Source: a virus
Reading direction: 5' to 3' (one strand)
DNA length: 64,000 bases
Virus record (IMG/VR): IMGVR_UViG_3300049783_001607
Shown here: positions 1 through 64,000 of the stretch, piece after piece
How positions within the stretch are numbered: position 1 is the first letter of the stretch
How the letters are laid out: each line of letters begins with the position of its first letter
The notes under the pieces: generated by a model
The model's input: only the letters and a program-made list of their open reading frames with translations
Told to the model about the DNA's origin: nothing
The model's database searches: none
Program-made: the position numbers and the translations under genes

Positions 1-20
1 CCAATTTTCGCCACATAGAC
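1..20 (-). tRNA. 5' fragment of a tRNA, probably tRNA-Leu, truncated by the window edge
   Basis: Reverse complement GTCTATG-TG-GCG-AAAATTGG gives an acceptor 5' strand and a Leu-type D-arm start. It continues the minus-strand array. The anticodon is outside the window. Confidence 0.55.
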
Positions 21-80
21 AAATTACGATTTCAAAAACTTCTTGTACAGAAGATAACCTAATCGTTTGGTTAATTTGTG

Positions 81-154
81 GGTGAAAGCTGGGGCTCGAA
101 CCCAGGGCTCCAGGACCACAACCTAGCGCTTTAGCCGGTTAAGCGACAATCACC
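81..154 (-). tRNA. tRNA-His(GTG)
   Basis: Cloverleaf with anticodon arm CTAGG-TTGTGGT-CCTGG, T-arm CTGGG-TTCGAGC-CCCAG and a G-1:C73 pair. The acceptor stem has two U-U mismatches. Confidence 0.9.
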
Positions 155-188
155 ATATAATCTATATATTGTATATATAAATTGATAG

Positions 189-259
189 ATGAGGTAAAGA
201 GGCTCGAACTCTTGATTCGGCCGTCAAAGGGCCGCGTGTTACCGCTACACCATACCTCA
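189..259 (-). tRNA. tRNA-Gln(TTG)
   Basis: Acceptor TGAGGTA/TACCTCA, anticodon arm CGGCC-CTTTGAC-GGCCG, T-arm AAGAG-TTCGAGC-CTCTT. Confidence 0.93.
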
Positions 260-270
260 TTATTACATTG

Positions 271-342
271 TACTGCGACGGAGAATCGAACTCCGGTTAC
301 CAAGGTGAAAGCCTGGCGTCTTAGCCACTGGACGACCGCAGC
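271..342 (-). tRNA. tRNA-Glu(TTC)
   Basis: Acceptor GCTGCGG/TCGCAGT, anticodon arm CCAGG-CTTTCAC-CTTGG, T-arm CGGAG-TTCGATT-CTCCG. Confidence 0.93.
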
Positions 343-375
343 ATATTTTATATCCGCTCATGATATAAATTATTG

Positions 376-452
376 TCTAAGAAGTGAGAATCGAACTCAC
401 GAATCTCTTGTTTCCAAAACAAGCGGGTTCTTCCGTCTGCCCTAGCCCCTAG
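376..452 (-). tRNA. tRNA-Pro(TGG), atypical
   Basis: Acceptor CTAGGGG/TTCTTAG with three G-U pairs, anticodon arm CTTGT-TTTGGAA-ACAAG, T-arm GTGAG-TTCGATT-CTCAC. Confidence 0.85.
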
Positions 453-467
453 AATTTATTATAAACT

Positions 468-497
468 AAAAAAACCTTCTAAATTAATAGAAGGTTT
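468..497 (-). terminator. Intrinsic terminator (attenuator) immediately upstream of the tRNA array
   Basis: Minus strand reads AAACCTTCTA-ttaatt-TAGAAGGTTT and runs into a 7-T tract. It ends 15 nt before tRNA-Pro. Confidence 0.85.
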
Positions 498-526
498 CTT
501 TATGTGTTTAATTATGACAGTTAAAT

Positions 527-610
527 TCAGCCAAGATCGAGTACAAGATTCCTTCCATTGATTAACAACGGTTGTTCCAGTAATTCGATATGACGTAATG
601 ATCTGTTCAT
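527..610 (-). CDS. Putative attenuator leader peptide, 27 aa (MNRSLRHIELLEQPLLINGRNLVLDLG)
   Basis: ATG lies 4 nt after the TATATTTG box (leaderless) and TGA is at 527-529. It has 8 Leu plus H, E, E, Q and P codons and sits directly upstream of the terminator. Confidence 0.65.
   Translation of the reverse strand: MNRSLRHIELLEQPLLINGRNLVLDLG
545..559 (-). promoter_or_regulatory. Antiterminator segment inside the leader ORF
   Basis: AATGGAAGG-AA-TCTT (559 to 545) is complementary to AAGA-AA-CCTTCTATT (500 to 486), which covers the terminator 5' arm. 13 of 15 positions pair, including one G-U. Confidence 0.65.
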
Positions 611-614
611 ATTG

Positions 615-647
615 CAAATATACAATTATAGTTTAATATATAACTAA
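615..647 (-). promoter_or_regulatory. Bacteroidota sigma-A-type promoter for the leader/tRNA operon
   Basis: TTAG-N21-TATATTTG matches the Bacteroidetes -33 TTTG / -7 TAnnTTTG consensus. The -7 box is exact. Confidence 0.7.
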
Positions 648-690
648 TAAAAGAAAAATATTTTGTATATTTATCGATTAAAGACTTATT

Positions 691-1482
691 ATGGCCGATA
701 AACCTAACAGAATTAAAATTGATACTCATAGAGGGAAAGAAAATACTGCTTTCGGTAAGCATTCAAGAGTACCTTTTAATATAGAAGATCTTGATTCTAG
801 AAGTCTTTTAATCCTAGCTTTTATAGACATCGATCAATTTTTAGACTCGAAATTTAAAACTAAAAACATTAGACGAATTATAAGACTGGAGGATTTTTCT
901 TTTACTTTAGGTGTAAGTAAAAACACGGTTAAAAAGTGTTTAAAAGAATTGGAGACTAAAGAGTTAATAACTTCTACATATAAACACAGTGTAGGTACTT
1001 CGTATATATCTAATATAGTCAAACTGCATGTAAAATATCAAATAATAACTTACTCATTTATTTCTAGACAGGATTTATCTCATTCAGTAAAAGCTTTTAT
1101 ATTAAAGGTTATAATGCTTGGAGAAAATAGAATATCTAACATACGAAACGTTACAGCTTTAGTAAAAGAAACTAGTACTCCAAGAAGAAAAGTAAATGAA
1201 GTTTTGGACTCTTTGTTATTGCAAGGATATATATTGGATCATCCTACAGAAAAGTCAATTCAAATATTGGATGTATCTGGTATAATGTTAGATTCGGAAG
1301 AAAAGTTAATGCTTGAACACAGACAATTAAGAGAAGCCATATCTTTTTATGAAACTAATCTTCCTACTTTTAGTGAAGATGATACAGAAGAGATTTCTAG
1401 ATTAAAGTCTGAAGTAGGGAGACTACTTAAAAAAATAGAAATGATCCAAAATGGCAAAAGTAAAAATCATAAAAAGACATAG
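691..1482 (+). CDS. Winged-HTH DNA-binding protein (regulator or replication-initiator-like), with C-terminal coiled coil
   Basis: Two HTH-like segments (LEDFSFTLGVSKNTVKKCLKELETKELI and VTALVKETSTPRRKVNEVLDSLLLQGYI). Divergent from the tRNA promoter. Confidence 0.6.
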   Translation: MADKPNRIKIDTHRGKENTAFGKHSRVPFNIEDLDSRSLLILAFIDIDQFLDSKFKTKNIRRIIRLEDFSFTLGVSKNTVKKCLKELETKELITSTYKHSVGTSYISNIVKLHVKYQIITYSFISRQDLSHSVKAFILKVIMLGENRISNIRNVTALVKETSTPRRKVNEVLDSLLLQGYILDHPTEKSIQILDVSGIMLDSEEKLMLEHRQLREAISFYETNLPTFSEDDTEEISRLKSEVGRLLKKIEMIQNGKSKNHKKT

Positions 1483-2275
1483 TCTAAAAAAATTTAAAAG
1501 AAAAAAATCAAGGCTTAATAAAAAACCAGTTTTTAAAAATGAAGTATTAGTAGGAATAATATCTAAAAGAAAAAAGAAGGTATATCCATCCCATAAAAAT
1601 AAGCTCGTGTATACTTATGTACTAAAAGACATAAAAAAGAATATTTATAAGATAGGTAAAACAGCCGATCCTCACGCAAGATTTAAATCGTTGTGTAAAA
1701 AAGGACGAGTAATGCCAATAGCACTAGTTAACAAAGATATAGAAGGAGTATTACATAAAGAATACGCGGATAATAGAATATTTAATGAAGAGTATAAAAT
1801 GAACGGAGCTACTGAGTGGTTTAAACCAGGAGGAAAGTTTGACAAGTTTATTGAGACGGTAGATAAAGGAAAGTTTTTACCTTATATAACTCTTCATTCC
1901 ATGACTAAAGATTTAATTGAAGACAATGTTATAAGAATAAATGATTCTACAGTTGAATGGGAATTATCTCAAAGTACCTTTGGGTATTATTTAATAGGTT
2001 TAGAATTATTAGTGATGTTGGGCTATATTAAAAAAGCTGGGAAAGTAGTTATAGCGGGAGATAGAGATAATATTTTATTGATAGGTAGACGAATATCTGT
2101 ATCTGATCATATATATAACGAGATTAAAAGTAAATATTTTGTATATTTAGCCCACAAAGTAACTAAAAGTATTATATCTGAAAATAAAGTCAAAACTTCT
2201 AGACTTAGAAAAGTTGTAATTGAAGATACCGACTTTGATTCAGAGTTATTTTTACTATTAAATAGTGTATTATAA
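1451..2275 (+). CDS. T5orf172/GIY-YIG-superfamily domain protein with basic N-terminus
   Basis: Motif series YTYVLK..YKIGKT.DP..R...L, E..LH and EWF. Confidence 0.7.
   Translation: MAKVKIIKRHSLKKFKRKKSRLNKKPVFKNEVLVGIISKRKKKVYPSHKNKLVYTYVLKDIKKNIYKIGKTADPHARFKSLCKKGRVMPIALVNKDIEGVLHKEYADNRIFNEEYKMNGATEWFKPGGKFDKFIETVDKGKFLPYITLHSMTKDLIEDNVIRINDSTVEWELSQSTFGYYLIGLELLVMLGYIKKAGKVVIAGDRDNILLIGRRISVSDHIYNEIKSKYFVYLAHKVTKSIISENKVKTSRLRKVVIEDTDFDSELFLLLNSVL
2267..2274 (+). promoter_or_regulatory. Putative phage late-promoter core GTATTATA (also 7053, 17411, 34824, 41787, 45800; variant at 11878)
   Basis: The same octamer lies 23-42 nt upstream of start codons at operon boundaries. Confidence 0.55.
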
Positions 2276-2298
2276 TAATAAGATATAAATCATACAAA

Positions 2299-3087
2299 AT
2301 GAACTTTTATACAAACCACAAAAAATCTAAGCTAAAGTTTCAAGCAGGTAGCGTATTACCTAATTCTGGATTTCAAGAGGATAGTTACTACAAAAATTTT
2401 TTCCCTGATGTTATGAGTCGTAAAGAAACATCTGCATTACCTCTTTCTGATGACCCTGTAAAAACAGCTTCTATGGGAGAATATCTAGCTGTATCAGGAT
2501 CTCCTGGAAACGTTAAACCTATTATTTCTGACGCTAATTTATTACAGATTTTAGATGATAAACTAGAAAACGCTAAACAAGGAAAAGGAATCGAAGAGTT
2601 ACAAAGAGAATTAAAAGTAGTAGACGATGACATTTGGGGTCCAAAATCTCAAAAGGCTTTCGATAATCTAAGAAGAGAGCTGTATCTTAATACTGTAGAA
2701 GGTAGAGAAGAAGATAGTAAGATTAAATATATACAAGAACATCTAGGAGTTAGATCTGACGGAATTTGGGGAAGAAAAACTCAAGACGCTTATAAAATAG
2801 TTACTAACAGACAAAATACATTAGGTGTATCTGAAGACGGGATTTGGGGAAAAGAATCCCAAGCAGCTCAAGATGAGTTAACAAATTCTTTATCTAGGCC
2901 TATTAAAGCATTATATGATGAGGATATGACTTCTGGATTACTGGCAAAAAGAGCACAGCCTCTTGAAGGAGCTGAATCTAGAAAAGCTAGAAGAGATTAT
3001 AAAAGAAAAATAAGAAAAGCTAAAAGAGTTTCTAGAAAAGAGGCTAGAGAAAATAAAAAATTAGAGGGAGGTGGTCTTTTCTACTAG
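2299..3087 (+). CDS. Peptidoglycan-binding-repeat protein, probable virion cargo
   Basis: Three PG_binding_1-like repeats (DDDIWGPKSQ, SDGIWGRKTQ, EDGIWGKESQ). KFQAG and KLEGGG motifs at the termini. Confidence 0.65.
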   Translation: MNFYTNHKKSKLKFQAGSVLPNSGFQEDSYYKNFFPDVMSRKETSALPLSDDPVKTASMGEYLAVSGSPGNVKPIISDANLLQILDDKLENAKQGKGIEELQRELKVVDDDIWGPKSQKAFDNLRRELYLNTVEGREEDSKIKYIQEHLGVRSDGIWGRKTQDAYKIVTNRQNTLGVSEDGIWGKESQAAQDELTNSLSRPIKALYDEDMTSGLLAKRAQPLEGAESRKARRDYKRKIRKAKRVSRKEARENKKLEGGGLFY

Positions 3088-3143
3088 CTCAATAAAAAGT
3101 GCGAAAATAGCATTTAATAAGAACAATATGAAAACAACTAAAT

Positions 3144-4037
3144 ATGTTAATAGAAGATTGGAGACCTAAATTATATTGCAAAAATGTAGAGTGTCAAAAC
3201 CTTTCACCAAATAAAAAAGTATTTTTTATAGAGGAAGGGCATAAATATTACCATGAAAATGATATAGTAAACGGAAAAATAACGCCGTTTGAAAACTCTG
3301 AATTTAAATTTAAATCTCCTACAGGAATAATAGGAGATCTTTACGAACATTTTGACGTCATACCCCAAGCAAAAAAATATGTCAAAAAACATGAGCTACC
3401 TATTACATGGGAGCAGTTAGTATATGCTTGGGAGCAGTTAGGTTTAATAGCCTCTGAAGAAGGTACGATACTTCACGGTTATGGAGAAGCTTTATTCAAT
3501 AACTGGCCTATGGAAGCTCCTACTTTAATCAAACAGCCTTTTGTACATACTCTATACAAAGAACTTTTATCTAAATATACGTTAGCTAAAACAGAGCTTC
3601 TTGTATATTCTACTAGATTACGATTAGCTGGCCAAGTTGATCTATTAATGAAAAATAAAGACGGCTCAGAATATTACATTTTAGATTATAAATTTTTAAA
3701 TAAGCCTATAGAGAAAAAAAGCTTTTTTAATTGGGGAACAAAAAAATTTAAAATGATGAAAGGCCCTTTCAAGCATTTAATGGATTGTAATTTTATACAC
3801 TATAGTATTCAAATGGAGCTATACAGATATCTTATGGGATCTATAGGTAATAAGGTTAAAAATAAAACTTTAATGGTTGTAACAACTAAAAACTATGAAT
3901 TAGTTGAAGGGCATCCTATTAAAATATGGTTTTCAGCAGACGGTGTAATGCATGCAAAATATCGACATTACAAAAATAAATTATATGATAGCTCTAAAGA
4001 TAACAGCTATTTAAAAAACACTTACAAAATACTTTAA
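3144..4037 (+). CDS. PD-(D/E)xK (Cas4/RecB-like) nuclease
   Basis: GT.LH, ELLVYS..LAGQVDLL, ILDYK and Y.IQMELY motifs. A typical terminase neighbour in crAss-like phages. Confidence 0.85.
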   Translation: MLIEDWRPKLYCKNVECQNLSPNKKVFFIEEGHKYYHENDIVNGKITPFENSEFKFKSPTGIIGDLYEHFDVIPQAKKYVKKHELPITWEQLVYAWEQLGLIASEEGTILHGYGEALFNNWPMEAPTLIKQPFVHTLYKELLSKYTLAKTELLVYSTRLRLAGQVDLLMKNKDGSEYYILDYKFLNKPIEKKSFFNWGTKKFKMMKGPFKHLMDCNFIHYSIQMELYRYLMGSIGNKVKNKTLMVVTTKNYELVEGHPIKIWFSADGVMHAKYRHYKNKLYDSSKDNSYLKNTYKIL

Positions 4038-4038
4038 T

Positions 4039-4296
4039 ATGGAAAATAATTTAAGACCTAGAACAGACAGAATATTTTTTGCTTCAGGTGATTTAGTACA
4101 GCTAAAACATAAACTTCGTAATAAACCAGAAATGCTTGTACAATCAGTTGATAAAACAATAATTAAATCATTCACTGAAGAAAATAATAAAGGTACATTA
4201 TTAGGAATTACCTGTATATGGTTCACAGATACTGGAGCACTTCAAAAGCATCGATTTAATACTAAGGACATAGAAAAGATAGATAGCGATGATTAA
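4039..4296 (+). CDS. YodC/DUF2158-like small beta protein
   Basis: F..GDLVQLK....P.M.V ... C.WF...G.LQ...F pattern. Confidence 0.6.
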   Translation: MENNLRPRTDRIFFASGDLVQLKHKLRNKPEMLVQSVDKTIIKSFTEENNKGTLLGITCIWFTDTGALQKHRFNTKDIEKIDSDD

Positions 4297-4858
4297 ATTT
4301 ACTTTAGTAGGTGGGAAAGTAGTGCTTGATCCTAATATAGTACTATTTGAGCCGTTACATAAATTGTATAAAAGTAAAAACGGGCCTAAATATTTACAAG
4401 TTATTTATTATATGAATTCTACGGATCCTGATAATCCGTTTAGAGATTTTGATCCCTTTGTATTAGAAGAAAATGTTTTAATGACCATTTTTAAAAAGAA
4501 TAGTTTTGAATCTTTGAAAATGTCTGGCGAGTTAAAACTTTTATTCCAGGAGGCAGAAGATATTTTTATAAAGCATAACAGCACCCCTGAAAAAAGATTA
4601 CTTAAAGCAGTAGATAAAAAACTTGATGAAATATCTACTATGCTTAATGAAAACATACCTAAAATAGAAGAATCTGTTAGTGAAATACATGGAACAAAGT
4701 TTAGTACTAACTTAAATATAATGCTTAATGCTTTTACTAAAATAGAAGTTATTATGAAAAGTAAAACTTTATTGCAAAACGCGGTTCTTAAAGCTGACGG
4801 TGCAGGTAAAGTAAGAGGCGGAGGTTCAACTAGTTTTAGAGAAAGGGGACTTAAATAA
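4289..4858 (+). CDS. Hypothetical protein, possible terminase small subunit
   Basis: Helical, coupled to terL by TAATG, with a C-terminal VRGG motif. Called from position only. Confidence 0.45.
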   Translation: MIKFTLVGGKVVLDPNIVLFEPLHKLYKSKNGPKYLQVIYYMNSTDPDNPFRDFDPFVLEENVLMTIFKKNSFESLKMSGELKLLFQEAEDIFIKHNSTPEKRLLKAVDKKLDEISTMLNENIPKIEESVSEIHGTKFSTNLNIMLNAFTKIEVIMKSKTLLQNAVLKADGAGKVRGGGSTSFRERGLK

Positions 4859-7029
4859 TGAGAATAAGTGCAAAAACAAAGTACGATCGGTACAACAAAA
4901 ATAAACTTCCTTTTCTAAATAGGTCGGATGACAAAATAATGAATGGTCATTGGGATGTTACAGAAACAGTTGAATTTTTAACAGGTATACGTACAGGCGA
5001 GGAGGAAATAAGACTAAAAGATTACTTAGTCTATAGACCTTTGCCTAAAGCTATTACTGCTTTAACCGTAAAACCTGATGTACATCCGCAGAGCTATGAC
5101 ATGCAGATGTACTATAAGAAAATAAACAAGGCCATGGAAGAAGGAATCTATATAGGTTCTGAGTACTATAACCCTATGTTTTGTTTTTGGCTTATTATGT
5201 TTATGTTTGAAATCCCATTATATGATGACAAAGGTAACCCTCTAGACGGTTTTGAAGTAGGTAGACCTTTGTATTCTAATATTGATAGATACGTTTTTGA
5301 TCTTTTATGGAAAGGGTACAAAACTAGAAAGTACGGAGCCATAATGGGAGGAAGAGGTATAGGTAAATCTTTTATTACTGATTCTGTAATGGCTTGGTAC
5401 TATATGATTTTTGATAGCCAAGAGTTAATTGTATCTGCAACTTCTGATCCAATTGTAGAAGAAGCTTGGGATAAAGTTACAGACACTATTAAAGCCATAG
5501 AAAAAGAATACCCGGGATACAGACAAAAGCAAAAAACCAGCTCAACTAAAAAAATTGTAGCTGGAGAAGAGTATTTTGATAGTAATCACGATGAACAGAC
5601 AAGAGGGTCTGGTAACGAAATTAGAAGAATAACTTACGCAGATAATCCTAACGTTACAAGGGGTAGAAGACCTCATTTTCAACACATAGAAGAATTTGCA
5701 TCATTCCCGTCACACCCGTCAAAAGGATCTCTTAAAAATTGTTTGGGACAATCCAAAGGTTCTTGGAAAATAATGGGTTCTATTATGAAAGCTTTTGTAA
5801 TGTTGACTGGTACAGGGGGATCTGTAAATAATAAAGACGCTGAAGACGTGTTTACTAATCCACGAGGTTTTAATTTGCTTCTTGTAAACGAGTGGGGAAG
5901 AGAGACAGGTATATTTATTCCGGCTTATTTAAAGTATGGAGGAACATGGGAGCATTCTGGAGTACCTAATATTGAACTAGCTATGAGACAGCTGATTCAA
6001 TCTAGAAAAGATTTAGAGTCAGATCCTGTAGCATTTATGCAAGAATTACAAGAATTCCCTATAACATTAGAAGAAGTTTTTACTGTAACAGGTACAAATA
6101 TATTTAATCAAGACAAGATTGCTGAGCAGCTTACTAAATTAAAAGTGGCGACAGTTAAACCTTGGAAAGAAGGAAGACTTGACTATATAATGGATAAAGA
6201 AGGTAACCCTACCGGAGTAGAGTTTATAGAAGTTAGAGGAGGTAAAATTATAATTGTAGAGCCGCCAGATATAGAATCGAATGGCCAAATAATGAATAAT
6301 TTATATGTGGGCGGAGTGGATAGTATTGATCAAGGTAAAAAAGATTCTTTAGTAGACGGGTCTAAGCTAGCTGTAGCAATTAAAAAGCGTATATCTAATA
6401 ACATGTTTAGCAGGACTAGTCAAGTATACGTTGCATTTTATAATGAAAGATCTGACGATGTTAGATGGGATTATGAAAATGTACTTAAGCTGTCGATGTA
6501 TTACAACGCTAAGTTAAATATTGAGTATACCAAAATAAATATTATATCTTTTTTTAGGGATAAAGGTCAGTTATGGAGAATATTAAAAAGACCTTCTATT
6601 GCTATAGGGTCTAATGTCAGCGGCGCTAAAGCCAGTACTCTTTTAGGTACTCCTGCAACAGGTGCTGTAATCGATCACCAGGATCAAAAATTTGCGGATT
6701 ATATTGACGATTATTACTATCTAATTATGTATATTCCAGTTTTGGAACAATCTAGAGATTACTCTAGAGAAAAAAGGACTGCGTTTGATTTTGTTGTAGC
6801 CTGCGGATTAGCGGAACTAGCTGATGAAGATTTTTTAGGTAAGCCTGCTTCCACTACTGGTACAGCCTCAAGCGACCTTGCTATGATAGGTGTCTATAGA
6901 GATAGAAATGGTAAAAAAAGATGGGGGCCAATACCTAAAAAAGAAACCGAAATTACTTCTATTGCAGAAGAAGAATTACAGAGTGATAATAGCTCTGACG
7001 CATATAAATGGGTAGTTGATAGTCCATAG
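4858..7029 (+). CDS. terL: Terminase large subunit
   Basis: Walker A GGRGIGKS, Walker B HIEE, coupling motif TGTGG, RNase H-like GGVDSID and FDFVVA. Confidence 0.93.
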   Translation: MRISAKTKYDRYNKNKLPFLNRSDDKIMNGHWDVTETVEFLTGIRTGEEEIRLKDYLVYRPLPKAITALTVKPDVHPQSYDMQMYYKKINKAMEEGIYIGSEYYNPMFCFWLIMFMFEIPLYDDKGNPLDGFEVGRPLYSNIDRYVFDLLWKGYKTRKYGAIMGGRGIGKSFITDSVMAWYYMIFDSQELIVSATSDPIVEEAWDKVTDTIKAIEKEYPGYRQKQKTSSTKKIVAGEEYFDSNHDEQTRGSGNEIRRITYADNPNVTRGRRPHFQHIEEFASFPSHPSKGSLKNCLGQSKGSWKIMGSIMKAFVMLTGTGGSVNNKDAEDVFTNPRGFNLLLVNEWGRETGIFIPAYLKYGGTWEHSGVPNIELAMRQLIQSRKDLESDPVAFMQELQEFPITLEEVFTVTGTNIFNQDKIAEQLTKLKVATVKPWKEGRLDYIMDKEGNPTGVEFIEVRGGKIIIVEPPDIESNGQIMNNLYVGGVDSIDQGKKDSLVDGSKLAVAIKKRISNNMFSRTSQVYVAFYNERSDDVRWDYENVLKLSMYYNAKLNIEYTKINIISFFRDKGQLWRILKRPSIAIGSNVSGAKASTLLGTPATGAVIDHQDQKFADYIDDYYYLIMYIPVLEQSRDYSREKRTAFDFVVACGLAELADEDFLGKPASTTGTASSDLAMIGVYRDRNGKKRWGPIPKKETEITSIAEEELQSDNSSDAYKWVVDSP

Positions 7030-7095
7030 TAGAATAATATAAAAATTAAATAGTATTATATAATCATGAGTAAATAACATAATAATAAGAACAAT

Positions 7096-7833
7096 ATGAA
7101 AACACAAAGTAAAGGCATCACTAAAGCCGATGTTGTAAATGGTACGAATGGACCTAATGTAGTTAGAAGTATGGCGAGAGCTAAAAATTTAACTGCTAAA
7201 AATGATTTAAGTGAAATTAGAGCGGTAGGTGATAGAATAGTGGTAACACTAAAATCATGGCCTGCACAAAGTATGAACGGAGTATTTATGCCTGAAAGTT
7301 ATACTGTAATTAGAGGTAATATGTATGTTACAGAAGTTGTATCTATAGGATCAGATGTAACTTTAGTAAAAGCTGGAGATGTGATAGTTGTATCCATTTA
7401 TTCAGGATTTCATATAACAACAAAAACAGGGCATGCTAAAATAATATCAGAATCAGACGTACTAATTTTTAAATCAAAAAAAGAGATGGACACAAATAAA
7501 TCATTTAACCCAAAAACATTCAAACCTGGGATTAATAATATACTAGTTGAAATGATCGAAAGAAAGCAAGTTGTAACCGCATCTGGAATTATTTCAGAAG
7601 TAGGTGAAGATGACGTTTTTAATGACAATGATGTTGTAACTAAGTCAGCTAAAATTCTAGCAGTGGGGCCTACTAACGACTATGGAAAAGATTATAAAGA
7701 CGTAGGTATAGGATCTGTAATTATTATAGACTCTTTTGTAGGAAATAATTTAAACACTTCCGATATATCAGACGATTCAAAATACAGAGTTTTATTAAGT
7801 ACTGATATATTAGGATATATTGTAAAAAAATAA
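7096..7833 (+). CDS. Tandem (double-domain) GroES/Cpn10-like co-chaperonin
   Basis: Domain 1: IRAVGDRIVV..NGVFMP..VVSIG..VKAGDVI..ISESDVL. Domain 2: KPGINNILVE..TASGII..KILAVGP..VGIGSVI..LLSTDILGYI. Confidence 0.8.
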   Translation: MKTQSKGITKADVVNGTNGPNVVRSMARAKNLTAKNDLSEIRAVGDRIVVTLKSWPAQSMNGVFMPESYTVIRGNMYVTEVVSIGSDVTLVKAGDVIVVSIYSGFHITTKTGHAKIISESDVLIFKSKKEMDTNKSFNPKTFKPGINNILVEMIERKQVVTASGIISEVGEDDVFNDNDVVTKSAKILAVGPTNDYGKDYKDVGIGSVIIIDSFVGNNLNTSDISDDSKYRVLLSTDILGYIVKK

Positions 7834-7845
7834 CAGACAAATTAT

Positions 7846-10137
7846 ATGTATACCAATAACTATTCATCTATAAAAGACGAAGTGTATTTGTCAGAAGCTG
7901 AAAAGCTTAAGCCTCAACATTTCAAAGATAAAGCTGATTTCTATATAGAAAGTCTAGTTGGTGTTAAAATAGGCGTTGAAACAGCGCGTAACTATTACTC
8001 CAGTGTTAGAGATCAATTAGATTTTGAGTATTTAGAAGATATTTATGGTATGCAAAATCCTATTGATTTAGGGTTTACAAACATTATAAAACCAAGAGTA
8101 GATGCACTTGTCGGGCTTAGTTTATTATCTGAGCCCGTCTTTAGTGTAGCGTATACAGATAGTGAAACAGTTAATTTAGTAGACCAAGAAAAAATGGACG
8201 GTTTATTAAAAGAGCTGGATGCCGATTTTCAATCAAGAGTAAAAAGCAATAAAAGAACTGCGGATAAAACCCCGGATCAAAAGCCTGACATTTCTGAAAA
8301 TCCTTCTGAAGGACTTAAAGATTGGCTATCTAAAGTAACGAATAAATACGGCGACTCTTATAAATCATCTTTTGAAATAGCTGCAGAAAATATACTTAGA
8401 CATATAGAAACTGACGCGGATATAGACATGTCTAACATTAAAAAAGAAGTATCTAAAGATTATTTTACAACTGGTGAAGGGTATACTAGATCTGTATATA
8501 AAGGAAAAGGTAAAGATCCTATTATTGAATGTGTTAAACCAGAAAATATATTTACTAATAGACCTAGACATGAAAGAGATCTAAAGAAAGCAGATGTTGT
8601 AGTAACTAAACAAAGAGTTACAGTTCACAATATATTAAAAGAATTAGGCGATGTAATTAGTAAAAAAGATGCAGAGCTATTATTTACTTCTTACAGTACT
8701 TTAGGGAATGATATTAATATAAAAGAAGGTGCTCCAGATGTAATGATTTCTCAAAATGGGAAACATGAAATGGACCGCGAGGATATAAAAACAGGGTATG
8801 CAAATTCTCATCACGGTCTTGTAGGAGATTTAGTTGATTTTTATCACGTTGAGTGGTTAGCTTCTACTAGAATATCTGATGGAAAAGGTGGCCATGTGTA
8901 TAGAGAAGATAGGTATGAATCTTATAGAGTAGGTACTGAAATACATATTGGAGGAAGACGTTGTGAAGAAGCTCCTAGAAGTGAAGATTCTTTATGGAAA
9001 ACTACATTATCTTACTCAGGTTTAATTAATGTATCACCTAAAGGTGTTATTGAATCTATGATTAATAATATGAGAGAAATTCAAGATCTCTATGATATAA
9101 TGATGTTTTTTAGAAATAATACAGTAGCTAATTCTGGAGTGTCTGGTTCCCGAGTTAACGTTGCTGCTATCCCTAAATCACTAGGTAACAATCTAGTAGA
9201 AAGACTGTCAAAATGGATAGTATTTCGTAAACAAGGGCTTGAACTTGTAGATCCTACAGAAGACGGCGCGCAACAATTTAATCATTACGGTGATTTTGAT
9301 TCTTCTGTAAATCATAATTCTATTCAAGCTATTAACGCTATTTTAGAATCTTTAGCAGCTCAAGCAGATATTATATCAGGTGTACCTAGACAAATGTTAG
9401 GTATTATTGAACAAAGAGATGCAGTGGAAAACGTTAAAGTAGGTATTAATCAAGTATCTGTATTATCTTTAGAACTATTTAAAGATATAGATCGATGTTT
9501 AAATAGAACAGTCCAAGAAACGTTAGACGCGTTTAAATTTTCTTACAAAGAACAACCTAAAAGAGGGGTTAGAAAACATGGTACTACTGTTATACCTTTT
9601 GTAGTACATCCAAGTAAATTTGCAATGACAGATTATAAAGTATCTGTTATTTCAGCAGGTATAGAAAATCCTAAGCTTCTTAAAATAATCAACTTATCTA
9701 AAGAACTAGTAGCAGCGGGAGCACTGCCTGCAACAGTCATGATTAAAATTTTAAACAAAAAATCAGTTCATGAAATAGAAAATCTAGTTGAAGAAGCCTT
9801 AGAAAAACAAAAAGAAGAGAACATTAGTATTCAAAAAATGCAGCAAGCTCTAGAAGAGTCTCAAACAAGTATAAAGCAGCTAGAGGCTGAAATTGCTAGG
9901 TTAACTAACAATGCTCAAGCACAGCAAAAAGATAAATTAAAATTAGAGACTGTTATAGCAGAACAAAAAAACATTCACAAGCTAAAAGAATTAGATCTCA
10001 TAGAAAAAAAGAATATTAAAGAAGGGCAAATTAAAGATAAAGAAATACTGCTTAAAGCGGAAACAGTGGAGCTTGAAAAAGAAGAGTTACTATTCGCTAC
10101 TGGAAATGCTAAAGAAGTTAACAACAATTTAAATTAA
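7846..10137 (+). CDS. Portal protein
   Basis: NIIKPRVDALVG and ISGVPRQMLGIIEQRDAV.NV motifs, a C-terminal coiled-coil barrel, and position between terL and the capsid genes. Confidence 0.85.
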   Translation: MYTNNYSSIKDEVYLSEAEKLKPQHFKDKADFYIESLVGVKIGVETARNYYSSVRDQLDFEYLEDIYGMQNPIDLGFTNIIKPRVDALVGLSLLSEPVFSVAYTDSETVNLVDQEKMDGLLKELDADFQSRVKSNKRTADKTPDQKPDISENPSEGLKDWLSKVTNKYGDSYKSSFEIAAENILRHIETDADIDMSNIKKEVSKDYFTTGEGYTRSVYKGKGKDPIIECVKPENIFTNRPRHERDLKKADVVVTKQRVTVHNILKELGDVISKKDAELLFTSYSTLGNDINIKEGAPDVMISQNGKHEMDREDIKTGYANSHHGLVGDLVDFYHVEWLASTRISDGKGGHVYREDRYESYRVGTEIHIGGRRCEEAPRSEDSLWKTTLSYSGLINVSPKGVIESMINNMREIQDLYDIMMFFRNNTVANSGVSGSRVNVAAIPKSLGNNLVERLSKWIVFRKQGLELVDPTEDGAQQFNHYGDFDSSVNHNSIQAINAILESLAAQADIISGVPRQMLGIIEQRDAVENVKVGINQVSVLSLELFKDIDRCLNRTVQETLDAFKFSYKEQPKRGVRKHGTTVIPFVVHPSKFAMTDYKVSVISAGIENPKLLKIINLSKELVAAGALPATVMIKILNKKSVHEIENLVEEALEKQKEENISIQKMQQALEESQTSIKQLEAEIARLTNNAQAQQKDKLKLETVIAEQKNIHKLKELDLIEKKNIKEGQIKDKEILLKAETVELEKEELLFATGNAKEVNNNLN

Positions 10138-10143
10138 AATATA

Positions 10144-11178
10144 ATGGACAATATCAAAAGTGTATCTGTAGTAGATACTAATGGAAATTTAGCTGACGAT
10201 ATTATTAAAATATACGCTGATAAACCTGCTGTAACAGCATCACTGACTGATGGATCAACTGGGAAAAGAAATCTAAAAGTTTCCCCTTCCAATGTAAGAT
10301 TTGACTCTATACCTAATATATCAGGATCTACTTATAAAACATTTCTTGCGTATAATGGTACTTTAGGGTATTCAAACAAAGTTTTTTCTTCTGTAGTAGC
10401 CCAAAATTCTGGGTTATTTATATCAAGCGCTCCCCCATCATTGGAGTACAGCCCTTCAGATATTGTACAACCTGAGCAGGCAGAATTATCTACGGATGTT
10501 ATAGATATTAAAATGTATAATGGACAAATTGACGTGTTAAAATATTCTGAAGGAGTTTTATCTAACGGTGAAAAATCTTACTTTGTAACATCTCGAAGAG
10601 CTTACCCTACAACTGTAACTTCATTACCTAACGCTAGCGGGAAAAAATTATACATGGATGGCTGGTATTCTTATACTACTATAATATTTAGAAATATAGA
10701 ACTTGGAGGAGCTGTATCTAAAGGCAACTTTTACGGTTTTAAAGGGTTTATTTTTAAAGCTACTGATAACGGTACTTTATTTCAAAATGAAGGATCCAGC
10801 ATTTTAGCTATATTAAAAGAGGGAGATACTGCTTCAATTAACAGCGTTGAGCAAAATAAAAATGAGAATTATGAAGAGCTTTTATTTAGTTTGAATGAAA
10901 CTACGGGATTAGCTTCTCAAGGTAATAATGTTTATGTCCATTCTCAAATTTTAGTTATGGATGAAATAAGAGACGCTATAACTAGTGAAGCAGTTAAATC
11001 TGCTTTTGCAATAGATACAGACTACGTAGATTTTCAAAATTGGCAAAAACTTTCCTTAAAAAGACTAGGGGCCAATGTAATGTTTCAAAACGAATTATTT
11101 GAAAACGCGCAAATTATTATAGAATCAGCTAGAAATTTATGTAGTAAAGAAAGGTATAATTTTAATTCGAGTAATTAA
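10144..11178 (+). CDS. Hypothetical virion structural protein
   Basis: Long ORF in the head module with a DGWYSY motif. No function recognised. Confidence 0.5.
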   Translation: MDNIKSVSVVDTNGNLADDIIKIYADKPAVTASLTDGSTGKRNLKVSPSNVRFDSIPNISGSTYKTFLAYNGTLGYSNKVFSSVVAQNSGLFISSAPPSLEYSPSDIVQPEQAELSTDVIDIKMYNGQIDVLKYSEGVLSNGEKSYFVTSRRAYPTTVTSLPNASGKKLYMDGWYSYTTIIFRNIELGGAVSKGNFYGFKGFIFKATDNGTLFQNEGSSILAILKEGDTASINSVEQNKNENYEELLFSLNETTGLASQGNNVYVHSQILVMDEIRDAITSEAVKSAFAIDTDYVDFQNWQKLSLKRLGANVMFQNELFENAQIIIESARNLCSKERYNFNSSN

Positions 11179-11180
11179 TT

Positions 11181-11447
11181 ATGATAGTATTAAATGATAT
11201 TTGGACTGCCTCTAATATGGCTTATGAAGAAATAGCAATGTTACAACTTGACATAGCTAAAAGATCGCGTATATCCGGGGATGTAAATATTTTCAATAAA
11301 AAACAAATGCAATCTACAGAATTATACGCTTATTTAGATGCTGTTGGAAACATTGATTTTAATCATTCAATTGAAAATAATAAAATAATAGAAAGAGTGT
11401 ATCATAAAATAAAATTAATTACAAAAGACTTAAGACAATGGGACTAA
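11181..11447 (+). CDS. Hypothetical protein
   Basis: Tightly packed ORF in the operon. Confidence 0.55.
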   Translation: MIVLNDIWTASNMAYEEIAMLQLDIAKRSRISGDVNIFNKKQMQSTELYAYLDAVGNIDFNHSIENNKIIERVYHKIKLITKDLRQWD

Positions 11448-11842
11448 ATAAATACCGTAAATATAGTAATCAGTTTGAAGATAATGGAGAAGAGATCTTT
11501 AGAACAGTAGAGGATAATTTTATACCCGATTTTAAAAATAGACATACTATTCAGATTTGGGATATATCTAATGTTGTCAATCCCGTAGTCAATAAATGGG
11601 TAGGTACTACTTTAACTAACAGTACATTACATGAGATTACAATAGTAAATAATAGCAATGCTACTAACAGAATTAAGTTTACTTCTAACTACGATTTAAT
11701 AGACGAACAGTTTATAGTTGATACAGATATTTTAATCGGTCCTAATGGCACCGCTCATTTTTATTGTACTGCGATTTTAGTAGATAATAATCTGGTTTTA
11801 GCTATGCGTACAGGATCTCAAAATAAAAGAAAATTAGATTAA
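11438..11842 (+). CDS. Hypothetical beta-rich protein
   Basis: Overlapping, coupled ORF in the operon. Confidence 0.55.
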   Translation: MGLNKYRKYSNQFEDNGEEIFRTVEDNFIPDFKNRHTIQIWDISNVVNPVVNKWVGTTLTNSTLHEITIVNNSNATNRIKFTSNYDLIDEQFIVDTDILIGPNGTAHFYCTAILVDNNLVLAMRTGSQNKRKLD

Positions 11843-11921
11843 TTTAGATTTGAGAGTAATGGTTTTAAATTAAAAGTGTATAATAATAATAAGTACATAA
11901 ATAATAATAAGAAATAATAAG

Positions 11922-13136
11922 ATGACTAAAATTAGAAACAAACCTACACAAGTACTCCAAGAAGGAGGCCTTATAGACGAAGAAACTTTATTTGATGATG
12001 AAGATGTTTCCGCGATTACGGATCCATTAATAAATGAAGAGTTAACAGAAGAAGAAGAAACAGCACGAGCAGAAGCAATACAGCTACAAGCTGATGAAGA
12101 TGCTCAAGCAGAATTAGACGCAGAAGCCATTAAAGAAAAAGAACAGGGTGGGAATGGAGATGACGGAAATGACGGAGATGACGGAGATGACGTAGAATTA
12201 ACTGGCGTAGAAGAATTTTTAACTTCTTACGGAGTTAATGGAGGTATTATAACGTTTGAAGACGGAACTACTTCAAGATTTTCTGAATTAGATTCAAAAG
12301 AGCAGAATAATATTTTAAGTTCTTTAGTAAAAGAAAGTGTTCCTAGCATTGAAGAGAAATTTAATTTAGATGAAGATGAAATAAATCTTTTAAACGCTGT
12401 AAGAGAAAGTGATATGAACTCTGAAGAGTTTATCAATGATTTAGTTAATCATAGATTGCAAACAGTACTTGCAACTAAAGAATCTAATAGCACGGATTAT
12501 AAAAGTTTATCTCAGGACGCGATTTTTGTAAAAAACCTTAGAGATAGTGATAAAGATTTAACAGATGAAGATGTTGCAGAAGAATTAGTAAAAGCTAAAG
12601 GTCTTTCAAGTTATAAATCTACAGTAGAGTCGATGAGAAGACTTTATATTAATGATCAAGAGACTGCTAACAAAGCATCTCAAACTGAGAGCGATAAAGT
12701 GTTTAATCAAGAGTTAGAAGCTCAAAGACATGATATTGTAGCAGCAATAGAAAATATCAATGATATAGCTGGAGCAGCTGTAACACCTGAAATGAAAGAA
12801 TTTTTACTTCATGATATAATGGAGTTAAACGATTCAAAGGATCCAATTTTAATGGAGAAAATTTTCTCTAATCCTGAGTCAATGTTTAAAGCTAATTGGT
12901 GGGTAAATTATGGTGAAGACTATATAGGTCAATTAAATACTTTTTGGAAGAAAGAAGTTTCAAAAGCTCAAAAAAGCGGTTATGATAAAGCTGCAGGCAA
13001 GTTAACCAGAAATCCTACAATAATAGGTAGTGACGGTAAGCGAGTACCAAACAAGGATAAAACAAAAGTAGGGGATGATTTACCACAAAGCTTTGGCACA
13101 GTGTTAACAGAAGACCAACTTTTTGAACACGAATAA
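11922..13136 (+). CDS. Acidic scaffold/cargo protein preceding the major capsid gene
   Basis: Very acidic and helical, directly upstream of the MCP as in crAss-like phages. Has a 9-bp GAYGACGGA-type repeat (GDD) near 12156-12191. Confidence 0.7.
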   Translation: MTKIRNKPTQVLQEGGLIDEETLFDDEDVSAITDPLINEELTEEEETARAEAIQLQADEDAQAELDAEAIKEKEQGGNGDDGNDGDDGDDVELTGVEEFLTSYGVNGGIITFEDGTTSRFSELDSKEQNNILSSLVKESVPSIEEKFNLDEDEINLLNAVRESDMNSEEFINDLVNHRLQTVLATKESNSTDYKSLSQDAIFVKNLRDSDKDLTDEDVAEELVKAKGLSSYKSTVESMRRLYINDQETANKASQTESDKVFNQELEAQRHDIVAAIENINDIAGAAVTPEMKEFLLHDIMELNDSKDPILMEKIFSNPESMFKANWWVNYGEDYIGQLNTFWKKEVSKAQKSGYDKAAGKLTRNPTIIGSDGKRVPNKDKTKVGDDLPQSFGTVLTEDQLFEHE

Positions 13137-13182
13137 TAAAAATAGTAAACAATAATTAATAATTAATAACAATTTCTAGAAA

Positions 13183-14607
13183 ATGAGAATAGTAGATCGT
13201 AAATTTATCGACAAAAACATTCATACTACTAGAACTCGCCAACATTTCGGTACTCTTTTAGGAGAGAAGCCACACGTAATGGGGCAAGTGGTACGTATGT
13301 ATCCACGTTTAACAATCAGTAATTTAACTGAAGGGTTAAGAAACGTGTACACAAATAAGAAAGCTCAGGGTGGTTTTACCCCGATCAATTCTTACGCAAT
13401 TGAATGGAAGATTGATGTTAACTTTATCAAAAAAGTTAGGATCACTGCCGACGCAACACCTACTGCAGGAGTATTTGTAGTATCGTTAGAAGAAAAGTAT
13501 TACAATAAAAATGAGACTTTTGCATTAGACAATGGTACTCAGTTATTTGTAGTAGCACCTCCACGTTATGTTTCAGCTAAAAGGTTTGAATATAAAGTAA
13601 TAATGGTGTCAAACAATGGAGGTATCCCAGATATCAACATGTTAAAAGCGGGACGTACTACACGTTTTCGTTCTAATTATCACCCGGAGTTATCTAAAAG
13701 AGGTTACGTTAAGTACCAATTTAATACAGAAAAGCACCGTAACTATTTATCTAAGCACAGATCCAGTGATGTTCAGTCTTCTGAATATTCAGCTTCTCAA
13801 GAGTATTTAGTTGAGAAAGGAAAAAGAAATGCTAAAGACGGTAAATTAGAGTACGAATACTTTAGATTACAGAAACTTGAGAAAGACGTATTAGAGTCTT
13901 ACTTATGGGCAAGAGAAAACCATTTATTATTTGGAGAAACTAACTTCGATGCTAATGGTAAGTGTACTATGCAAGATGAAAAAGGGCAAGACATCCCGAT
14001 TGGTGATGGTGTAATCAAGCAGATCGAAAGATATTGTGAGAAGTTTGTTTATTCTGTGTTTACTACACGTTGGATGGAAGATATTATGGCTTCTATGAGA
14101 TCAAAGTCTGCTAATTCAATTGGAAATACTTATGCGTTTGTAGTGAACGAAAAAATGTACGACCAAGTAGGTAGAATATTAAAAGATGATCTAAGATTCC
14201 ATGGTAACTCTAATGGAGATCATTATTGGACTAACAGTTCTGGTAATAAAATTAAAGTTGGAGCTCAGTACGATAGCTATACCTTCCAAGGTAACACTAT
14301 TGTATTTATGGTAGATAAAATTTTATCTGATGAATATCCTTATTCAGGTTATGGTTTTTGTATCAATGTAGGTATTGATCAAACTAATGCTAACTCTGGT
14401 ATTTCAATGTTTACTTTAGAGGGTCGTGAGATGCTTTCTGGTAAGTTAAAAGGTATGGGAGGATTCACTGGAAAAGAAAATAACGTAGATCTTGCAACAT
14501 CTGTAGATGGTAGTGAGTATCACTTATTAGGGTATTCTGCTGCAATTGTATTTAATCCATATAATGCTGCAATTGTAAAAGAGTCTTATACTATGGTTAC
14601 ACCGTAG
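13183..14607 (+). CDS. Major capsid protein (crAss-like)
   Basis: 474 aa with HPELS.RGY, EKHRNYLS.HR, E..LLFG and I.IGDGVI.QI motifs. High-expression codon bias (CGT, AAC, TTC) and a downstream terminator. Confidence 0.85.
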   Translation: MRIVDRKFIDKNIHTTRTRQHFGTLLGEKPHVMGQVVRMYPRLTISNLTEGLRNVYTNKKAQGGFTPINSYAIEWKIDVNFIKKVRITADATPTAGVFVVSLEEKYYNKNETFALDNGTQLFVVAPPRYVSAKRFEYKVIMVSNNGGIPDINMLKAGRTTRFRSNYHPELSKRGYVKYQFNTEKHRNYLSKHRSSDVQSSEYSASQEYLVEKGKRNAKDGKLEYEYFRLQKLEKDVLESYLWARENHLLFGETNFDANGKCTMQDEKGQDIPIGDGVIKQIERYCEKFVYSVFTTRWMEDIMASMRSKSANSIGNTYAFVVNEKMYDQVGRILKDDLRFHGNSNGDHYWTNSSGNKIKVGAQYDSYTFQGNTIVFMVDKILSDEYPYSGYGFCINVGIDQTNANSGISMFTLEGREMLSGKLKGMGGFTGKENNVDLATSVDGSEYHLLGYSAAIVFNPYNAAIVKESYTMVTP

Positions 14608-14629
14608 TAAATAAAGTAGTATCTTTACA

Positions 14630-14660
14630 AAAAGGGAGGAATTAAACTCCTCCCTTTTAT
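14630..14660 (+). terminator. Intrinsic terminator after MCP
   Basis: AAAAGGGAGGA-attaaac-TCCTCCCTTTT-ATT. Confidence 0.8.
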
Positions 14661-14701
14661 TATTATAAATAAGTTTAATAAGAACAATAAAATAAAATAA
14701 A

Positions 14702-15667
14702 ATGAACACAGTAAAAAACACTGTTGGCCTAAGTGCAGGTCAATTAGCAAACGGAACACCTAGTGATAGACGATTAATTTTACATTCTTTTTTTAAGGGG
14801 GATAAAGTTACCATTTCTCCAGTAAAAGATATAAATGGAAGGTATCTAGGAATACAAGAAAATCTTCCTGAGATTAAAAAGTTAGAAATGGGATATGTTC
14901 CATCAATTGAAAGCAGCATTAAATTATATGACGGAATAGAAATTGACCTGAATAAAAAAGAATGGGCCGCTGATTGGGAGTGGATGCAACACTGTAATGA
15001 AATCGCAGCAGATTTTGCAACAGGACAAAGTTCACCCGCCGCGTATTTCTATATTTTTAGACCTGGTCACGAATCAGCTAAAAAGATAGCAGAAACAGAA
15101 GAAAGAGTAAGTTTAATGAATTATATTCTTCAGGATTCTAATGAAAATCTTTACAATAGAGCAAGTATTTTAGGAATAGATATGTCAGACTCTGTAATTT
15201 CAGATGTCAAAGAATATTTATTAAACATGGTTAACACAGAGCCTGCTAAAATTAAACAAGTTTATGAAAGTAAAACATTCTCATTAGAACTTTTATTATT
15301 ACACGCTCTTAAAAAAGGTATTATTACTAAAAGAAACGGCGTGTTTACTTTTGGAGAAATTTTATTAGGTGTAGAAGAAAGAGCTGTAGTAGCTTATTTT
15401 GCAAACCCTTCAAATCACATTACAACAAGAGCGATAGAATCTGTTACGTATTCTCAAAGTAAACCAGTAAGTAGCAAAAACCCACTAGAACATGAAGCTG
15501 TTCAAGGTCAAGATATCCATGATGATTTTGAAGAAGGTAATAATAGCCTATCAGAAGATGTAACAGGCGACCAAGGTAAAGAAGTTAGAAACATTAAAGC
15601 AGATGTTTTAACCCCTCAGCAAAAAGCAACTATTACCAGAAAAAAGAACGCTGCTAATAAAAAATAA
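14702..15667 (+). CDS. Conserved hypothetical protein of the capsid module
   Basis: C-terminal ALKKGII...GVFTFGEILLG pattern, seen in crAss-like post-MCP genes (from recollection). Confidence 0.55.
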   Translation: MNTVKNTVGLSAGQLANGTPSDRRLILHSFFKGDKVTISPVKDINGRYLGIQENLPEIKKLEMGYVPSIESSIKLYDGIEIDLNKKEWAADWEWMQHCNEIAADFATGQSSPAAYFYIFRPGHESAKKIAETEERVSLMNYILQDSNENLYNRASILGIDMSDSVISDVKEYLLNMVNTEPAKIKQVYESKTFSLELLLLHALKKGIITKRNGVFTFGEILLGVEERAVVAYFANPSNHITTRAIESVTYSQSKPVSSKNPLEHEAVQGQDIHDDFEEGNNSLSEDVTGDQGKEVRNIKADVLTPQQKATITRKKNAANKK

Positions 15668-15678
15668 ATAAATAAATT

Positions 15679-16419
15679 ATGTATAGTACAGCTAGGACAG
15701 TTTATATAGACATATTAATTGAGCTTGTTAAAGAAGAAGCACCTTCTCTATATATGGAAGACTATCTGTACTATTATAATAAAGCTATTAGCGAGTATAT
15801 GAAAACTCGTTATGAGTTATTCGAAGTCACACAACAACTTACTGATGATCTAAGAGCTTGGAAAAAAGATTTCAAGACTACTAGCCTAGATACACCTATA
15901 GACAATATATTTACTCTTTCTGATAATAAAAAAATTAATAAATACCGACATTTACTTGGATGTACTATCGATATAAAACTACTTAGACCTATAAGTAGAT
16001 GCGATCAAAGAGTAAATACGACTAAACAGTACAAAGTTACTAGGATGTCTTCTAATATTAAAAACGGAATATTAAATAATGTTTATTTAGAACCTAAGTT
16101 TTATAGGCCTTATTTTGAAATAATTAATAACCTTATTAAGATAAATATTGGCGACAGCAGCATTACTAACTTAGAAATTAGTAATATAGGTATAGAGTAT
16201 TTAATGCAGCCTACTGAAGTGTTTTTAACAGCAGATCAAGTAGCAAGTGATGAAGATACTAGTCAAGTATTAGAATTTTCAAAAGATGTTGGAGAAGAGA
16301 TTACTAAAATAGCTCTTAAACTTATATTAGAAAGAGGTTCTAGTCCAAGAACACAGTCCCACGTAGCAGTTAATACTTCAATAAGTGATGTATCTACAGG
16401 ATTAAAAGGAGGAAAATAA
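15679..16419 (+). CDS. Tail ring/head-tail adaptor-like protein
   Basis: IELVKEEAPS..DYLYYYNKAI..Y..FE.TQQ..DDLR N-terminus and IEYL.QP motif. Fits a crAss-like ring protein by size and position. Confidence 0.6.
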   Translation: MYSTARTVYIDILIELVKEEAPSLYMEDYLYYYNKAISEYMKTRYELFEVTQQLTDDLRAWKKDFKTTSLDTPIDNIFTLSDNKKINKYRHLLGCTIDIKLLRPISRCDQRVNTTKQYKVTRMSSNIKNGILNNVYLEPKFYRPYFEIINNLIKINIGDSSITNLEISNIGIEYLMQPTEVFLTADQVASDEDTSQVLEFSKDVGEEITKIALKLILERGSSPRTQSHVAVNTSISDVSTGLKGGK

Positions 16420-16497
16420 TTGGGGATACCAGCTCCAAGTTTATATAAACACGAGAAGTCTATACTGGTATAAGACGGATCAAAAAATTTAAAAATT

Positions 16498-17337
16498 ATG
16501 TTCGATTTAGGAATGAAACAAATTGTAATCAATGGAAATGCATTGGTTACCGAAGTAGGTACTACAACAGGAGTATCAGGTGTTATTAGTATTAAAGGGT
16601 TTGGTAAATTTACTATTCCTGAAGTAGCCCCGGCTGCCGCTAGAAACGGAGCTGTAACTGCTGCAAGTAACGCTGCTTTAGGCGTCTACACTGTAGTTGT
16701 TGGAGGATATAGTAGTACTAAAAAGTACAATGTAATAGTAACTGTTGAAGCGGTTAGAGCTACTTCAGAACTTACTCAAAGCCATGGCGGGGATCAGTTT
16801 GTTTTTCAAACAGGTGCTGGTGCTAATTTTGGTGTAGCTGCTGCTGCAGGTCAAATTGCCGGTTTTAATGACACTAAGATTAAATTCAGTGGTACTACAG
16901 ACATTATCATGACTTTTCAACCTGGTTATGAAGGAGTAAAAATAAAAACTGTAACTATTCTTGAAGCAGCTACTGAAACAGCTGTTCCTGTGACATCAAT
17001 TACTGCTAATACTACACCTTCTTATGGTGTTGGGTTAGGTAAAATAATTGAAGAAGAGGTTCAAAATGCTACTGGTGGTAACACTGATCCTTACGGTTTA
17101 GGTGGTAAAGACATAGTAGATATAAGAGGAAAGTATACTGAAATCTTATGGGAAGCTGTTGCTGAGGATGATGATTCTCCAGGATGGGAACCACATGCTT
17201 CTTCAGGTGCTGGAGATGTAAATACAACTGCTGCGTACGCGCCTAGACAGTTTGTAGCTTACGTTAATGAAGCGTCTGCTGCTGCAACTGTTACTCTTTT
17301 AACTAAATTAGTTAATGGAGAAGCTCAAGCTAGCTAG
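16498..17337 (+). CDS. Auxiliary capsid/decoration-like protein
   Basis: Ala/Thr/Val-rich beta protein with high-expression codon usage (GCT/ACT/GGT) and its own terminator. Confidence 0.5.
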   Translation: MFDLGMKQIVINGNALVTEVGTTTGVSGVISIKGFGKFTIPEVAPAAARNGAVTAASNAALGVYTVVVGGYSSTKKYNVIVTVEAVRATSELTQSHGGDQFVFQTGAGANFGVAAAAGQIAGFNDTKIKFSGTTDIIMTFQPGYEGVKIKTVTILEAATETAVPVTSITANTTPSYGVGLGKIIEEEVQNATGGNTDPYGLGGKDIVDIRGKYTEILWEAVAEDDDSPGWEPHASSGAGDVNTTAAYAPRQFVAYVNEASAAATVTLLTKLVNGEAQAS

Positions 17338-17362
17338 TAGGTAGTACTATCAAAGTAAAAAT

Positions 17363-17395
17363 AAAAAAGCATTCATTAATTTGGGTGCTTTTTTT
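17363..17395 (+). terminator. Intrinsic terminator (probably bidirectional)
   Basis: AAAAAAGCATTCA-ttaatt-TGGGTGCTTTTTTT. Confidence 0.8.
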
Positions 17396-17442
17396 ATTTG
17401 TATATAAAATGTATTATATTAGTAGTAATTTATAACAAAAAT

Positions 17443-18117
17443 ATGACACTAACACAATTAGCCTCGGCAATAAGAAATAACGTAGTAGATGGTTTAGATG
17501 GAATATCGTCTACATCTTTTTCTACAGAGCAGCTTAAAGATGAAATACTACTTACTGCTGCCAGTACTTTAGTATCTTTAACATCTAAAGGGTTGATAGA
17601 TCTTAATAAATTTTCTCAACGTATTGACGGAATACGGATTGAACGTAAAGATGTATCAGGAAATTGTGATGTTGAATCTAATATCGAAGTCCCTCATTTT
17701 ACAATACCAGATGTAAATAGACTTATAAGTACTCCTATAACTTATTTAGGATCTATGGATGGAGCCATGACTTTTAAAGTATATTTTGATAGGGATTATA
17801 GATTTCATAAATACAGATTAGCGTCGGCACGATTTCCTTTTGCGTGGGTAAGTACTGTAGCAAATTCAGACGGTATGCACGATGTATTTTTATTTAACGT
17901 ACCTACATATAACAACATGCAATTTGTAACTATAGAAGCTGTATTTGATAATCCTTACGATATTCAAAAAACTCCTTATTATGAGCAGTTCTCAGATGCA
18001 GAGTTTTATGCTCCTTTATTTGTGCAAAAAGAAATTATAGATAAACTAACTCAGCAATATGTAAATTACTACAGACAGCTTCATTTAACTCCAAAACCTA
18101 ATACTCAACAAGCCTAA
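17443..18117 (+). CDS. Tail ring protein (start moved to ATG 17443)
   Basis: MTL..LASAIRN.V..G start, V.IEAVFDNP and KPNTQ end. The TTG start at 17398 overlaps the terminator/promoter region. Confidence 0.55.
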   Translation: MTLTQLASAIRNNVVDGLDGISSTSFSTEQLKDEILLTAASTLVSLTSKGLIDLNKFSQRIDGIRIERKDVSGNCDVESNIEVPHFTIPDVNRLISTPITYLGSMDGAMTFKVYFDRDYRFHKYRLASARFPFAWVSTVANSDGMHDVFLFNVPTYNNMQFVTIEAVFDNPYDIQKTPYYEQFSDAEFYAPLFVQKEIIDKLTQQYVNYYRQLHLTPKPNTQQA

Positions 18118-18866
18118 TGGAACAAAGAGAAATATCAAAAAACGAGCATACTCAAAATATACGATCCGGCCTGCCCTTAATTAAAACTTTGTATGGTTTA
18201 AATATAGACGAGTTCGATTATTTAGATATAGCGGTAGATACTTTAAGAGATATAAGATATTTTGGTACTACGGAACATATAGCGTATATTACAGTAAATA
18301 GAGATTTTAAAGCTGTATTACCTTGTAACATGGGAACTATTGACGCTGTTACTACTGAGCATATGGGAAGGAAAGTTTTTAGCACTAGGAAAGTAATTGA
18401 AGTTGACGGTATACTAGACACAGATTCCTATTATTCATCTATAGAAACTAGAGATAATTTAGGTATTGAATGGAATCCTGGTTTAGGAGGTATTACAGGA
18501 AAAGGGTATATATCGTATAGATTAAGTGGAAAAAGTCTGATTGTTTCAGAAGATCTTGTAGGGAAACGTATAGCTGTAGCATATACAGGCATTATAGTAG
18601 ACGCTGAAGGATTTCCTATTATAACTAGAAAACAAGCTAATGCTATAGCTGCAATATGCGCTAAATTTATAATGCTCAAAGGAGCTAATAGAGGAGAGAA
18701 AGGCGCTGCTTCAATGATTGAATATTATTCAGGGCTTGCAGGTAGATTAAAGCAGGCAGCTTCTATACCGGAAGAGATTACAGATAACGAAATGGACGAA
18801 ATATTAAATGTTAAAACATCTTTTAATAGAAAAACACACAATCGTCCTACTAAATATTCTAGATAA
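18117..18866 (+). CDS. Tail tubular/ring protein
   Basis: LPCN..IDAV, V.Y.GI.VD.EGFPII and NEMDEIL motifs, as in crAss-like tail tubular proteins. Confidence 0.6.
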   Translation: MEQREISKNEHTQNIRSGLPLIKTLYGLNIDEFDYLDIAVDTLRDIRYFGTTEHIAYITVNRDFKAVLPCNMGTIDAVTTEHMGRKVFSTRKVIEVDGILDTDSYYSSIETRDNLGIEWNPGLGGITGKGYISYRLSGKSLIVSEDLVGKRIAVAYTGIIVDAEGFPIITRKQANAIAAICAKFIMLKGANRGEKGAASMIEYYSGLAGRLKQAASIPEEITDNEMDEILNVKTSFNRKTHNRPTKYSR

Positions 18867-18869
18867 ATT

Positions 18870-19358
18870 ATGGGAGTAAAAAAATTTAAAACTCCTTCTA
18901 ATGTTGTTATTCCTATGTCAGATTTATTAGCGGGTGAATTAAAAAAAATTAAATACAAAAATAAATTCAATAATAAAGATATAGTATCGGACGGGGGAAC
19001 ATCAAGAGTTTACAACGCGGTTTTATTTAGACTAATGGAATTAATAATAATGGATGTTATTGAAGGTCATATAGTATATTTTAATAAAAGAGCAGGCTCT
19101 AAATTTTATGTTGATTATCAACCCGCGGGTCAAGAATTAATAAAAGGCAAAGGAATTAAGGATAATAGAGGTTTTCCTTTGGTGGATTTAAGAGTTACTA
19201 GATATAGAATGCCTATTATTGCATTTGACCCTGGATACAAGTCTTCTACACCGTGCGTATGTATAATACCTAAATATTTATATGCTCTTTTAATAGAAGC
19301 TGTTAACAAAGGAAAAAAATATCCTAAAGGAGTTAAAAATTTTTGGTATAATAAGTAA
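18870..19358 (+). CDS. Basic protein, possibly a divergent IHF/HU-like protein
   Basis: Basic, helix followed by beta strands, at the position of IHF-like genes in crAss-like tail modules. Confidence 0.4.
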   Translation: MGVKKFKTPSNVVIPMSDLLAGELKKIKYKNKFNNKDIVSDGGTSRVYNAVLFRLMELIIMDVIEGHIVYFNKRAGSKFYVDYQPAGQELIKGKGIKDNRGFPLVDLRVTRYRMPIIAFDPGYKSSTPCVCIIPKYLYALLIEAVNKGKKYPKGVKNFWYNK

Positions 19359-19359
19359 T

Positions 19360-19641
19360 ATGGTTGATAAATATACAGATGATTATATAAAAGAATTAGA
19401 GTTTTATTTTCCTCAGATAGAGAAAAAAGAACTTACTAGAATGGTAAATAGTATGACATCTTTATTAACATATTATATGAAAGTATGGTACAGAGGTTTT
19501 ACAGTAAAGTCAAAAAGCTCGTTACTAGAAGACGGAAAATTAAATAGATTTAGAATAGAAAGAATTTTTGGTAAGGCTCATCTAGTTAATATGAGAAAGG
19601 TATCTAAAAAATATAATATAAAAAATGGCACAGGGAAATAA
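19360..19641 (+). CDS. Small basic protein, possibly IHF/HU-like
   Basis: DYIKEL...FPQI.KKEL..MV helix pair, upstream of the tail stabilisation gene. Confidence 0.4.
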   Translation: MVDKYTDDYIKELEFYFPQIEKKELTRMVNSMTSLLTYYMKVWYRGFTVKSKSSLLEDGKLNRFRIERIFGKAHLVNMRKVSKKYNIKNGTGK

Positions 19642-22600
19642 TATTTCATCGGTAAACTCTTTTGAAGGAGGCTTAGTTACAGATTTACATAATTTAACAA
19701 GTCCTAGCAATACAGTTGTAGACTCTCTTAATATGGAGCTTGTTACAATAGGTAACGATCAATACATATATCAAAATATAAGAGCCAACAAAAAAATTGC
19801 TGTAGATTTTCCTATGTATACAGAAAATGGTGTTGAATATCAGTTTATTCCTTTAGGTTTAAAGGTTCACAATAATATAGCTTACATATTGGCAGGAGCT
19901 TTTAAAAAAGACGGCACATTTTTAACAGGTACTATAGGTACATTTCCTAGTCCTAATTGGGCCTATCTTAACGACTCTTCAAAGGGTTCTTCTAGATTAT
20001 ATGACGTATTCAGCCCTCTTTATAATTATAAAAAAGATGGGGAGTCTAGTCACACTGGGCCTTTTATATCTAAGAAATTTGAGTTTGAACGTAACAGACA
20101 CATAGATATTGAGATTCAAGGAGACTTTGATAACTCTGTAAATATTTTATTCACCGATAATAAAAATAATTTATCTATTATTAATTCTAGATTTAAACGT
20201 TTAGAGTCTAATGATGTAGTTAAATTAGCTGATAGATTAGGTCTTAACGATAGCAACACTTATAGTAAATCAGATTGGGATAGAATAACTTTGATTCAGA
20301 ACACTAATTTTCCTGTTACAGTTGTAGATGATGAAGACAAACCTGGTTTTACAGTAGCTGAAGGAGGGTATCTTAGAGGAGGAGGTTATAGATATTATTT
20401 TAAATACTCTACTCAAGAAGGAAACACTACTGAAATATTATATGAGTCCCCTTTAATTCCTATAGCAAATGGTAATTTAGGTTTAAATAAAAGTCAGTTA
20501 TCTGACAAATTAGTTAGATTTACTTTGAAAAATCTTGATACGTCTTACACAGGTATTAAAGTATATTTTGCACACTTTGACGGTGAAGATCAAGCTGAGA
20601 TGGAGTTATTTACTATTGATTACATTTATACTTACGATAATGAAAGTACTACTGTAATAGTACATTCGGGTTTAGAAGAAGTATCTCCTGTAGATATTTC
20701 AGAAATAAATGTAGGTTTTACTCCTATAGATACTGTAAGATCTGCGGTAATAATCAATGATAGGCTAGCTTTAGCGGGAGCATCTTCTACTATAAGCGAA
20801 TCAGATTTAGATATATTAAGTAGTGCTGCTAAAGATGTAACCTTGTGGGAAAAAACTATACCGTTAGAAGATTCTTATGCTAACGCTAACGCTTCTGCAA
20901 ATAAATTGGGTTACTGGAAAGGTGAAGTATATGAATTTGCTACAGTCTTTATGCTTAAAAATAAAGGTCTTTCCCCAGCTTTTCCTGTAACCGGTATGGA
21001 TAATTTTTTAGGTCTTCAAAGCGATTTTTTAAATAATAGTTATCCTGAATATGACAGTCTATTAGATAGTGATGGTTTTGCTCACGGATATTTAATAAAT
21101 AATAAAGGTATATTTAGAACATCTAATCAAGGTAAAATATATACTCCTACTGTGGACGGAAAAGGAGTAAGACATGTTACATATATTGAAGCAAATGTCA
21201 GTTCTTTTAAAAATAATTTGGCTCTAGATAGTATAGCGGCTGGATTTTTTATAGTTAGAAGGAAAAGAATTAAAAATGTTTTGTTACAAGGTATGGCTGT
21301 TCCTACGCTAAAAGTACCTGCTAAATACCCTTCTTTATATGACGGGGTTTTAGAAAAACAAGCAGGACTATCTGCTAGTAGAAGATATTTATTAAAGCAT
21401 TTTGGTAATCCTGAAGACGCTAATGAAGGAGATAATGCTACAATAGGTTTTAACGGGCCCTATTCAGCTATAACAGTTGGAGATAAAGCTTCTTTTAACG
21501 CGGATTTTGATACTGTGTTTACACCTCAACCTACTCAAATATTAAATGTACTTACAGCTGAAAAGTCATGGGTAGTATCTGGCGCTTTAGGGCAAAATAT
21601 ATCTTACCCATTTCCGGGTTGGAGTCCTATAGCCTCTGATCCTATTGGTGAAACGATAGATAGGGAAGGAAATTTAACAGGTAAAATGCACATAGCTTTT
21701 TATTCTTGTGAGCTTGAGATGAACTTGAAAAATGTTAAAGGATATCTTAACGGAATAGATCCTGAAATTGAAATTCAAAACGCTGCAAAAAGATGTTCTC
21801 CTTTAGGTTATACATACACTGGATTTTCTTATAAATCTACAGCTAATATTATAGTATATTTAGGAGAGGAGGTTAGTATGAATAAAGCTCCTTGGACAAC
21901 AATACCATCTAAAGCTGTAAAAGCTACTATATTAGACAGTGGTAGAGCTGTATATTCTAATGGAGGGTTTTCATCTAAGATAGATAGATCTTTTGGATTA
22001 ATATCTGAAAACACATTATCTACTGATACTGATGATCTAGATAATAATTCACTTAATTCAGTAGTGTCTATAAGTTATGGATTACCTTATAGAGTATATG
22101 CTTCAAGGTATAGTCAAGACGCAGAAAAAATAAATAGGTTGTCGTCTAACTCTTTATATTACCCTAACTCTAATACCAAAAAATCTTTTTTTCCTTACTC
22201 TCTTGTTAGTCAATCTTACTCTACTTATGTAGGTATTAGGGTAGAAGCTTCGAAAGCAGGGTCTTTACCTATATTTCATTACTCTAGTAACATTCATAAA
22301 TCTACAGATAATTATACTAATACTTCTGAAGTAATAGTCAATGAAAATAATCCATTAAATGACGATTTATATTATGTGAATACAGGACATCTTGCTAATA
22401 TATTTAGATCAGCTACAGGTAGATGGCAGTCAGCAGATATCAGATCGATATATAAGTTTGATAGTAACAAAGCTTACTATGCTGTAACAGATCGAAATAA
22501 AATAACTGGTTTAAACACAGTGGATATTTTTAGAGGTGATGGTTTCATATCTAAGATTTTTAAAAAAGTAACCTATAAAAACGGAGTCCCATCTTCTAAA

Positions 22601-24220
22601 TCAGCTACAGCTTCTGATATAAAAGATTACGGAACTGGGTTGATATCTGCAAAAAGCAATTCAGTAGATTCTGCAGATGTGTTTGAGGCTGAAAGAGAAG
22701 ATCTAGGTAGAAATCTTTTAGATGTTGGACAAGTTATCGAAGTTGTAACTTTATCTAATATAAATGCAGATATAAGATCTACTGAGAAATTTTCAGATGA
22801 AGAGTCATTGTTGTTTGGTCAAGACAGGGATTTTTTCCCTAATAAAGAAAATATATTTGGTGAGGCTAGACCTGACTCCTCAGCATATAATCACGGTTAC
22901 TCAGGAGAAGATAATCCTATAGCATACTTTAGAATAGAAGCTAATTCCCCTTCTTTTAATACTGAATTTCCAAATAGAGTTTTATTGTCAGAAAGAAATA
23001 AAACTCAAAGTTTCTTCAATTCTTTCAGAGATTTAAAAGGATTTAATTTCAGAGATTACGGTGTAGAATTAGGCCCTATTATAAAATTGGCCTCTATAAA
23101 AAATATTTTACTTACTATTCATCCTACAGGAGTTTTAGCTATTGGAGTAGATGATAAAACATTAGTAGCTGAAGGAAGTGATGTATATGTTAATACAGCT
23201 CAATCTCTTAGCCCCACGTCTAAAACTATTTCAGAAATATACGGAAGTGTACATCCTGAATCAGTTGTTAAAACAGACTTATCTATTGCAGGTGTAGACT
23301 ACAATGCTAGTGCTGTTTGGATATTTCAAGGAGATAAATTATCTATAATAAGTGAATTTGCAATTAGAACATTATTAGATAAATATAAAAATAATATTGA
23401 TACAGGTTCTTTTGAAGGTGGTGTTGAAGGAGTATCTTATAATTCTAGAGTGTATTCTACATTTAATTACTCTAAACATACTTTATACATATCTTATGTA
23501 GCTGAAGACGTTACTACTAAAAAGCAGTATCATGTAGGTACTGTAAGTTACAGTACTGTACTTAGTAAATGGATGTCTAGAATATCTGAAGGTAATAAGT
23601 TTTCTATGTTTATTGGAGCTAACACTTATACTTCTGGTTTTAAAGCCCTTAAAAACGGCGTTGAAGTTTCGGATTACACTATATGGAAAGAAGACTCATT
23701 GTTAAACACTAATGGTAATAATGTTAGAGCTAGACTTAGAGATATAAATTACAATTATGAATTTGAAATAATAATAAACAAAGAGCCTGCACTAGAAAAA
23801 ATTTTAAATAATATTAGATTAATAACTAATAAAAGCATTCCTATTAAAGTGGTATATACTACATCAGGAGATGAGAACGATGCTGCTAGAAATATATGGG
23901 AAAAGAGAGATAGCACAGATTTAGAAGAAGAAAATGGGCTTTTTACGAGCTCTTTTGGTAATAAGAAAATAGAGCAAAAAATAATAACTAGAAATAAAAG
24001 TGCAAGAAATCATCTTCGTCTTGGTATTCTAGATGAAAACGCGTATTATAAAAATAGCGGTTTATATATAGAAGTTGGTAAAGTTAGTGCATTGTCAAGA
24101 AAAAGTATAGGAACTAAAAGAATTAGAGATAAAAGTATTAAAGTAAGGTTTATTTATTCAGGTAATGATGAGACCTTTTTACAAGGAATAATTTCAATGT
24201 TAAGCATAAGTCACAGCTAA
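19625..24220 (+). CDS. Tail stabilisation/muzzle protein (P22 gp10-like)
   Basis: N-terminal NSFEGGLVTDL..SLN, GYWKGEVYEFA.VF and C-terminal RIRDKSIKVRF.YSG. 1531 aa. Confidence 0.75.
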   Translation: MAQGNNISSVNSFEGGLVTDLHNLTSPSNTVVDSLNMELVTIGNDQYIYQNIRANKKIAVDFPMYTENGVEYQFIPLGLKVHNNIAYILAGAFKKDGTFLTGTIGTFPSPNWAYLNDSSKGSSRLYDVFSPLYNYKKDGESSHTGPFISKKFEFERNRHIDIEIQGDFDNSVNILFTDNKNNLSIINSRFKRLESNDVVKLADRLGLNDSNTYSKSDWDRITLIQNTNFPVTVVDDEDKPGFTVAEGGYLRGGGYRYYFKYSTQEGNTTEILYESPLIPIANGNLGLNKSQLSDKLVRFTLKNLDTSYTGIKVYFAHFDGEDQAEMELFTIDYIYTYDNESTTVIVHSGLEEVSPVDISEINVGFTPIDTVRSAVIINDRLALAGASSTISESDLDILSSAAKDVTLWEKTIPLEDSYANANASANKLGYWKGEVYEFATVFMLKNKGLSPAFPVTGMDNFLGLQSDFLNNSYPEYDSLLDSDGFAHGYLINNKGIFRTSNQGKIYTPTVDGKGVRHVTYIEANVSSFKNNLALDSIAAGFFIVRRKRIKNVLLQGMAVPTLKVPAKYPSLYDGVLEKQAGLSASRRYLLKHFGNPEDANEGDNATIGFNGPYSAITVGDKASFNADFDTVFTPQPTQILNVLTAEKSWVVSGALGQNISYPFPGWSPIASDPIGETIDREGNLTGKMHIAFYSCELEMNLKNVKGYLNGIDPEIEIQNAAKRCSPLGYTYTGFSYKSTANIIVYLGEEVSMNKAPWTTIPSKAVKATILDSGRAVYSNGGFSSKIDRSFGLISENTLSTDTDDLDNNSLNSVVSISYGLPYRVYASRYSQDAEKINRLSSNSLYYPNSNTKKSFFPYSLVSQSYSTYVGIRVEASKAGSLPIFHYSSNIHKSTDNYTNTSEVIVNENNPLNDDLYYVNTGHLANIFRSATGRWQSADIRSIYKFDSNKAYYAVTDRNKITGLNTVDIFRGDGFISKIFKKVTYKNGVPSSKSATASDIKDYGTGLISAKSNSVDSADVFEAEREDLGRNLLDVGQVIEVVTLSNINADIRSTEKFSDEESLLFGQDRDFFPNKENIFGEARPDSSAYNHGYSGEDNPIAYFRIEANSPSFNTEFPNRVLLSERNKTQSFFNSFRDLKGFNFRDYGVELGPIIKLASIKNILLTIHPTGVLAIGVDDKTLVAEGSDVYVNTAQSLSPTSKTISEIYGSVHPESVVKTDLSIAGVDYNASAVWIFQGDKLSIISEFAIRTLLDKYKNNIDTGSFEGGVEGVSYNSRVYSTFNYSKHTLYISYVAEDVTTKKQYHVGTVSYSTVLSKWMSRISEGNKFSMFIGANTYTSGFKALKNGVEVSDYTIWKEDSLLNTNGNNVRARLRDINYNYEFEIIINKEPALEKILNNIRLITNKSIPIKVVYTTSGDENDAARNIWEKRDSTDLEEENGLFTSSFGNKKIEQKIITRNKSARNHLRLGILDENAYYKNSGLYIEVGKVSALSRKSIGTKRIRDKSIKVRFIYSGNDETFLQGIISMLSISHS

Positions 24221-25662
24221 TGAAAAAAATACAAAACATAATCAGCAGCGAGGTAATCGTTAGAGCTAATAATTTTAAATTCAAACAAGAATTTGGTACT
24301 GTAGGATTTACTGATAATTTATCGGAGGAAGGAAACTCTACTATATTTATCACTGACTTCACTATAGATAAAATTATATATGTTACTTTAAATGGTATTA
24401 ATTTAATTGAAGGTAAACATTATTTTCAAGATACACCTAACACTATTAAAATAAGTAACGAAGGATCTCCAATAAAGTCAATGGCTGGGAATACTAACAA
24501 TATATTAGTTGGTTATCATTATTTAAATAATAGATCAGTAGGAGTTAACGATATCAAAACAGCTCCTAGCATTAGTACTTTTTATATGAATAAGTATTCA
24601 GGTAAAAACGAATCACTTACATTTGATTTTGTTATTACTCCTAGAGACGGTAAAAATATTTACTGGACTATTTTAAAAGATGGAAATGAAACCCCTTTAT
24701 TTACTGGAAATTCGTTAAAGTCTATAAACGGAGAAGTGAGAGACACTGATAATGAGATAGTAAGTCTTACTCATCATATATCTAATACAGAGTATTTAGC
24801 AAGACAAGGCGATAAGATACCTTTTACATTTATAGTTATATATGATTTATCAGAAGATGGGTCTAAACTCAATGAAAAATTAATAGAATCTATACAATTC
24901 AATGTAGATGTACCTGAAGTGCTGGCAGGTACTTTAAATGTTACTCCAGAATTAGTTGATGTAATAGGCCAAACAGAGATTACAGGTTCTTATAATATTA
25001 ACGGAATACCTGTAGATAGTCCTACATTATTTAGTTGGAAAATTACTGAAATAATTAATGAAGGGGCTGAAACTATTGTCAAAGAAGGGAATCAATCTTC
25101 AGATTTATTCGGCACTTTTTCAGCGTCAACTAATCCTGTTGTAGGTCAAAATAGCAATATTAGATATTTTTTAAGTGTGCTTTATGCAGGAAGTACTAGC
25201 TACTTAGTTATTGCAAATGATAAAGTAGTTATTTCTGTACCTTCTTTACAAGGCAATGCCAGAGCAGGTTATGTAGACGCTTCTATAGTAAGCTATGTGG
25301 ATCCGTCAGACGGAGTAAGAAAAAAAATAGGTTCTTTAGGAACTACACAAGATGTTTTAGAATATAACAATAGAATTCCAGAAGCTGCATTTACAAAATC
25401 AGTGGATATCTCGTACTTAGAAGATTCAATTTTTATATCAGCTCCGGTTTACTTAGATCCAGTAAACCCTCCTAATGTAGTTTATTTTGTGATAGAACTA
25501 CCGGATTCTTGGGGACCAGTTGTATTTAATCAAACGTTAGGTCCTATAGATATATCGGCATTTAATGTTATAGCTTTAGGTAACGGGTACACAGCATATG
25601 TATATGTTACAGGTACTTCTAGTTCAGCCAACCCATCAGATTACTTTATAACTAAAAAATAA
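24220..25662 (+). CDS. Tail-associated beta-sandwich protein
   Basis: VTLNG...EG..Y Ig-like motif, beta-rich, coupled to the muzzle gene. Confidence 0.5.
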   Translation: MKKIQNIISSEVIVRANNFKFKQEFGTVGFTDNLSEEGNSTIFITDFTIDKIIYVTLNGINLIEGKHYFQDTPNTIKISNEGSPIKSMAGNTNNILVGYHYLNNRSVGVNDIKTAPSISTFYMNKYSGKNESLTFDFVITPRDGKNIYWTILKDGNETPLFTGNSLKSINGEVRDTDNEIVSLTHHISNTEYLARQGDKIPFTFIVIYDLSEDGSKLNEKLIESIQFNVDVPEVLAGTLNVTPELVDVIGQTEITGSYNINGIPVDSPTLFSWKITEIINEGAETIVKEGNQSSDLFGTFSASTNPVVGQNSNIRYFLSVLYAGSTSYLVIANDKVVISVPSLQGNARAGYVDASIVSYVDPSDGVRKKIGSLGTTQDVLEYNNRIPEAAFTKSVDISYLEDSIFISAPVYLDPVNPPNVVYFVIELPDSWGPVVFNQTLGPIDISAFNVIALGNGYTAYVYVTGTSSSANPSDYFITKK

Positions 25663-25673
25663 ACTAATAAAGA

Positions 25674-26222
25674 ATGGAACCAAAATTTTCAAATAAAACT
25701 AATGCTTCTGGAATACATGTTACAGACGCTTCTCCTATAGATGATAGAGTGTACGTTACTACAATGGCTTTATTAGAATCTCTTTCAAACGAGGAGCCTT
25801 TTTCAGGTATAATGTACGATGGGCTAGTTATTCAAGTGGGAGAAAATAGAAAAGAATTTATTTGGGTAGAATCTAATAGTGGTATTATGGCCAATGGGTA
25901 CACTTATCCTGAATATATGGATGACATACAAGGTCAGAACTATGCCAATAAAACTTTTAATCTAGTTTTGTATGATAAAGTAGCTAAAGTAGATATTACA
26001 TATAGCGACATTGCTAGCGATGGTCTTTTTATAGCTGATAAATATCTGCCTTATCATGTATTAAAAAACAAAGCTTTTGCACAAGTAATGATGAAATCAA
26101 GTACTACTGCTTTTAGTGAAATGGAATTTCCTGACACAGTAAGGGTTGAAAATAACGGAATAACAATTATACTAGATCCTAAGCCTGAAATAGCCGAGGA
26201 ATTTAAAATAACAATATTATAA
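25674..26222 (+). CDS. Tail fibre hub/adaptor-like protein
   Basis: PIDDR.YV.T...Y.GL.I.V.E module common at phage fibre N-termini. Confidence 0.45.
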   Translation: MEPKFSNKTNASGIHVTDASPIDDRVYVTTMALLESLSNEEPFSGIMYDGLVIQVGENRKEFIWVESNSGIMANGYTYPEYMDDIQGQNYANKTFNLVLYDKVAKVDITYSDIASDGLFIADKYLPYHVLKNKAFAQVMMKSSTTAFSEMEFPDTVRVENNGITIILDPKPEIAEEFKITIL

Positions 26223-26234
26223 TAAGTCTTATAT

Positions 26235-27998
26235 ATGAAAGTAAGAGGATCATTAAAAATAGCAAAAGACCTTATTCTTAAAGGGTTAAGCGGCGTACTC
26301 CCTAAACGTGGGGCTATGTTGACGTCAGATAATTTAGGCAAACTTGAATGGAGTAATTTATTTTTATCTGAAATTGCTTCTACTGAAATATATAAAGACT
26401 TGGGGTCAATGGTAAGACTTAATAACAGAGTTTTTTATTCTATTATAGCTAATGCTTCTGGAGCTGATATTAATAATACAGCTATTTGGTCAGAAATAGG
26501 GAGTAATTTTTTAGCTGAAATGATAAAAAACAGCTTTGTTCCTGGCACTTTATTAGTGGTTAATGATCAAGGTAACGGCCTAGAAAAATTATATTTAAGC
26601 AGTGATTTTTTAGTTTCTATAGTTGAAGGTAAAAAAACTATTTATTTATCTTCTTCTGAAACAACGGCTGATATTTCTTTTTCAGCACCTATATCATTCC
26701 TTGCTACACCGTCTCCTAGTGGAGCAGTAGCTTTTGCATGGACACCAGCTGCAGATGATACTGCTGTAAGTGGGTATTTATTACAAGGTACTTTGATATC
26801 TAATTCTAACTGGGAAGCTGACGATATAATTCAAAAACAAGTAAGTAATGTTGTAAGTAACGTGTATACAGGTATACCAGATGGATCTTACAAATTCAGA
26901 GTTAGAGCTATTGATGTTTTTAATAATGTAAGTGCTGTTAACGGGATCGAAGAATCTGTAGAAATTTCTGATCAAATAGCTCCCACTATTCCTCAATTAT
27001 TACGAGTTATTTCTAAAGACGGCTTTGAATTAGGGCTAGATTGGAATTTATCTATAGATAATAGTTTAACAATACTATATGAATTACAGTATAAAATGTC
27101 TGTTGATATAGCTGATTGGGACGATAGTGCGATTACAACTACTGTATCTACAGCATCAATTGAGCAAGTACTTACGTTATCTCAAGACGGTACGTATACA
27201 TTCAGAGTTAGAGCAATAGATCTGTCAGGCAATTCAAGTCTGTATTCTAGCACACTTACTTTGGATATAGATGAATTGAACGATAATATGATTTTAGTGC
27301 CTACTATACCTTTAAATATACAGTCAGCCGCAATTTTTGATGAAGTTACTGTAACTTGGGACGCGTCGACAGATGACGTAGAAGTAGTAAATTATGATAT
27401 ATCTTACACAACTATTAATGATTTAGATTGGAGTGAAGAAACTATAATTGTTGAAGCCGCTTTATTTCACGTTATTACACTGCCTTTAGGAAGTTATAAA
27501 TTCAGAGTAAGAGCTAGAGATAACTTTTCTAACCTTAGTGATTGGTCTAGTATCTCACCTGTCACAGTAGAAAATACTTCGTCTTATGACACTGTTATTT
27601 ATTATGGACAATCAGTTGCATTACCTACAGAAAATATATTATTACCTCTTAATGCCGGAAATAAAACAATAGAAACCAGTGATTACTTAATTAATATTAT
27701 AGGTATATCTGATGATATAAGTTTTGAAAGCCCTTATAGAGGCGGAGCTTTTGAAGAAACTGCTTACAATCATCAAGTAACGCATTTTTTCGCACTACCT
27801 GATAACGTACAACTATTAAGTTCTTATAATAGCGCTTTTAGCAGTGATGTGTTTTATAATCAAAGCTCAAATAGATATACTTTATCAAATATAAGTATCA
27901 ACAATGAAAATTATGTTCTATATTCATATGTTTCTGATGGTATTCCTGTAGGACAACCAATTACAGTAAGCGTTAATTTTATAGAAGGATTAGTTTAA
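26235..27998 (+). CDS. Fibronectin type III repeat virion protein
   Basis: Three FN3 repeats, each with W...DD, Y and Y.FRVRA.D...N.S. Confidence 0.8.
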   Translation: MKVRGSLKIAKDLILKGLSGVLPKRGAMLTSDNLGKLEWSNLFLSEIASTEIYKDLGSMVRLNNRVFYSIIANASGADINNTAIWSEIGSNFLAEMIKNSFVPGTLLVVNDQGNGLEKLYLSSDFLVSIVEGKKTIYLSSSETTADISFSAPISFLATPSPSGAVAFAWTPAADDTAVSGYLLQGTLISNSNWEADDIIQKQVSNVVSNVYTGIPDGSYKFRVRAIDVFNNVSAVNGIEESVEISDQIAPTIPQLLRVISKDGFELGLDWNLSIDNSLTILYELQYKMSVDIADWDDSAITTTVSTASIEQVLTLSQDGTYTFRVRAIDLSGNSSLYSSTLTLDIDELNDNMILVPTIPLNIQSAAIFDEVTVTWDASTDDVEVVNYDISYTTINDLDWSEETIIVEAALFHVITLPLGSYKFRVRARDNFSNLSDWSSISPVTVENTSSYDTVIYYGQSVALPTENILLPLNAGNKTIETSDYLINIIGISDDISFESPYRGGAFEETAYNHQVTHFFALPDNVQLLSSYNSAFSSDVFYNQSSNRYTLSNISINNENYVLYSYVSDGIPVGQPITVSVNFIEGLV

Positions 27999-28016
27999 AA
28001 TAAAAGGGAAAAAGTT

Positions 28017-31000
28017 ATGAGTTCAGTACCAATTGGAGTAAGTAGACCTTTATATCTTGTATCAAAATCAATGCATTTTGATGCTTTAGCAGGTCCTTAT
28101 AATTCTATAGCAGAAGCTAATTCTGTAGTAATAAGCGCTATTAGAGAAAAAGGACGAGAAGTTTATATTTTAAATTTATCTGGAGATCCTGTAGCCCATA
28201 CCTGGAGAGGTGGGATTGAAGACGATGATCTTTCTCCTGTAGTGGATGTACACGATTTTGCAACAAATGAAAATCTGGATAATTATCAACCGCTTTCAGA
28301 AAAAAATGTTGCGGACGGATATGCGGGATTAAATAGTTTAGGTAAAATTAATTCTAGTCAATTACCTCTTATTGCAATAACAGATACATTTGTAGTAACT
28401 TCAGAGTCTGCCATGTTAGCGTTAACTGTTGAAATAGGGGATGTTGCAGTAAGAACTGATATAGAGTCAACTTTTATACTTAGAGAATCTGGTGCAACAG
28501 TATTATCGAATTGGACTCAATTACAGACACCTACAGATTCTGTAACCAGTGTATTCGGTAGAACTGGCGTTGTTACAGCACAATCAAATGACTACACCTG
28601 GGATCAAATTGATAAATCATCATCAAGTCTTGCAGATCTTGCAATAAGAAATTTTTCTGATTTACAGAATAAGCCGACAACAGTAGCTGGTTATGGAATT
28701 ACAGATGCTTACAATAAAACAGAATCGGATGCAAAATATCTTTTAAATACGACATCTACTTTTACAGGTAATCTAACAGTCACAGGAAATGTAGAAGCCG
28801 ATTCTATTAAACTTATAACAGGAGCTTCAAACGGTTACTTTTTACAGTCTGATGCTTACGGTAACGCTACGTGGAAACAAACAGGAAATAACTTTTTTGA
28901 GTTTACTTGGAAGACGGACAATTCTGGAACATCGAACGACGATCAAGCAACATTGCCTTTTATTATAACAGCTGATTTAGATTGCGTAGTTACATGGGGA
29001 GATGTTGACGGTTCTACGACAACTCTTAATTCAGCTAGTTTAGCAGGAGACCTAACACACACGTATTCAGACGGAGCGGGTACAAAAAGTATTTCTATAT
29101 CAGGCTCAGGGATCAATGGTTTTAGTCTTGGCCAATCAGGCGACAAGCTAAAAATATTGGAAGTATCTAATGTTGGTAATTTAGAATTAACATCATCTAG
29201 AACATTTGATGGGTGTGCTAACTTAACTTGGACGGCAACAGACGCACCAACTATAACATCAACTGATTTAAGTATAACTTTTGGAAGTTGTATTAATTTC
29301 AATGGAAATATAGATAATTGGGATGTAAGTAATGTTACGAACATATCCCAAATGTTTCAAGGCGCTTCTGTTTTTAATAGATCATTAAATAATTGGGATG
29401 TAAGTAATGTTACGACTATGAGCGCTATGTTTAATAATGCATCAGTTTTTAACGGGAATATTAGTTCTTGGAACGTAGGTAATGTTACGACTATGAACTC
29501 TATGTTTTTTAATGCCTATGATTTTAATCAACCTTTAAATAGTTGGGATGTTAGCACTGTTACGGACATGAACTCTATGTTTTTTGTTTCTTCTGCTTTT
29601 AACCAACCTTTAGATACTTGGAATGTAAGTAATGTCACTGATATGTTTAGAATATTTGCTGCCGCAACTTCCTTTAACCAAGATGTTAGTTCATGGGATG
29701 TAAATCAAAACACTAATTTTGGTAGATTTATGGATGGCGTAACTTTATCTACGGCAAACTATGATTTACTTTTAACAAAATTTGACGCACAAGGAGCAAT
29801 GTCTTTTAGTGGGACAGCACATTTTGGTCTTAGTAAATACACAGAATACAGCGAAGCAGACACTGCTAGAACAAGTTTAATAGCTAAATGGGGTGGCATT
29901 ACAGATGGAGGTTCAGTAAGTAATGGGCACTCAAGAGGTACTTCAACTTATTATGGGGAAGGTGCAGGTATCACGGAAACCTCATTAGATAGAGCAAATA
30001 CTGGATTTGGTTATGAAGCATTATATAGTAATACCACAGGTCAGTATAACTCGGCTAATGGTTACAAATCTTTATATAGTAATACTACAGGACGTTTTAA
30101 TATAGCCATGGGTTCATTTTCTCTTGAAGATAATACAGATGGAGATTTTAATGTGGGTATAGGTTATAGACCACTTTTTAGTAACACAACAGGGAGTTCA
30201 AATACAGCTATTGGTTATAATTCCTTATTACTTAATTTATCTGGGGGTAGTAATACAGCTATCGGGTCTGGAGCATTGTATAGTAACACAACAGGAGATT
30301 TAAATACAGCTATTGGTTATAATGCATTAAAGTCAAACACTACAGGTTTAAATAATGTATCAGTTGGAAATGCTTCAGTTCAAGCCAATACAACAGGGCA
30401 AAGAAACGTAGGGATGGGTTATTGGAGCCTTTTCAGTAATACAACAGGTAGTTATAATGTAGGAATAGGAAATCAAGCTTTAAAAAATAACACTACAGGT
30501 AGTCGTAATATAGCTATTGGAGGCTCGTCTTTTTTCAATACTACAACAGGTAGTTATAATACTGGGTATGGATTTGGAGCAGGGGCAAATATAACTACAG
30601 GGGTTTATAACGTAGCATTAGGAGTCAATGCTCTTATGGGGCAACTTACAAGCGACCACACTATAGGTATAGGAAACGAAGCAGGAAGATATTTAGTTGG
30701 TGGGGGAACTAATACACAGTCTAATGACTCTATTTACATTGGTCAACTTTCGAGAAGTTTAGATATTACAACAGACAATGAGATTGTTATTGGTAGTTAT
30801 GCTGAAGGTAATGGTTCTAATACAGTTACCATAGGAAGTAGTGCGGTAACTGATAATTATCTTACCGGTAATTTACAGCTTCTTTCTGGAATTATTAATG
30901 CTGGAACAACTTATAATGGCTATCAAGTAAACATAGGTACTACAGCTAATGGATCTATATCTGCATTAGGTAGAATTTTTAGTAACACGAAAATTAGTGC

Positions 31001-31193
31001 TGCAGAATCAGTAGAAGCTAAGTTTTTTAGTTTGACAGCTGCTTACACTTTTGCAACATTACCTACGGGAAGTTACGGAATGGTTACATATATTACAGAC
31101 GCTTCTACAATATCATATAGAGCAGATGCTGCTGGAGGAGGTACTGATTATGCTTTAGTAACATATAACGGAGCAAAATGGATATATCATTAA
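28017..31193 (+). CDS. Mosaic tail fibre/receptor-binding protein (fibre repeat, PKD-like, DUF285/BspA-type repeats, YadA-head-like beta-roll repeats)
   Basis: VTSVFGRTG, KPTTVAGYGITDAY, repeated FN..L..WDVSNVT.M..MF and repeated NTTG..N.AIGY.AL. Confidence 0.8.
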   Translation: MSSVPIGVSRPLYLVSKSMHFDALAGPYNSIAEANSVVISAIREKGREVYILNLSGDPVAHTWRGGIEDDDLSPVVDVHDFATNENLDNYQPLSEKNVADGYAGLNSLGKINSSQLPLIAITDTFVVTSESAMLALTVEIGDVAVRTDIESTFILRESGATVLSNWTQLQTPTDSVTSVFGRTGVVTAQSNDYTWDQIDKSSSSLADLAIRNFSDLQNKPTTVAGYGITDAYNKTESDAKYLLNTTSTFTGNLTVTGNVEADSIKLITGASNGYFLQSDAYGNATWKQTGNNFFEFTWKTDNSGTSNDDQATLPFIITADLDCVVTWGDVDGSTTTLNSASLAGDLTHTYSDGAGTKSISISGSGINGFSLGQSGDKLKILEVSNVGNLELTSSRTFDGCANLTWTATDAPTITSTDLSITFGSCINFNGNIDNWDVSNVTNISQMFQGASVFNRSLNNWDVSNVTTMSAMFNNASVFNGNISSWNVGNVTTMNSMFFNAYDFNQPLNSWDVSTVTDMNSMFFVSSAFNQPLDTWNVSNVTDMFRIFAAATSFNQDVSSWDVNQNTNFGRFMDGVTLSTANYDLLLTKFDAQGAMSFSGTAHFGLSKYTEYSEADTARTSLIAKWGGITDGGSVSNGHSRGTSTYYGEGAGITETSLDRANTGFGYEALYSNTTGQYNSANGYKSLYSNTTGRFNIAMGSFSLEDNTDGDFNVGIGYRPLFSNTTGSSNTAIGYNSLLLNLSGGSNTAIGSGALYSNTTGDLNTAIGYNALKSNTTGLNNVSVGNASVQANTTGQRNVGMGYWSLFSNTTGSYNVGIGNQALKNNTTGSRNIAIGGSSFFNTTTGSYNTGYGFGAGANITTGVYNVALGVNALMGQLTSDHTIGIGNEAGRYLVGGGTNTQSNDSIYIGQLSRSLDITTDNEIVIGSYAEGNGSNTVTIGSSAVTDNYLTGNLQLLSGIINAGTTYNGYQVNIGTTANGSISALGRIFSNTKISAAESVEAKFFSLTAAYTFATLPTGSYGMVTYITDASTISYRADAAGGGTDYALVTYNGAKWIYH

Positions 31194-31270
31194 TAAATAT
31201 GTACTCAACACTTTATATTATCAGCAAATAGTTATAATAGTAATAATGCTAATATAACGTAAATATTTTA

Positions 31271-31278
31271 TATATTTG
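31271..31278 (+). promoter_or_regulatory. Possible Bacteroidota -7 promoter box
   Basis: TATATTTG in the intergenic gap before 31317. No clear -33 element. Confidence 0.35.
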
Positions 31279-31316
31279 TAATAATAATTTAAACCTATTT
31301 TAAACCTATATTAAAG

Positions 31317-31778
31317 ATGATCGCAAAAAAAACGGAGTTAACAATAAATAAAGTAAAAAAAACTAATGGTGAAGTTCAGTCATTTAGAGCTATTGCAGAA
31401 AGATATATAGCGTCGACTGTTGCAAAAGACACGATAGATAATCTTAAATTAAAGTTTGCTCTTAAAAAGCTTCTTAATAAAACTAAAAAAATTAATAGTG
31501 TCTATCAATCAGCAGTAGAAGAAAAAAGACTGGATAATTGTATGATCGATCCAAAAACAGAAGAAGTACTAAGGGATAGTAAAGACGGATTTAGATTTAC
31601 TTCATCGGCTCTTAAAGTTCTAAGTAAAAATATTACTGAAATAGCAGATAAAGAAGTTGAAATAGAAGCTCACTTTGTAAAAATTCCAAAAGATTTTCCA
31701 TTCAATGTAATAGAACATTTTGAAGGGTTTGTTTTTCAAGAATTGACAGAAGACTCTGTTTTAGAAATGATAAAATAA
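31317..31778 (+). CDS. Hypothetical protein (possible fibre chaperone)
   Basis: Helical ORF after the fibre gene. Confidence 0.5.
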   Translation: MIAKKTELTINKVKKTNGEVQSFRAIAERYIASTVAKDTIDNLKLKFALKKLLNKTKKINSVYQSAVEEKRLDNCMIDPKTEEVLRDSKDGFRFTSSALKVLSKNITEIADKEVEIEAHFVKIPKDFPFNVIEHFEGFVFQELTEDSVLEMIK

Positions 31779-31800
31779 TCAATTAAAAAAATAAATTATT

Positions 31801-32268
31801 ATGGCAAATATTAAAGAAATAGATTTAGATAAAAACGTAGTTATATTTATACCTGAAGGAATGGGTACTAAAGAACAAAACGCTATTAATATAGCTAAAT
31901 ATAAAGGTTATAAAGATAAAATTGATAGCTCGGTAGATGTAACTAACCTTGGAACTAAAGAAGAAAACGACGCTATTATAGCTACTTTAACTCCTCATCA
32001 TAGACTTGTAAGTAATAGACTTGTTGAACCTGCTACTGAAACAACTGAAAATAAATATTTATTAAAGTATGTTGATCATACTCGTATTGATAATCCTCAA
32101 TCTATAGTTGAATTTGGTTTAGGTTTTGCCCTTACAATTTTAGGTAATTTAGCAGTAGAAGCTTCAAAACATGTTGCAACAATTGAATTAAAATCAGAGC
32201 AGGCTACAACTGTAAGCAGTATTGAGCAAGGAATGAGAAATGTATTTGGAGGTTCTACAATAGAGTAG
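31801..32268 (+). CDS. Hypothetical protein
   Basis: ORF with an A-rich initiation region. Confidence 0.55.
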   Translation: MANIKEIDLDKNVVIFIPEGMGTKEQNAINIAKYKGYKDKIDSSVDVTNLGTKEENDAIIATLTPHHRLVSNRLVEPATETTENKYLLKYVDHTRIDNPQSIVEFGLGFALTILGNLAVEASKHVATIELKSEQATTVSSIEQGMRNVFGGSTIE

Positions 32269-32347
32269 ATTATTCACATATTTTATATTAGTTACATAAA
32301 CAAAAATCTTTCTTAGTCAGCTCTAGGAAAGATTTAAAAAAAGAATT

Positions 32348-32716
32348 ATGAGTAAATTAACACTATATTTTTTAATAACTACCACTTCAATAATTGCTTA
32401 TGCTGATTTACCTCTGTATTTTCTTTTTGGAGTAGTTTTAACTGGTATAATGATAGAGATAGACAAAGTCGAAAAAAAAGTATACCCAATCGTATCTACA
32501 ATAGTTTTAAGTTCGGTAGTAGGGTGGGCGATATCATTTGGAGTAAAACATTTTAAACCTGAGTGGTTTTTAGGTGACTTGAAAATCTTTACAATGTTTA
32601 TTACAACTTTATTTTCTTATGTAACTATAGTCTACCTTTTAAAAAATGAGACTGTTCAAAAAATAGTTGCAAAGTATATTAATAAAAAAACAGATGGAGA
32701 TTCTAAAAATACTTAG
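32348..32716 (+). CDS. Holin-like membrane protein
   Basis: Three to four hydrophobic segments and a charged C-terminus, at the start of the lysis cassette. Confidence 0.6.
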   Translation: MSKLTLYFLITTTSIIAYADLPLYFLFGVVLTGIMIEIDKVEKKVYPIVSTIVLSSVVGWAISFGVKHFKPEWFLGDLKIFTMFITTLFSYVTIVYLLKNETVQKIVAKYINKKTDGDSKNT

Positions 32717-33473
32717 TAGTATATTACTTTTTATATATCCTTTATATTGTGTTATACGCGAAGTAATATCAATAAACAAAGGGGACATACTAACCCCCAA
32801 TCAAAGAAAAGTAAGGTTTTCAATACTTATTTATTTATGCGTTTTTCATTTAATATTATTCTATTGGGCTTTCAATAAAAAAGAATTAAACACCGATTTT
32901 AATTTTTATAATATTAATCAAGAGCTATTTTTGTTTTTATTAATATTCGCTCAATTATCGAGTTCTATAACCAGGCATTTTAGAAAAGAGCGAAAAGGCG
33001 AAGATTTATTACTGAATTATAGAAATGAATTTAAAAGAACTATGACTTTTAAGTTTTCAAAAGTAGCTTCTTTTGAATTAGTAGTTTTAAAATTTATAGA
33101 AGAACAAAAAAATAAAGGGATTGAAATCGAAATAATAAAAGACACTCCCTTAGATGTGGAGCCTTTTAAGTTTTTAAAAAAAGGTGATAGGCATACATTC
33201 AGTGAAAAAACTTGGTTAGAAAAAATGTCTGATGATATTGAGCATAATTACACTTACAACAATAATTCTTTAGTTGTTTTTGGCATGCATTTACACTTGA
33301 AATTTTCTGAGCAACTTACTGCTATAAGCTATGATATAGAATTATATATTGTAAAGCGTAAAAAATTAGTTAAAATTATTATTAAGATTGGCGACACTTA
33401 CATTATTCCCGAAGGTGTAAAGCATGGCGTTATCTTTGGTAAGATAGGTAAAATAGGGTTAAAATGGAATTAA
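32694..33473 (+). CDS. Membrane protein with C-terminal cupin domain
   Basis: Three N-terminal TM segments, then cupin motifs FGMHLH..FSEQL and GDTYIIPEGVKH. ATG 32694 is preferred over TTG 32667. Confidence 0.65.
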   Translation: MEILKILSSILLFIYPLYCVIREVISINKGDILTPNQRKVRFSILIYLCVFHLILFYWAFNKKELNTDFNFYNINQELFLFLLIFAQLSSSITRHFRKERKGEDLLLNYRNEFKRTMTFKFSKVASFELVVLKFIEEQKNKGIEIEIIKDTPLDVEPFKFLKKGDRHTFSEKTWLEKMSDDIEHNYTYNNNSLVVFGMHLHLKFSEQLTAISYDIELYIVKRKKLVKIIIKIGDTYIIPEGVKHGVIFGKIGKIGLKWN

Positions 33474-34076
33474 ATGACAAATGTAAAAAGTTACCGTGGT
33501 AAATGTTTAATAGATAAAATGAAAAGTTTGGACAGCTTTCAATATGTACCAAAAGGTATGCATATAATAGCTGTACGCTCAAACGAAGATGAACCTGATA
33601 AGTATGACGATAAATTATATTTATTTTGTGGGGAAAAGTTTATTTCTGTAATGTCTTGTACTACTAATAGCGGTACTTACGGTTTATTTAACTTTTTTAA
33701 ATGGAATAAAAAAGGAACTGCTGTAATTAAGTTCGATGAAATATACTATAATTCTTTTATAAAATCTGATGGTAAAAATGTACGTCATCATAATGGAAAA
33801 ATGCAGTGTCTTAGACAGATAGCTCCTTTGAAATACTATAGAGATAATAATTATGATAATAAAATTGACGAAAAAGGTACTATTTATGAAGCTAACAATA
33901 GCACTAATGTTCATGCAAATTCATACGTACACAAAAAAGGTATTAGATCTTGGTTAATAGGTAGATGGGGTACTGGTTGTACAGTTGTGAATAATCTGAC
34001 AAGATATTGGGAAGTATTGATGGTACGTATTAATTACAATAAACCGGTTACTTACACTGGATTAAAAGAATTTTAA
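33474..34076 (+). CDS. Endolysin, YkuD/L,D-transpeptidase-like His-Cys catalytic type
   Basis: IAVRS..DKYDD, CTT..G, LRQ...YYRDNN.D and TNVH...WGTGC.V motifs. Lies between holin-like and spanin-like genes. Confidence 0.7.
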   Translation: MTNVKSYRGKCLIDKMKSLDSFQYVPKGMHIIAVRSNEDEPDKYDDKLYLFCGEKFISVMSCTTNSGTYGLFNFFKWNKKGTAVIKFDEIYYNSFIKSDGKNVRHHNGKMQCLRQIAPLKYYRDNNYDNKIDEKGTIYEANNSTNVHANSYVHKKGIRSWLIGRWGTGCTVVNNLTRYWEVLMVRINYNKPVTYTGLKEF

Positions 34077-34078
34077 TT

Positions 34079-34462
34079 ATGGGGATACCTTCATCAATTG
34101 AAAAAAGTAAAGGATTTATAAGCAGTAATATATTATATATTATAATAGGAGTTTTAATCTTATTTATGTTATTTATAATTAACTACTACAGAACTAAAGA
34201 ATTAAATACTATAATTAACGGGGTAAAAGAACAGAACAAAGTGTTAGTAGATAAAGTTAAACGTGTGGAAACAGCGTTTGATTCTATTCAAATAATAAAG
34301 CAGAAAGCTTTAATTAAAAAAGATAGCTTTGAAATAAGAGAAACCTATTTTAAAAATAAATATTATGCTACTAACAATAAACTTAAAAAAATTCTTACTA
34401 CTTACGATAATTCTTCTGATGACGATAAGTGGGCTGCGTTCTCAAGAAGCCTTAGAGAATAG
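34079..34462 (+). CDS. Inner-membrane spanin-like protein
   Basis: N-terminal TM helix plus coiled coil, after the endolysin. Confidence 0.55.
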   Translation: MGIPSSIEKSKGFISSNILYIIIGVLILFMLFIINYYRTKELNTIINGVKEQNKVLVDKVKRVETAFDSIQIIKQKALIKKDSFEIRETYFKNKYYATNNKLKKILTTYDNSSDDDKWAAFSRSLRE

Positions 34463-34796
34463 AGTAACTACAAAATGTATTAATGCTGTTGAAAGAGATA
34501 GCATATTTAAAAAAATTCAAAGGGGTAAAATAGATGCTGTAAGAGTTGTATTACTGGACAGCGCTCTAGCAGCCTGCGGTTCAGCTAAAAAGGCTACTTT
34601 CGAAGCTTACAAATTAGAAGAAAAACGAGTGGCTTTATTAGAAGTAGTTATAGCTACTGAAAGAAAAAAAATAGGTAATCTAGATAAACTAATAAAACTG
34701 GAAGTTAAAAAAAGAAAAAAGAAAGCATTTTGGAATTTTATTAAAGGTTCGGTATTAGGCGCTGCTATTGTATCTATTTTAGGATTCATAATATAA
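34365..34796 (+). CDS. Overlapping spanin-partner-like exported protein
   Basis: Signal peptide, coiled coil and C-terminal hydrophobic helix. Overlaps the previous gene by 98 nt. Confidence 0.5.
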   Translation: MLLTINLKKFLLLTIILLMTISGLRSQEALENRVTTKCINAVERDSIFKKIQRGKIDAVRVVLLDSALAACGSAKKATFEAYKLEEKRVALLEVVIATERKKIGNLDKLIKLEVKKRKKKAFWNFIKGSVLGAAIVSILGFII

Positions 34797-34854
34797 ATAG
34801 TATTAAACAGTCAAAAATTAATAGTATTATACTAGTACAATTAAAATATAACTA

Positions 34855-35769
34855 ATGGAAGGAGAAAACTCTAACATAGAAAGAATTACGTTTGAGCAGA
34901 TACAAGAATTCAAAGATCTTAATTTATCTGAAATAGAGGCAGTAGAAAATGAGTACATGATAGTTCTATTGTCTTACGATACGGTAACTAAAAAATTTGG
35001 TACTGCTTTAATGAACACTAGTTCTGGAAGTGGCGGGGTCTCATCTAATACACAGAGCGTTTTATTAAGTAATGTTGAAGTTAAAACTGATGATCTAAGT
35101 ATTTCTAGAGGTTACGTGTTTAAGAAAGGTATTGACATGACTTCGGTAGTTAAATTACTATCGGAACCCCCTGTAAAAGCTGTTTTAAGTTTGAATGCTA
35201 GCATGGTTTTATTTCAAGTAAATACTAGTCACGCACTAACATTATCTTATACATATACTATTAACGGAGGGGGATTACTAGATGAAACTACTGTATCTTA
35301 TTTCGAAGGAAGTACTTCAATATTAGCAGCAAGCGACGTTTTTTTTAGCTCACCTAAAGAAATAGAATTTAAAGTATCTGGCAACATGGGCGGCAACGAT
35401 CTTTTTTTTGCGGAAAAGTTATATGGAACAATCAATGCTAAAGCTATATATCCTGTATTCTCAGGTAAAGGGGCCTCAACTTTGACTGATGCTATATTAG
35501 TAGATATTTCTACTGATAGAGAAATGGTTTTAGATTATGCAACTCCCGTAGCTTCTTTAACAACTTATTGGTTTGCATTACATACTTCTATAACTCCTAA
35601 ATCTTGGGTTGAATTAGATTCTTCAGGAAATGAGTTAGCTTCTAATGGAGGAACAATAGATTCTTTATTTGAAGTAAGTTTACCTATTACATATAAAAAC
35701 AACTCTTATTTAATATATTCTACAACGCATGAAACATCGTTTACTGGGGATGTTAAAATTAAATTATAA
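34855..35769 (+). CDS. Virion structural beta protein
   Basis: Beta-rich with YPVF.G and YWFAL motifs shared by fibre-associated proteins. Preceded by GTATTATA. Confidence 0.5.
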   Translation: MEGENSNIERITFEQIQEFKDLNLSEIEAVENEYMIVLLSYDTVTKKFGTALMNTSSGSGGVSSNTQSVLLSNVEVKTDDLSISRGYVFKKGIDMTSVVKLLSEPPVKAVLSLNASMVLFQVNTSHALTLSYTYTINGGGLLDETTVSYFEGSTSILAASDVFFSSPKEIEFKVSGNMGGNDLFFAEKLYGTINAKAIYPVFSGKGASTLTDAILVDISTDREMVLDYATPVASLTTYWFALHTSITPKSWVELDSSGNELASNGGTIDSLFEVSLPITYKNNSYLIYSTTHETSFTGDVKIKL

Positions 35770-35774
35770 TAATT

Positions 35775-38633
35775 ATGAAAGTAAAAGCACTTAATGCTAA
35801 AAGTTTCTTTAAAGGATTGGGATCAGGGAATACAAAGCTGTCTGTAAATTCTTTAGTAGAGTTAAATGAACTTATTGGAATGTTTCCATTATTTTATCAA
35901 GAAAATGATTTAGTATGGGTAGCCTCAGAAGCTAACTTTTATATTATTAGTGTTGCTACTGGAGCACCTGTTTATTCTGTATATAATACAGGAGATGGCA
36001 GCGGTAATAATAGTAACGCTGAGATCTCTATTTATTATGGAGGACAGGATGCTATTGCCCTGTTTCAGCAAGGTTATTCAAATAAAAATCCTTCTACTAT
36101 GGGCTATAAGCATGGTGACGGTATTATAGCTTCTGCAACTGTGGGAGCAATAAGCATCTTTGATTTTTATGTAGTAGAAATAGTAGAAGGAGCAGCAGAA
36201 CTATATGATTTTAAAGGTAATATAATGACACCGGGCCTTGTAGGACCTGTAGGACCTCAGGGAGATCCAGGAGCCCCAGGCGCCGACAGTACGATCCCTG
36301 GTCCTCAAGGAGATCCAATGGTCATTGATAAGCAAGGACTTCTTTCTGAATTGAATTCTGAGTGTGGAGATCATCCAGCAGGGTATGCTTTTTTAGCTAC
36401 AGATACAGGGGAACTTTATTTTCAAACTTCACTTTTTGGAGTAACACCATGTACTTGGTCTAATCCAATACCATTTGGTAGAGGGGACAATGGAGCTACA
36501 GCTTATTTAGTATTTAAAAATTCTATTTCACTTCCTACAACTCCTTCTGTAGGTTCTTTAAATGTGCCCGCAGGTTGGACCGATGGGCCTACCCCACTTC
36601 CAGCAGATTCTTTAAGTAAAGTTTGGATGTCTACGACAAATTACGCAGTAAATGTTTCTGGAGCAGCGACTACAACTCCTATATGGTCTGTACCTACTCA
36701 AGTAACTGGAGATCAAGGACTTGACGGACTTGAAGGTAAGTCAGCAGGCTTTTATGTAGTATGGTCGGATTTACTTCTTCCTACTAGGCCCATTTCAGTT
36801 AAACCTCAAGACTTTACAATAGATTTAACTGCAGATACTGATTGGTATGATGATATAGATGCTAATAGCGTTCCTTTATGGATGGCACAAATATCCTATA
36901 ATCCTATTACAGAAGCCTGGTTAGAATGGGGATATACTAAAATGGCAGGGGAAAAGCCTAGCTATAAACTTAACATGTTTACAGTTAGCTCAGCAGAAAC
37001 TGTTGATCCTCCTACAACACTAGTGGCTTACTATCAACCTGATGGATCATTGACTTCAGGTAGTATAGCAGCAGCAGCAACTGCCGGTTGGACAGATGGA
37101 CCTACTCCACCTCCTGCAGGATCTCACATATATCTTACTGAAATAGTTTTAACTGCTTCTGGCGGAGAAGTTAATAATTGGTCTACGCCTATACAAATAG
37201 ACGGGGATGAAGGTCTTGACGGAGATGGCGGAGGTATATGGGTAATTTGGAGCCCTAATTCTATTGATTCAAGGCCTCCAGTACCTTCTCCAGTAGAAAC
37301 TATAATTAATGTAGAAGGAGATTCTTTAGATTTAGACACGGGAAACGATCCTGATTGGATTGATGACGTTGACGAAAGCATTAATGAAAACGGTGATTTT
37401 GTAGATGTTAATTGGATGGCTACATCATACTATAAACCCGCAGCAGGGGGAGGTTTTGAGTGGACTAATTGGCGTGTAGTTAGGGTATCAGGAGAAGCAG
37501 GAGGTGTTGGACCAGCCGGTCTGGAAGCTAGGACTTACTTACCTTCAACAATGTTTACTAGAGGAGATGATTTAGCTATAGGTAATAATGCTGTATTTGC
37601 TTTATATTTATTGCAAAATAGAAATATAAATCCTCCAGGACCCTATTATATTGACGGGGCCGGTGATGACGATGCTGGTGAAATAAACATACATGTAGGA
37701 GGAATAGAGTATAAATTTACAGACGGTATACCTCCTATAACAACTTCTTTTCCTTACAACTCTAAAAAAGTTTGGATGATATCTACAGTATTTAATAGTG
37801 TCGACAATTTCGGCTCTACTACAGAAGCTAATTTTGGTTTTCCTATTATATTGTCAGATACACAAGAAATTAATTATTCTTATCATGGAGGAATAGGAGC
37901 TACTCATACAAGACCTCCATCAGATCCGGGTGACGGAGACGATAATGGATGGTACGACAATCCTACAGATGATACTTATTGGATGGCTACTAAAAGATGG
38001 GCAGAAGGAGTTTCAGCACAATGGGTATGGTGGAGAATTAGAGGTGAAGATGGACAAGACTCTACTCAATCAGTAGAATCAGAACAAGTTTTTAATAGAC
38101 GAACTAAAATTTACTATAATAATTATAATGTAGTTAACCAAGGAGGTTTTCTAGCTTTAATGGATCTCCCTGGAAATTCGGATATACTTGATGCTCTTGG
38201 AAATCCGGAAGTAATTGGAGATTCTGGTTCAGCTTGGACAGACTTTAAAGAAGGACCTACTGTTGTATTACTAGACGATATAGTTAATACACCTTTAAGT
38301 TCGGGTTGGATGATAGTTCATGAAACACATCCACTATTTTCTGGAGGTCCTACTGATCAAGGAGGATGGGAATTTCCTAGCACTATAAATCCCCCTACTA
38401 GAGCTCCTGTAAATTGGGGAGATTTAATATATGGTCAGAATAGATTTACAGCAGGTATCACTGCAAATTTAAATAAATTAAGAAAAATTAGATTTGGAGA
38501 TCTTGCAAAAGTAGTCAGAGCCGATGGATATGAAGTAGACCCGGATTTAATATGGGAAACCGGTGCTGTAGTTAGATATAAAGGGGTTCAAGAAGGCCCA
38601 GAAGATGCTGATCAAGGCTGGGAAGCAGTTTAA
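35775..38633 (+). CDS. Collagen-repeat tail fibre protein
   Basis: GLVGPVGPQGDPGAPG Gly-X-Y run and repeated GWTDGP...VWMS...WS.P..I.G..G.DG modules. Confidence 0.75.
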   Translation: MKVKALNAKSFFKGLGSGNTKLSVNSLVELNELIGMFPLFYQENDLVWVASEANFYIISVATGAPVYSVYNTGDGSGNNSNAEISIYYGGQDAIALFQQGYSNKNPSTMGYKHGDGIIASATVGAISIFDFYVVEIVEGAAELYDFKGNIMTPGLVGPVGPQGDPGAPGADSTIPGPQGDPMVIDKQGLLSELNSECGDHPAGYAFLATDTGELYFQTSLFGVTPCTWSNPIPFGRGDNGATAYLVFKNSISLPTTPSVGSLNVPAGWTDGPTPLPADSLSKVWMSTTNYAVNVSGAATTTPIWSVPTQVTGDQGLDGLEGKSAGFYVVWSDLLLPTRPISVKPQDFTIDLTADTDWYDDIDANSVPLWMAQISYNPITEAWLEWGYTKMAGEKPSYKLNMFTVSSAETVDPPTTLVAYYQPDGSLTSGSIAAAATAGWTDGPTPPPAGSHIYLTEIVLTASGGEVNNWSTPIQIDGDEGLDGDGGGIWVIWSPNSIDSRPPVPSPVETIINVEGDSLDLDTGNDPDWIDDVDESINENGDFVDVNWMATSYYKPAAGGGFEWTNWRVVRVSGEAGGVGPAGLEARTYLPSTMFTRGDDLAIGNNAVFALYLLQNRNINPPGPYYIDGAGDDDAGEINIHVGGIEYKFTDGIPPITTSFPYNSKKVWMISTVFNSVDNFGSTTEANFGFPIILSDTQEINYSYHGGIGATHTRPPSDPGDGDDNGWYDNPTDDTYWMATKRWAEGVSAQWVWWRIRGEDGQDSTQSVESEQVFNRRTKIYYNNYNVVNQGGFLALMDLPGNSDILDALGNPEVIGDSGSAWTDFKEGPTVVLLDDIVNTPLSSGWMIVHETHPLFSGGPTDQGGWEFPSTINPPTRAPVNWGDLIYGQNRFTAGITANLNKLRKIRFGDLAKVVRADGYEVDPDLIWETGAVVRYKGVQEGPEDADQGWEAV

Positions 38634-38649
38634 TTAAATATTATTACAG

Positions 38650-39912
38650 ATGAAAAAAGAAGCCGGTTTACTTTATATTAAAACAAGTATAAAAAAAGTA
38701 GAGAAATTAGAATTGGGAAATCCTTTTGGTAAAGACTATTTTGGCAGTGATTATTATAAAAAGAACGATTTATTTAAAACTCATAATAATATAGATGAGT
38801 ACAGAAGACATGGCGAAAGTTCTGCTTTTACTACTGCTTTAAAACCGGGTGCAAGTACGTTAAAGCAGTCTTTAGTTAATAAAAAAAATAATGCCTCTAA
38901 CTATTCTTTATCTTCAACAAAAGATTTTAATTTTTCAGGTATTGATACTAAATATCCAGGGCTTGTAAAAGCTAAAAATCCAGTTTCAAATTTGGCCGCT
39001 CCTCTTTTAGACACTGAGCTTCTTAGAAATAAAAATTTATCTGGGGACAAGCTTAGTGGTTTAGCCAAAGTAGGTAAAGTAGCTTCAGTTGTAACTCCTT
39101 TACTAGATATGGCAGGAGCGGCTGCTTCTAACGTGTCTGATAACGATGATAGAACTTATACAAGCTCAGAAAAAACTGGAGATATTGTAGGATCTAGCCT
39201 TAAAGGCGCTAGTGTAGGTATAGGAGCTGGAATTTCTGCTGCAGCTCTTTTAGGACAAGCTGTTATACCTGTTCCCATAGTAGGAGCAGCAATTGGAGCG
39301 GGGATCGGGCTTATTGGAGGGCTTATTTCAGGACTGTTCACAAATAAAAAAGAAAAGAAAAAAGCTGCAGCTAATCAATTGGCTTTCAGTATTAAAACAG
39401 CTTCACAAGTTAGTGCAGCTAATAGAAAAGCAAACTCTTACAGAGATTCACAAATTGTAAATGAAGTTTTACCGACGTCGTCTAACGCTCCTGAATTGAC
39501 AGGGTACGCTAAAAACGGAGGTACTTTTCATTGGACGCTACCTAAAAAAACTAACTTGGTTCCAGAAGTTAAAAAAAGCATTTCTTTTAAAAAAGGCGGG
39601 AGTATAAAAGAAACTGAAAATATTATACCAAACGGTGTATTGCACGAAGAAAAAAATAAACTGGGAGATAAAGGAATGCCTGTTGTAAAGTGTAAGAATA
39701 ATTCCTGTAGTAAGCAGTATGAAATAGAAAGAGATGAAATGATCTTGACTTTAAAAACAACTAAAACTATAGAAAAATTATCTGAAGAGGCTAAGTTTAA
39801 AGAGCTTGGTTTATATATTACAAATCAAGTATTACAAAACACACATTCGTTTACAAACAAATATATCGATTTAAATAATTATAAAGAGGCTAATGAAACT
39901 ATACACGCTTAA
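38650..39912 (+). CDS. Cargo/ejection protein with Gly-rich TM hairpin
   Basis: GAGISAAALLG..GAAIGAGIGLIGGLISG segment, KxGG motifs and C-terminal NIIP.G.LH...EIERDE domain. Confidence 0.6.
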   Translation: MKKEAGLLYIKTSIKKVEKLELGNPFGKDYFGSDYYKKNDLFKTHNNIDEYRRHGESSAFTTALKPGASTLKQSLVNKKNNASNYSLSSTKDFNFSGIDTKYPGLVKAKNPVSNLAAPLLDTELLRNKNLSGDKLSGLAKVGKVASVVTPLLDMAGAAASNVSDNDDRTYTSSEKTGDIVGSSLKGASVGIGAGISAAALLGQAVIPVPIVGAAIGAGIGLIGGLISGLFTNKKEKKKAAANQLAFSIKTASQVSAANRKANSYRDSQIVNEVLPTSSNAPELTGYAKNGGTFHWTLPKKTNLVPEVKKSISFKKGGSIKETENIIPNGVLHEEKNKLGDKGMPVVKCKNNSCSKQYEIERDEMILTLKTTKTIEKLSEEAKFKELGLYITNQVLQNTHSFTNKYIDLNNYKEANETIHA

Positions 39913-40642
39913 TATAAAAGAAAGACTATTTAAAGTAGCCGTTATATCTGATTCTGAAGAAATGAAAAAAGGCCTTTCAGGAAAGCCTAAATTAGGTAAA
40001 AATAAAGGTTTATTATTTGACTTTGGTGAAGAGCAATCTGTTACTATGAATATGGTAAAAATGAATTACCCACTAGATATTATATTTATTAACGAAGATA
40101 AAAAAGTTATTGCTGTAAGACCTTTGAATCCTGGAAAAGCTACTACTAAAGTAGATAACGCTAGATTTGTATTAGAAGTAAATAAAGGAATGGGAGTTGG
40201 TTTAATAGGAGAATCTGTAGAATACTCTAAAGAATTATTAGAGGCTATTTATCCTGCTTCTTGTGGATGTGATGAATGTAATAAAAAAGAGGAAAGTCAT
40301 GCTGAAGAAGGGGTTAATATTATTGTAAGAGTATCTACTAGTCCTAAAACTAACGATAAAGTATTTAAAAATGGAGGCTCTTTTAAAAGTGGTGGGTCCT
40401 TTAAAATAATTGAAGATCAAGTAAAAGCTAGAAAATCTGCTATGCAAGTACTGGACGACTCGGGAAAAGTTTTAATGAATATTGATGGAGGTGAACGTAT
40501 ATTTTCTATAGAGCATACAGAGCAATTAGTAGCTTTAGCAAAGCAGGTAGATAGAGGAGAAAAAGATCCTGAGGAGTTAGGTAAGCTTATGAATAAAATA
40601 CTTCATAAACAAGACACTCAAGAACCTCAATATGTGGAATAA
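39893..40642 (+). CDS. DUF192-domain protein with C-terminal cargo-type domain
   Basis: KGL.G...GLLF.F...M.M....PLDIIFI...FVLEVN.G pattern, then FKxGG twice and GGERIFS. Confidence 0.75.
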   Translation: MKLYTLNIKERLFKVAVISDSEEMKKGLSGKPKLGKNKGLLFDFGEEQSVTMNMVKMNYPLDIIFINEDKKVIAVRPLNPGKATTKVDNARFVLEVNKGMGVGLIGESVEYSKELLEAIYPASCGCDECNKKEESHAEEGVNIIVRVSTSPKTNDKVFKNGGSFKSGGSFKIIEDQVKARKSAMQVLDDSGKVLMNIDGGERIFSIEHTEQLVALAKQVDRGEKDPEELGKLMNKILHKQDTQEPQYVE

Positions 40643-40661
40643 ATTGTTAGCTTTGTAATAT

Positions 40662-41771
40662 ATGAATTTAAATCAGTCTAAATATAAAAGTTTAAAGGCT
40701 AAAGTCTTTAATAATAAAAAAGCAGCTTATACTTTTGAGCAGACTTTATCTGCTGTTATGAGACAGTTGTTACCCCCTAATCAAGATTCTAATAAGACTT
40801 CCCAAAGTGCGCCTTTAAAAAATAAAGAAAACCAATCGGAGCAAAATAATAATAATACAGACAAAAGAATGAATGCCTTAGTAGAAAAGCTTTCTGAAAG
40901 CGAGAAAAAAAGTGCTTCGTCTGATAGCAGATATAAAAAACAAATTGAAGGGTTAGGGAAAAGAATTTATGCTGGAGACAAGGAGAACTTAGAGCTGAGT
41001 AACAATCTTAAAAAAGCTATTGAAAATATAAAATCTAAAAAAGTCGAGGATTCAAAAGTTGCTACTGAAGAAAACAAAGAAACTCAGAAAAACTCCGAAA
41101 CTTCGGAAGACGATTTATCTAAAGCAACTATGTTACCATCTAATCCATATACTTTGGGAGATCCTACAGGGCTGTTTGAACCTGCGGATATTAGTAGCCC
41201 GTCGTTACAAAAAGTGGTTGAAAGATCTTTTGCCATAGATGATTATTTTAAAGTAGGTAAATATAAGTATCGAGTTTCAAATACTTTTGGATTACGAAAA
41301 GGCGCTAATGCTGTTACAGGTATAAGTACTAATGCTCATTCAGGAGGAATAGATTTAGTAGGATACAATGAAAAAGGAGAAAATAATAATTCACCTATTT
41401 CACTTACAAATGGTACTATATTAGGAGTTGTTAGAGATGGGGACGGATCTGTAATTAAACCGGAAGAAGGGGCTTTTGGAGGTTATATGATAAGAGTTTT
41501 AATGGACGACGGAAAAATAATGACTTACATGCATTTAGGAAAAGATGTTTGGGATCAAAGAAATAAATTGAGAGGTAAAAAAATAAATAGAGGAGATTTA
41601 TTGTTTGAAGGAAATAATTCGAGTGGATCCGGTTCTCAAACAGCTCCTCATACAAAAGTAAGAGTTTCTTCTAGAGGATTAAATGGAGGTGTGCTTCAAG
41701 ATCACAAAGAACCTATAAATGATCCTACTATATACGCTTTACATGGAGAATATATTGCGCCAGAGGAATAG
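40662..41771 (+). CDS. Coiled-coil plus M23 peptidase-like protein
   Basis: FG.R..HSGGIDL, FGGYM.V, YMHL, I.RGD and SG..TAPHTK. Confidence 0.65.
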   Translation: MNLNQSKYKSLKAKVFNNKKAAYTFEQTLSAVMRQLLPPNQDSNKTSQSAPLKNKENQSEQNNNNTDKRMNALVEKLSESEKKSASSDSRYKKQIEGLGKRIYAGDKENLELSNNLKKAIENIKSKKVEDSKVATEENKETQKNSETSEDDLSKATMLPSNPYTLGDPTGLFEPADISSPSLQKVVERSFAIDDYFKVGKYKYRVSNTFGLRKGANAVTGISTNAHSGGIDLVGYNEKGENNNSPISLTNGTILGVVRDGDGSVIKPEEGAFGGYMIRVLMDDGKIMTYMHLGKDVWDQRNKLRGKKINRGDLLFEGNNSSGSGSQTAPHTKVRVSSRGLNGGVLQDHKEPINDPTIYALHGEYIAPEE

Positions 41772-41836
41772 ATTGAAATAATTATAGTATTATACTATAG
41801 AACAACAAATATTAATAATTTATTACATATATAATT

Positions 41837-42160
41837 ATGAACTACTTAAAAAAGTACGGTACCAAAAAAAGAAGATTTCAAGTAGGAGGTCAAGCGCCTA
41901 TGGATGCTGCGCCTATGGATGCTGCACCAGCAGGTCCTGAAGCAGGAGGTCAAGGTCAAGAAGAGCAGATTATTCAGTTAGCAACAGCCGCTACTCAAGG
42001 AGATCAGCAAGCAGCTGCTCAATTAGGGATGATGATGGCACCAATGATTTTACAAGAAGTCCAAGCAGCAGGAGGTCAAGGTCAAGCACCAGCAGGTCCT
42101 GCAGCAGGAGGTCAACCGGTATTTAAACTAGGTGGTAAGTTTGCAGGGGTTTCTAGATAA
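41837..42160 (+). CDS. Small Q/A/G-rich cargo-like protein
   Basis: Internal DNA repeats, FQVGG and FKLGG motifs, preceded by GTATTATA. Confidence 0.6.
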   Translation: MNYLKKYGTKKRRFQVGGQAPMDAAPMDAAPAGPEAGGQGQEEQIIQLATAATQGDQQAAAQLGMMMAPMILQEVQAAGGQGQAPAGPAAGGQPVFKLGGKFAGVSR

Positions 42161-42269
42161 TAAGGCCTTATAAATACCTACAACCAATCACAAACTTACC
42201 CCTTCTTATCTATCGATGAGGCAGGGGTATCTTTGATTATTTCAATAATTATTTTTTATAATAATATAA

Positions 42270-45200
42270 ATGATAGACAATAACACAAAAACAGGTACAG
42301 ACATTGTAACTCCTCCTACTAAAGATCAGGTAGATGCAGCTTTAACTAATATGCAAAAGTTTGTTAAGCCTAGTATTACTCCTCTAAAAGCATCGGATTA
42401 TTCTACAGAAGAATTTGCAGACATTAATTCTAGAATGTCTGATGACTTAATGATCCAAGCAGACGCAAAAAGAAATGTAGATGTTAATATTGCTTTGCAT
42501 AAACTTATGCTAGAAGTAGATGAAGATGAAGATAAATTTAATCTGGATGTTGATGTTGTAGGAATGAGAGAATCAGTTTATAAATCTGATTATACTGATA
42601 TTGAAAAACAACGTTATGGTAGGGCTATGCAGGTTATTGAAGCCGCATCAGAAAAAAATCTTACTGTAATGAGATCAAAGTCAGGTAGGTATTGGTTTGA
42701 AAGTAAAGAAACTGGTAAACCTGTGTATGCTGTAAATGGTATACTAGAAGTAAAACAATTACTTGATAAATTTGGAGGTTTTTCTGAAGATGGTGATAAT
42801 AATGAAGAAGAACCAAATGGCAAGAAAAAAGAGGGCGCTAAGAAAGTTTTAGATTTAGTAGATATTACTCCTGATAATTATGAAGAAGGGTTAAGTGAAG
42901 CACATAAATATCTTGCGGTGGCGTTTGGAGTAGATTTAGTTTCTTCTTTAGCTGGTGTGGGATTAAAAATGACAGGTGTAGGAGCTCCAATAGGAGGTAC
43001 AGTAAGTGTACTAGGGGGAATTGCAGCTGCGGCATTAAGTACATATAGTGATATTATTAACGACGATGTAACTAATTGGGAAACATTTGCTAATTTAGGT
43101 ATTCGTACTGGCTTTGAACTTTTAGAAACTGCTACAGTTTTGCCTGCTAGTTTACTGTCTGGATTTGTAGGAGCAGGACGATTAGGAAGTGTTATAAAAA
43201 GAACTTTACAATTAGGGATGGCTGCAGGAGTTGTTACTACCGCACAAAACGCGGATTGGACTAGAATACAGGAAAAAATTATATCTGATCCTACAAGTCT
43301 TGGCATAGAAGATTTAGAATCTTTAGCTGTTATGGGCCAATTTATTATAGGATTTGTAGGAAGTTCTGCTTCTAGAGTAAACTACAAAAAAAAGATTAAG
43401 ACTAATACAGCTATAGCAAAAAGCCCTGAAGCCCAAGCTAAAGTTTTAAAACAAGTTATTAAAAAAAATCCTACTAAATTAACCCCTAAATATAAAACAG
43501 AATTAAAAGATAAGTACATAGCTAAGGCAAGTAAAAGTAAGGCTGATATAGAAACACAACGAATTGAAACTAATAAAAAAATAAGGGTCGAATCTGAAAA
43601 AGCTAATATAGAAGCTGATAAAAAAGCTAAAGAAGATCTTGAAAAAACAGAGTCTAGTACTAAAACTGGACAACAAGAGCTAGATTTTTCCCCTAAAAAA
43701 AGTTTTACGCTTGAGCAAGTAAACACTAAACTAATAGCCAAAAAAAAATCTATCGAAGCTAAAAAAACTTTAGAAATAAAGAATTCAGGTGTTAAAGCTA
43801 AAGTAGCACTTACAGCTAATGAAGCTGCTGTAGATAAAAAATTCTCTGACCACATGGATTGGGCAACTAAAAGAGAAACTATTGAAAATAATAAATTAGT
43901 TAAAAATAGAATAGCCGCTGCCAATGACGACGCTAAAAAGTTTGCTGAAGACGTTGAAAAAGATCATGGAAGGATTATAGGTAGGTCATTAAAAAGAGCA
44001 TCTCAAAATAAAGCTTTAGGAAAAGATGCAGCTAAAAAATTAAGGGCCGATGAACAAGCAGCTATAAAAGTACTAAACAAAAAAGCTACTGTTTTAGAGA
44101 CTCTTAAAAAAGAAAAAAAAGAGCTGCAAAAAAAGGGCGATAAGTTTTTAAAATCTGCAGACGGAAAACTTAAATTAAAAGCTAAAAATAAGCAGATAAA
44201 AGATGAAAATTCTAATCTTACTAAAGCTAAAAGATTGGCTAGTTCCGCAGGTAACAAAGCATATTCAGGAACAGGAAAAACTTTAAATGCAGTTCTAGAT
44301 CTTGGTGCAACCCCTTTAAATTTTGTATCTTCGAAAGACTTTTCTAGAACGGCTTCTAAATCTATAATAGCTAATACACGTTCTATTGTTAGAGAGGACA
44401 AAAAAGAAAAATCCGAAGCCGAAGAAAAAATAGCCAGAGAAAAATATGTTAAAGTATTGGAAGATGCTGGATATACAGAAGACATGAGTGTTTATAGTAA
44501 TAAACAATTAAAAGCTGCAGTTGATGCTTTAATAAAAAAAGTAGGTATGGAAAAAAAACAAGGAGGTGGGAGTTTAAGATTAGTACCTAATAACAGCAAT
44601 ATACGTATACCTAAAGCTCAAGTAGGGGGTAGTATGTGGGATAAATTAAGTGAAGCAGGCATGTTTTCAGGTATTAATTTGTTAGGTAGAATAGTTTCTT
44701 GGGTTAAAGGCGCACAGGAAGGATTTGACTATTTGGCAGATAGAAATACCAATATTTTAACTCAATCTGAGGGAGTAGTGCCAGTGCCAGTAGTAGTAAC
44801 ACCATCAGTAGTAACACCATCAGTAACACCATCAGTAACACCAGCAGATCCCCTTAAAAAAAAGACTGTAATTGTAAACAATTATTTAGCTACTATAGAA
44901 GATGAAAAAAAAGAAGAGCTAGATCCTATTCCTCCAAATGATTTTGCAGCTATTGCCGCAATTGAAAAAAAGTATAATGACATAATTGCTGCAGCTAAAA
45001 AATTTGGTGAAAGTAAACCTAATGGTTGGGATATATTAAATGATTCTTTATCTCAAGTTAGACCATCTGATTTTTTTAATAGAAATAGATTGCAGATAGA
45101 AAGACCTAATCAAGAAGATCTGCGAGCTCCAGTACTTTATTCTAGAGGGGATAGAAATATGCCCGGATTTAATGCTGCTAAAAATAGCTTATCTTTAATT

Positions 45201-45746
45201 CCTAGAACTGATACGGCTGATTCATTTAGTGCTAATATGATGAAGAAGGCTTATTTTAACGCCGCACAAAAAAGAAAAATTGAGTTAGTAGGTAGAAATG
45301 CACAGTATGTAGAAAAAGCCAGAGATGAAAAAATAAATATCTATAATCAAAATACAACTGCTGCTGCAAATACAGAGAATGCAAATATTCAAAGACGAAA
45401 TCAAGCTAATGCAAATTATGCTGCCAGTTTAGTTCAAGCTAAAGCACAGTTAGAAACACAAGAAAATAAACGAAAGGGAAGAATATACAATAGCTTGTTA
45501 GAAGGCTCACGTACTGCAACTCTTAAAGCTAGACGTACAAATTTAGGTAATAAGTATAATGAAGCTGCGGCTGCTAAAAATATATGGAATACTGAATTTA
45601 AAGTTCCATTTGACGAAGCTGTAAAAAATGGTAATAGTTTAAAAATTAAAGAACTTAAAGCTAACTTTGTAACTACTACAGGAAGAGATCCCGACGATTT
45701 AGACAAATTTATGCTAGATACTACTGCTCAATATAGAAACTTATAG
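42270..45746 (+). CDS. Ejection/cargo protein with membrane-inserting helices and a Lys-rich region
   Basis: Gly/Ala-rich hydrophobic helices at about aa 215-370, a long K/A-rich coil and VTPS repeats (about 44790-44845). Confidence 0.6.
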   Translation: MIDNNTKTGTDIVTPPTKDQVDAALTNMQKFVKPSITPLKASDYSTEEFADINSRMSDDLMIQADAKRNVDVNIALHKLMLEVDEDEDKFNLDVDVVGMRESVYKSDYTDIEKQRYGRAMQVIEAASEKNLTVMRSKSGRYWFESKETGKPVYAVNGILEVKQLLDKFGGFSEDGDNNEEEPNGKKKEGAKKVLDLVDITPDNYEEGLSEAHKYLAVAFGVDLVSSLAGVGLKMTGVGAPIGGTVSVLGGIAAAALSTYSDIINDDVTNWETFANLGIRTGFELLETATVLPASLLSGFVGAGRLGSVIKRTLQLGMAAGVVTTAQNADWTRIQEKIISDPTSLGIEDLESLAVMGQFIIGFVGSSASRVNYKKKIKTNTAIAKSPEAQAKVLKQVIKKNPTKLTPKYKTELKDKYIAKASKSKADIETQRIETNKKIRVESEKANIEADKKAKEDLEKTESSTKTGQQELDFSPKKSFTLEQVNTKLIAKKKSIEAKKTLEIKNSGVKAKVALTANEAAVDKKFSDHMDWATKRETIENNKLVKNRIAAANDDAKKFAEDVEKDHGRIIGRSLKRASQNKALGKDAAKKLRADEQAAIKVLNKKATVLETLKKEKKELQKKGDKFLKSADGKLKLKAKNKQIKDENSNLTKAKRLASSAGNKAYSGTGKTLNAVLDLGATPLNFVSSKDFSRTASKSIIANTRSIVREDKKEKSEAEEKIAREKYVKVLEDAGYTEDMSVYSNKQLKAAVDALIKKVGMEKKQGGGSLRLVPNNSNIRIPKAQVGGSMWDKLSEAGMFSGINLLGRIVSWVKGAQEGFDYLADRNTNILTQSEGVVPVPVVVTPSVVTPSVTPSVTPADPLKKKTVIVNNYLATIEDEKKEELDPIPPNDFAAIAAIEKKYNDIIAAAKKFGESKPNGWDILNDSLSQVRPSDFFNRNRLQIERPNQEDLRAPVLYSRGDRNMPGFNAAKNSLSLIPRTDTADSFSANMMKKAYFNAAQKRKIELVGRNAQYVEKARDEKINIYNQNTTAAANTENANIQRRNQANANYAASLVQAKAQLETQENKRKGRIYNSLLEGSRTATLKARRTNLGNKYNEAAAAKNIWNTEFKVPFDEAVKNGNSLKIKELKANFVTTTGRDPDDLDKFMLDTTAQYRNL

Positions 45747-45830
45747 TAAAATGTTGTTATAATTTATAGTCATATAGCTATCTTTATGGTTTTAATATTG
45801 TATTATAGTATATAGTAAACACTCTTAAAT

Positions 45831-48143
45831 ATGAGCAAAAGAAAGATATCCGGATTAATTAAGTACGGGCAAAGAAGTTATAGTAATAATAATAAAATCC
45901 CTAAATTTCAAGAGGGAGGTTTTGCAGCTGTTTCCAGTGCTTATGATTGGAGAGACGATCCCTATGAATTAATGTTATTAGAACATAAGTCTAGAACTGA
46001 TAATTCGTCTATTAGGGCAAATAGAAATGGAAGAAATGGAAGTAATAGCGGTTCTAGCTCATCTTCTAAATTGCAATCATTTAAACCAATTACCCACGGA
46101 CTACCTGCAGCTGCTATGGAAGGAAGTAAACTGGCTTTTGGTTGGTATAGTGATTACTATAAACAAGTACAGCAGAATGGTCCTGCATGGGCTCGATCCG
46201 ATAAAGGGCAGTATGCTTATCAAAGCGTTATGTTTAAAATTTCTACTTTAGATCATCAACTAAAATTACACGAAGATAATTTTAATAAAGCTTTAGATGC
46301 TATTGATGAAGACGATAGGTCTGCTCTTGCACTTTCGGCATCAGGTAATGTAATGGTTCAAAACATATCTAGTCCAAGAGAGTATAGTAAAATGTCTATA
46401 AAAGATTACATGGGCAGTCTAGATAAATACAGAGCAATTACAATAAATGATTTTGTCGCTTGGAAAAAAGGGGCCGATAAATCTATGAACCCTGCTTTAG
46501 AAGATGAGTTTTTACGTAAAAATCCTGTGGGGAAAACTTCTATATATAAAACATTTATAGAACCTCACGAAGACAATCTTCAATTTAGTATTAAACAAAA
46601 TAAAGTGTTTAAAAACGTTTCGGATAAGCCTAATCAACCTTCTCAACAATTACCTGTAAACTTGTTTAAAGCAGGTCTTGCAAATATGATGAGTAACGGC
46701 ACTATGGAAGCAGTTTCTATGGGCGGAGAAGAAAATAAAACTAAAACGTTTATCGCTGAAGCTGTAAATTCTGTATTTGATGATATAATGAAACATCAAA
46801 GTTCTAACAACTCTAGATTATTAGCATCTCTTAGAGCTGAAGTGCTTCAAGATAGCTTTCATTTAAGTAAGTTATTTAACCTAAAAACTGAAGAAGAGAG
46901 AGCAACGTATTTACATGATAACATCAAAGCGGCGTTAGTTGAAAAAGTAGTTACTAAAGGAAAAGCTAGTTCTAGTTCTGAAACTGAAAATGAACTTGCC
47001 CCAAGTAATCCAAATCCTGCTACTAGTCCTTATGCTGCTAATGTATTAAGATTTGCCCAACCAGATCAGGTAACTACATATAATGGAGGTAGTCACGTAG
47101 AAGTAGAAGGTGAAGATCGTGTTGTTGATTATAAAGCGCCTATGATTGCAAACGTTTTATCAGCTGCTGAGTTAAATGTTACAAGCGATAAAAATGCTAC
47201 TGAGGAAGCGCTTAAAAATAATACTCTTACATATAATAAAGCAATAACTGGAATAGCTTATACAAACAACGAAAATATAACTGCAGAAAACGGTGAAACG
47301 TTAGTTGATTTATTAGGATCTAAACCAGCCGCTGATTTTATTTTAAACTATACAGTAATAACTAGAGGCACGACTGCGTCTATGGTTATGATGCCGTATT
47401 ATGTTACAGGAGATAAAAAAGGCAAAATGGCTGTTAATAAATCGCCTAAATTCAAAGATATTATATTAAGTGTGAAAAAAGCTTTTAAAGATAGCAAAGA
47501 TTCTTCTGATCCTGATATTAAAAATACTCCGGCTAATAAATTATTGCCTGGAAATATAGACCCTAAAACTTCTAAAATTTATAATTCTTATTTATCGTGG
47601 CTTAGTAAAGCCAGTGATTTAGAAAAGCTTGAAAAAATTTATAAGGAAGCTAAACAAGCTGGGAGACCCTATGAAAATTCATACAGTGATTTTCAAGACG
47701 CTTTTGCAGCTAAGGTAGCACTTATGGAAGCAGGTACTCAATCACAGAAATTATTCAATGCGAAAATAATGTTTGAAAAAACGTTAATAGTTAATATTAC
47801 CGCTGATTCAGATACAATAGATATTAAATCAGCGATGGATAAAGCATCTAAAATAAGTGGGTATGGAAAGGCAGGCATGCTTCTTGAAGCAAGTAGCGAT
47901 GAAACAAAATTTATAGAAGGGTTGAGTCAAGACACAACTAATATTCTCCCTGATAAAATTTATACAATGAATATATTTCTGAAAGGTAAACCGTTGTCTT
48001 TAGAAGCTGCAGAAGCTAATCAAAAAATGAAAGATGTTCAACAACTCGGTAAAATAGGATCTCAAATACTAAAGTATATTAACAATTCTTCTTTTGCTAG
48101 CAACCCTAATATGCATAATGCATATATATTAGCCTTACAATAA
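45831..48143 (+). CDS. Cargo/ejection protein
   Basis: N-terminal PKFQEGG motif, upstream of the giant genes. Confidence 0.55.
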   Translation: MSKRKISGLIKYGQRSYSNNNKIPKFQEGGFAAVSSAYDWRDDPYELMLLEHKSRTDNSSIRANRNGRNGSNSGSSSSSKLQSFKPITHGLPAAAMEGSKLAFGWYSDYYKQVQQNGPAWARSDKGQYAYQSVMFKISTLDHQLKLHEDNFNKALDAIDEDDRSALALSASGNVMVQNISSPREYSKMSIKDYMGSLDKYRAITINDFVAWKKGADKSMNPALEDEFLRKNPVGKTSIYKTFIEPHEDNLQFSIKQNKVFKNVSDKPNQPSQQLPVNLFKAGLANMMSNGTMEAVSMGGEENKTKTFIAEAVNSVFDDIMKHQSSNNSRLLASLRAEVLQDSFHLSKLFNLKTEEERATYLHDNIKAALVEKVVTKGKASSSSETENELAPSNPNPATSPYAANVLRFAQPDQVTTYNGGSHVEVEGEDRVVDYKAPMIANVLSAAELNVTSDKNATEEALKNNTLTYNKAITGIAYTNNENITAENGETLVDLLGSKPAADFILNYTVITRGTTASMVMMPYYVTGDKKGKMAVNKSPKFKDIILSVKKAFKDSKDSSDPDIKNTPANKLLPGNIDPKTSKIYNSYLSWLSKASDLEKLEKIYKEAKQAGRPYENSYSDFQDAFAAKVALMEAGTQSQKLFNAKIMFEKTLIVNITADSDTIDIKSAMDKASKISGYGKAGMLLEASSDETKFIEGLSQDTTNILPDKIYTMNIFLKGKPLSLEAAEANQKMKDVQQLGKIGSQILKYINNSSFASNPNMHNAYILALQ

Positions 48144-48145
48144 AT

Positions 48146-51100
48146 ATGATAATGGAAAAAAATATAGAAAAAGATTTAGCGAGTACTGATTCTTATAACG
48201 AAAATCAAGTTGAAAATAAAGTAACTGATCCAGATCCTTCTGAACTTAGTAGAAAAGAGGAATCCAACGATTATTTTGAAACTAGATTAGACTCTCCACA
48301 AATAAGCACAGAAAATTTATTTGAGGTGTACGGCCCAAAAAGTTTTTCTAAATTTAAATCTGCAGACGATTATTGGAATACTGATTATATACAGAAAAAA
48401 TTTACTGATACTTATGGAGTAGAAGGCCGTTATCAATTTGAAAAAGCTTATAATAATTCTAAAAAAGAGTTTTCTAATTTTAAATTGGGAAATTACAAAA
48501 GATCGATGTCGGGGTATGATTTTATTTCAAATGATTTTTCTGATCTTACTTCTACAATATCTACTAGATATAATAACAAATTAGGTAATGTTAAAATAGG
48601 TACTGAGTGGTCAGCTCCTACTACTGATGAAAGAGAGATAAATACACGAATAAGATACAAAGTTATTAATGAAGAAGGTATAGAGGAATTTAAAATTGAA
48701 GATTACTCTGTTGAGTTGTTAGAAAAACTAGAAGAGAAGGATGGTTTTGGTGGTCTAGCTTATTCAGATGCTTTTAGGGGAATTGATCCTACTAAAGGAA
48801 TTGACGGGCTTTATTATAATGCTATTTTTGACGGAAAAGCTCATAATGAAATTACTAATAAATGGGAAGATGTAAGAAATGATCAAGTAGTTTCTAGATG
48901 GGATATTGATACTGGTCTAGGTATGTTTGAAGGACTATTAAAAAATAATAAATTAGAAGCTGATGGTGTATTTGACTATGCTAAAATATTAGTCAAAGCG
49001 CCTATGAATACAGCAATTAATTTATTTGATACTGTAGTACAACTATTTAGAGCTGGTACTGCGTTTAGTTACGGTGTTACTAATATGTTTAGAGGAGACG
49101 ACAAATTAGCTTTAGATTCTAGCGAATTTTATAAGTATTTTACCACATTAGGTATAAAAGCAAAGTCATATAATACCTCTATGAGTAGAGAAGCTATGGA
49201 TGACGGGTTTTTTGGTAGCTTTGAGGCTTTTCTTACTACTGCTGCTGATGTTACTTTGCAAGTAGCTTTGGCCGGTGGTTTAGGTAGAGCTGGTGCAGGA
49301 TTGGCGGGAATAATGCATAGAAAATCAAGTAAACTTGTATTAGAACAAGCGCAACAAAAAGCAGCTGAGATGTTTGTTAGAGGTACGCTTACTGCTATGG
49401 CTTCAAAAGATTCTTATAACGAGGCTTTAGAAAACGGGTATACTACTACAGAAGCTTCTATAATTACAGGAGCCATGGCAGCAGCTCTATGGAAAGCTAC
49501 TAAATATGCTTCGTATCTTTTTGGTAATTACGAAATAAAAGTTATTAATGATCAGATAAAAGACGCTGTAAAAAATACTCAAAAAGGTTTTTTAGAAGAC
49601 GTCCTTAAAAAAATAACAGTTAAAAATTTAGCTGCAAATAAACCAGTAGATGCTGGTAAAGGAATTGCAGCAATAAATTTTGCTACTAGAACTATTGATA
49701 AAATATTTGGTAAAGTACCTAAATTTCTTGATAGTAAAAAATGGTTACACGCAGCTAAACAAGAAGGGTTAGAAGAAATGACAGAAGAGTTATTTCAAGA
49801 TGGTGTAAAGCAAGGTGCTTCGGCTTACGGCGTTTTAATGAACAACGCTAAGAACGCACGAGAAGGAAGATATTTAACAATATTTGATGAGGGTTATTTT
49901 ATAGAGGCTGCAGAAAGGTATGCTACATCCGGGGTAGCTGGATCTATAGGGGGTATCGCAGGTAAGGGTATGCATTACAAAATGGAGCTTAATCCTATAA
50001 CTTCTACAAGTAGTTTAGCTGAAATAGTTTTAGCAGGTCATTCTAATAAGTTAGTTACATTACTTAAAGAAATGAAAGGCGCTGGGGAAATGGGTCCTAC
50101 AGATTTATCTATTAATTACAACAGAGAACTAGGAGCGTTTGAACCTATCTTAGAAGGGTCAGATACAGAAAGCCTTTCTGATATGGTATTTAATACTTAT
50201 TTACATGATATAAATGCAGTACATACTTTTATAAATCAAGGTATGATGGGTAAAGCTAGACAAGCTATTGATGATAATTTAGATGTTATGAAGCAGTTGA
50301 ACGACAACACTATGCTTAAAGATCTAGCTTCATCTATGGGTGAATTAATTAATTTTCATTCTCTTAAAGGAATTTCTACTGGGATATATACGGAACTAGA
50401 TGCTTTAAATGATACTGAATTAGCTAAAAGAATTCCTACTATTATTTCAGATATAAAAGGAGAAAGCGGTAGACTTCAAATAGAATTAGATGAGTTAATT
50501 GCTTCAAAAGAAATTCCGGATAATAATGAAAGTAAGAAACAAAAAGTAACTAAAAAAGATAAATCTGAAGATGCTGTAGAAAGTAAAGCTACTAAAATAG
50601 AAAGATTAAAAGCCGAGATTGCTTTATCAAATACAGTTTCTGAAAATGATCTTAAACAATTATTAAATAGTTATAGAAAAATTCGAGGCATTGCAACGGG
50701 TGCTACTGCAGAGCATTATTTATTACAAAATGAAAATATGAATGATCCTATTATAGGTAGTATATATAATAGAAAAGAAGAATATAAATTTCTTGGTGAT
50801 CAGCCTTTTAAAGATCAACTTTTTAATATGAGAGTTAGAGCTATAAAAGATGAAAAAATTCACGTATTAAAAGAAAAAGTTTCTGAAGAAGTAGAAAAAA
50901 AAGTGTTATCACATAAAAATTTAGAGGACGACTCTATTGATGAATTATTAAAATTATCCGTAGAAAATAAAGGGTCTCTTACAGAAAAAGCGTTAAAGCA
51001 TATCATCAAACTAAGGGATAAATCTAATTTTAAAGAAGCTAACGAGCAATTCGATATTAAAAACGAGGAGAGTATATTTAAAAGAAATGAAGATGGTACT

Positions 51101-54100
51101 GTGTCTGAGAAAGATATAGACGAAGTTTTTGCAGGAATAATGAGTTACAGCAAAGAAAATTGGGAGCTTTTAAAAGACCCTAATTTTTTACTGTGGGTTA
51201 AAAGTAGTGGGCAAGCTAAAAAATTCTTTGCGAAAGCGGCTAAAGGAGTTAATAAAATAAATTCTCCTGTATTTGATATGGATGTAGACGAGGATTCTGG
51301 TATGCCTAGCTATCTTGTAAAACCAGCGACGTACGGCAAAGATTTTATTACTGATACCGAGTCAGTTCTTGAAGGAGATTTAAAAACCACTAATACAGAA
51401 AGAATATCTGAAGCTTTTAGTTTAGTAGGTCAAGAAACTTTAAAATTTAGAAAAGGTACTACTAATGCTGTATTTTCTTTAGGAATAAATGATTTTTATA
51501 TCAGTAATGATTTTAATAGAAGAAGTGTTAATGCTATATTGAATGATTCTATAGGCGCCTCTTATACGGGAGAAACTTTATTAGATAGAGGTCTTTATCA
51601 AGTGACTGATTTATTAGCTAATCATGACAGCGGAAAATTCTATAAACATGATGCTTCTGAGATAAACGATGTACTTTCTAAAATACAAATTAGAAAAGCT
51701 ATAGCTAAAGCTCTTGTAGGTAAAGTAGGAGCAGGAGCTGAGTTTACTCATTTAATCACTATGCTAGCGTCTTTTAGAAGAAATACTTTAGATATAATAG
51801 ATTTTAAGTATGAACCTAATTCTATAGCCGATACAAGAATTGAAGACCATCCTTATAAAGATTATTCTGTAGCCTCAGATTTTTTTACTGACTTTTTATT
51901 CGATCCTTTATTAGTTTTTAATTCTACTCAAATAGATTCTAAACTACATTTAGATTATCATAAAAAAGCAATTAAAGAATTTAGAGAAGCGTTATATTTA
52001 TTAGCTGATGTAGAGTACAAAGACGGCGAGTTATATTCGTTTGATATGGATGAAATAGCTTTAGAAAACTTTTTAAACGCTGAATTTGAAAACTTAGACT
52101 CTAGTCTTCATATAGAAGCAGCAGCTACTTTTTTTAAAAATGAAACTGAGTTTATAAAAGTACCGGGTAACATAATAAAAGGGGGAGATGCTAATGTTGA
52201 AATTACTATAGGGTTTAAAGGAATTGCTAGGCTTAAAATGGCTGAGTGGCTTTTAAATAAAACTAAAGCAATAATTGATACAGTAGATAAAAATACAGGT
52301 AGTGTTCCATATAACGATCAAAAAGATAGGGATATAGTCGAAACTTTTAAAACGTTTAGAGACTTTATAGAAAATGACGAGCTTGGAGTTGTGTATGATT
52401 ATATAATACAAAAAGTACCTGGGTACGAATTAATTATTTCAGAAGTAAACCCTAATAAAATGGAAGTGGGTAAAATGAACATTAAGATAGAAAAAGCTAT
52501 CTATGATCTTTACAATTCTGAAAAACAATTATTTATAGTTAATGAAGTAGATATAAAAACAAGAATAGATGATTATATCAAAGGAAATCTTAATGCTAAT
52601 TATTTAGATTCGCTGGTCAGTACTGATCCTAATGTGGATCAATATAATCCAGCTAGAAGATTAAGTATAATTGTTGGTGCTATATCGACTGATTTTACTT
52701 CTCATTATAAAAAATTAAAGGGGATAATTAAAAATACTGGTATAGAAGCCGAAGATAAAATAGTTACTGCAGACCAAGAATTTTCAGCTAAATATACTGC
52801 TGCTTATATGACTTCTAGATTATTTAGAAGTAAGGTAACGGAATTAACTAATTTAAGAACTAAATATACTTCTGGAGCTATTGAGGCTATTTATATATCA
52901 GGAACGGCCGGATCGGGTAAAACTACTGCTGTTACTAACTTAGGTCTTAAAATAGGTGTTAATATACTTAATGATCGGGAAATATTTAATACTGATATAA
53001 TTCCAGTCTCTAATCACGAAGAGCAAGTTAAAAATCTTGCTAATAATATTGGAACACTAGCAAAAAATCAAAAAGGGCACAACATAGAAGAATTAATTAA
53101 ACTGCTTCGAAAAGCAGTTATTGAAGATGACGAAAAAGCTCTTAAACAACTTTCTACTGTAGGTGCAATTGTTATAGATGAAGTTACTTATGTAGCTGCT
53201 TCTACTATTGGTAAAAACGCCGAGACTGCTCCTCCTTTACAAGAAATAAATGATTTAATAAAAAAAGTAAATCTTAAAAATTCTTCTAATGAACATCCTA
53301 TTGTACTAATTATAATGGGTGATCCAAAGCAAACAGGGTCTAGTGAAGTATCAAAAGGAGGTTATTTATTCTTTTCAGCTATTAAAAAAGCAGCTACTCA
53401 TTATTTACCTTACATGGATTTTTCTTTTAGAACCAGTAATAGCTTTTTAAAAAGTAGTATTGATGTTATAAATGATAGTATTGATTCTTTTGTTAGAGGT
53501 TATTCTAAAGGAGTATTTCAAATGTTTATTAATAAAGGAACTAAATATGGTACTAGCGAAGGGAAATTATACGGTTTAAATATCTCTGATGTAAAAGATA
53601 AAAATTCTAGTGCTTTAATTAGTGAGGAATATATAAATCTTTTAAATGACGGGGAGTTAGCAGCTAATATTGAAGCTAACATTATAAAAGCAGAAAAAGA
53701 AAAAAAAGAAGGTAAAAAAGGGGCTTTTAAAGTTTTAATAGCTCCCGAAAATAAAAATGAATTTATAAATAGCAGTACTATAGGATCTACTAAAATAGGC
53801 CTATTGATGAACAATCCCGAGTATAAAGATTACTTTACATTAATCAAATCTTCTAAAGTAGGTGGAGCAGAAGCTAATTATGTTATAGCAGAGTTCCCTA
53901 AACAAATAACTGCGGATACTCCTGCTAATAACATACTAATAAACACTAGTAAAAATTTTAATACTTTAGTTACTAGGGCTATTGATTACATAGCTGTAGT
54001 AAATAGAGATCCTTCAGTAATTATAAAAGAAAGTAATAAGTCGAAAGAATTTCCTGATGGCACCGTACTTATACCTAATAATGAAATTCAAACTAGCGTT

Positions 54101-57100
54101 AAAAAAATTATTAAACAACGTTACTTAGACATTTTTGCTGATATTAAAGAAGATGAGGTTACCAATGAAACAGAAGAAAAGGTAAAAATTGAAGGTAAAA
54201 TTATTACACCGGTAAAAGATAATATAAAAGAACGGAGTGTTATGATTAAACACTTTTCCACTTCAAAAAATGGTATACTTAATCCTTTAAATATACTTGA
54301 TAAAGCGTATAGAGGAAAAGGTTCTGAAGGAAAAGAAGGTACTGAATTAAATAAACTAGTTAGATTATTAGAAAATCTTCAGGTATTATATTTAAGTGGA
54401 GAAGAATCTAATACAGATCTTCAAGATATAATTAATAATGCAATAACTGAATATGAAAATGCTGGCGGGCTTTTTATAGAAGAATTAAACAATTTATATT
54501 CTTTCATAGATAATAGTTTAATTGATAACAATACTACATTGAATCCTTTATTAGATTTTGCTATAACTTCTTATAGTAATACTAAAGAGTTATTACAACC
54601 TATCTCTACTGAATCAGATGAAGTATTTACTTTATTCGATGTAATTAAATCTGTGACTAATAGTCTTTTAGATCCTGCTAATAAATCTATTGAAAAAAGA
54701 GATGCAATACTTGGCGCACAAGATGTTTCTAAAGATACCTTCATAGAAAAAAGAGATTTGTTATTAAACTCTTTGTTAGACACTAAACTGGAGGACATTA
54801 TGAACGAGTCAAATGAAATAAAAGACTTATTTAATAATTTAATTAACTCTCTTTTGCAATTTGAATTTAATACTTTAGATGGTAAGGTCCCTTTAAATAA
54901 ACCTGAACTAGATACTAGTGTGGTTTTAGGAGAATTAGCCGCGTTTAAAACCGCTGTATATAATAGTAATACATCTCAATTAGATGGTTTATTAAAACAA
55001 TTTAAACTAGCTAATGATGATGACATTACTGTTCCTGGAGTAGCTAATATAATAACAAAATTACTTGATACTTATTCTAGAATTAGTGTATATAAAGCTT
55101 TGTCAGATATTGTAATAATAGTAAAAAAACAGCAAGCTAAAGTTGCTAAAGAAAAAGCTGATGCTAAACTCGAAGAAGAAAAAGGAAAAAAGCCGGTTGA
55201 CGACACTAGTATTAAATATAACAAATTAAAAAATAAATTAGGTATTGATACATCAATTAAAAGTAAGCAAAAAGTATATGATGAAATTTTAAAATTAGAC
55301 TATGCTTTACAACAAAAAATAGCTCTTGGAAAAGGAGACGAAATGCTTTCAGAAATTAATGATCTAATGACTTTTAAAGAGCTGTGGCACACACTGTTTG
55401 ATACTTATACTACTTCTTTTTCAACTGATGTTTATGGAGCAGGATTCTATAATAGATCTTTAGATAGTAAAGAAACATTAGATGATTATATCAAACAGGA
55501 AGACAGCATTAGAGGAGTAGATGAAATGTATTCAATCCCCGTTAGAAAACATAATATTGAAGATATAACTTATTTACAAGAAAAAGGATTAATAGATAAA
55601 TCTTATATAATACTTAGTGAAAAAGAAGCTTTAAATAAAGGGTTTAATTTTTCTGGCGAAGAGACTCAGACATTACCAGATTCTTTAGAAATATTAGTAA
55701 CCTATAAAAATTATAGAAATCATTTAAATGGATTATTAGTAGCTGTTAGAGGAGATGAAAAATTTATAATTTCTCAAGTAGATACTAGTATGTACAATTC
55801 CCCTGAAGGAAATAATAGCGAATCTGTTAAACTAGGCGCTTCTAAGTTGGCTGCTTTCATTATGAAATTAGAAAAAGTAGTAAAGCATGAAACTGCGTTT
55901 AAATCATCGGAATATTCTATTATTACTATACCTCTTAAAGGAGATATTAAAAATTTAGTTAGAAGTAGAGCTGGTAAAATATTGCCTAGTGATAGAGGTA
56001 CTCTTGGCAAATCTGTAAACAAGCTTATTGAAGAAGGCGTTAATATTGCAGACGTTACTTTTGCATTTACTGAAAAAGATGATACTAAAGGATCTTCAAT
56101 CAGTAATAAAGATATAGGTAATGTTAGAGGTGAATTATTTACATTCTATTCTTTAGATAATAACTCTCCTATAGACGTTAAAAAAGTTACTAACGCAACA
56201 AAGGGAGGCGTTAAACTAGGGGATAATAGGCATATTATAAATGAAGGGACAGGTATTAATGTTCAATTAGGTTTGTTACCGCTTAAAATAGCTAATGATA
56301 TGGTTATGCTAGCGGATGTTTTAAGCAATCATCCTACTATTCTTATAGGAGAACATCCGTCTAGATTTTCTATGGCTCTACAAACTTATATAATTGAATA
56401 CGTTAAAAATATAGCTATTGGTTCTGAGGTGTCTTCTGATAATTCTAGTTTCAAAAATGAAATTAAATTAAGTATAGGAGGCAGAAAAAATATTTTGTTT
56501 ACTCCAAAACACTTAAGTATTTTTACTGAAATGGAAGATTCTTTAGAAAGCTATTACAGCGCTAAAAATATAAATAACAATGGTCAAGGTGATTCTATAA
56601 GAAAAGAAACTAAAAAAGCTTTAGATAAAATGAAAGGTGATAATACTCTACATATGTTAGATAGTTTAGCTGTAGGATATATACATTCTATTATTACACC
56701 TAAAGAATCTAATATAGAAGCTTCTCATTTACTTAGAAAATATTCTACCGGTGTTTATACATTCAACATAAATAAGTTTTTAAAAGTTGCCAATACTAAA
56801 ACATTAGAGTATCTTACGGAGCTGGCTGATTTAGCTAGTTATAGTATAAAACCTAGCGTAGAAGCAGGACAAAATATGTATTCTTCAACTGTAAATAAAG
56901 GATTTATTGACGCTATAAAACCTCTTTTATATACGAGAATAGAAGGAGTAGAAGCTCCTGGAATTGTTATAACTTCTGGTGGTATGGGCGCTTTTGATAG
57001 AGCGGTAGAAGCTCTTGATATAGTTGAAATTACAGACGAGTATAAAAATAGACTTGTTGAAGCATTAAATGTGGCTGATAGTTATGTGTCTCAAAATAAT

Positions 57101-57643
57101 GATTTTAATGAGGCTGTGAAAGTTAGTAATAAAGTTATATCTTTGACTAAACAAGAAAAGCAAGAAGATATTAAACTTCTAGAAGAAACTAAAGCACTGT
57201 TCGCTGATAATGAAGTTTATATTTCAGAAGTAGCTAAAATAGATAGAGCTATACGTGTTATAAATTCTTGGGTTGGGATTGAAAATGAAATTGCAGCTCA
57301 AGGAGGTACAGAAACTGCTACTGATGTTTTATTACCTCAATTTATTAATGACGATAATTTTAATCCTGAAAATAAAAAAGAGTTTTTAGAAGTATTAAAT
57401 ACTATATTAACTTCGATAGTAGTTGATTATAGTGTAACAGGGAATAATTTTACTGATGCAGATAAGATTGTTTGGGAAGCTACTAAAATGGATGCGCTAG
57501 TTATACTAGCTTATGCGGACGTTCCTTTAGAAGGCCAAACTCCAGAAGAGTATGCTGAAGATCTTGTAGATAAAATAAAAAGATCAGTAGATCCTCAAAA
57601 TAATAATGGTATGACTACAGCGTTAGAACGATGTAGTTTATAG
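48146..57643 (+). CDS. Giant virion protein (3165 aa) with SF1 helicase-like P-loop domain
   Basis: EGLEEMTEE ejection-protein motif, GTAGSGKT, IVIDE, GDPKQ, SFRT, GAEANYV and TLVTRA. Confidence 0.75.
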   Translation: MIMEKNIEKDLASTDSYNENQVENKVTDPDPSELSRKEESNDYFETRLDSPQISTENLFEVYGPKSFSKFKSADDYWNTDYIQKKFTDTYGVEGRYQFEKAYNNSKKEFSNFKLGNYKRSMSGYDFISNDFSDLTSTISTRYNNKLGNVKIGTEWSAPTTDEREINTRIRYKVINEEGIEEFKIEDYSVELLEKLEEKDGFGGLAYSDAFRGIDPTKGIDGLYYNAIFDGKAHNEITNKWEDVRNDQVVSRWDIDTGLGMFEGLLKNNKLEADGVFDYAKILVKAPMNTAINLFDTVVQLFRAGTAFSYGVTNMFRGDDKLALDSSEFYKYFTTLGIKAKSYNTSMSREAMDDGFFGSFEAFLTTAADVTLQVALAGGLGRAGAGLAGIMHRKSSKLVLEQAQQKAAEMFVRGTLTAMASKDSYNEALENGYTTTEASIITGAMAAALWKATKYASYLFGNYEIKVINDQIKDAVKNTQKGFLEDVLKKITVKNLAANKPVDAGKGIAAINFATRTIDKIFGKVPKFLDSKKWLHAAKQEGLEEMTEELFQDGVKQGASAYGVLMNNAKNAREGRYLTIFDEGYFIEAAERYATSGVAGSIGGIAGKGMHYKMELNPITSTSSLAEIVLAGHSNKLVTLLKEMKGAGEMGPTDLSINYNRELGAFEPILEGSDTESLSDMVFNTYLHDINAVHTFINQGMMGKARQAIDDNLDVMKQLNDNTMLKDLASSMGELINFHSLKGISTGIYTELDALNDTELAKRIPTIISDIKGESGRLQIELDELIASKEIPDNNESKKQKVTKKDKSEDAVESKATKIERLKAEIALSNTVSENDLKQLLNSYRKIRGIATGATAEHYLLQNENMNDPIIGSIYNRKEEYKFLGDQPFKDQLFNMRVRAIKDEKIHVLKEKVSEEVEKKVLSHKNLEDDSIDELLKLSVENKGSLTEKALKHIIKLRDKSNFKEANEQFDIKNEESIFKRNEDGTVSEKDIDEVFAGIMSYSKENWELLKDPNFLLWVKSSGQAKKFFAKAAKGVNKINSPVFDMDVDEDSGMPSYLVKPATYGKDFITDTESVLEGDLKTTNTERISEAFSLVGQETLKFRKGTTNAVFSLGINDFYISNDFNRRSVNAILNDSIGASYTGETLLDRGLYQVTDLLANHDSGKFYKHDASEINDVLSKIQIRKAIAKALVGKVGAGAEFTHLITMLASFRRNTLDIIDFKYEPNSIADTRIEDHPYKDYSVASDFFTDFLFDPLLVFNSTQIDSKLHLDYHKKAIKEFREALYLLADVEYKDGELYSFDMDEIALENFLNAEFENLDSSLHIEAAATFFKNETEFIKVPGNIIKGGDANVEITIGFKGIARLKMAEWLLNKTKAIIDTVDKNTGSVPYNDQKDRDIVETFKTFRDFIENDELGVVYDYIIQKVPGYELIISEVNPNKMEVGKMNIKIEKAIYDLYNSEKQLFIVNEVDIKTRIDDYIKGNLNANYLDSLVSTDPNVDQYNPARRLSIIVGAISTDFTSHYKKLKGIIKNTGIEAEDKIVTADQEFSAKYTAAYMTSRLFRSKVTELTNLRTKYTSGAIEAIYISGTAGSGKTTAVTNLGLKIGVNILNDREIFNTDIIPVSNHEEQVKNLANNIGTLAKNQKGHNIEELIKLLRKAVIEDDEKALKQLSTVGAIVIDEVTYVAASTIGKNAETAPPLQEINDLIKKVNLKNSSNEHPIVLIIMGDPKQTGSSEVSKGGYLFFSAIKKAATHYLPYMDFSFRTSNSFLKSSIDVINDSIDSFVRGYSKGVFQMFINKGTKYGTSEGKLYGLNISDVKDKNSSALISEEYINLLNDGELAANIEANIIKAEKEKKEGKKGAFKVLIAPENKNEFINSSTIGSTKIGLLMNNPEYKDYFTLIKSSKVGGAEANYVIAEFPKQITADTPANNILINTSKNFNTLVTRAIDYIAVVNRDPSVIIKESNKSKEFPDGTVLIPNNEIQTSVKKIIKQRYLDIFADIKEDEVTNETEEKVKIEGKIITPVKDNIKERSVMIKHFSTSKNGILNPLNILDKAYRGKGSEGKEGTELNKLVRLLENLQVLYLSGEESNTDLQDIINNAITEYENAGGLFIEELNNLYSFIDNSLIDNNTTLNPLLDFAITSYSNTKELLQPISTESDEVFTLFDVIKSVTNSLLDPANKSIEKRDAILGAQDVSKDTFIEKRDLLLNSLLDTKLEDIMNESNEIKDLFNNLINSLLQFEFNTLDGKVPLNKPELDTSVVLGELAAFKTAVYNSNTSQLDGLLKQFKLANDDDITVPGVANIITKLLDTYSRISVYKALSDIVIIVKKQQAKVAKEKADAKLEEEKGKKPVDDTSIKYNKLKNKLGIDTSIKSKQKVYDEILKLDYALQQKIALGKGDEMLSEINDLMTFKELWHTLFDTYTTSFSTDVYGAGFYNRSLDSKETLDDYIKQEDSIRGVDEMYSIPVRKHNIEDITYLQEKGLIDKSYIILSEKEALNKGFNFSGEETQTLPDSLEILVTYKNYRNHLNGLLVAVRGDEKFIISQVDTSMYNSPEGNNSESVKLGASKLAAFIMKLEKVVKHETAFKSSEYSIITIPLKGDIKNLVRSRAGKILPSDRGTLGKSVNKLIEEGVNIADVTFAFTEKDDTKGSSISNKDIGNVRGELFTFYSLDNNSPIDVKKVTNATKGGVKLGDNRHIINEGTGINVQLGLLPLKIANDMVMLADVLSNHPTILIGEHPSRFSMALQTYIIEYVKNIAIGSEVSSDNSSFKNEIKLSIGGRKNILFTPKHLSIFTEMEDSLESYYSAKNINNNGQGDSIRKETKKALDKMKGDNTLHMLDSLAVGYIHSIITPKESNIEASHLLRKYSTGVYTFNINKFLKVANTKTLEYLTELADLASYSIKPSVEAGQNMYSSTVNKGFIDAIKPLLYTRIEGVEAPGIVITSGGMGAFDRAVEALDIVEITDEYKNRLVEALNVADSYVSQNNDFNEAVKVSNKVISLTKQEKQEDIKLLEETKALFADNEVYISEVAKIDRAIRVINSWVGIENEIAAQGGTETATDVLLPQFINDDNFNPENKKEFLEVLNTILTSIVVDYSVTGNNFTDADKIVWEATKMDALVILAYADVPLEGQTPEEYAEDLVDKIKRSVDPQNNNGMTTALERCSL

Positions 57644-57668
57644 TAATAAAATAAAATAACTTTTAATA

Positions 57669-60600
57669 ATGGCTAATTGTAACGAAACTATAAGAACAGC
57701 AGGAATTAAATTTGCTGTTAACGCTAAATTATCTTCTAACGAAATAATGTTAGAAGCAGAGCTTAAAAAATTAGGTAGAACTTTATCTGCCAATTCTCAT
57801 GACGCTATAATTTTAATGTCTGTTATAGAGGGAGCTTTTAAATTAGGCGCAAACATACTTAGAGTTAGGGGTCTTAGTAAAGCTGATACATCAGAAAGTG
57901 TCGAAAAATTTGTCGCTTCAAAAGGGATTTCAGAAGAGCTTACAGCCGGTAATTTAAGTTATTTACGTAATATAAAAGGATTTGAATCGTTTGATGCAGG
58001 AGTAGAAACTCTAAAAACTTTAGCTACTGCAATTACTGTAACTAGTTTTGATTTTAATGTAGACGAAACACCCATTGAAAAAATTCAAATATCTGATTAC
58101 GAAGAAATTAATTTTACGTTGGATGAAAAAGAAGCTTTTTTATTGGACGATTTTGGAGTTGAGATGGCTAGAAAAAAGAACGCCCTTTTAAAAAAAACCT
58201 CCCAACTTAAAAAAGATACTCCAGAGTATTGGGGAGCTTTTTTAGCTGTTTATTTTAAAGGTATGACTAGTTATGGTAGAGATTTTACTGAGTGGTCTAG
58301 GACTAAGTTCTATGATAAACTTATTGATTTTACTAAAACAAATAAAGGTGTCGAAACAGATATAAATCAAAAAATTACTGAGTTAAAAGAAGAGCTTCAA
58401 AATGAGCTGTTAGATTTACTTATTCATGATAAAGGTGACAATAAAAACAAAACGCTTCAAACATTGTTTGGTATCGATTCAAAAGTTAAGGAAAGATATT
58501 TTACAGAAGTATTATTAAATGAGTTTGATTTTGTATTAAATAGTTTAATTAAATCTATAGTAGTATCTGAAAAAGACACCGCTATTAAAAATAAAGCTGT
58601 AAATGGTTTTGTTGATATAGAAGGGAATGCTTTAGAACCTATATCATTACACACTAACAAAATAGATAAATTACTTAAAAAACGAGGTGGTGTTGTAAGT
58701 ATACATGAAGGTGTGCAAGATAAAGAAATGAGAGAAATGGAAGATATGAATACAGTTTCTTTTTATTTTGATACTGATCTTCCTAATGACGCTTTTTATA
58801 AATTAGGTCGGGATAATAAATTTTTTTACCGAAACATCAAAGGGGTTAATTTTGATATAACTCCTCTGTCGTACTATTCTTATGATAATAGAAATAAAAG
58901 AAATGTATCTTCAATCGATCATTTTATTGATTCTATGGATTCTTCTACGAATTTCATAAATAATATATTTCCTATTTTTAAATTAGTATCAGTTAATTCT
59001 AAAGGGAAAGAATTTTTAGGGCGAAGAATGACAGCAACTGATTTCTTAACTATAGCTCCTTTTCTAACTAATGCAGGAGCAGATTTAAATTTGTTTATAT
59101 CGTATTTAAAAAATATGGCGTCTGATACAAGTACTATACAAGGACGTATTGCAAAAAGTTTATTAATTCAAGTATTCAACAAAGATGATTACGCCAATGT
59201 AGGAGGAGAGTCGATATATTCTTTATACACTGCTGCCCACAGAGTTAGCAATATTCGTGGGGGATTTAATGAAGATATAATTAAAGCTCTTCATTCTGCA
59301 CTTATAAATAAAGATCATATTCAATACTTAGAAGTAAAAGAAGGGCGTACAACTATAACAAAAGGAATAGAAAATGTAAATAACTCTACTATTCTAGATG
59401 ATGGTCTTGTTAATCATTTAATGAATAAAAATTTTACTAAACCTTTTATAGCTAAAAAGTTAGTTATTAAAGGCGTTTATATAGGTATAAATTCAGGTGG
59501 AGTAGAGACAGATTTAGATGATGTAAAATCATTATATTTTGATGGTTTAAACCCTTCTATGGAAAAGATAGCTAATACATTAGGTTTAGGGAATTTACTA
59601 GTTAGATTAGACGAGCATTTTAAAGAGACATATAATATAGAACAAGCTGAAAAAAAGGCGTTAGACATATTTATAAAAATTATCAAAGTTGCCGCGGCCA
59701 ATGTTAAAGCTAAAGGAACTTCTAGATATTATATACCTAGAAAGCTACTTGAAAAATCTTTTCCGCATAAAAATTATAACGTTCTTACGCCGTCTTCTTT
59801 AATCCACACTAATGAAGCTAATTCTATAGCTAAAATATTTATAGCTGATACAACTCATAATATAACTATAGCTGGTAAAAAGAATTCATCTACTACTCAT
59901 CCTAATAGAGATGCTTTTATAGGACCTCAGATCAAAGAATTCAATCATTATAATCTTTATGTAAACAGGGTCATGTTTACTTTTAACCCTTTTATACAGC
60001 ATACAGACGAATCTAGTTTAATACCTAAAGCATCTCTTAACGGAGTTGTTATTAAAGCTCCTCTTACAGTAGATGGTGAACATATAGGATTATCTGAATT
60101 AGATTTAAAAAACAGAATTCAACATTCTATTATCTCAGGAATTTTAGAGGGCCCTAAAAATATAGGTAAAGAATTTTATTTGCAGCCTACTAATTACTCA
60201 GATAAATCTACACCGAGTTTACATAGAGTAGAGATGGAAGACGAAAATTTGCTCGCTGCCGGTGACTTTGCTCTTGAAAAACTTAAAGATGCCTATGTTG
60301 AATACCATAGATTAAAAGCTATTCAATTACAAAAAGTCACTATAAATAGTCTATCAGATTTTATACTAAGTAATTACAATAAAGTAGTTAGTGAAATAGA
60401 ATCAGGGGAAAATGTTGAATATAGAAAAACTAAATTAAAAGAATTAAAAGCTTTATTAACTAATACTGAACTTTTATACAGCAAGCCTAACATGACAAGA
60501 ACAGTTAATGTTATATTAGCTGAAGTAGCGCTTAGACCTGATTTTTTTAAATTTTCTAATGCCGAAATGGATTTTGAAGCCGATTACATATCTTTATCTG

Positions 60601-63600
60601 GAGCTAAAAATGTTACTGTATTAAAACCTAATTTAGGTGTTAGAGCAGAAAAATTCTCTAATCTAGGGACGGCTTATGAAATGGTCGATACTTACCTTGA
60701 TGAGCATAGAGAATATTTAGACGAGAGCGGGATTGATAGAATTCAAATTAACAATTCTCTTAAAAAAGCTAGAAAAAAAACTAAGGGTCTTGTAAATTCA
60801 GTCAATGATCTTTATGATAGAGTGTTTTTAATTAATGGTATATATGGCCATGCTATTAAAGTTATCACTATGGGTGATGAAACTTATTTTAAAGGTGTGT
60901 ACAAAGACATAGCTAAAAATGTAAAAAGCCGACAAAGTACTTTTAACGCTAAGCAACAAAAAGCTTTAGATGTTATGCAAAAGAAGTATCCTGAGATAAG
61001 TTTTGGTCTTACTACCGATGGCCTGTCTTTTGAAGTAGGAGACGGTAAAGTAGTAATGAATCAAGATTCTCTGGCTAACGTTAATTATTCATTGAGATCT
61101 GTTAATATATTATCTTCAGATAAAGCAAAACAAATGTTTGCCAAGGGTAAAAAGAATGGTTGGGATCTAGACTACATTTTAACAAAACTTCAAGTACCTA
61201 AAGAACAAAAACAACTTATATTAGATAAGGGATTTAAAGTTTTAACTCCTAATGACGCTAGACTATTTAAAGACGGTAAATGGGAAGATGGAATTAATCT
61301 TAGAGAAGATATTATTACATCTTTATTAGCTGAAAATAGTTTTGTTGTTGAAGTTAATACTGCTAAAGAGCCATTGGAAGCTTATGATATGGTTGATGAA
61401 ACTGGTAATGGTGATTTTGCACCCCAAGAATTTGTACCTGATACTGAATTAATAACAGAAGAAGATGAGGAAGGTAATGTAATAGGAGTACAAGAAAGAG
61501 TTTCTAAAAAAGGGGAACAACAAATTAAAGATAGAGAAAATAAAAGAAAATCAACCCAACATAACTCTGATCTTACAGCCCCAGGTGGTACTAATTATAC
61601 AGAAAATGAAATATCTACTCCTGGTATTACACCTAGTATTAAAGGACATGGAAAATTTAGTACTGATAATGGTATAGGATGGTTTAGAAGTGATGATAGA
61701 GCTAAATTTATAACGGAAGAAGAAAGAAGTTATATGGCTTATGATGACCCTAACTTTACAAAAACTGAAGGAGAAGCTACTAAAACCCGTAGAATACTAG
61801 AAATACAATCTGATTTATTTCAAAAAGGTAGGGATAAAGAAAAGTTAGTAGCTAGTACTATTAATATTAATAATAAATTAAATAAAATAAACAATCTTAA
61901 TTTATCTCAGGAAACTTTAGATAAGATTACTAGTGAAGGTAGAGTTGCTGCACAAGTAAATGATATACTAAATCCTAATTTGAAATTCGAAGGAAAAAAA
62001 ATTGAGAGTTTAAGTTATTATAACGGCTCTTTCCGAGTTTTTATCGGCTTTGAATGGGGAGAGTATAAAGATAATGGGATTAAAAAAATAACAAAAAAAG
62101 AATATTTAGATTTAGTTAAGAAAGAAAAAGAGTATTTAGAAAATTCTTTAACTAATTATAATAAAAAAATACAAGGGAATAATTTTCTACAATTACTAAA
62201 CAAAAAAGATGCCTGGGTCAATTTTTTTATACAATCCATAGTACAAGATAGTGCTAAAAAAGGCTATGAAAAAGTATTATTTCCTACAGGTAATACTCTG
62301 GGTAAAATACAAGGTTTTACTAAAATTTTGAATCTTATTAAAAAATCCGAGCAGAATATTGCTGATATTAAAAAAGAAATATCTGATGGAGGAGATATAG
62401 AAGTTTTATCTGATGAATTATTAGAGGAAGAAAAAAGTTTAAATAACCTGTTAGAAGCTAATAAAAACGCATTAAGTACCATCTCTTTTTATGATACAAA
62501 AGTATTTTCTAATTTAAAAAAGTACGCGTTTAAAAAAATTACAGATGAACATAATAACACTTGGATTGAAGTAGATCTATCTCAAGAAAAAGTTAAACAA
62601 GAGATATTACTACAAACCGATGAAAAAGGAGCTATACGAGGTCAAGCTAATATAGACGCTATGTCTGTTCTTGTAGATCCTAATATAATGGCGGATGATA
62701 CTATTTATCATGAGTACGCGCATCATTACATAGCCTGGAATCGAAATTCTCCTCTAGTTATGGAAGCTATTAAAAAGTGGGGTACCGAAGAAAAACTAGT
62801 TCAAGCTATTGGAGAACAATCTTTAGAGCAAGATGGTGAAGTTAAAAATTGGCTTACTAAATTTATTAAATGGTTAAAAGGAGATGTATCTAAGATTAGC
62901 AAGTTAGATGCTAAGAAATTAAGAAACATACTTACCGATGCTTTTTTAACTAACTATGTATTTGAAAATGAATTAATCGGTTCAAATAATAGTGAAAATA
63001 TTCCTAGTCGGGTAAAGAAAACAGAGCCGGTCTTTGATATAAATAAATATTATTCCCAAGTGGACTCAGGTATTAGAGACGGCTTAGAGGAGAATGAAAG
63101 TATGCTTGTTAATCAATTTAAAAGAGCACAATCAGAATTAAGTAGAGGTAGTATATATACTCAAACACGTACTATAGTAGGATTAAAAAGAAGAAAAGCT
63201 AAAGATAATTTATTACAACATTTAATTATAAGAGACGATTTAGCCAAAGCTGAAGGAGATATATATGAATTTGATAGTCTTACTAATAAAACTTTTGATG
63301 AGCTTGAAGGATTAGGTGTTATACGTAGATTTATTGATGGATCACTAGTTCATTCAGTACCTAATGGAATTGCTGTAAGATTTAATATAGGTAACGAAGT
63401 AATGGTTTTAGGAGTTTCTAGAGAAGCTGTAGATAATGCTATACTAAGTGGAGTAGACCCATTGATTGTTGAAGGAGTAGCTAGATTATTAAACACAGTG
63501 GGAAAAAATTCGTCTAAAGATACTTTTGATGATATAAGCAGTGATAGAGATTTCAAAAGTACTTCTTATGGTGTAGATACTAAAATTACATCTAGGTCTA

Positions 63601-64000
63601 ATGCTTTAACATTGACTAATATCAAAGCTGAGTATTCACGTATTAAGTCTGAAAAGCTTATTGCAATGCCAGATTATACTCCTAGTATTACACTTACTGA
63701 TCCCGTATCATACATTAATTTACTTAATTCTATGAATCTTGAGCAGGAAAATTCTGATGCAATTCAATTTATACATCCACTTCTTAGTGCTATAATGAGT
63801 CATGCTAGAGGAAATAGTTTAGGTGTTTTTAATACAGAAAAATACGAAGCTGTAAAAACTGTAACTACTACATTTGAGTACGATAAATTTAGACAGGTTT
63901 TACAAAAAAAATCTGTTCAAATGCCTTTTTCAGAAGAGCAAATGAAAAAATTAGGTAGTATGGAGTTGTATAATACTCTTAAGTTATTGAATACTTCTAT
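57669..64000 (+). CDS. Giant ORF, 3'-truncated (>2100 aa), probable virion RNA polymerase with inserted polyvalent/zincin domains
   Basis: ATG 57669 (MANCNETIR). Absent from the ORF track, consistent with no stop before the window end. In-frame QPTNYSDKS (60183), GDETYFK (60873), NQFKR (63111) and SDAIQFIHP (about 63753) resemble crAss-like vRNAP motifs from recollection. The catalytic DxDxD was not seen. Confidence 0.65.
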   Translation, partial: MANCNETIRTAGIKFAVNAKLSSNEIMLEAELKKLGRTLSANSHDAIILMSVIEGAFKLGANILRVRGLSKADTSESVEKFVASKGISEELTAGNLSYLRNIKGFESFDAGVETLKTLATAITVTSFDFNVDETPIEKIQISDYEEINFTLDEKEAFLLDDFGVEMARKKNALLKKTSQLKKDTPEYWGAFLAVYFKGMTSYGRDFTEWSRTKFYDKLIDFTKTNKGVETDINQKITELKEELQNELLDLLIHDKGDNKNKTLQTLFGIDSKVKERYFTEVLLNEFDFVLNSLIKSIVVSEKDTAIKNKAVNGFVDIEGNALEPISLHTNKIDKLLKKRGGVVSIHEGVQDKEMREMEDMNTVSFYFDTDLPNDAFYKLGRDNKFFYRNIKGVNFDITPLSYYSYDNRNKRNVSSIDHFIDSMDSSTNFINNIFPIFKLVSVNSKGKEFLGRRMTATDFLTIAPFLTNAGADLNLFISYLKNMASDTSTIQGRIAKSLLIQVFNKDDYANVGGESIYSLYTAAHRVSNIRGGFNEDIIKALHSALINKDHIQYLEVKEGRTTITKGIENVNNSTILDDGLVNHLMNKNFTKPFIAKKLVIKGVYIGINSGGVETDLDDVKSLYFDGLNPSMEKIANTLGLGNLLVRLDEHFKETYNIEQAEKKALDIFIKIIKVAAANVKAKGTSRYYIPRKLLEKSFPHKNYNVLTPSSLIHTNEANSIAKIFIADTTHNITIAGKKNSSTTHPNRDAFIGPQIKEFNHYNLYVNRVMFTFNPFIQHTDESSLIPKASLNGVVIKAPLTVDGEHIGLSELDLKNRIQHSIISGILEGPKNIGKEFYLQPTNYSDKSTPSLHRVEMEDENLLAAGDFALEKLKDAYVEYHRLKAIQLQKVTINSLSDFILSNYNKVVSEIESGENVEYRKTKLKELKALLTNTELLYSKPNMTRTVNVILAEVALRPDFFKFSNAEMDFEADYISLSGAKNVTVLKPNLGVRAEKFSNLGTAYEMVDTYLDEHREYLDESGIDRIQINNSLKKARKKTKGLVNSVNDLYDRVFLINGIYGHAIKVITMGDETYFKGVYKDIAKNVKSRQSTFNAKQQKALDVMQKKYPEISFGLTTDGLSFEVGDGKVVMNQDSLANVNYSLRSVNILSSDKAKQMFAKGKKNGWDLDYILTKLQVPKEQKQLILDKGFKVLTPNDARLFKDGKWEDGINLREDIITSLLAENSFVVEVNTAKEPLEAYDMVDETGNGDFAPQEFVPDTELITEEDEEGNVIGVQERVSKKGEQQIKDRENKRKSTQHNSDLTAPGGTNYTENEISTPGITPSIKGHGKFSTDNGIGWFRSDDRAKFITEEERSYMAYDDPNFTKTEGEATKTRRILEIQSDLFQKGRDKEKLVASTININNKLNKINNLNLSQETLDKITSEGRVAAQVNDILNPNLKFEGKKIESLSYYNGSFRVFIGFEWGEYKDNGIKKITKKEYLDLVKKEKEYLENSLTNYNKKIQGNNFLQLLNKKDAWVNFFIQSIVQDSAKKGYEKVLFPTGNTLGKIQGFTKILNLIKKSEQNIADIKKEISDGGDIEVLSDELLEEEKSLNNLLEANKNALSTISFYDTKVFSNLKKYAFKKITDEHNNTWIEVDLSQEKVKQEILLQTDEKGAIRGQANIDAMSVLVDPNIMADDTIYHEYAHHYIAWNRNSPLVMEAIKKWGTEEKLVQAIGEQSLEQDGEVKNWLTKFIKWLKGDVSKISKLDAKKLRNILTDAFLTNYVFENELIGSNNSENIPSRVKKTEPVFDINKYYSQVDSGIRDGLEENESMLVNQFKRAQSELSRGSIYTQTRTIVGLKRRKAKDNLLQHLIIRDDLAKAEGDIYEFDSLTNKTFDELEGLGVIRRFIDGSLVHSVPNGIAVRFNIGNEVMVLGVSREAVDNAILSGVDPLIVEGVARLLNTVGKNSSKDTFDDISSDRDFKSTSYGVDTKITSRSNALTLTNIKAEYSRIKSEKLIAMPDYTPSITLTDPVSYINLLNSMNLEQENSDAIQFIHPLLSAIMSHARGNSLGVFNTEKYEAVKTVTTTFEYDKFRQVLQKKSVQMPFSEEQMKKLGSMELYNTLKLLNTS

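Follow-up and report, generated by a model that had tools for sequence, protein, structure and literature searches.

How the tRNA arrays of large phages are regulated is an open question. It is raised directly by a locus on the minus strand near the start of the 64,000-nucleotide stretch of viral DNA that was analysed here (the window), where a promoter, a short open reading frame (ORF), and a terminator stand immediately before a series of tRNA genes. Leader-peptide transcription attenuation is a textbook mechanism, and the sequence-only reading of this DNA had recognized in the arrangement the logic of the trp, his, and leu attenuators. This interpretation is supported at the level of sequence by conservation in 10 lineages, by paralogous copies, by co-variation between codons and tRNA genes, and by RNA pairing. 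We consider it very probable that the cassette in the window (leader 1) is a leader-peptide attenuator of the trp/his/ilv type, which controls the first of three tRNA operons. The comparisons described below establish that the cassette exists and is conserved, that its RNA can pair in alternative ways, and that codons match tRNAs in all three cassettes. The features of the locus are listed in Table 1.

Table 1. Features of the leader 1 cassette and tRNA block 1 (coordinates of the window), with the three leaders of the phage
Feature	Position	Strand	Basis or remark
Possible -33-like TTAG	647-644	minus	21 nt upstream of TATATTTG
Bacteroidota-type -7 promoter box TATATTTG	622-615	minus	Read from sequence; transcription start inferred
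Leader ORF 1, 27 codons + TGA, MNRSLRHIELLEQPLLINGRNLVLDLG	610-527	minus	ATG 4 nt past box
Sensor stretch, codons 5-16 (L R H I E L L E Q P L L)	598-563	minus	Codon-tRNA matching
Segment 1, CAUAUCGAA, His-Ile-Glu codons	592-584	minus	5' arm of 1:2 helix; MFE folds
Internal hairpin, CCGUUG (571-566) with CAAUGG (560-555)	571-555	minus	RNAalifold consensus
Segment 2, purine block AAUGGAAGGA (559-550) + AUCUUGUACUCGAU	559-536	minus	Alternative partner of segment 1 or 3
Segment 3, ACACAUA motif (507-501) + terminator 5' arm AAAGAAACCUUCUAU (501-487)	507-487	minus	Pairing and conservation
Intrinsic terminator hairpin, 502-488 with 481-467	502-467	minus	Core stem 497-489 with 480-472
T-tract, seven T	474-468	minus	Follows core stem
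tRNA-Pro(UGG)	452-375	minus	ARAGORN; Rfam 32.7 bits; first gene of block 1, 15 nt past T-tract
tRNA-Glu(UUC)	342-270	minus	ARAGORN
tRNA-Gln(UUG)	259-188	minus	ARAGORN
tRNA-His(GUG)	153-80	minus	ARAGORN
tRNA-Leu(UAG), first 20 nt in window	from 20, runs off window start	minus	Extended contig L032
Leader 1, LRHIELLEQPLL			Precedes Pro, Glu, Gln, His, Leu, Leu, Arg
Leader 2, KTIMNIAVTVKTGRD			Precedes Ala, Lys, Ile, Gly, Met, Met, Asp, Thr, Val, Arg(UCU)
Leader 3, SWSYSNFCNSFYN			Precedes Tyr, Ser, Ser, Asn, Cys, Trp, Phe

The phage that carries this locus belongs to an uncultured group of approximately 160-kb, Crassvirales-like phages of marine Bacteroidota. Its TerL matches phrog_6681 and its portal protein matches phrog_6547, both of which fit a Crassvirales-like context. 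A tblastn search with TerL returned 116 records overall, many phages of Bacteroides, Flavobacterium, and Cellulophaga among them, and the matches that span most of TerL were crAss-like phage records with 24-27% identity. The relationship is a distant one. A search of INPHARED phage DNA found tRNA-Glu matches only and no close relative. Pattern scans of IMG/VR for the leader recovered the same three lineages only, apart from unrelated matches to TATATTTG followed by ATG, which were discarded.

Conserved leader ORFs upstream of tRNA genes in related phages had been proposed as a check of the attenuator, and they exist. Ten diverged lineages, among which the neighbouring HTH gene is only 59-82% identical, carry the full cassette of promoter, ATG, ORF of 22-29 codons, terminator, and tRNA-Pro. 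The promoter and the ORF were placed correctly by the sequence-only reading. The box is invariant as TAyATTTG in the 10 lineages, and the ATG follows it after 4-7 nt. Within the window, only one other gene has a spacing this short between box and ATG, and the "leaderless" start of translation is inferred from this spacing alone. The upstream -33-like element was compared in the first five lineages fetched only; by eye, TTTG, GTTG, or TTAG lies 18-22 nt upstream of the box in the window, L002, L016, L028, and L029. Some members of the wider group are without the cassette: two relatives identified through the HTH gene (L041 and L043) have no tRNA array at the corresponding position. In a relative with 66% TerL identity (L014), no tRNAs were found up to 9 kb upstream.

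The hairpin with its tract of seven T that ends the leader was confirmed at the level of sequence as an intrinsic terminator, and 99% of cells are paired in it across the 10 lineages. Its sequence occurs once in the 64-kb window and, in relatives, at leaders 1 and 2 only; the invariance of the CCUUCU arm is thus not explained by a recurrent genome-wide terminator. Behind it, ARAGORN confirmed the Pro, Glu, Gln, and His tRNAs that had been read from the letters, and the probable tRNA-Leu proved to be Leu(UAG), followed beyond the window start by Leu(UAA) and Arg(ACG) on the extended contig. The distance from T-tract to tRNA-Pro is only 6-17 nt across the 10 lineages and contains no TAnnTTTG box, and in leader 2 the tRNA begins directly at the end of the T-tract. 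A separate tRNA-Pro promoter between terminator and gene (468 to 452 in the window), which would have refuted the attenuator, therefore does not fit and was ruled out.

Control of the entire array by leader 1 could not be upheld, as only the first 7 of about 25 tRNAs lie behind it. It had also been asked whether the rest of the array encodes Asn, Arg, Ser, and Ile tRNAs; Arg(ACG) is indeed found in block 1, but Asn and Ser belong to block 3 and Ile to block 2, and these three are not sensed by leader 1.

The strongest evidence for a sensor is the agreement between the codons of the leader and the tRNA genes that follow. The Leu, His, Glu, Gln, and Pro codons near the start of the ORF had been noted to match the downstream tRNAs. 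In codons 5-16, 11 of the 12 residues belong to the set P, E, Q, H, L, R and are read by tRNAs of block 1, while the same residues make up 25% of the window proteome. Seven of 200,000 random peptides reach this value (p about 3.5e-5), and among the 82 natural short ORFs of the window, leader 1 itself is the only one that does so.

Two further cassettes in the same phage, before tRNA-Ala and before tRNA-Tyr, make three paralogous copies; both are located just outside the window and are also present in relatives. The tRNAs of the three blocks together cover all 20 amino acids. Over codons 4-16 of the three leaders, 34 of 39 residues match their own block in the window's phage and 79-87% do so in three other phages. 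In all four phages, this agreement was beyond the reach of every one of 200,000 random partitions of the 20 amino acids. The proposed multi-codon sensor is thus supported for three leaders, each of which is built from the amino acids that its own block serves.

The codons also track the gain and loss of tRNA genes among lineages. Leucine UUR codons occur in all five lineages with tRNA-Leu(UAA) and in none of the three without it, CGN codons occur in the leader where the Arg(ACG) gene is present, and two CCN codons are found where there are two tRNA-Pro genes. In leader 2, Lys and AGA codons are restricted to lineages with tRNA-Lys or tRNA-Arg(UCU), respectively. In leader 3, the order of the sensor residues is scrambled among lineages and the composition is kept. 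Tyrosine-block Ser, Cys, and Trp tRNAs that were missed by default ARAGORN were predicted correctly from leader composition. The match is not perfect: leader 1 contains Ile and leader 2 contains Asn without a corresponding tRNA in the block behind, two residues that are probably imposed by the shared RNA word CAUAU, and L016 contains one CGA codon without tRNA-Arg(ACG). One and the same word, UUCAUAUA, encodes His-Ile in leader 1 and Ser-Tyr in leader 3.

A codon sensor can control transcription only if the RNA has alternative folds. Codons 18-22 of the ORF had been proposed to pair with the 5' arm of the terminator, so that the two structures exclude each other. This pairing was confirmed: 559-545 (559-544 in the long form) pairs with 501-487 with a RNAduplex energy of -12.5 kcal/mol, and the core duplex with the terminator arm (-8.6 kcal/mol) is stronger than 98.4% of dinucleotide shuffles. 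The CCUUCU of the arm, invariant in the 10 lineages, is complementary to the purine block. Complementarity is moreover kept across five different terminator 5' arms, each of which has its own complement in the 3' part of the ORF. The purine block is maintained while the peptide that it encodes changes (NGR, NGG, SGR, KGR, or DRR), and it is read in a different frame in leader 2.

The 2:3 pairing was not counted on MAFFT columns, since some rows have the purine block shifted by 1-3 columns; it was tested for each sequence by duplex calculation against shuffled controls. In 17 of 19 leaders, at least 93% of shuffles gave a weaker antiterminator duplex than the native sequence. Pair counts in the 10-lineage alignment gave 91.6% of cells paired, compared with 35-54% for slid partners, and compensatory changes in six pairs. 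Covariation for 2:3 comes mainly from the paralogues, because the terminator and purine block of leader 1 are mostly invariant.

The exclusive pairing of the two-structure switch was retained, and the switch turned out to be richer than first described, with a 1:2 helix and a second antiterminator sub-helix. In the MFE folds of all 10 lineages, segment 1 pairs with a GUA-containing downstream region. The helix joins a CAUAU(n)GA region to a GUAUG region (in the window, the His-Ile-Glu codons to a Val-codon region), and its core is 78% paired with little variation. The sub-helix is formed by GUAUG of segment 2 with ACAUA, which are complementary in the other lineages. The internal hairpin has compensatory changes in four of seven pairs, with 90% of cells paired.

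Folding with a ribosome footprint masked out is a useful approach to predict which stalls would operate the switch. The antiterminator was predicted only for stalls at codons 2-14 in leader 1, 2-17 in leader 2, and 2-16 in leader 3, and these ranges coincide with the codon-matched stretches of the three leaders. In leader 1, stalling with the A site anywhere from codon 2 to codon 14 is predicted to release the antiterminator, whose probability rises to 0.6-1.0 under the mask. The opposite state is less clear. Fast translation had been expected to mask the antiterminator, and this is predicted in the short-ORF lineages (L016, L038, and L042), where an unstalled ribosome at the stop codon blocks 2:3. 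In the long-ORF forms, that of the window included, the purine block is predicted to stay accessible while a ribosome waits at the stop codon, with an antiterminator probability of 0.75-0.99, so that no clean prediction of the OFF state is obtained for them. The position of the stop codon is not conserved and ranges from codon 23 to codon 30. Equilibrium folding without a ribosome also favoured the antiterminator in several of the lineages, particularly for leader 2, and termination in the absence of translation is therefore not a general prediction.

Taken together, we favour trp-like, ribosome-mediated attenuators that sense the decoding of their own tRNA set, and regard this reading as well supported. 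In the mechanism that follows, four points are inferred: where transcription starts, that the ORF is translated, which way the switch works, and what the physiological signal is. Host RNA polymerase would initiate at the TATATTTG promoter, and the 27-codon leader would be translated from its 5'-proximal AUG. Codons 5-16 would be decoded by the Pro, Glu, Gln, His, Leu(UAG), Leu(UAA), and Arg(ACG) tRNAs encoded downstream. Slow decoding of any sensor codon would stall the ribosome over segment 1, segment 2 (GGAAGGA and flank) could then pair with segment 3 (ACAUA and CCUUCU), no terminator would form, and polymerase would enter the tRNA genes. During fast decoding, the ribosome would cover segment 2 or be released, the 1:2 and 3:4 helices would form, and transcription would end before tRNA-Pro. 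A codon-matched leader combined with a switchable terminator thus probably means that these tRNAs are made only when their codons are decoded slowly. The expected outcome is negative feedback, with each tRNA set produced on demand.

The same attenuator may have a narrower purpose. Phage-encoded tRNAs are able to rescue an infection when defences target tRNAs, and the switch could serve specifically as a counter-defence that is turned on when tRNAs of host or phage are cut by anticodon nucleases or by other defences that deplete tRNA. The many codon classes read at once would allow cleavage of any of them to be detected, and a replacement tRNA helps if the tRNA is lacking, not if the amino acid is; the codon matching on which this role would rest is itself established. 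However, sequence cannot separate depletion by defences from a mismatch between AT-rich phage codon demand and host supply, or from a general shutdown of host tRNA synthesis, and the blocks cover all 20 amino acids rather than known nuclease targets alone. We therefore consider a specifically counter-defensive role unlikely, without dismissing it.

Attenuation by translation might also be dispensed with, if the region were a non-coding RNA, either a structured leader or a small RNA, or if its terminator were opened by a phage or host factor (through processive antitermination, protein binding, or tRNA binding) and the ORF were incidental. The RNA folds strongly (z = -5.0 against shuffles), it has conserved helices with some compensatory changes and a GNRA loop in the terminator of four of five lineage types, and conservation at the nucleotide level is high. 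Yet a cmscan of positions 1-1500 against Rfam with E up to 1 returned tRNAs and chance matches only, with no T-box or other family for the leader, which at about 110 nt is far below T-box length. The reading frame also has the marks of a translated one: in leader 1 it is open for 22-29 codons in 10 of 10 lineages, while the other two frames contain 12-16 stops, it is open in all 9 paralogous leaders, and the start codon of leader 2 varies between ATG and GTG among lineages, as is typical of real start codons. The matching of codons to tRNAs would remain unexplained without translation, and we find this explanation very improbable.

That the ORF is an independent micro-protein gene with a somewhat leaky terminator, the tRNAs being reached by passive, translation-independent read-through, can be given next to no credence: the ATG and open frame are conserved, the residues HIE, PL, and NG recur, and the hairpin with its T-tract resembles an ordinary terminator, but the constraint on the peptide is weak (pN/pS 0.48 in frame compared with 0.61 and 0.81 off-frame) and the conserved RNA words stand in different frames among the paralogues, two findings that rule out a conserved functional micro-protein, and nothing in it accounts for three peptides made of the amino acids of their own downstream tRNAs, for codons that follow tRNA gene gain and loss, for scrambled order with kept composition, or for an ORF 3' part complementary to its own terminator arm.

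With the attenuator as the preferred reading, its significance lies in the regulated product. A full-text literature search did not find leader-peptide attenuation of tRNA genes; the operons for which it was described all encode proteins, namely those of amino-acid biosynthesis, aminoacyl-tRNA synthetases, resistance, and a few others. In the phage cassette, the sensor consumes the very molecule whose synthesis is regulated, which gives direct feedback on tRNA supply. If true, this would explain how tRNA arrays in large phages are regulated and would link phage tRNAs to host tRNA depletion, whether by codon-usage mismatch, synthesis shutdown, or anticodon nucleases. The leaders would also be natural multi-input sensors of codon speed, which may be reused as reporters of decoding capacity. 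For annotation, a mini-ORF that spells its downstream tRNAs indicates where an operon begins and which divergent tRNA genes are to be expected. A wider and tentative idea, possible although we would not call it probable, is that phages carry closed-loop controllers of tRNA supply, in which leaders sample the decoding of their own tRNAs and repair any shortfall, including tRNA cleavage by defences, and evolve by duplication and re-framing of one RNA switch.

Two known systems invite comparison. T-box riboswitches (RF00230) likewise tie the state of a specific tRNA to read-through via competition between terminator and antiterminator. They bind uncharged tRNA directly and without translation, are about 200 nt or longer, contain Specifier and T-box motifs, and regulate aminoacyl-tRNA synthetase and amino-acid genes, whereas in the phage cassette the translated ORF is the sensor.

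The enterobacterial attenuators are similar in logic, without any sequence or Rfam similarity. They include trpL, hisL, leuL, and pheL, and multivalent members such as ilvGMEDA (Ile, Val, and Leu codons) and thr (Thr and Ile). Shared features are a promoter-proximal short ORF rich in test codons, mutually exclusive 1:2, 2:3, and 3:4 helices, an intrinsic terminator directly upstream of the regulated genes, an antiterminator favoured by a ribosome stalled at the test codons, and the capacity of one leader to sense several amino-acid classes. The phage system differs in being phage-encoded, with a Bacteroidota-type promoter and, in leader 1, a 5'-proximal AUG. Its sensors contain 6-10 amino-acid classes with one to four codons each, instead of runs of one or two classes, and three paralogous cassettes partition all 20 amino acids. 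Enterobacterial attenuators regulate biosynthetic enzymes and the phage cassette regulates tRNA genes, so that the loop closes on the supply of tRNA and not on that of amino acids.

The elements named in the sequence-only reading (promoter box, ATG, ORF, hairpin, T-tract and tRNAs) are all present on the minus strand as it claimed. The leader 1 RNA folds at -40.8 kcal/mol (z = -5.0 against shuffles), and Rfam matches around the cassette are to tRNA families alone, with no other family. A TAnnTTTG box 6 nt upstream of an ATG occurs at one other gene in the window (40648-40664, plus strand). This gene, a 369-aa ORF (40662-41771, plus strand), is a second candidate leaderless mRNA; at the remaining boxed genes, box and start codon are 33-38 nt apart.

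Features of the leader 1 cassette, its divergent neighbour and the paralogous cassettes (L032, locus of the same phage extended beyond the window start)
Feature	Position	Strand	Basis
Promoter box TATATTTG	622-615	minus	sequence read
ATG, start of leader 1	610	minus	sequence read
Leader 1 ORF, 27 codons, peptide MNRSLRHIELLEQPLLINGRNLVLDLG	610-527; TGA 529-527	minus	sequence read
Terminator hairpin	502-467; core 497-489 with 480-472	minus	fold
T-tract, seven T	474-468	minus	sequence read
tRNA-Pro(UGG)	452-375	minus	ARAGORN; Rfam
tRNA-Glu, Gln, His	downstream of tRNA-Pro, in that order	minus	ARAGORN; Rfam
tRNA running off the window	starts at 20	minus	ARAGORN
HTH/DnaD-like protein, 263 aa, divergent neighbour	691-1482	plus	weak winged-helix HTH and DnaD-like matches
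Cassette 2, window's phage	L032 8750-8925, ~390 nt before window start		
Cassette 3, window's phage, upstream of tRNA-Tyr	L032 5757-5928		

The window comes from a ~160-kb, distantly Crassvirales-like phage that has not been cultured. Both TerL and portal have matches among crAss-type PHROG families, and the window ends in giant ORFs. In tblastn searches with TerL, the matches spanning most of the protein came from crAss-like phage records and were no more than 24-27% identical; the full set of records contained many phages of Bacteroides, Flavobacterium and Cellulophaga. Judged by its TAnnTTTG promoters, the phage has a putative Bacteroidota host. The neighbouring protein, present in identical form on contigs up to 163 kb, gave access to 10 kb beyond the window start (L032). 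The conserved 263-aa HTH gene is overlapped by 32 nt by an ORF of 274 aa that faintly matches T5orf172/MUG113 (GIY-YIG-like); together the two span 691-2275 (plus strand), and both are syntenic in all relatives. In one relative, a 141.6-kb contig stops 9 nt short of the HTH gene on its upstream side, precisely in the leader/tRNA region, where the repetition of leader and terminator cassettes may interrupt assembly.

Relatives were collected using the HTH/DnaD-like protein and TerL as queries. The whole cassette was found directly upstream of tRNA-Pro in 10 distinct lineages (alignment A3), whose HTH proteins are 59-82% identical to that of the window. Each lineage has TAyATTTG followed after 4-7 nt by ATG, an ORF of 22-29 codons, the conserved ACA(C/U)AUA word and an invariant hairpin 5' arm (CCUUCU), and the T-tract lies 6-17 nt upstream of the tRNA. 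The space between terminator and tRNA accommodates no TAnnTTTG box in the 10 lineages examined, and a separate promoter there, one of the conditions that would have refuted the sequence-only reading, can be set aside. Frame 0 is stop-free for at least 22 codons in all 10, against 12 and 16 stops in the other two frames over the same columns, and its pN/pS is 0.48, compared with 0.61 and 0.81 off-frame. The frame is therefore kept open while the peptide is weakly constrained; judged from sequence, this is the look of a regulatory leader peptide and not of a functional micro-protein.

More distant relatives (L041, L043 and L014) lack tRNAs at the cassette position. Two of them carry a GC-rich segment of ~190 nt beside the HTH gene where the tRNAs are missing (L041:790-1000; L043:355-545, minus strand), with the common blocks CAGCCCT, CTAACA..AACAGGG and ACTG.ATCCC. 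Folding the two sequences together with alifold gives many compensatory pairs. No Rfam family matches the segment, which could represent a structured RNA not yet described.

A terminator pattern scan that matched one relative twice uncovered cassette 2, which lies directly upstream of tRNA-Ala in the window's own phage and four relatives. It comprises a TAyATTTG promoter, an A-rich UTR of ~30 nt, an ORF of 26-27 codons starting with GTG (ATG in the window's phage), the purine block of cassette 1, which the window's phage reads in another frame, an ACAUA word, and finally a terminator whose T-tract borders directly on tRNA-Ala. Cassette 3 is also present in three relatives. In one of the relatives, an HNH-endonuclease-like ORF (CPNCHRLVHE motif; L045:1800-2335, minus strand) puts ~520 nt between the leader-3 terminator and the tRNA block beginning with tRNA-Tyr, and may have entered the tRNA operon as a homing endonuclease.

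Relaxed ARAGORN settings gave block 1 as Pro, Glu, Gln, His, Leu(UAG), Leu(UAA) and Arg(ACG), block 2 as Ala, Lys, Ile, Gly, Met, Met, Asp, Thr, Val and Arg(UCU), and block 3 as Tyr, Ser(UGA), Ser(GCU), Asn, Cys, Trp and Phe. Together, the three cassettes cover all 20 amino acids. tRNA-Arg(UCU) is counted with block 2 on the assumption that they are co-transcribed; protein-coding ORFs of 158, 108 and 64 aa lie among block 2, this tRNA and leader 3 (L032:6675-7270 and 5993-6510, minus strand). The two tRNA-Ser genes (L032:5487-5661, about 3.65-3.8 kb before the window start; likewise L045:1400-1620) are atypical, were missed by default ARAGORN and by the Rfam tRNA model, and one is weakly tRNA-Sec-like. 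Relaxed thresholds were also needed to detect tRNA-Trp and tRNA-Cys in relatives. The composition of leader 3 predicted the presence of these atypical Ser and low-scoring Trp and Cys tRNAs.

Each leader peptide matches its own block. For leaders 1, 2 (MKTIMNIAVTVKTGRDQALWKDVICG) and 3 (MKVTSWSYSNFCNSFYNGSDELFG) of the window's phage, codons 4-16 encode 11/13, 11/13 and 12/13 own-block residues (34/39 in total), and the match in three other phages is 79-87%. Contingency tables over whole peptides gave p from 4e-8 to 0.014. When the 20 amino acids were split at random into sets of 6, 8 and 6, not one partition in 200,000 equalled the match in any of the four phages. The score of leader 1 alone (11/12) was equalled by 7 of 200,000 random peptides and, among the window's 82 natural short ORFs, by none except the leader itself. 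Across lineages, the sensor residues of leader 3 vary in order and are constant in composition (SWSYSNFCNSFYN; CSYSNYNFWS; SCSYNSFNSWFF; CSYNNFSSWSF). Codon choice follows the tRNAs as well. UUR Leu codons occur in leader 1 of just the five lineages with tRNA-Leu(UAA), and every leader 1 Leu codon is CUN in the three lineages without it. CGN Arg codons go with tRNA-Arg(ACG), L016 being the single exception. Two Pro codons are present in L016 and L036, each with two tRNA-Pro genes, and also in L038, which has one. In leader 2, Lys codons beyond codon 2 appear only where tRNA-Lys is present, and AGA only with tRNA-Arg(UCU). The residues off their own block, Ile in leader 1 and Asn in leader 2, seem to have an RNA explanation in a segment-1 word common to the leaders, (U)UCAUAUA, which encodes His-Ile in leader 1 and Ser-Tyr in leader 3. 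As one word is read in different frames, the leaders are paralogues of one RNA switch, re-framed for different sensor codons.

In minimum free energy folds of the 10 lineages, segment 1 (His-Ile-Glu codons, CAUAUnGA, 592-584) pairs with the Val-codon region (GUAUG type, 544-536 in the window), and within the resulting 1:2 helix lies a small hairpin (571-566 with 560-555). The purine block GGAAGGA (556-550), which adjoins the GUAUG region upstream, is complementary to the terminator 5' arm, and the GUAUG word to the conserved ACAUA word; this two-part 2:3 antiterminator has -12.5 to -21 kcal/mol in every lineage. The 3:4 helix is the terminator. In A3, 91.6% of cells are paired, compared with 35-54% with slid partners. 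Compensatory changes affect 6 pairs, a count matched by 1 of 500 shuffles; they fall mostly in the small hairpin, and the terminator is almost unvarying. The purine block is retained despite changes in the encoded peptide (NGR, NGG, SGR, KGR, DRR), and the constraint there therefore acts on the RNA. Covariation of the antiterminator, proposed as a check in the sequence-only reading, is borne out between cassettes: the terminator 5' arms differ (ACCUUCUA; AUCCUUCUA; AGAUCCUUCUA; GCUCCUUUC; AGGCUCAUU; AAGUCUUGCA), and each leader ORF carries the complement of its own arm a few codons upstream of the stop, such as GAUGAGCU in leader 3 of the window's phage and GCAAGACU in that of L016. In 17 of 19 leaders, the arm duplex beats at least 93% of dinucleotide shuffles of the 3' part of the ORF.

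Ribosome masking was modelled by cutting the transcript just upstream of the terminator 3' arm and making a 29-nt footprint unpairable. With the A site placed on codons 2-14, 2-17 and 2-16 of leaders 1, 2 and 3, the antiterminator is predicted with a probability of 0.6-1.0; it is predicted to be blocked for about ten codons beyond. In the model, the productive codons coincide with the codon-matched stretch of each leader. A ribosome at the stop codon would block it in short-ORF forms and leave it free in long-ORF forms, including that of the window. Folding without a ribosome also predicts the antiterminator in several lineages; given these last two predictions, the OFF state is a kinetic question.

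A trp/ilv-like attenuator is the simplest account of the cassette. The sensor codons would be those read by the tRNAs under control, slow decoding of any of them would open the operon, and the output would be feedback on tRNA supply. The natural shortage signal, which sequence alone does not reveal, could arise from phage codon demand that does not match the host's tRNA supply, from lost tRNA synthesis in the host, or from defence nucleases. An anti-defence role, as the first reading had it, remains a candidate, though a rather improbable one. That the leader ORF is an independent micro-gene, that the terminator is controlled by a factor, or that the cassette is a non-coding RNA is unlikely, because none of these explains the codon-to-tRNA matching and its co-variation. 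No account of tRNA genes under leader-peptide attenuation emerged from full-text literature searches. The leader-peptide logic proposed for these phage cassettes is like that of the trp/ilv attenuators.
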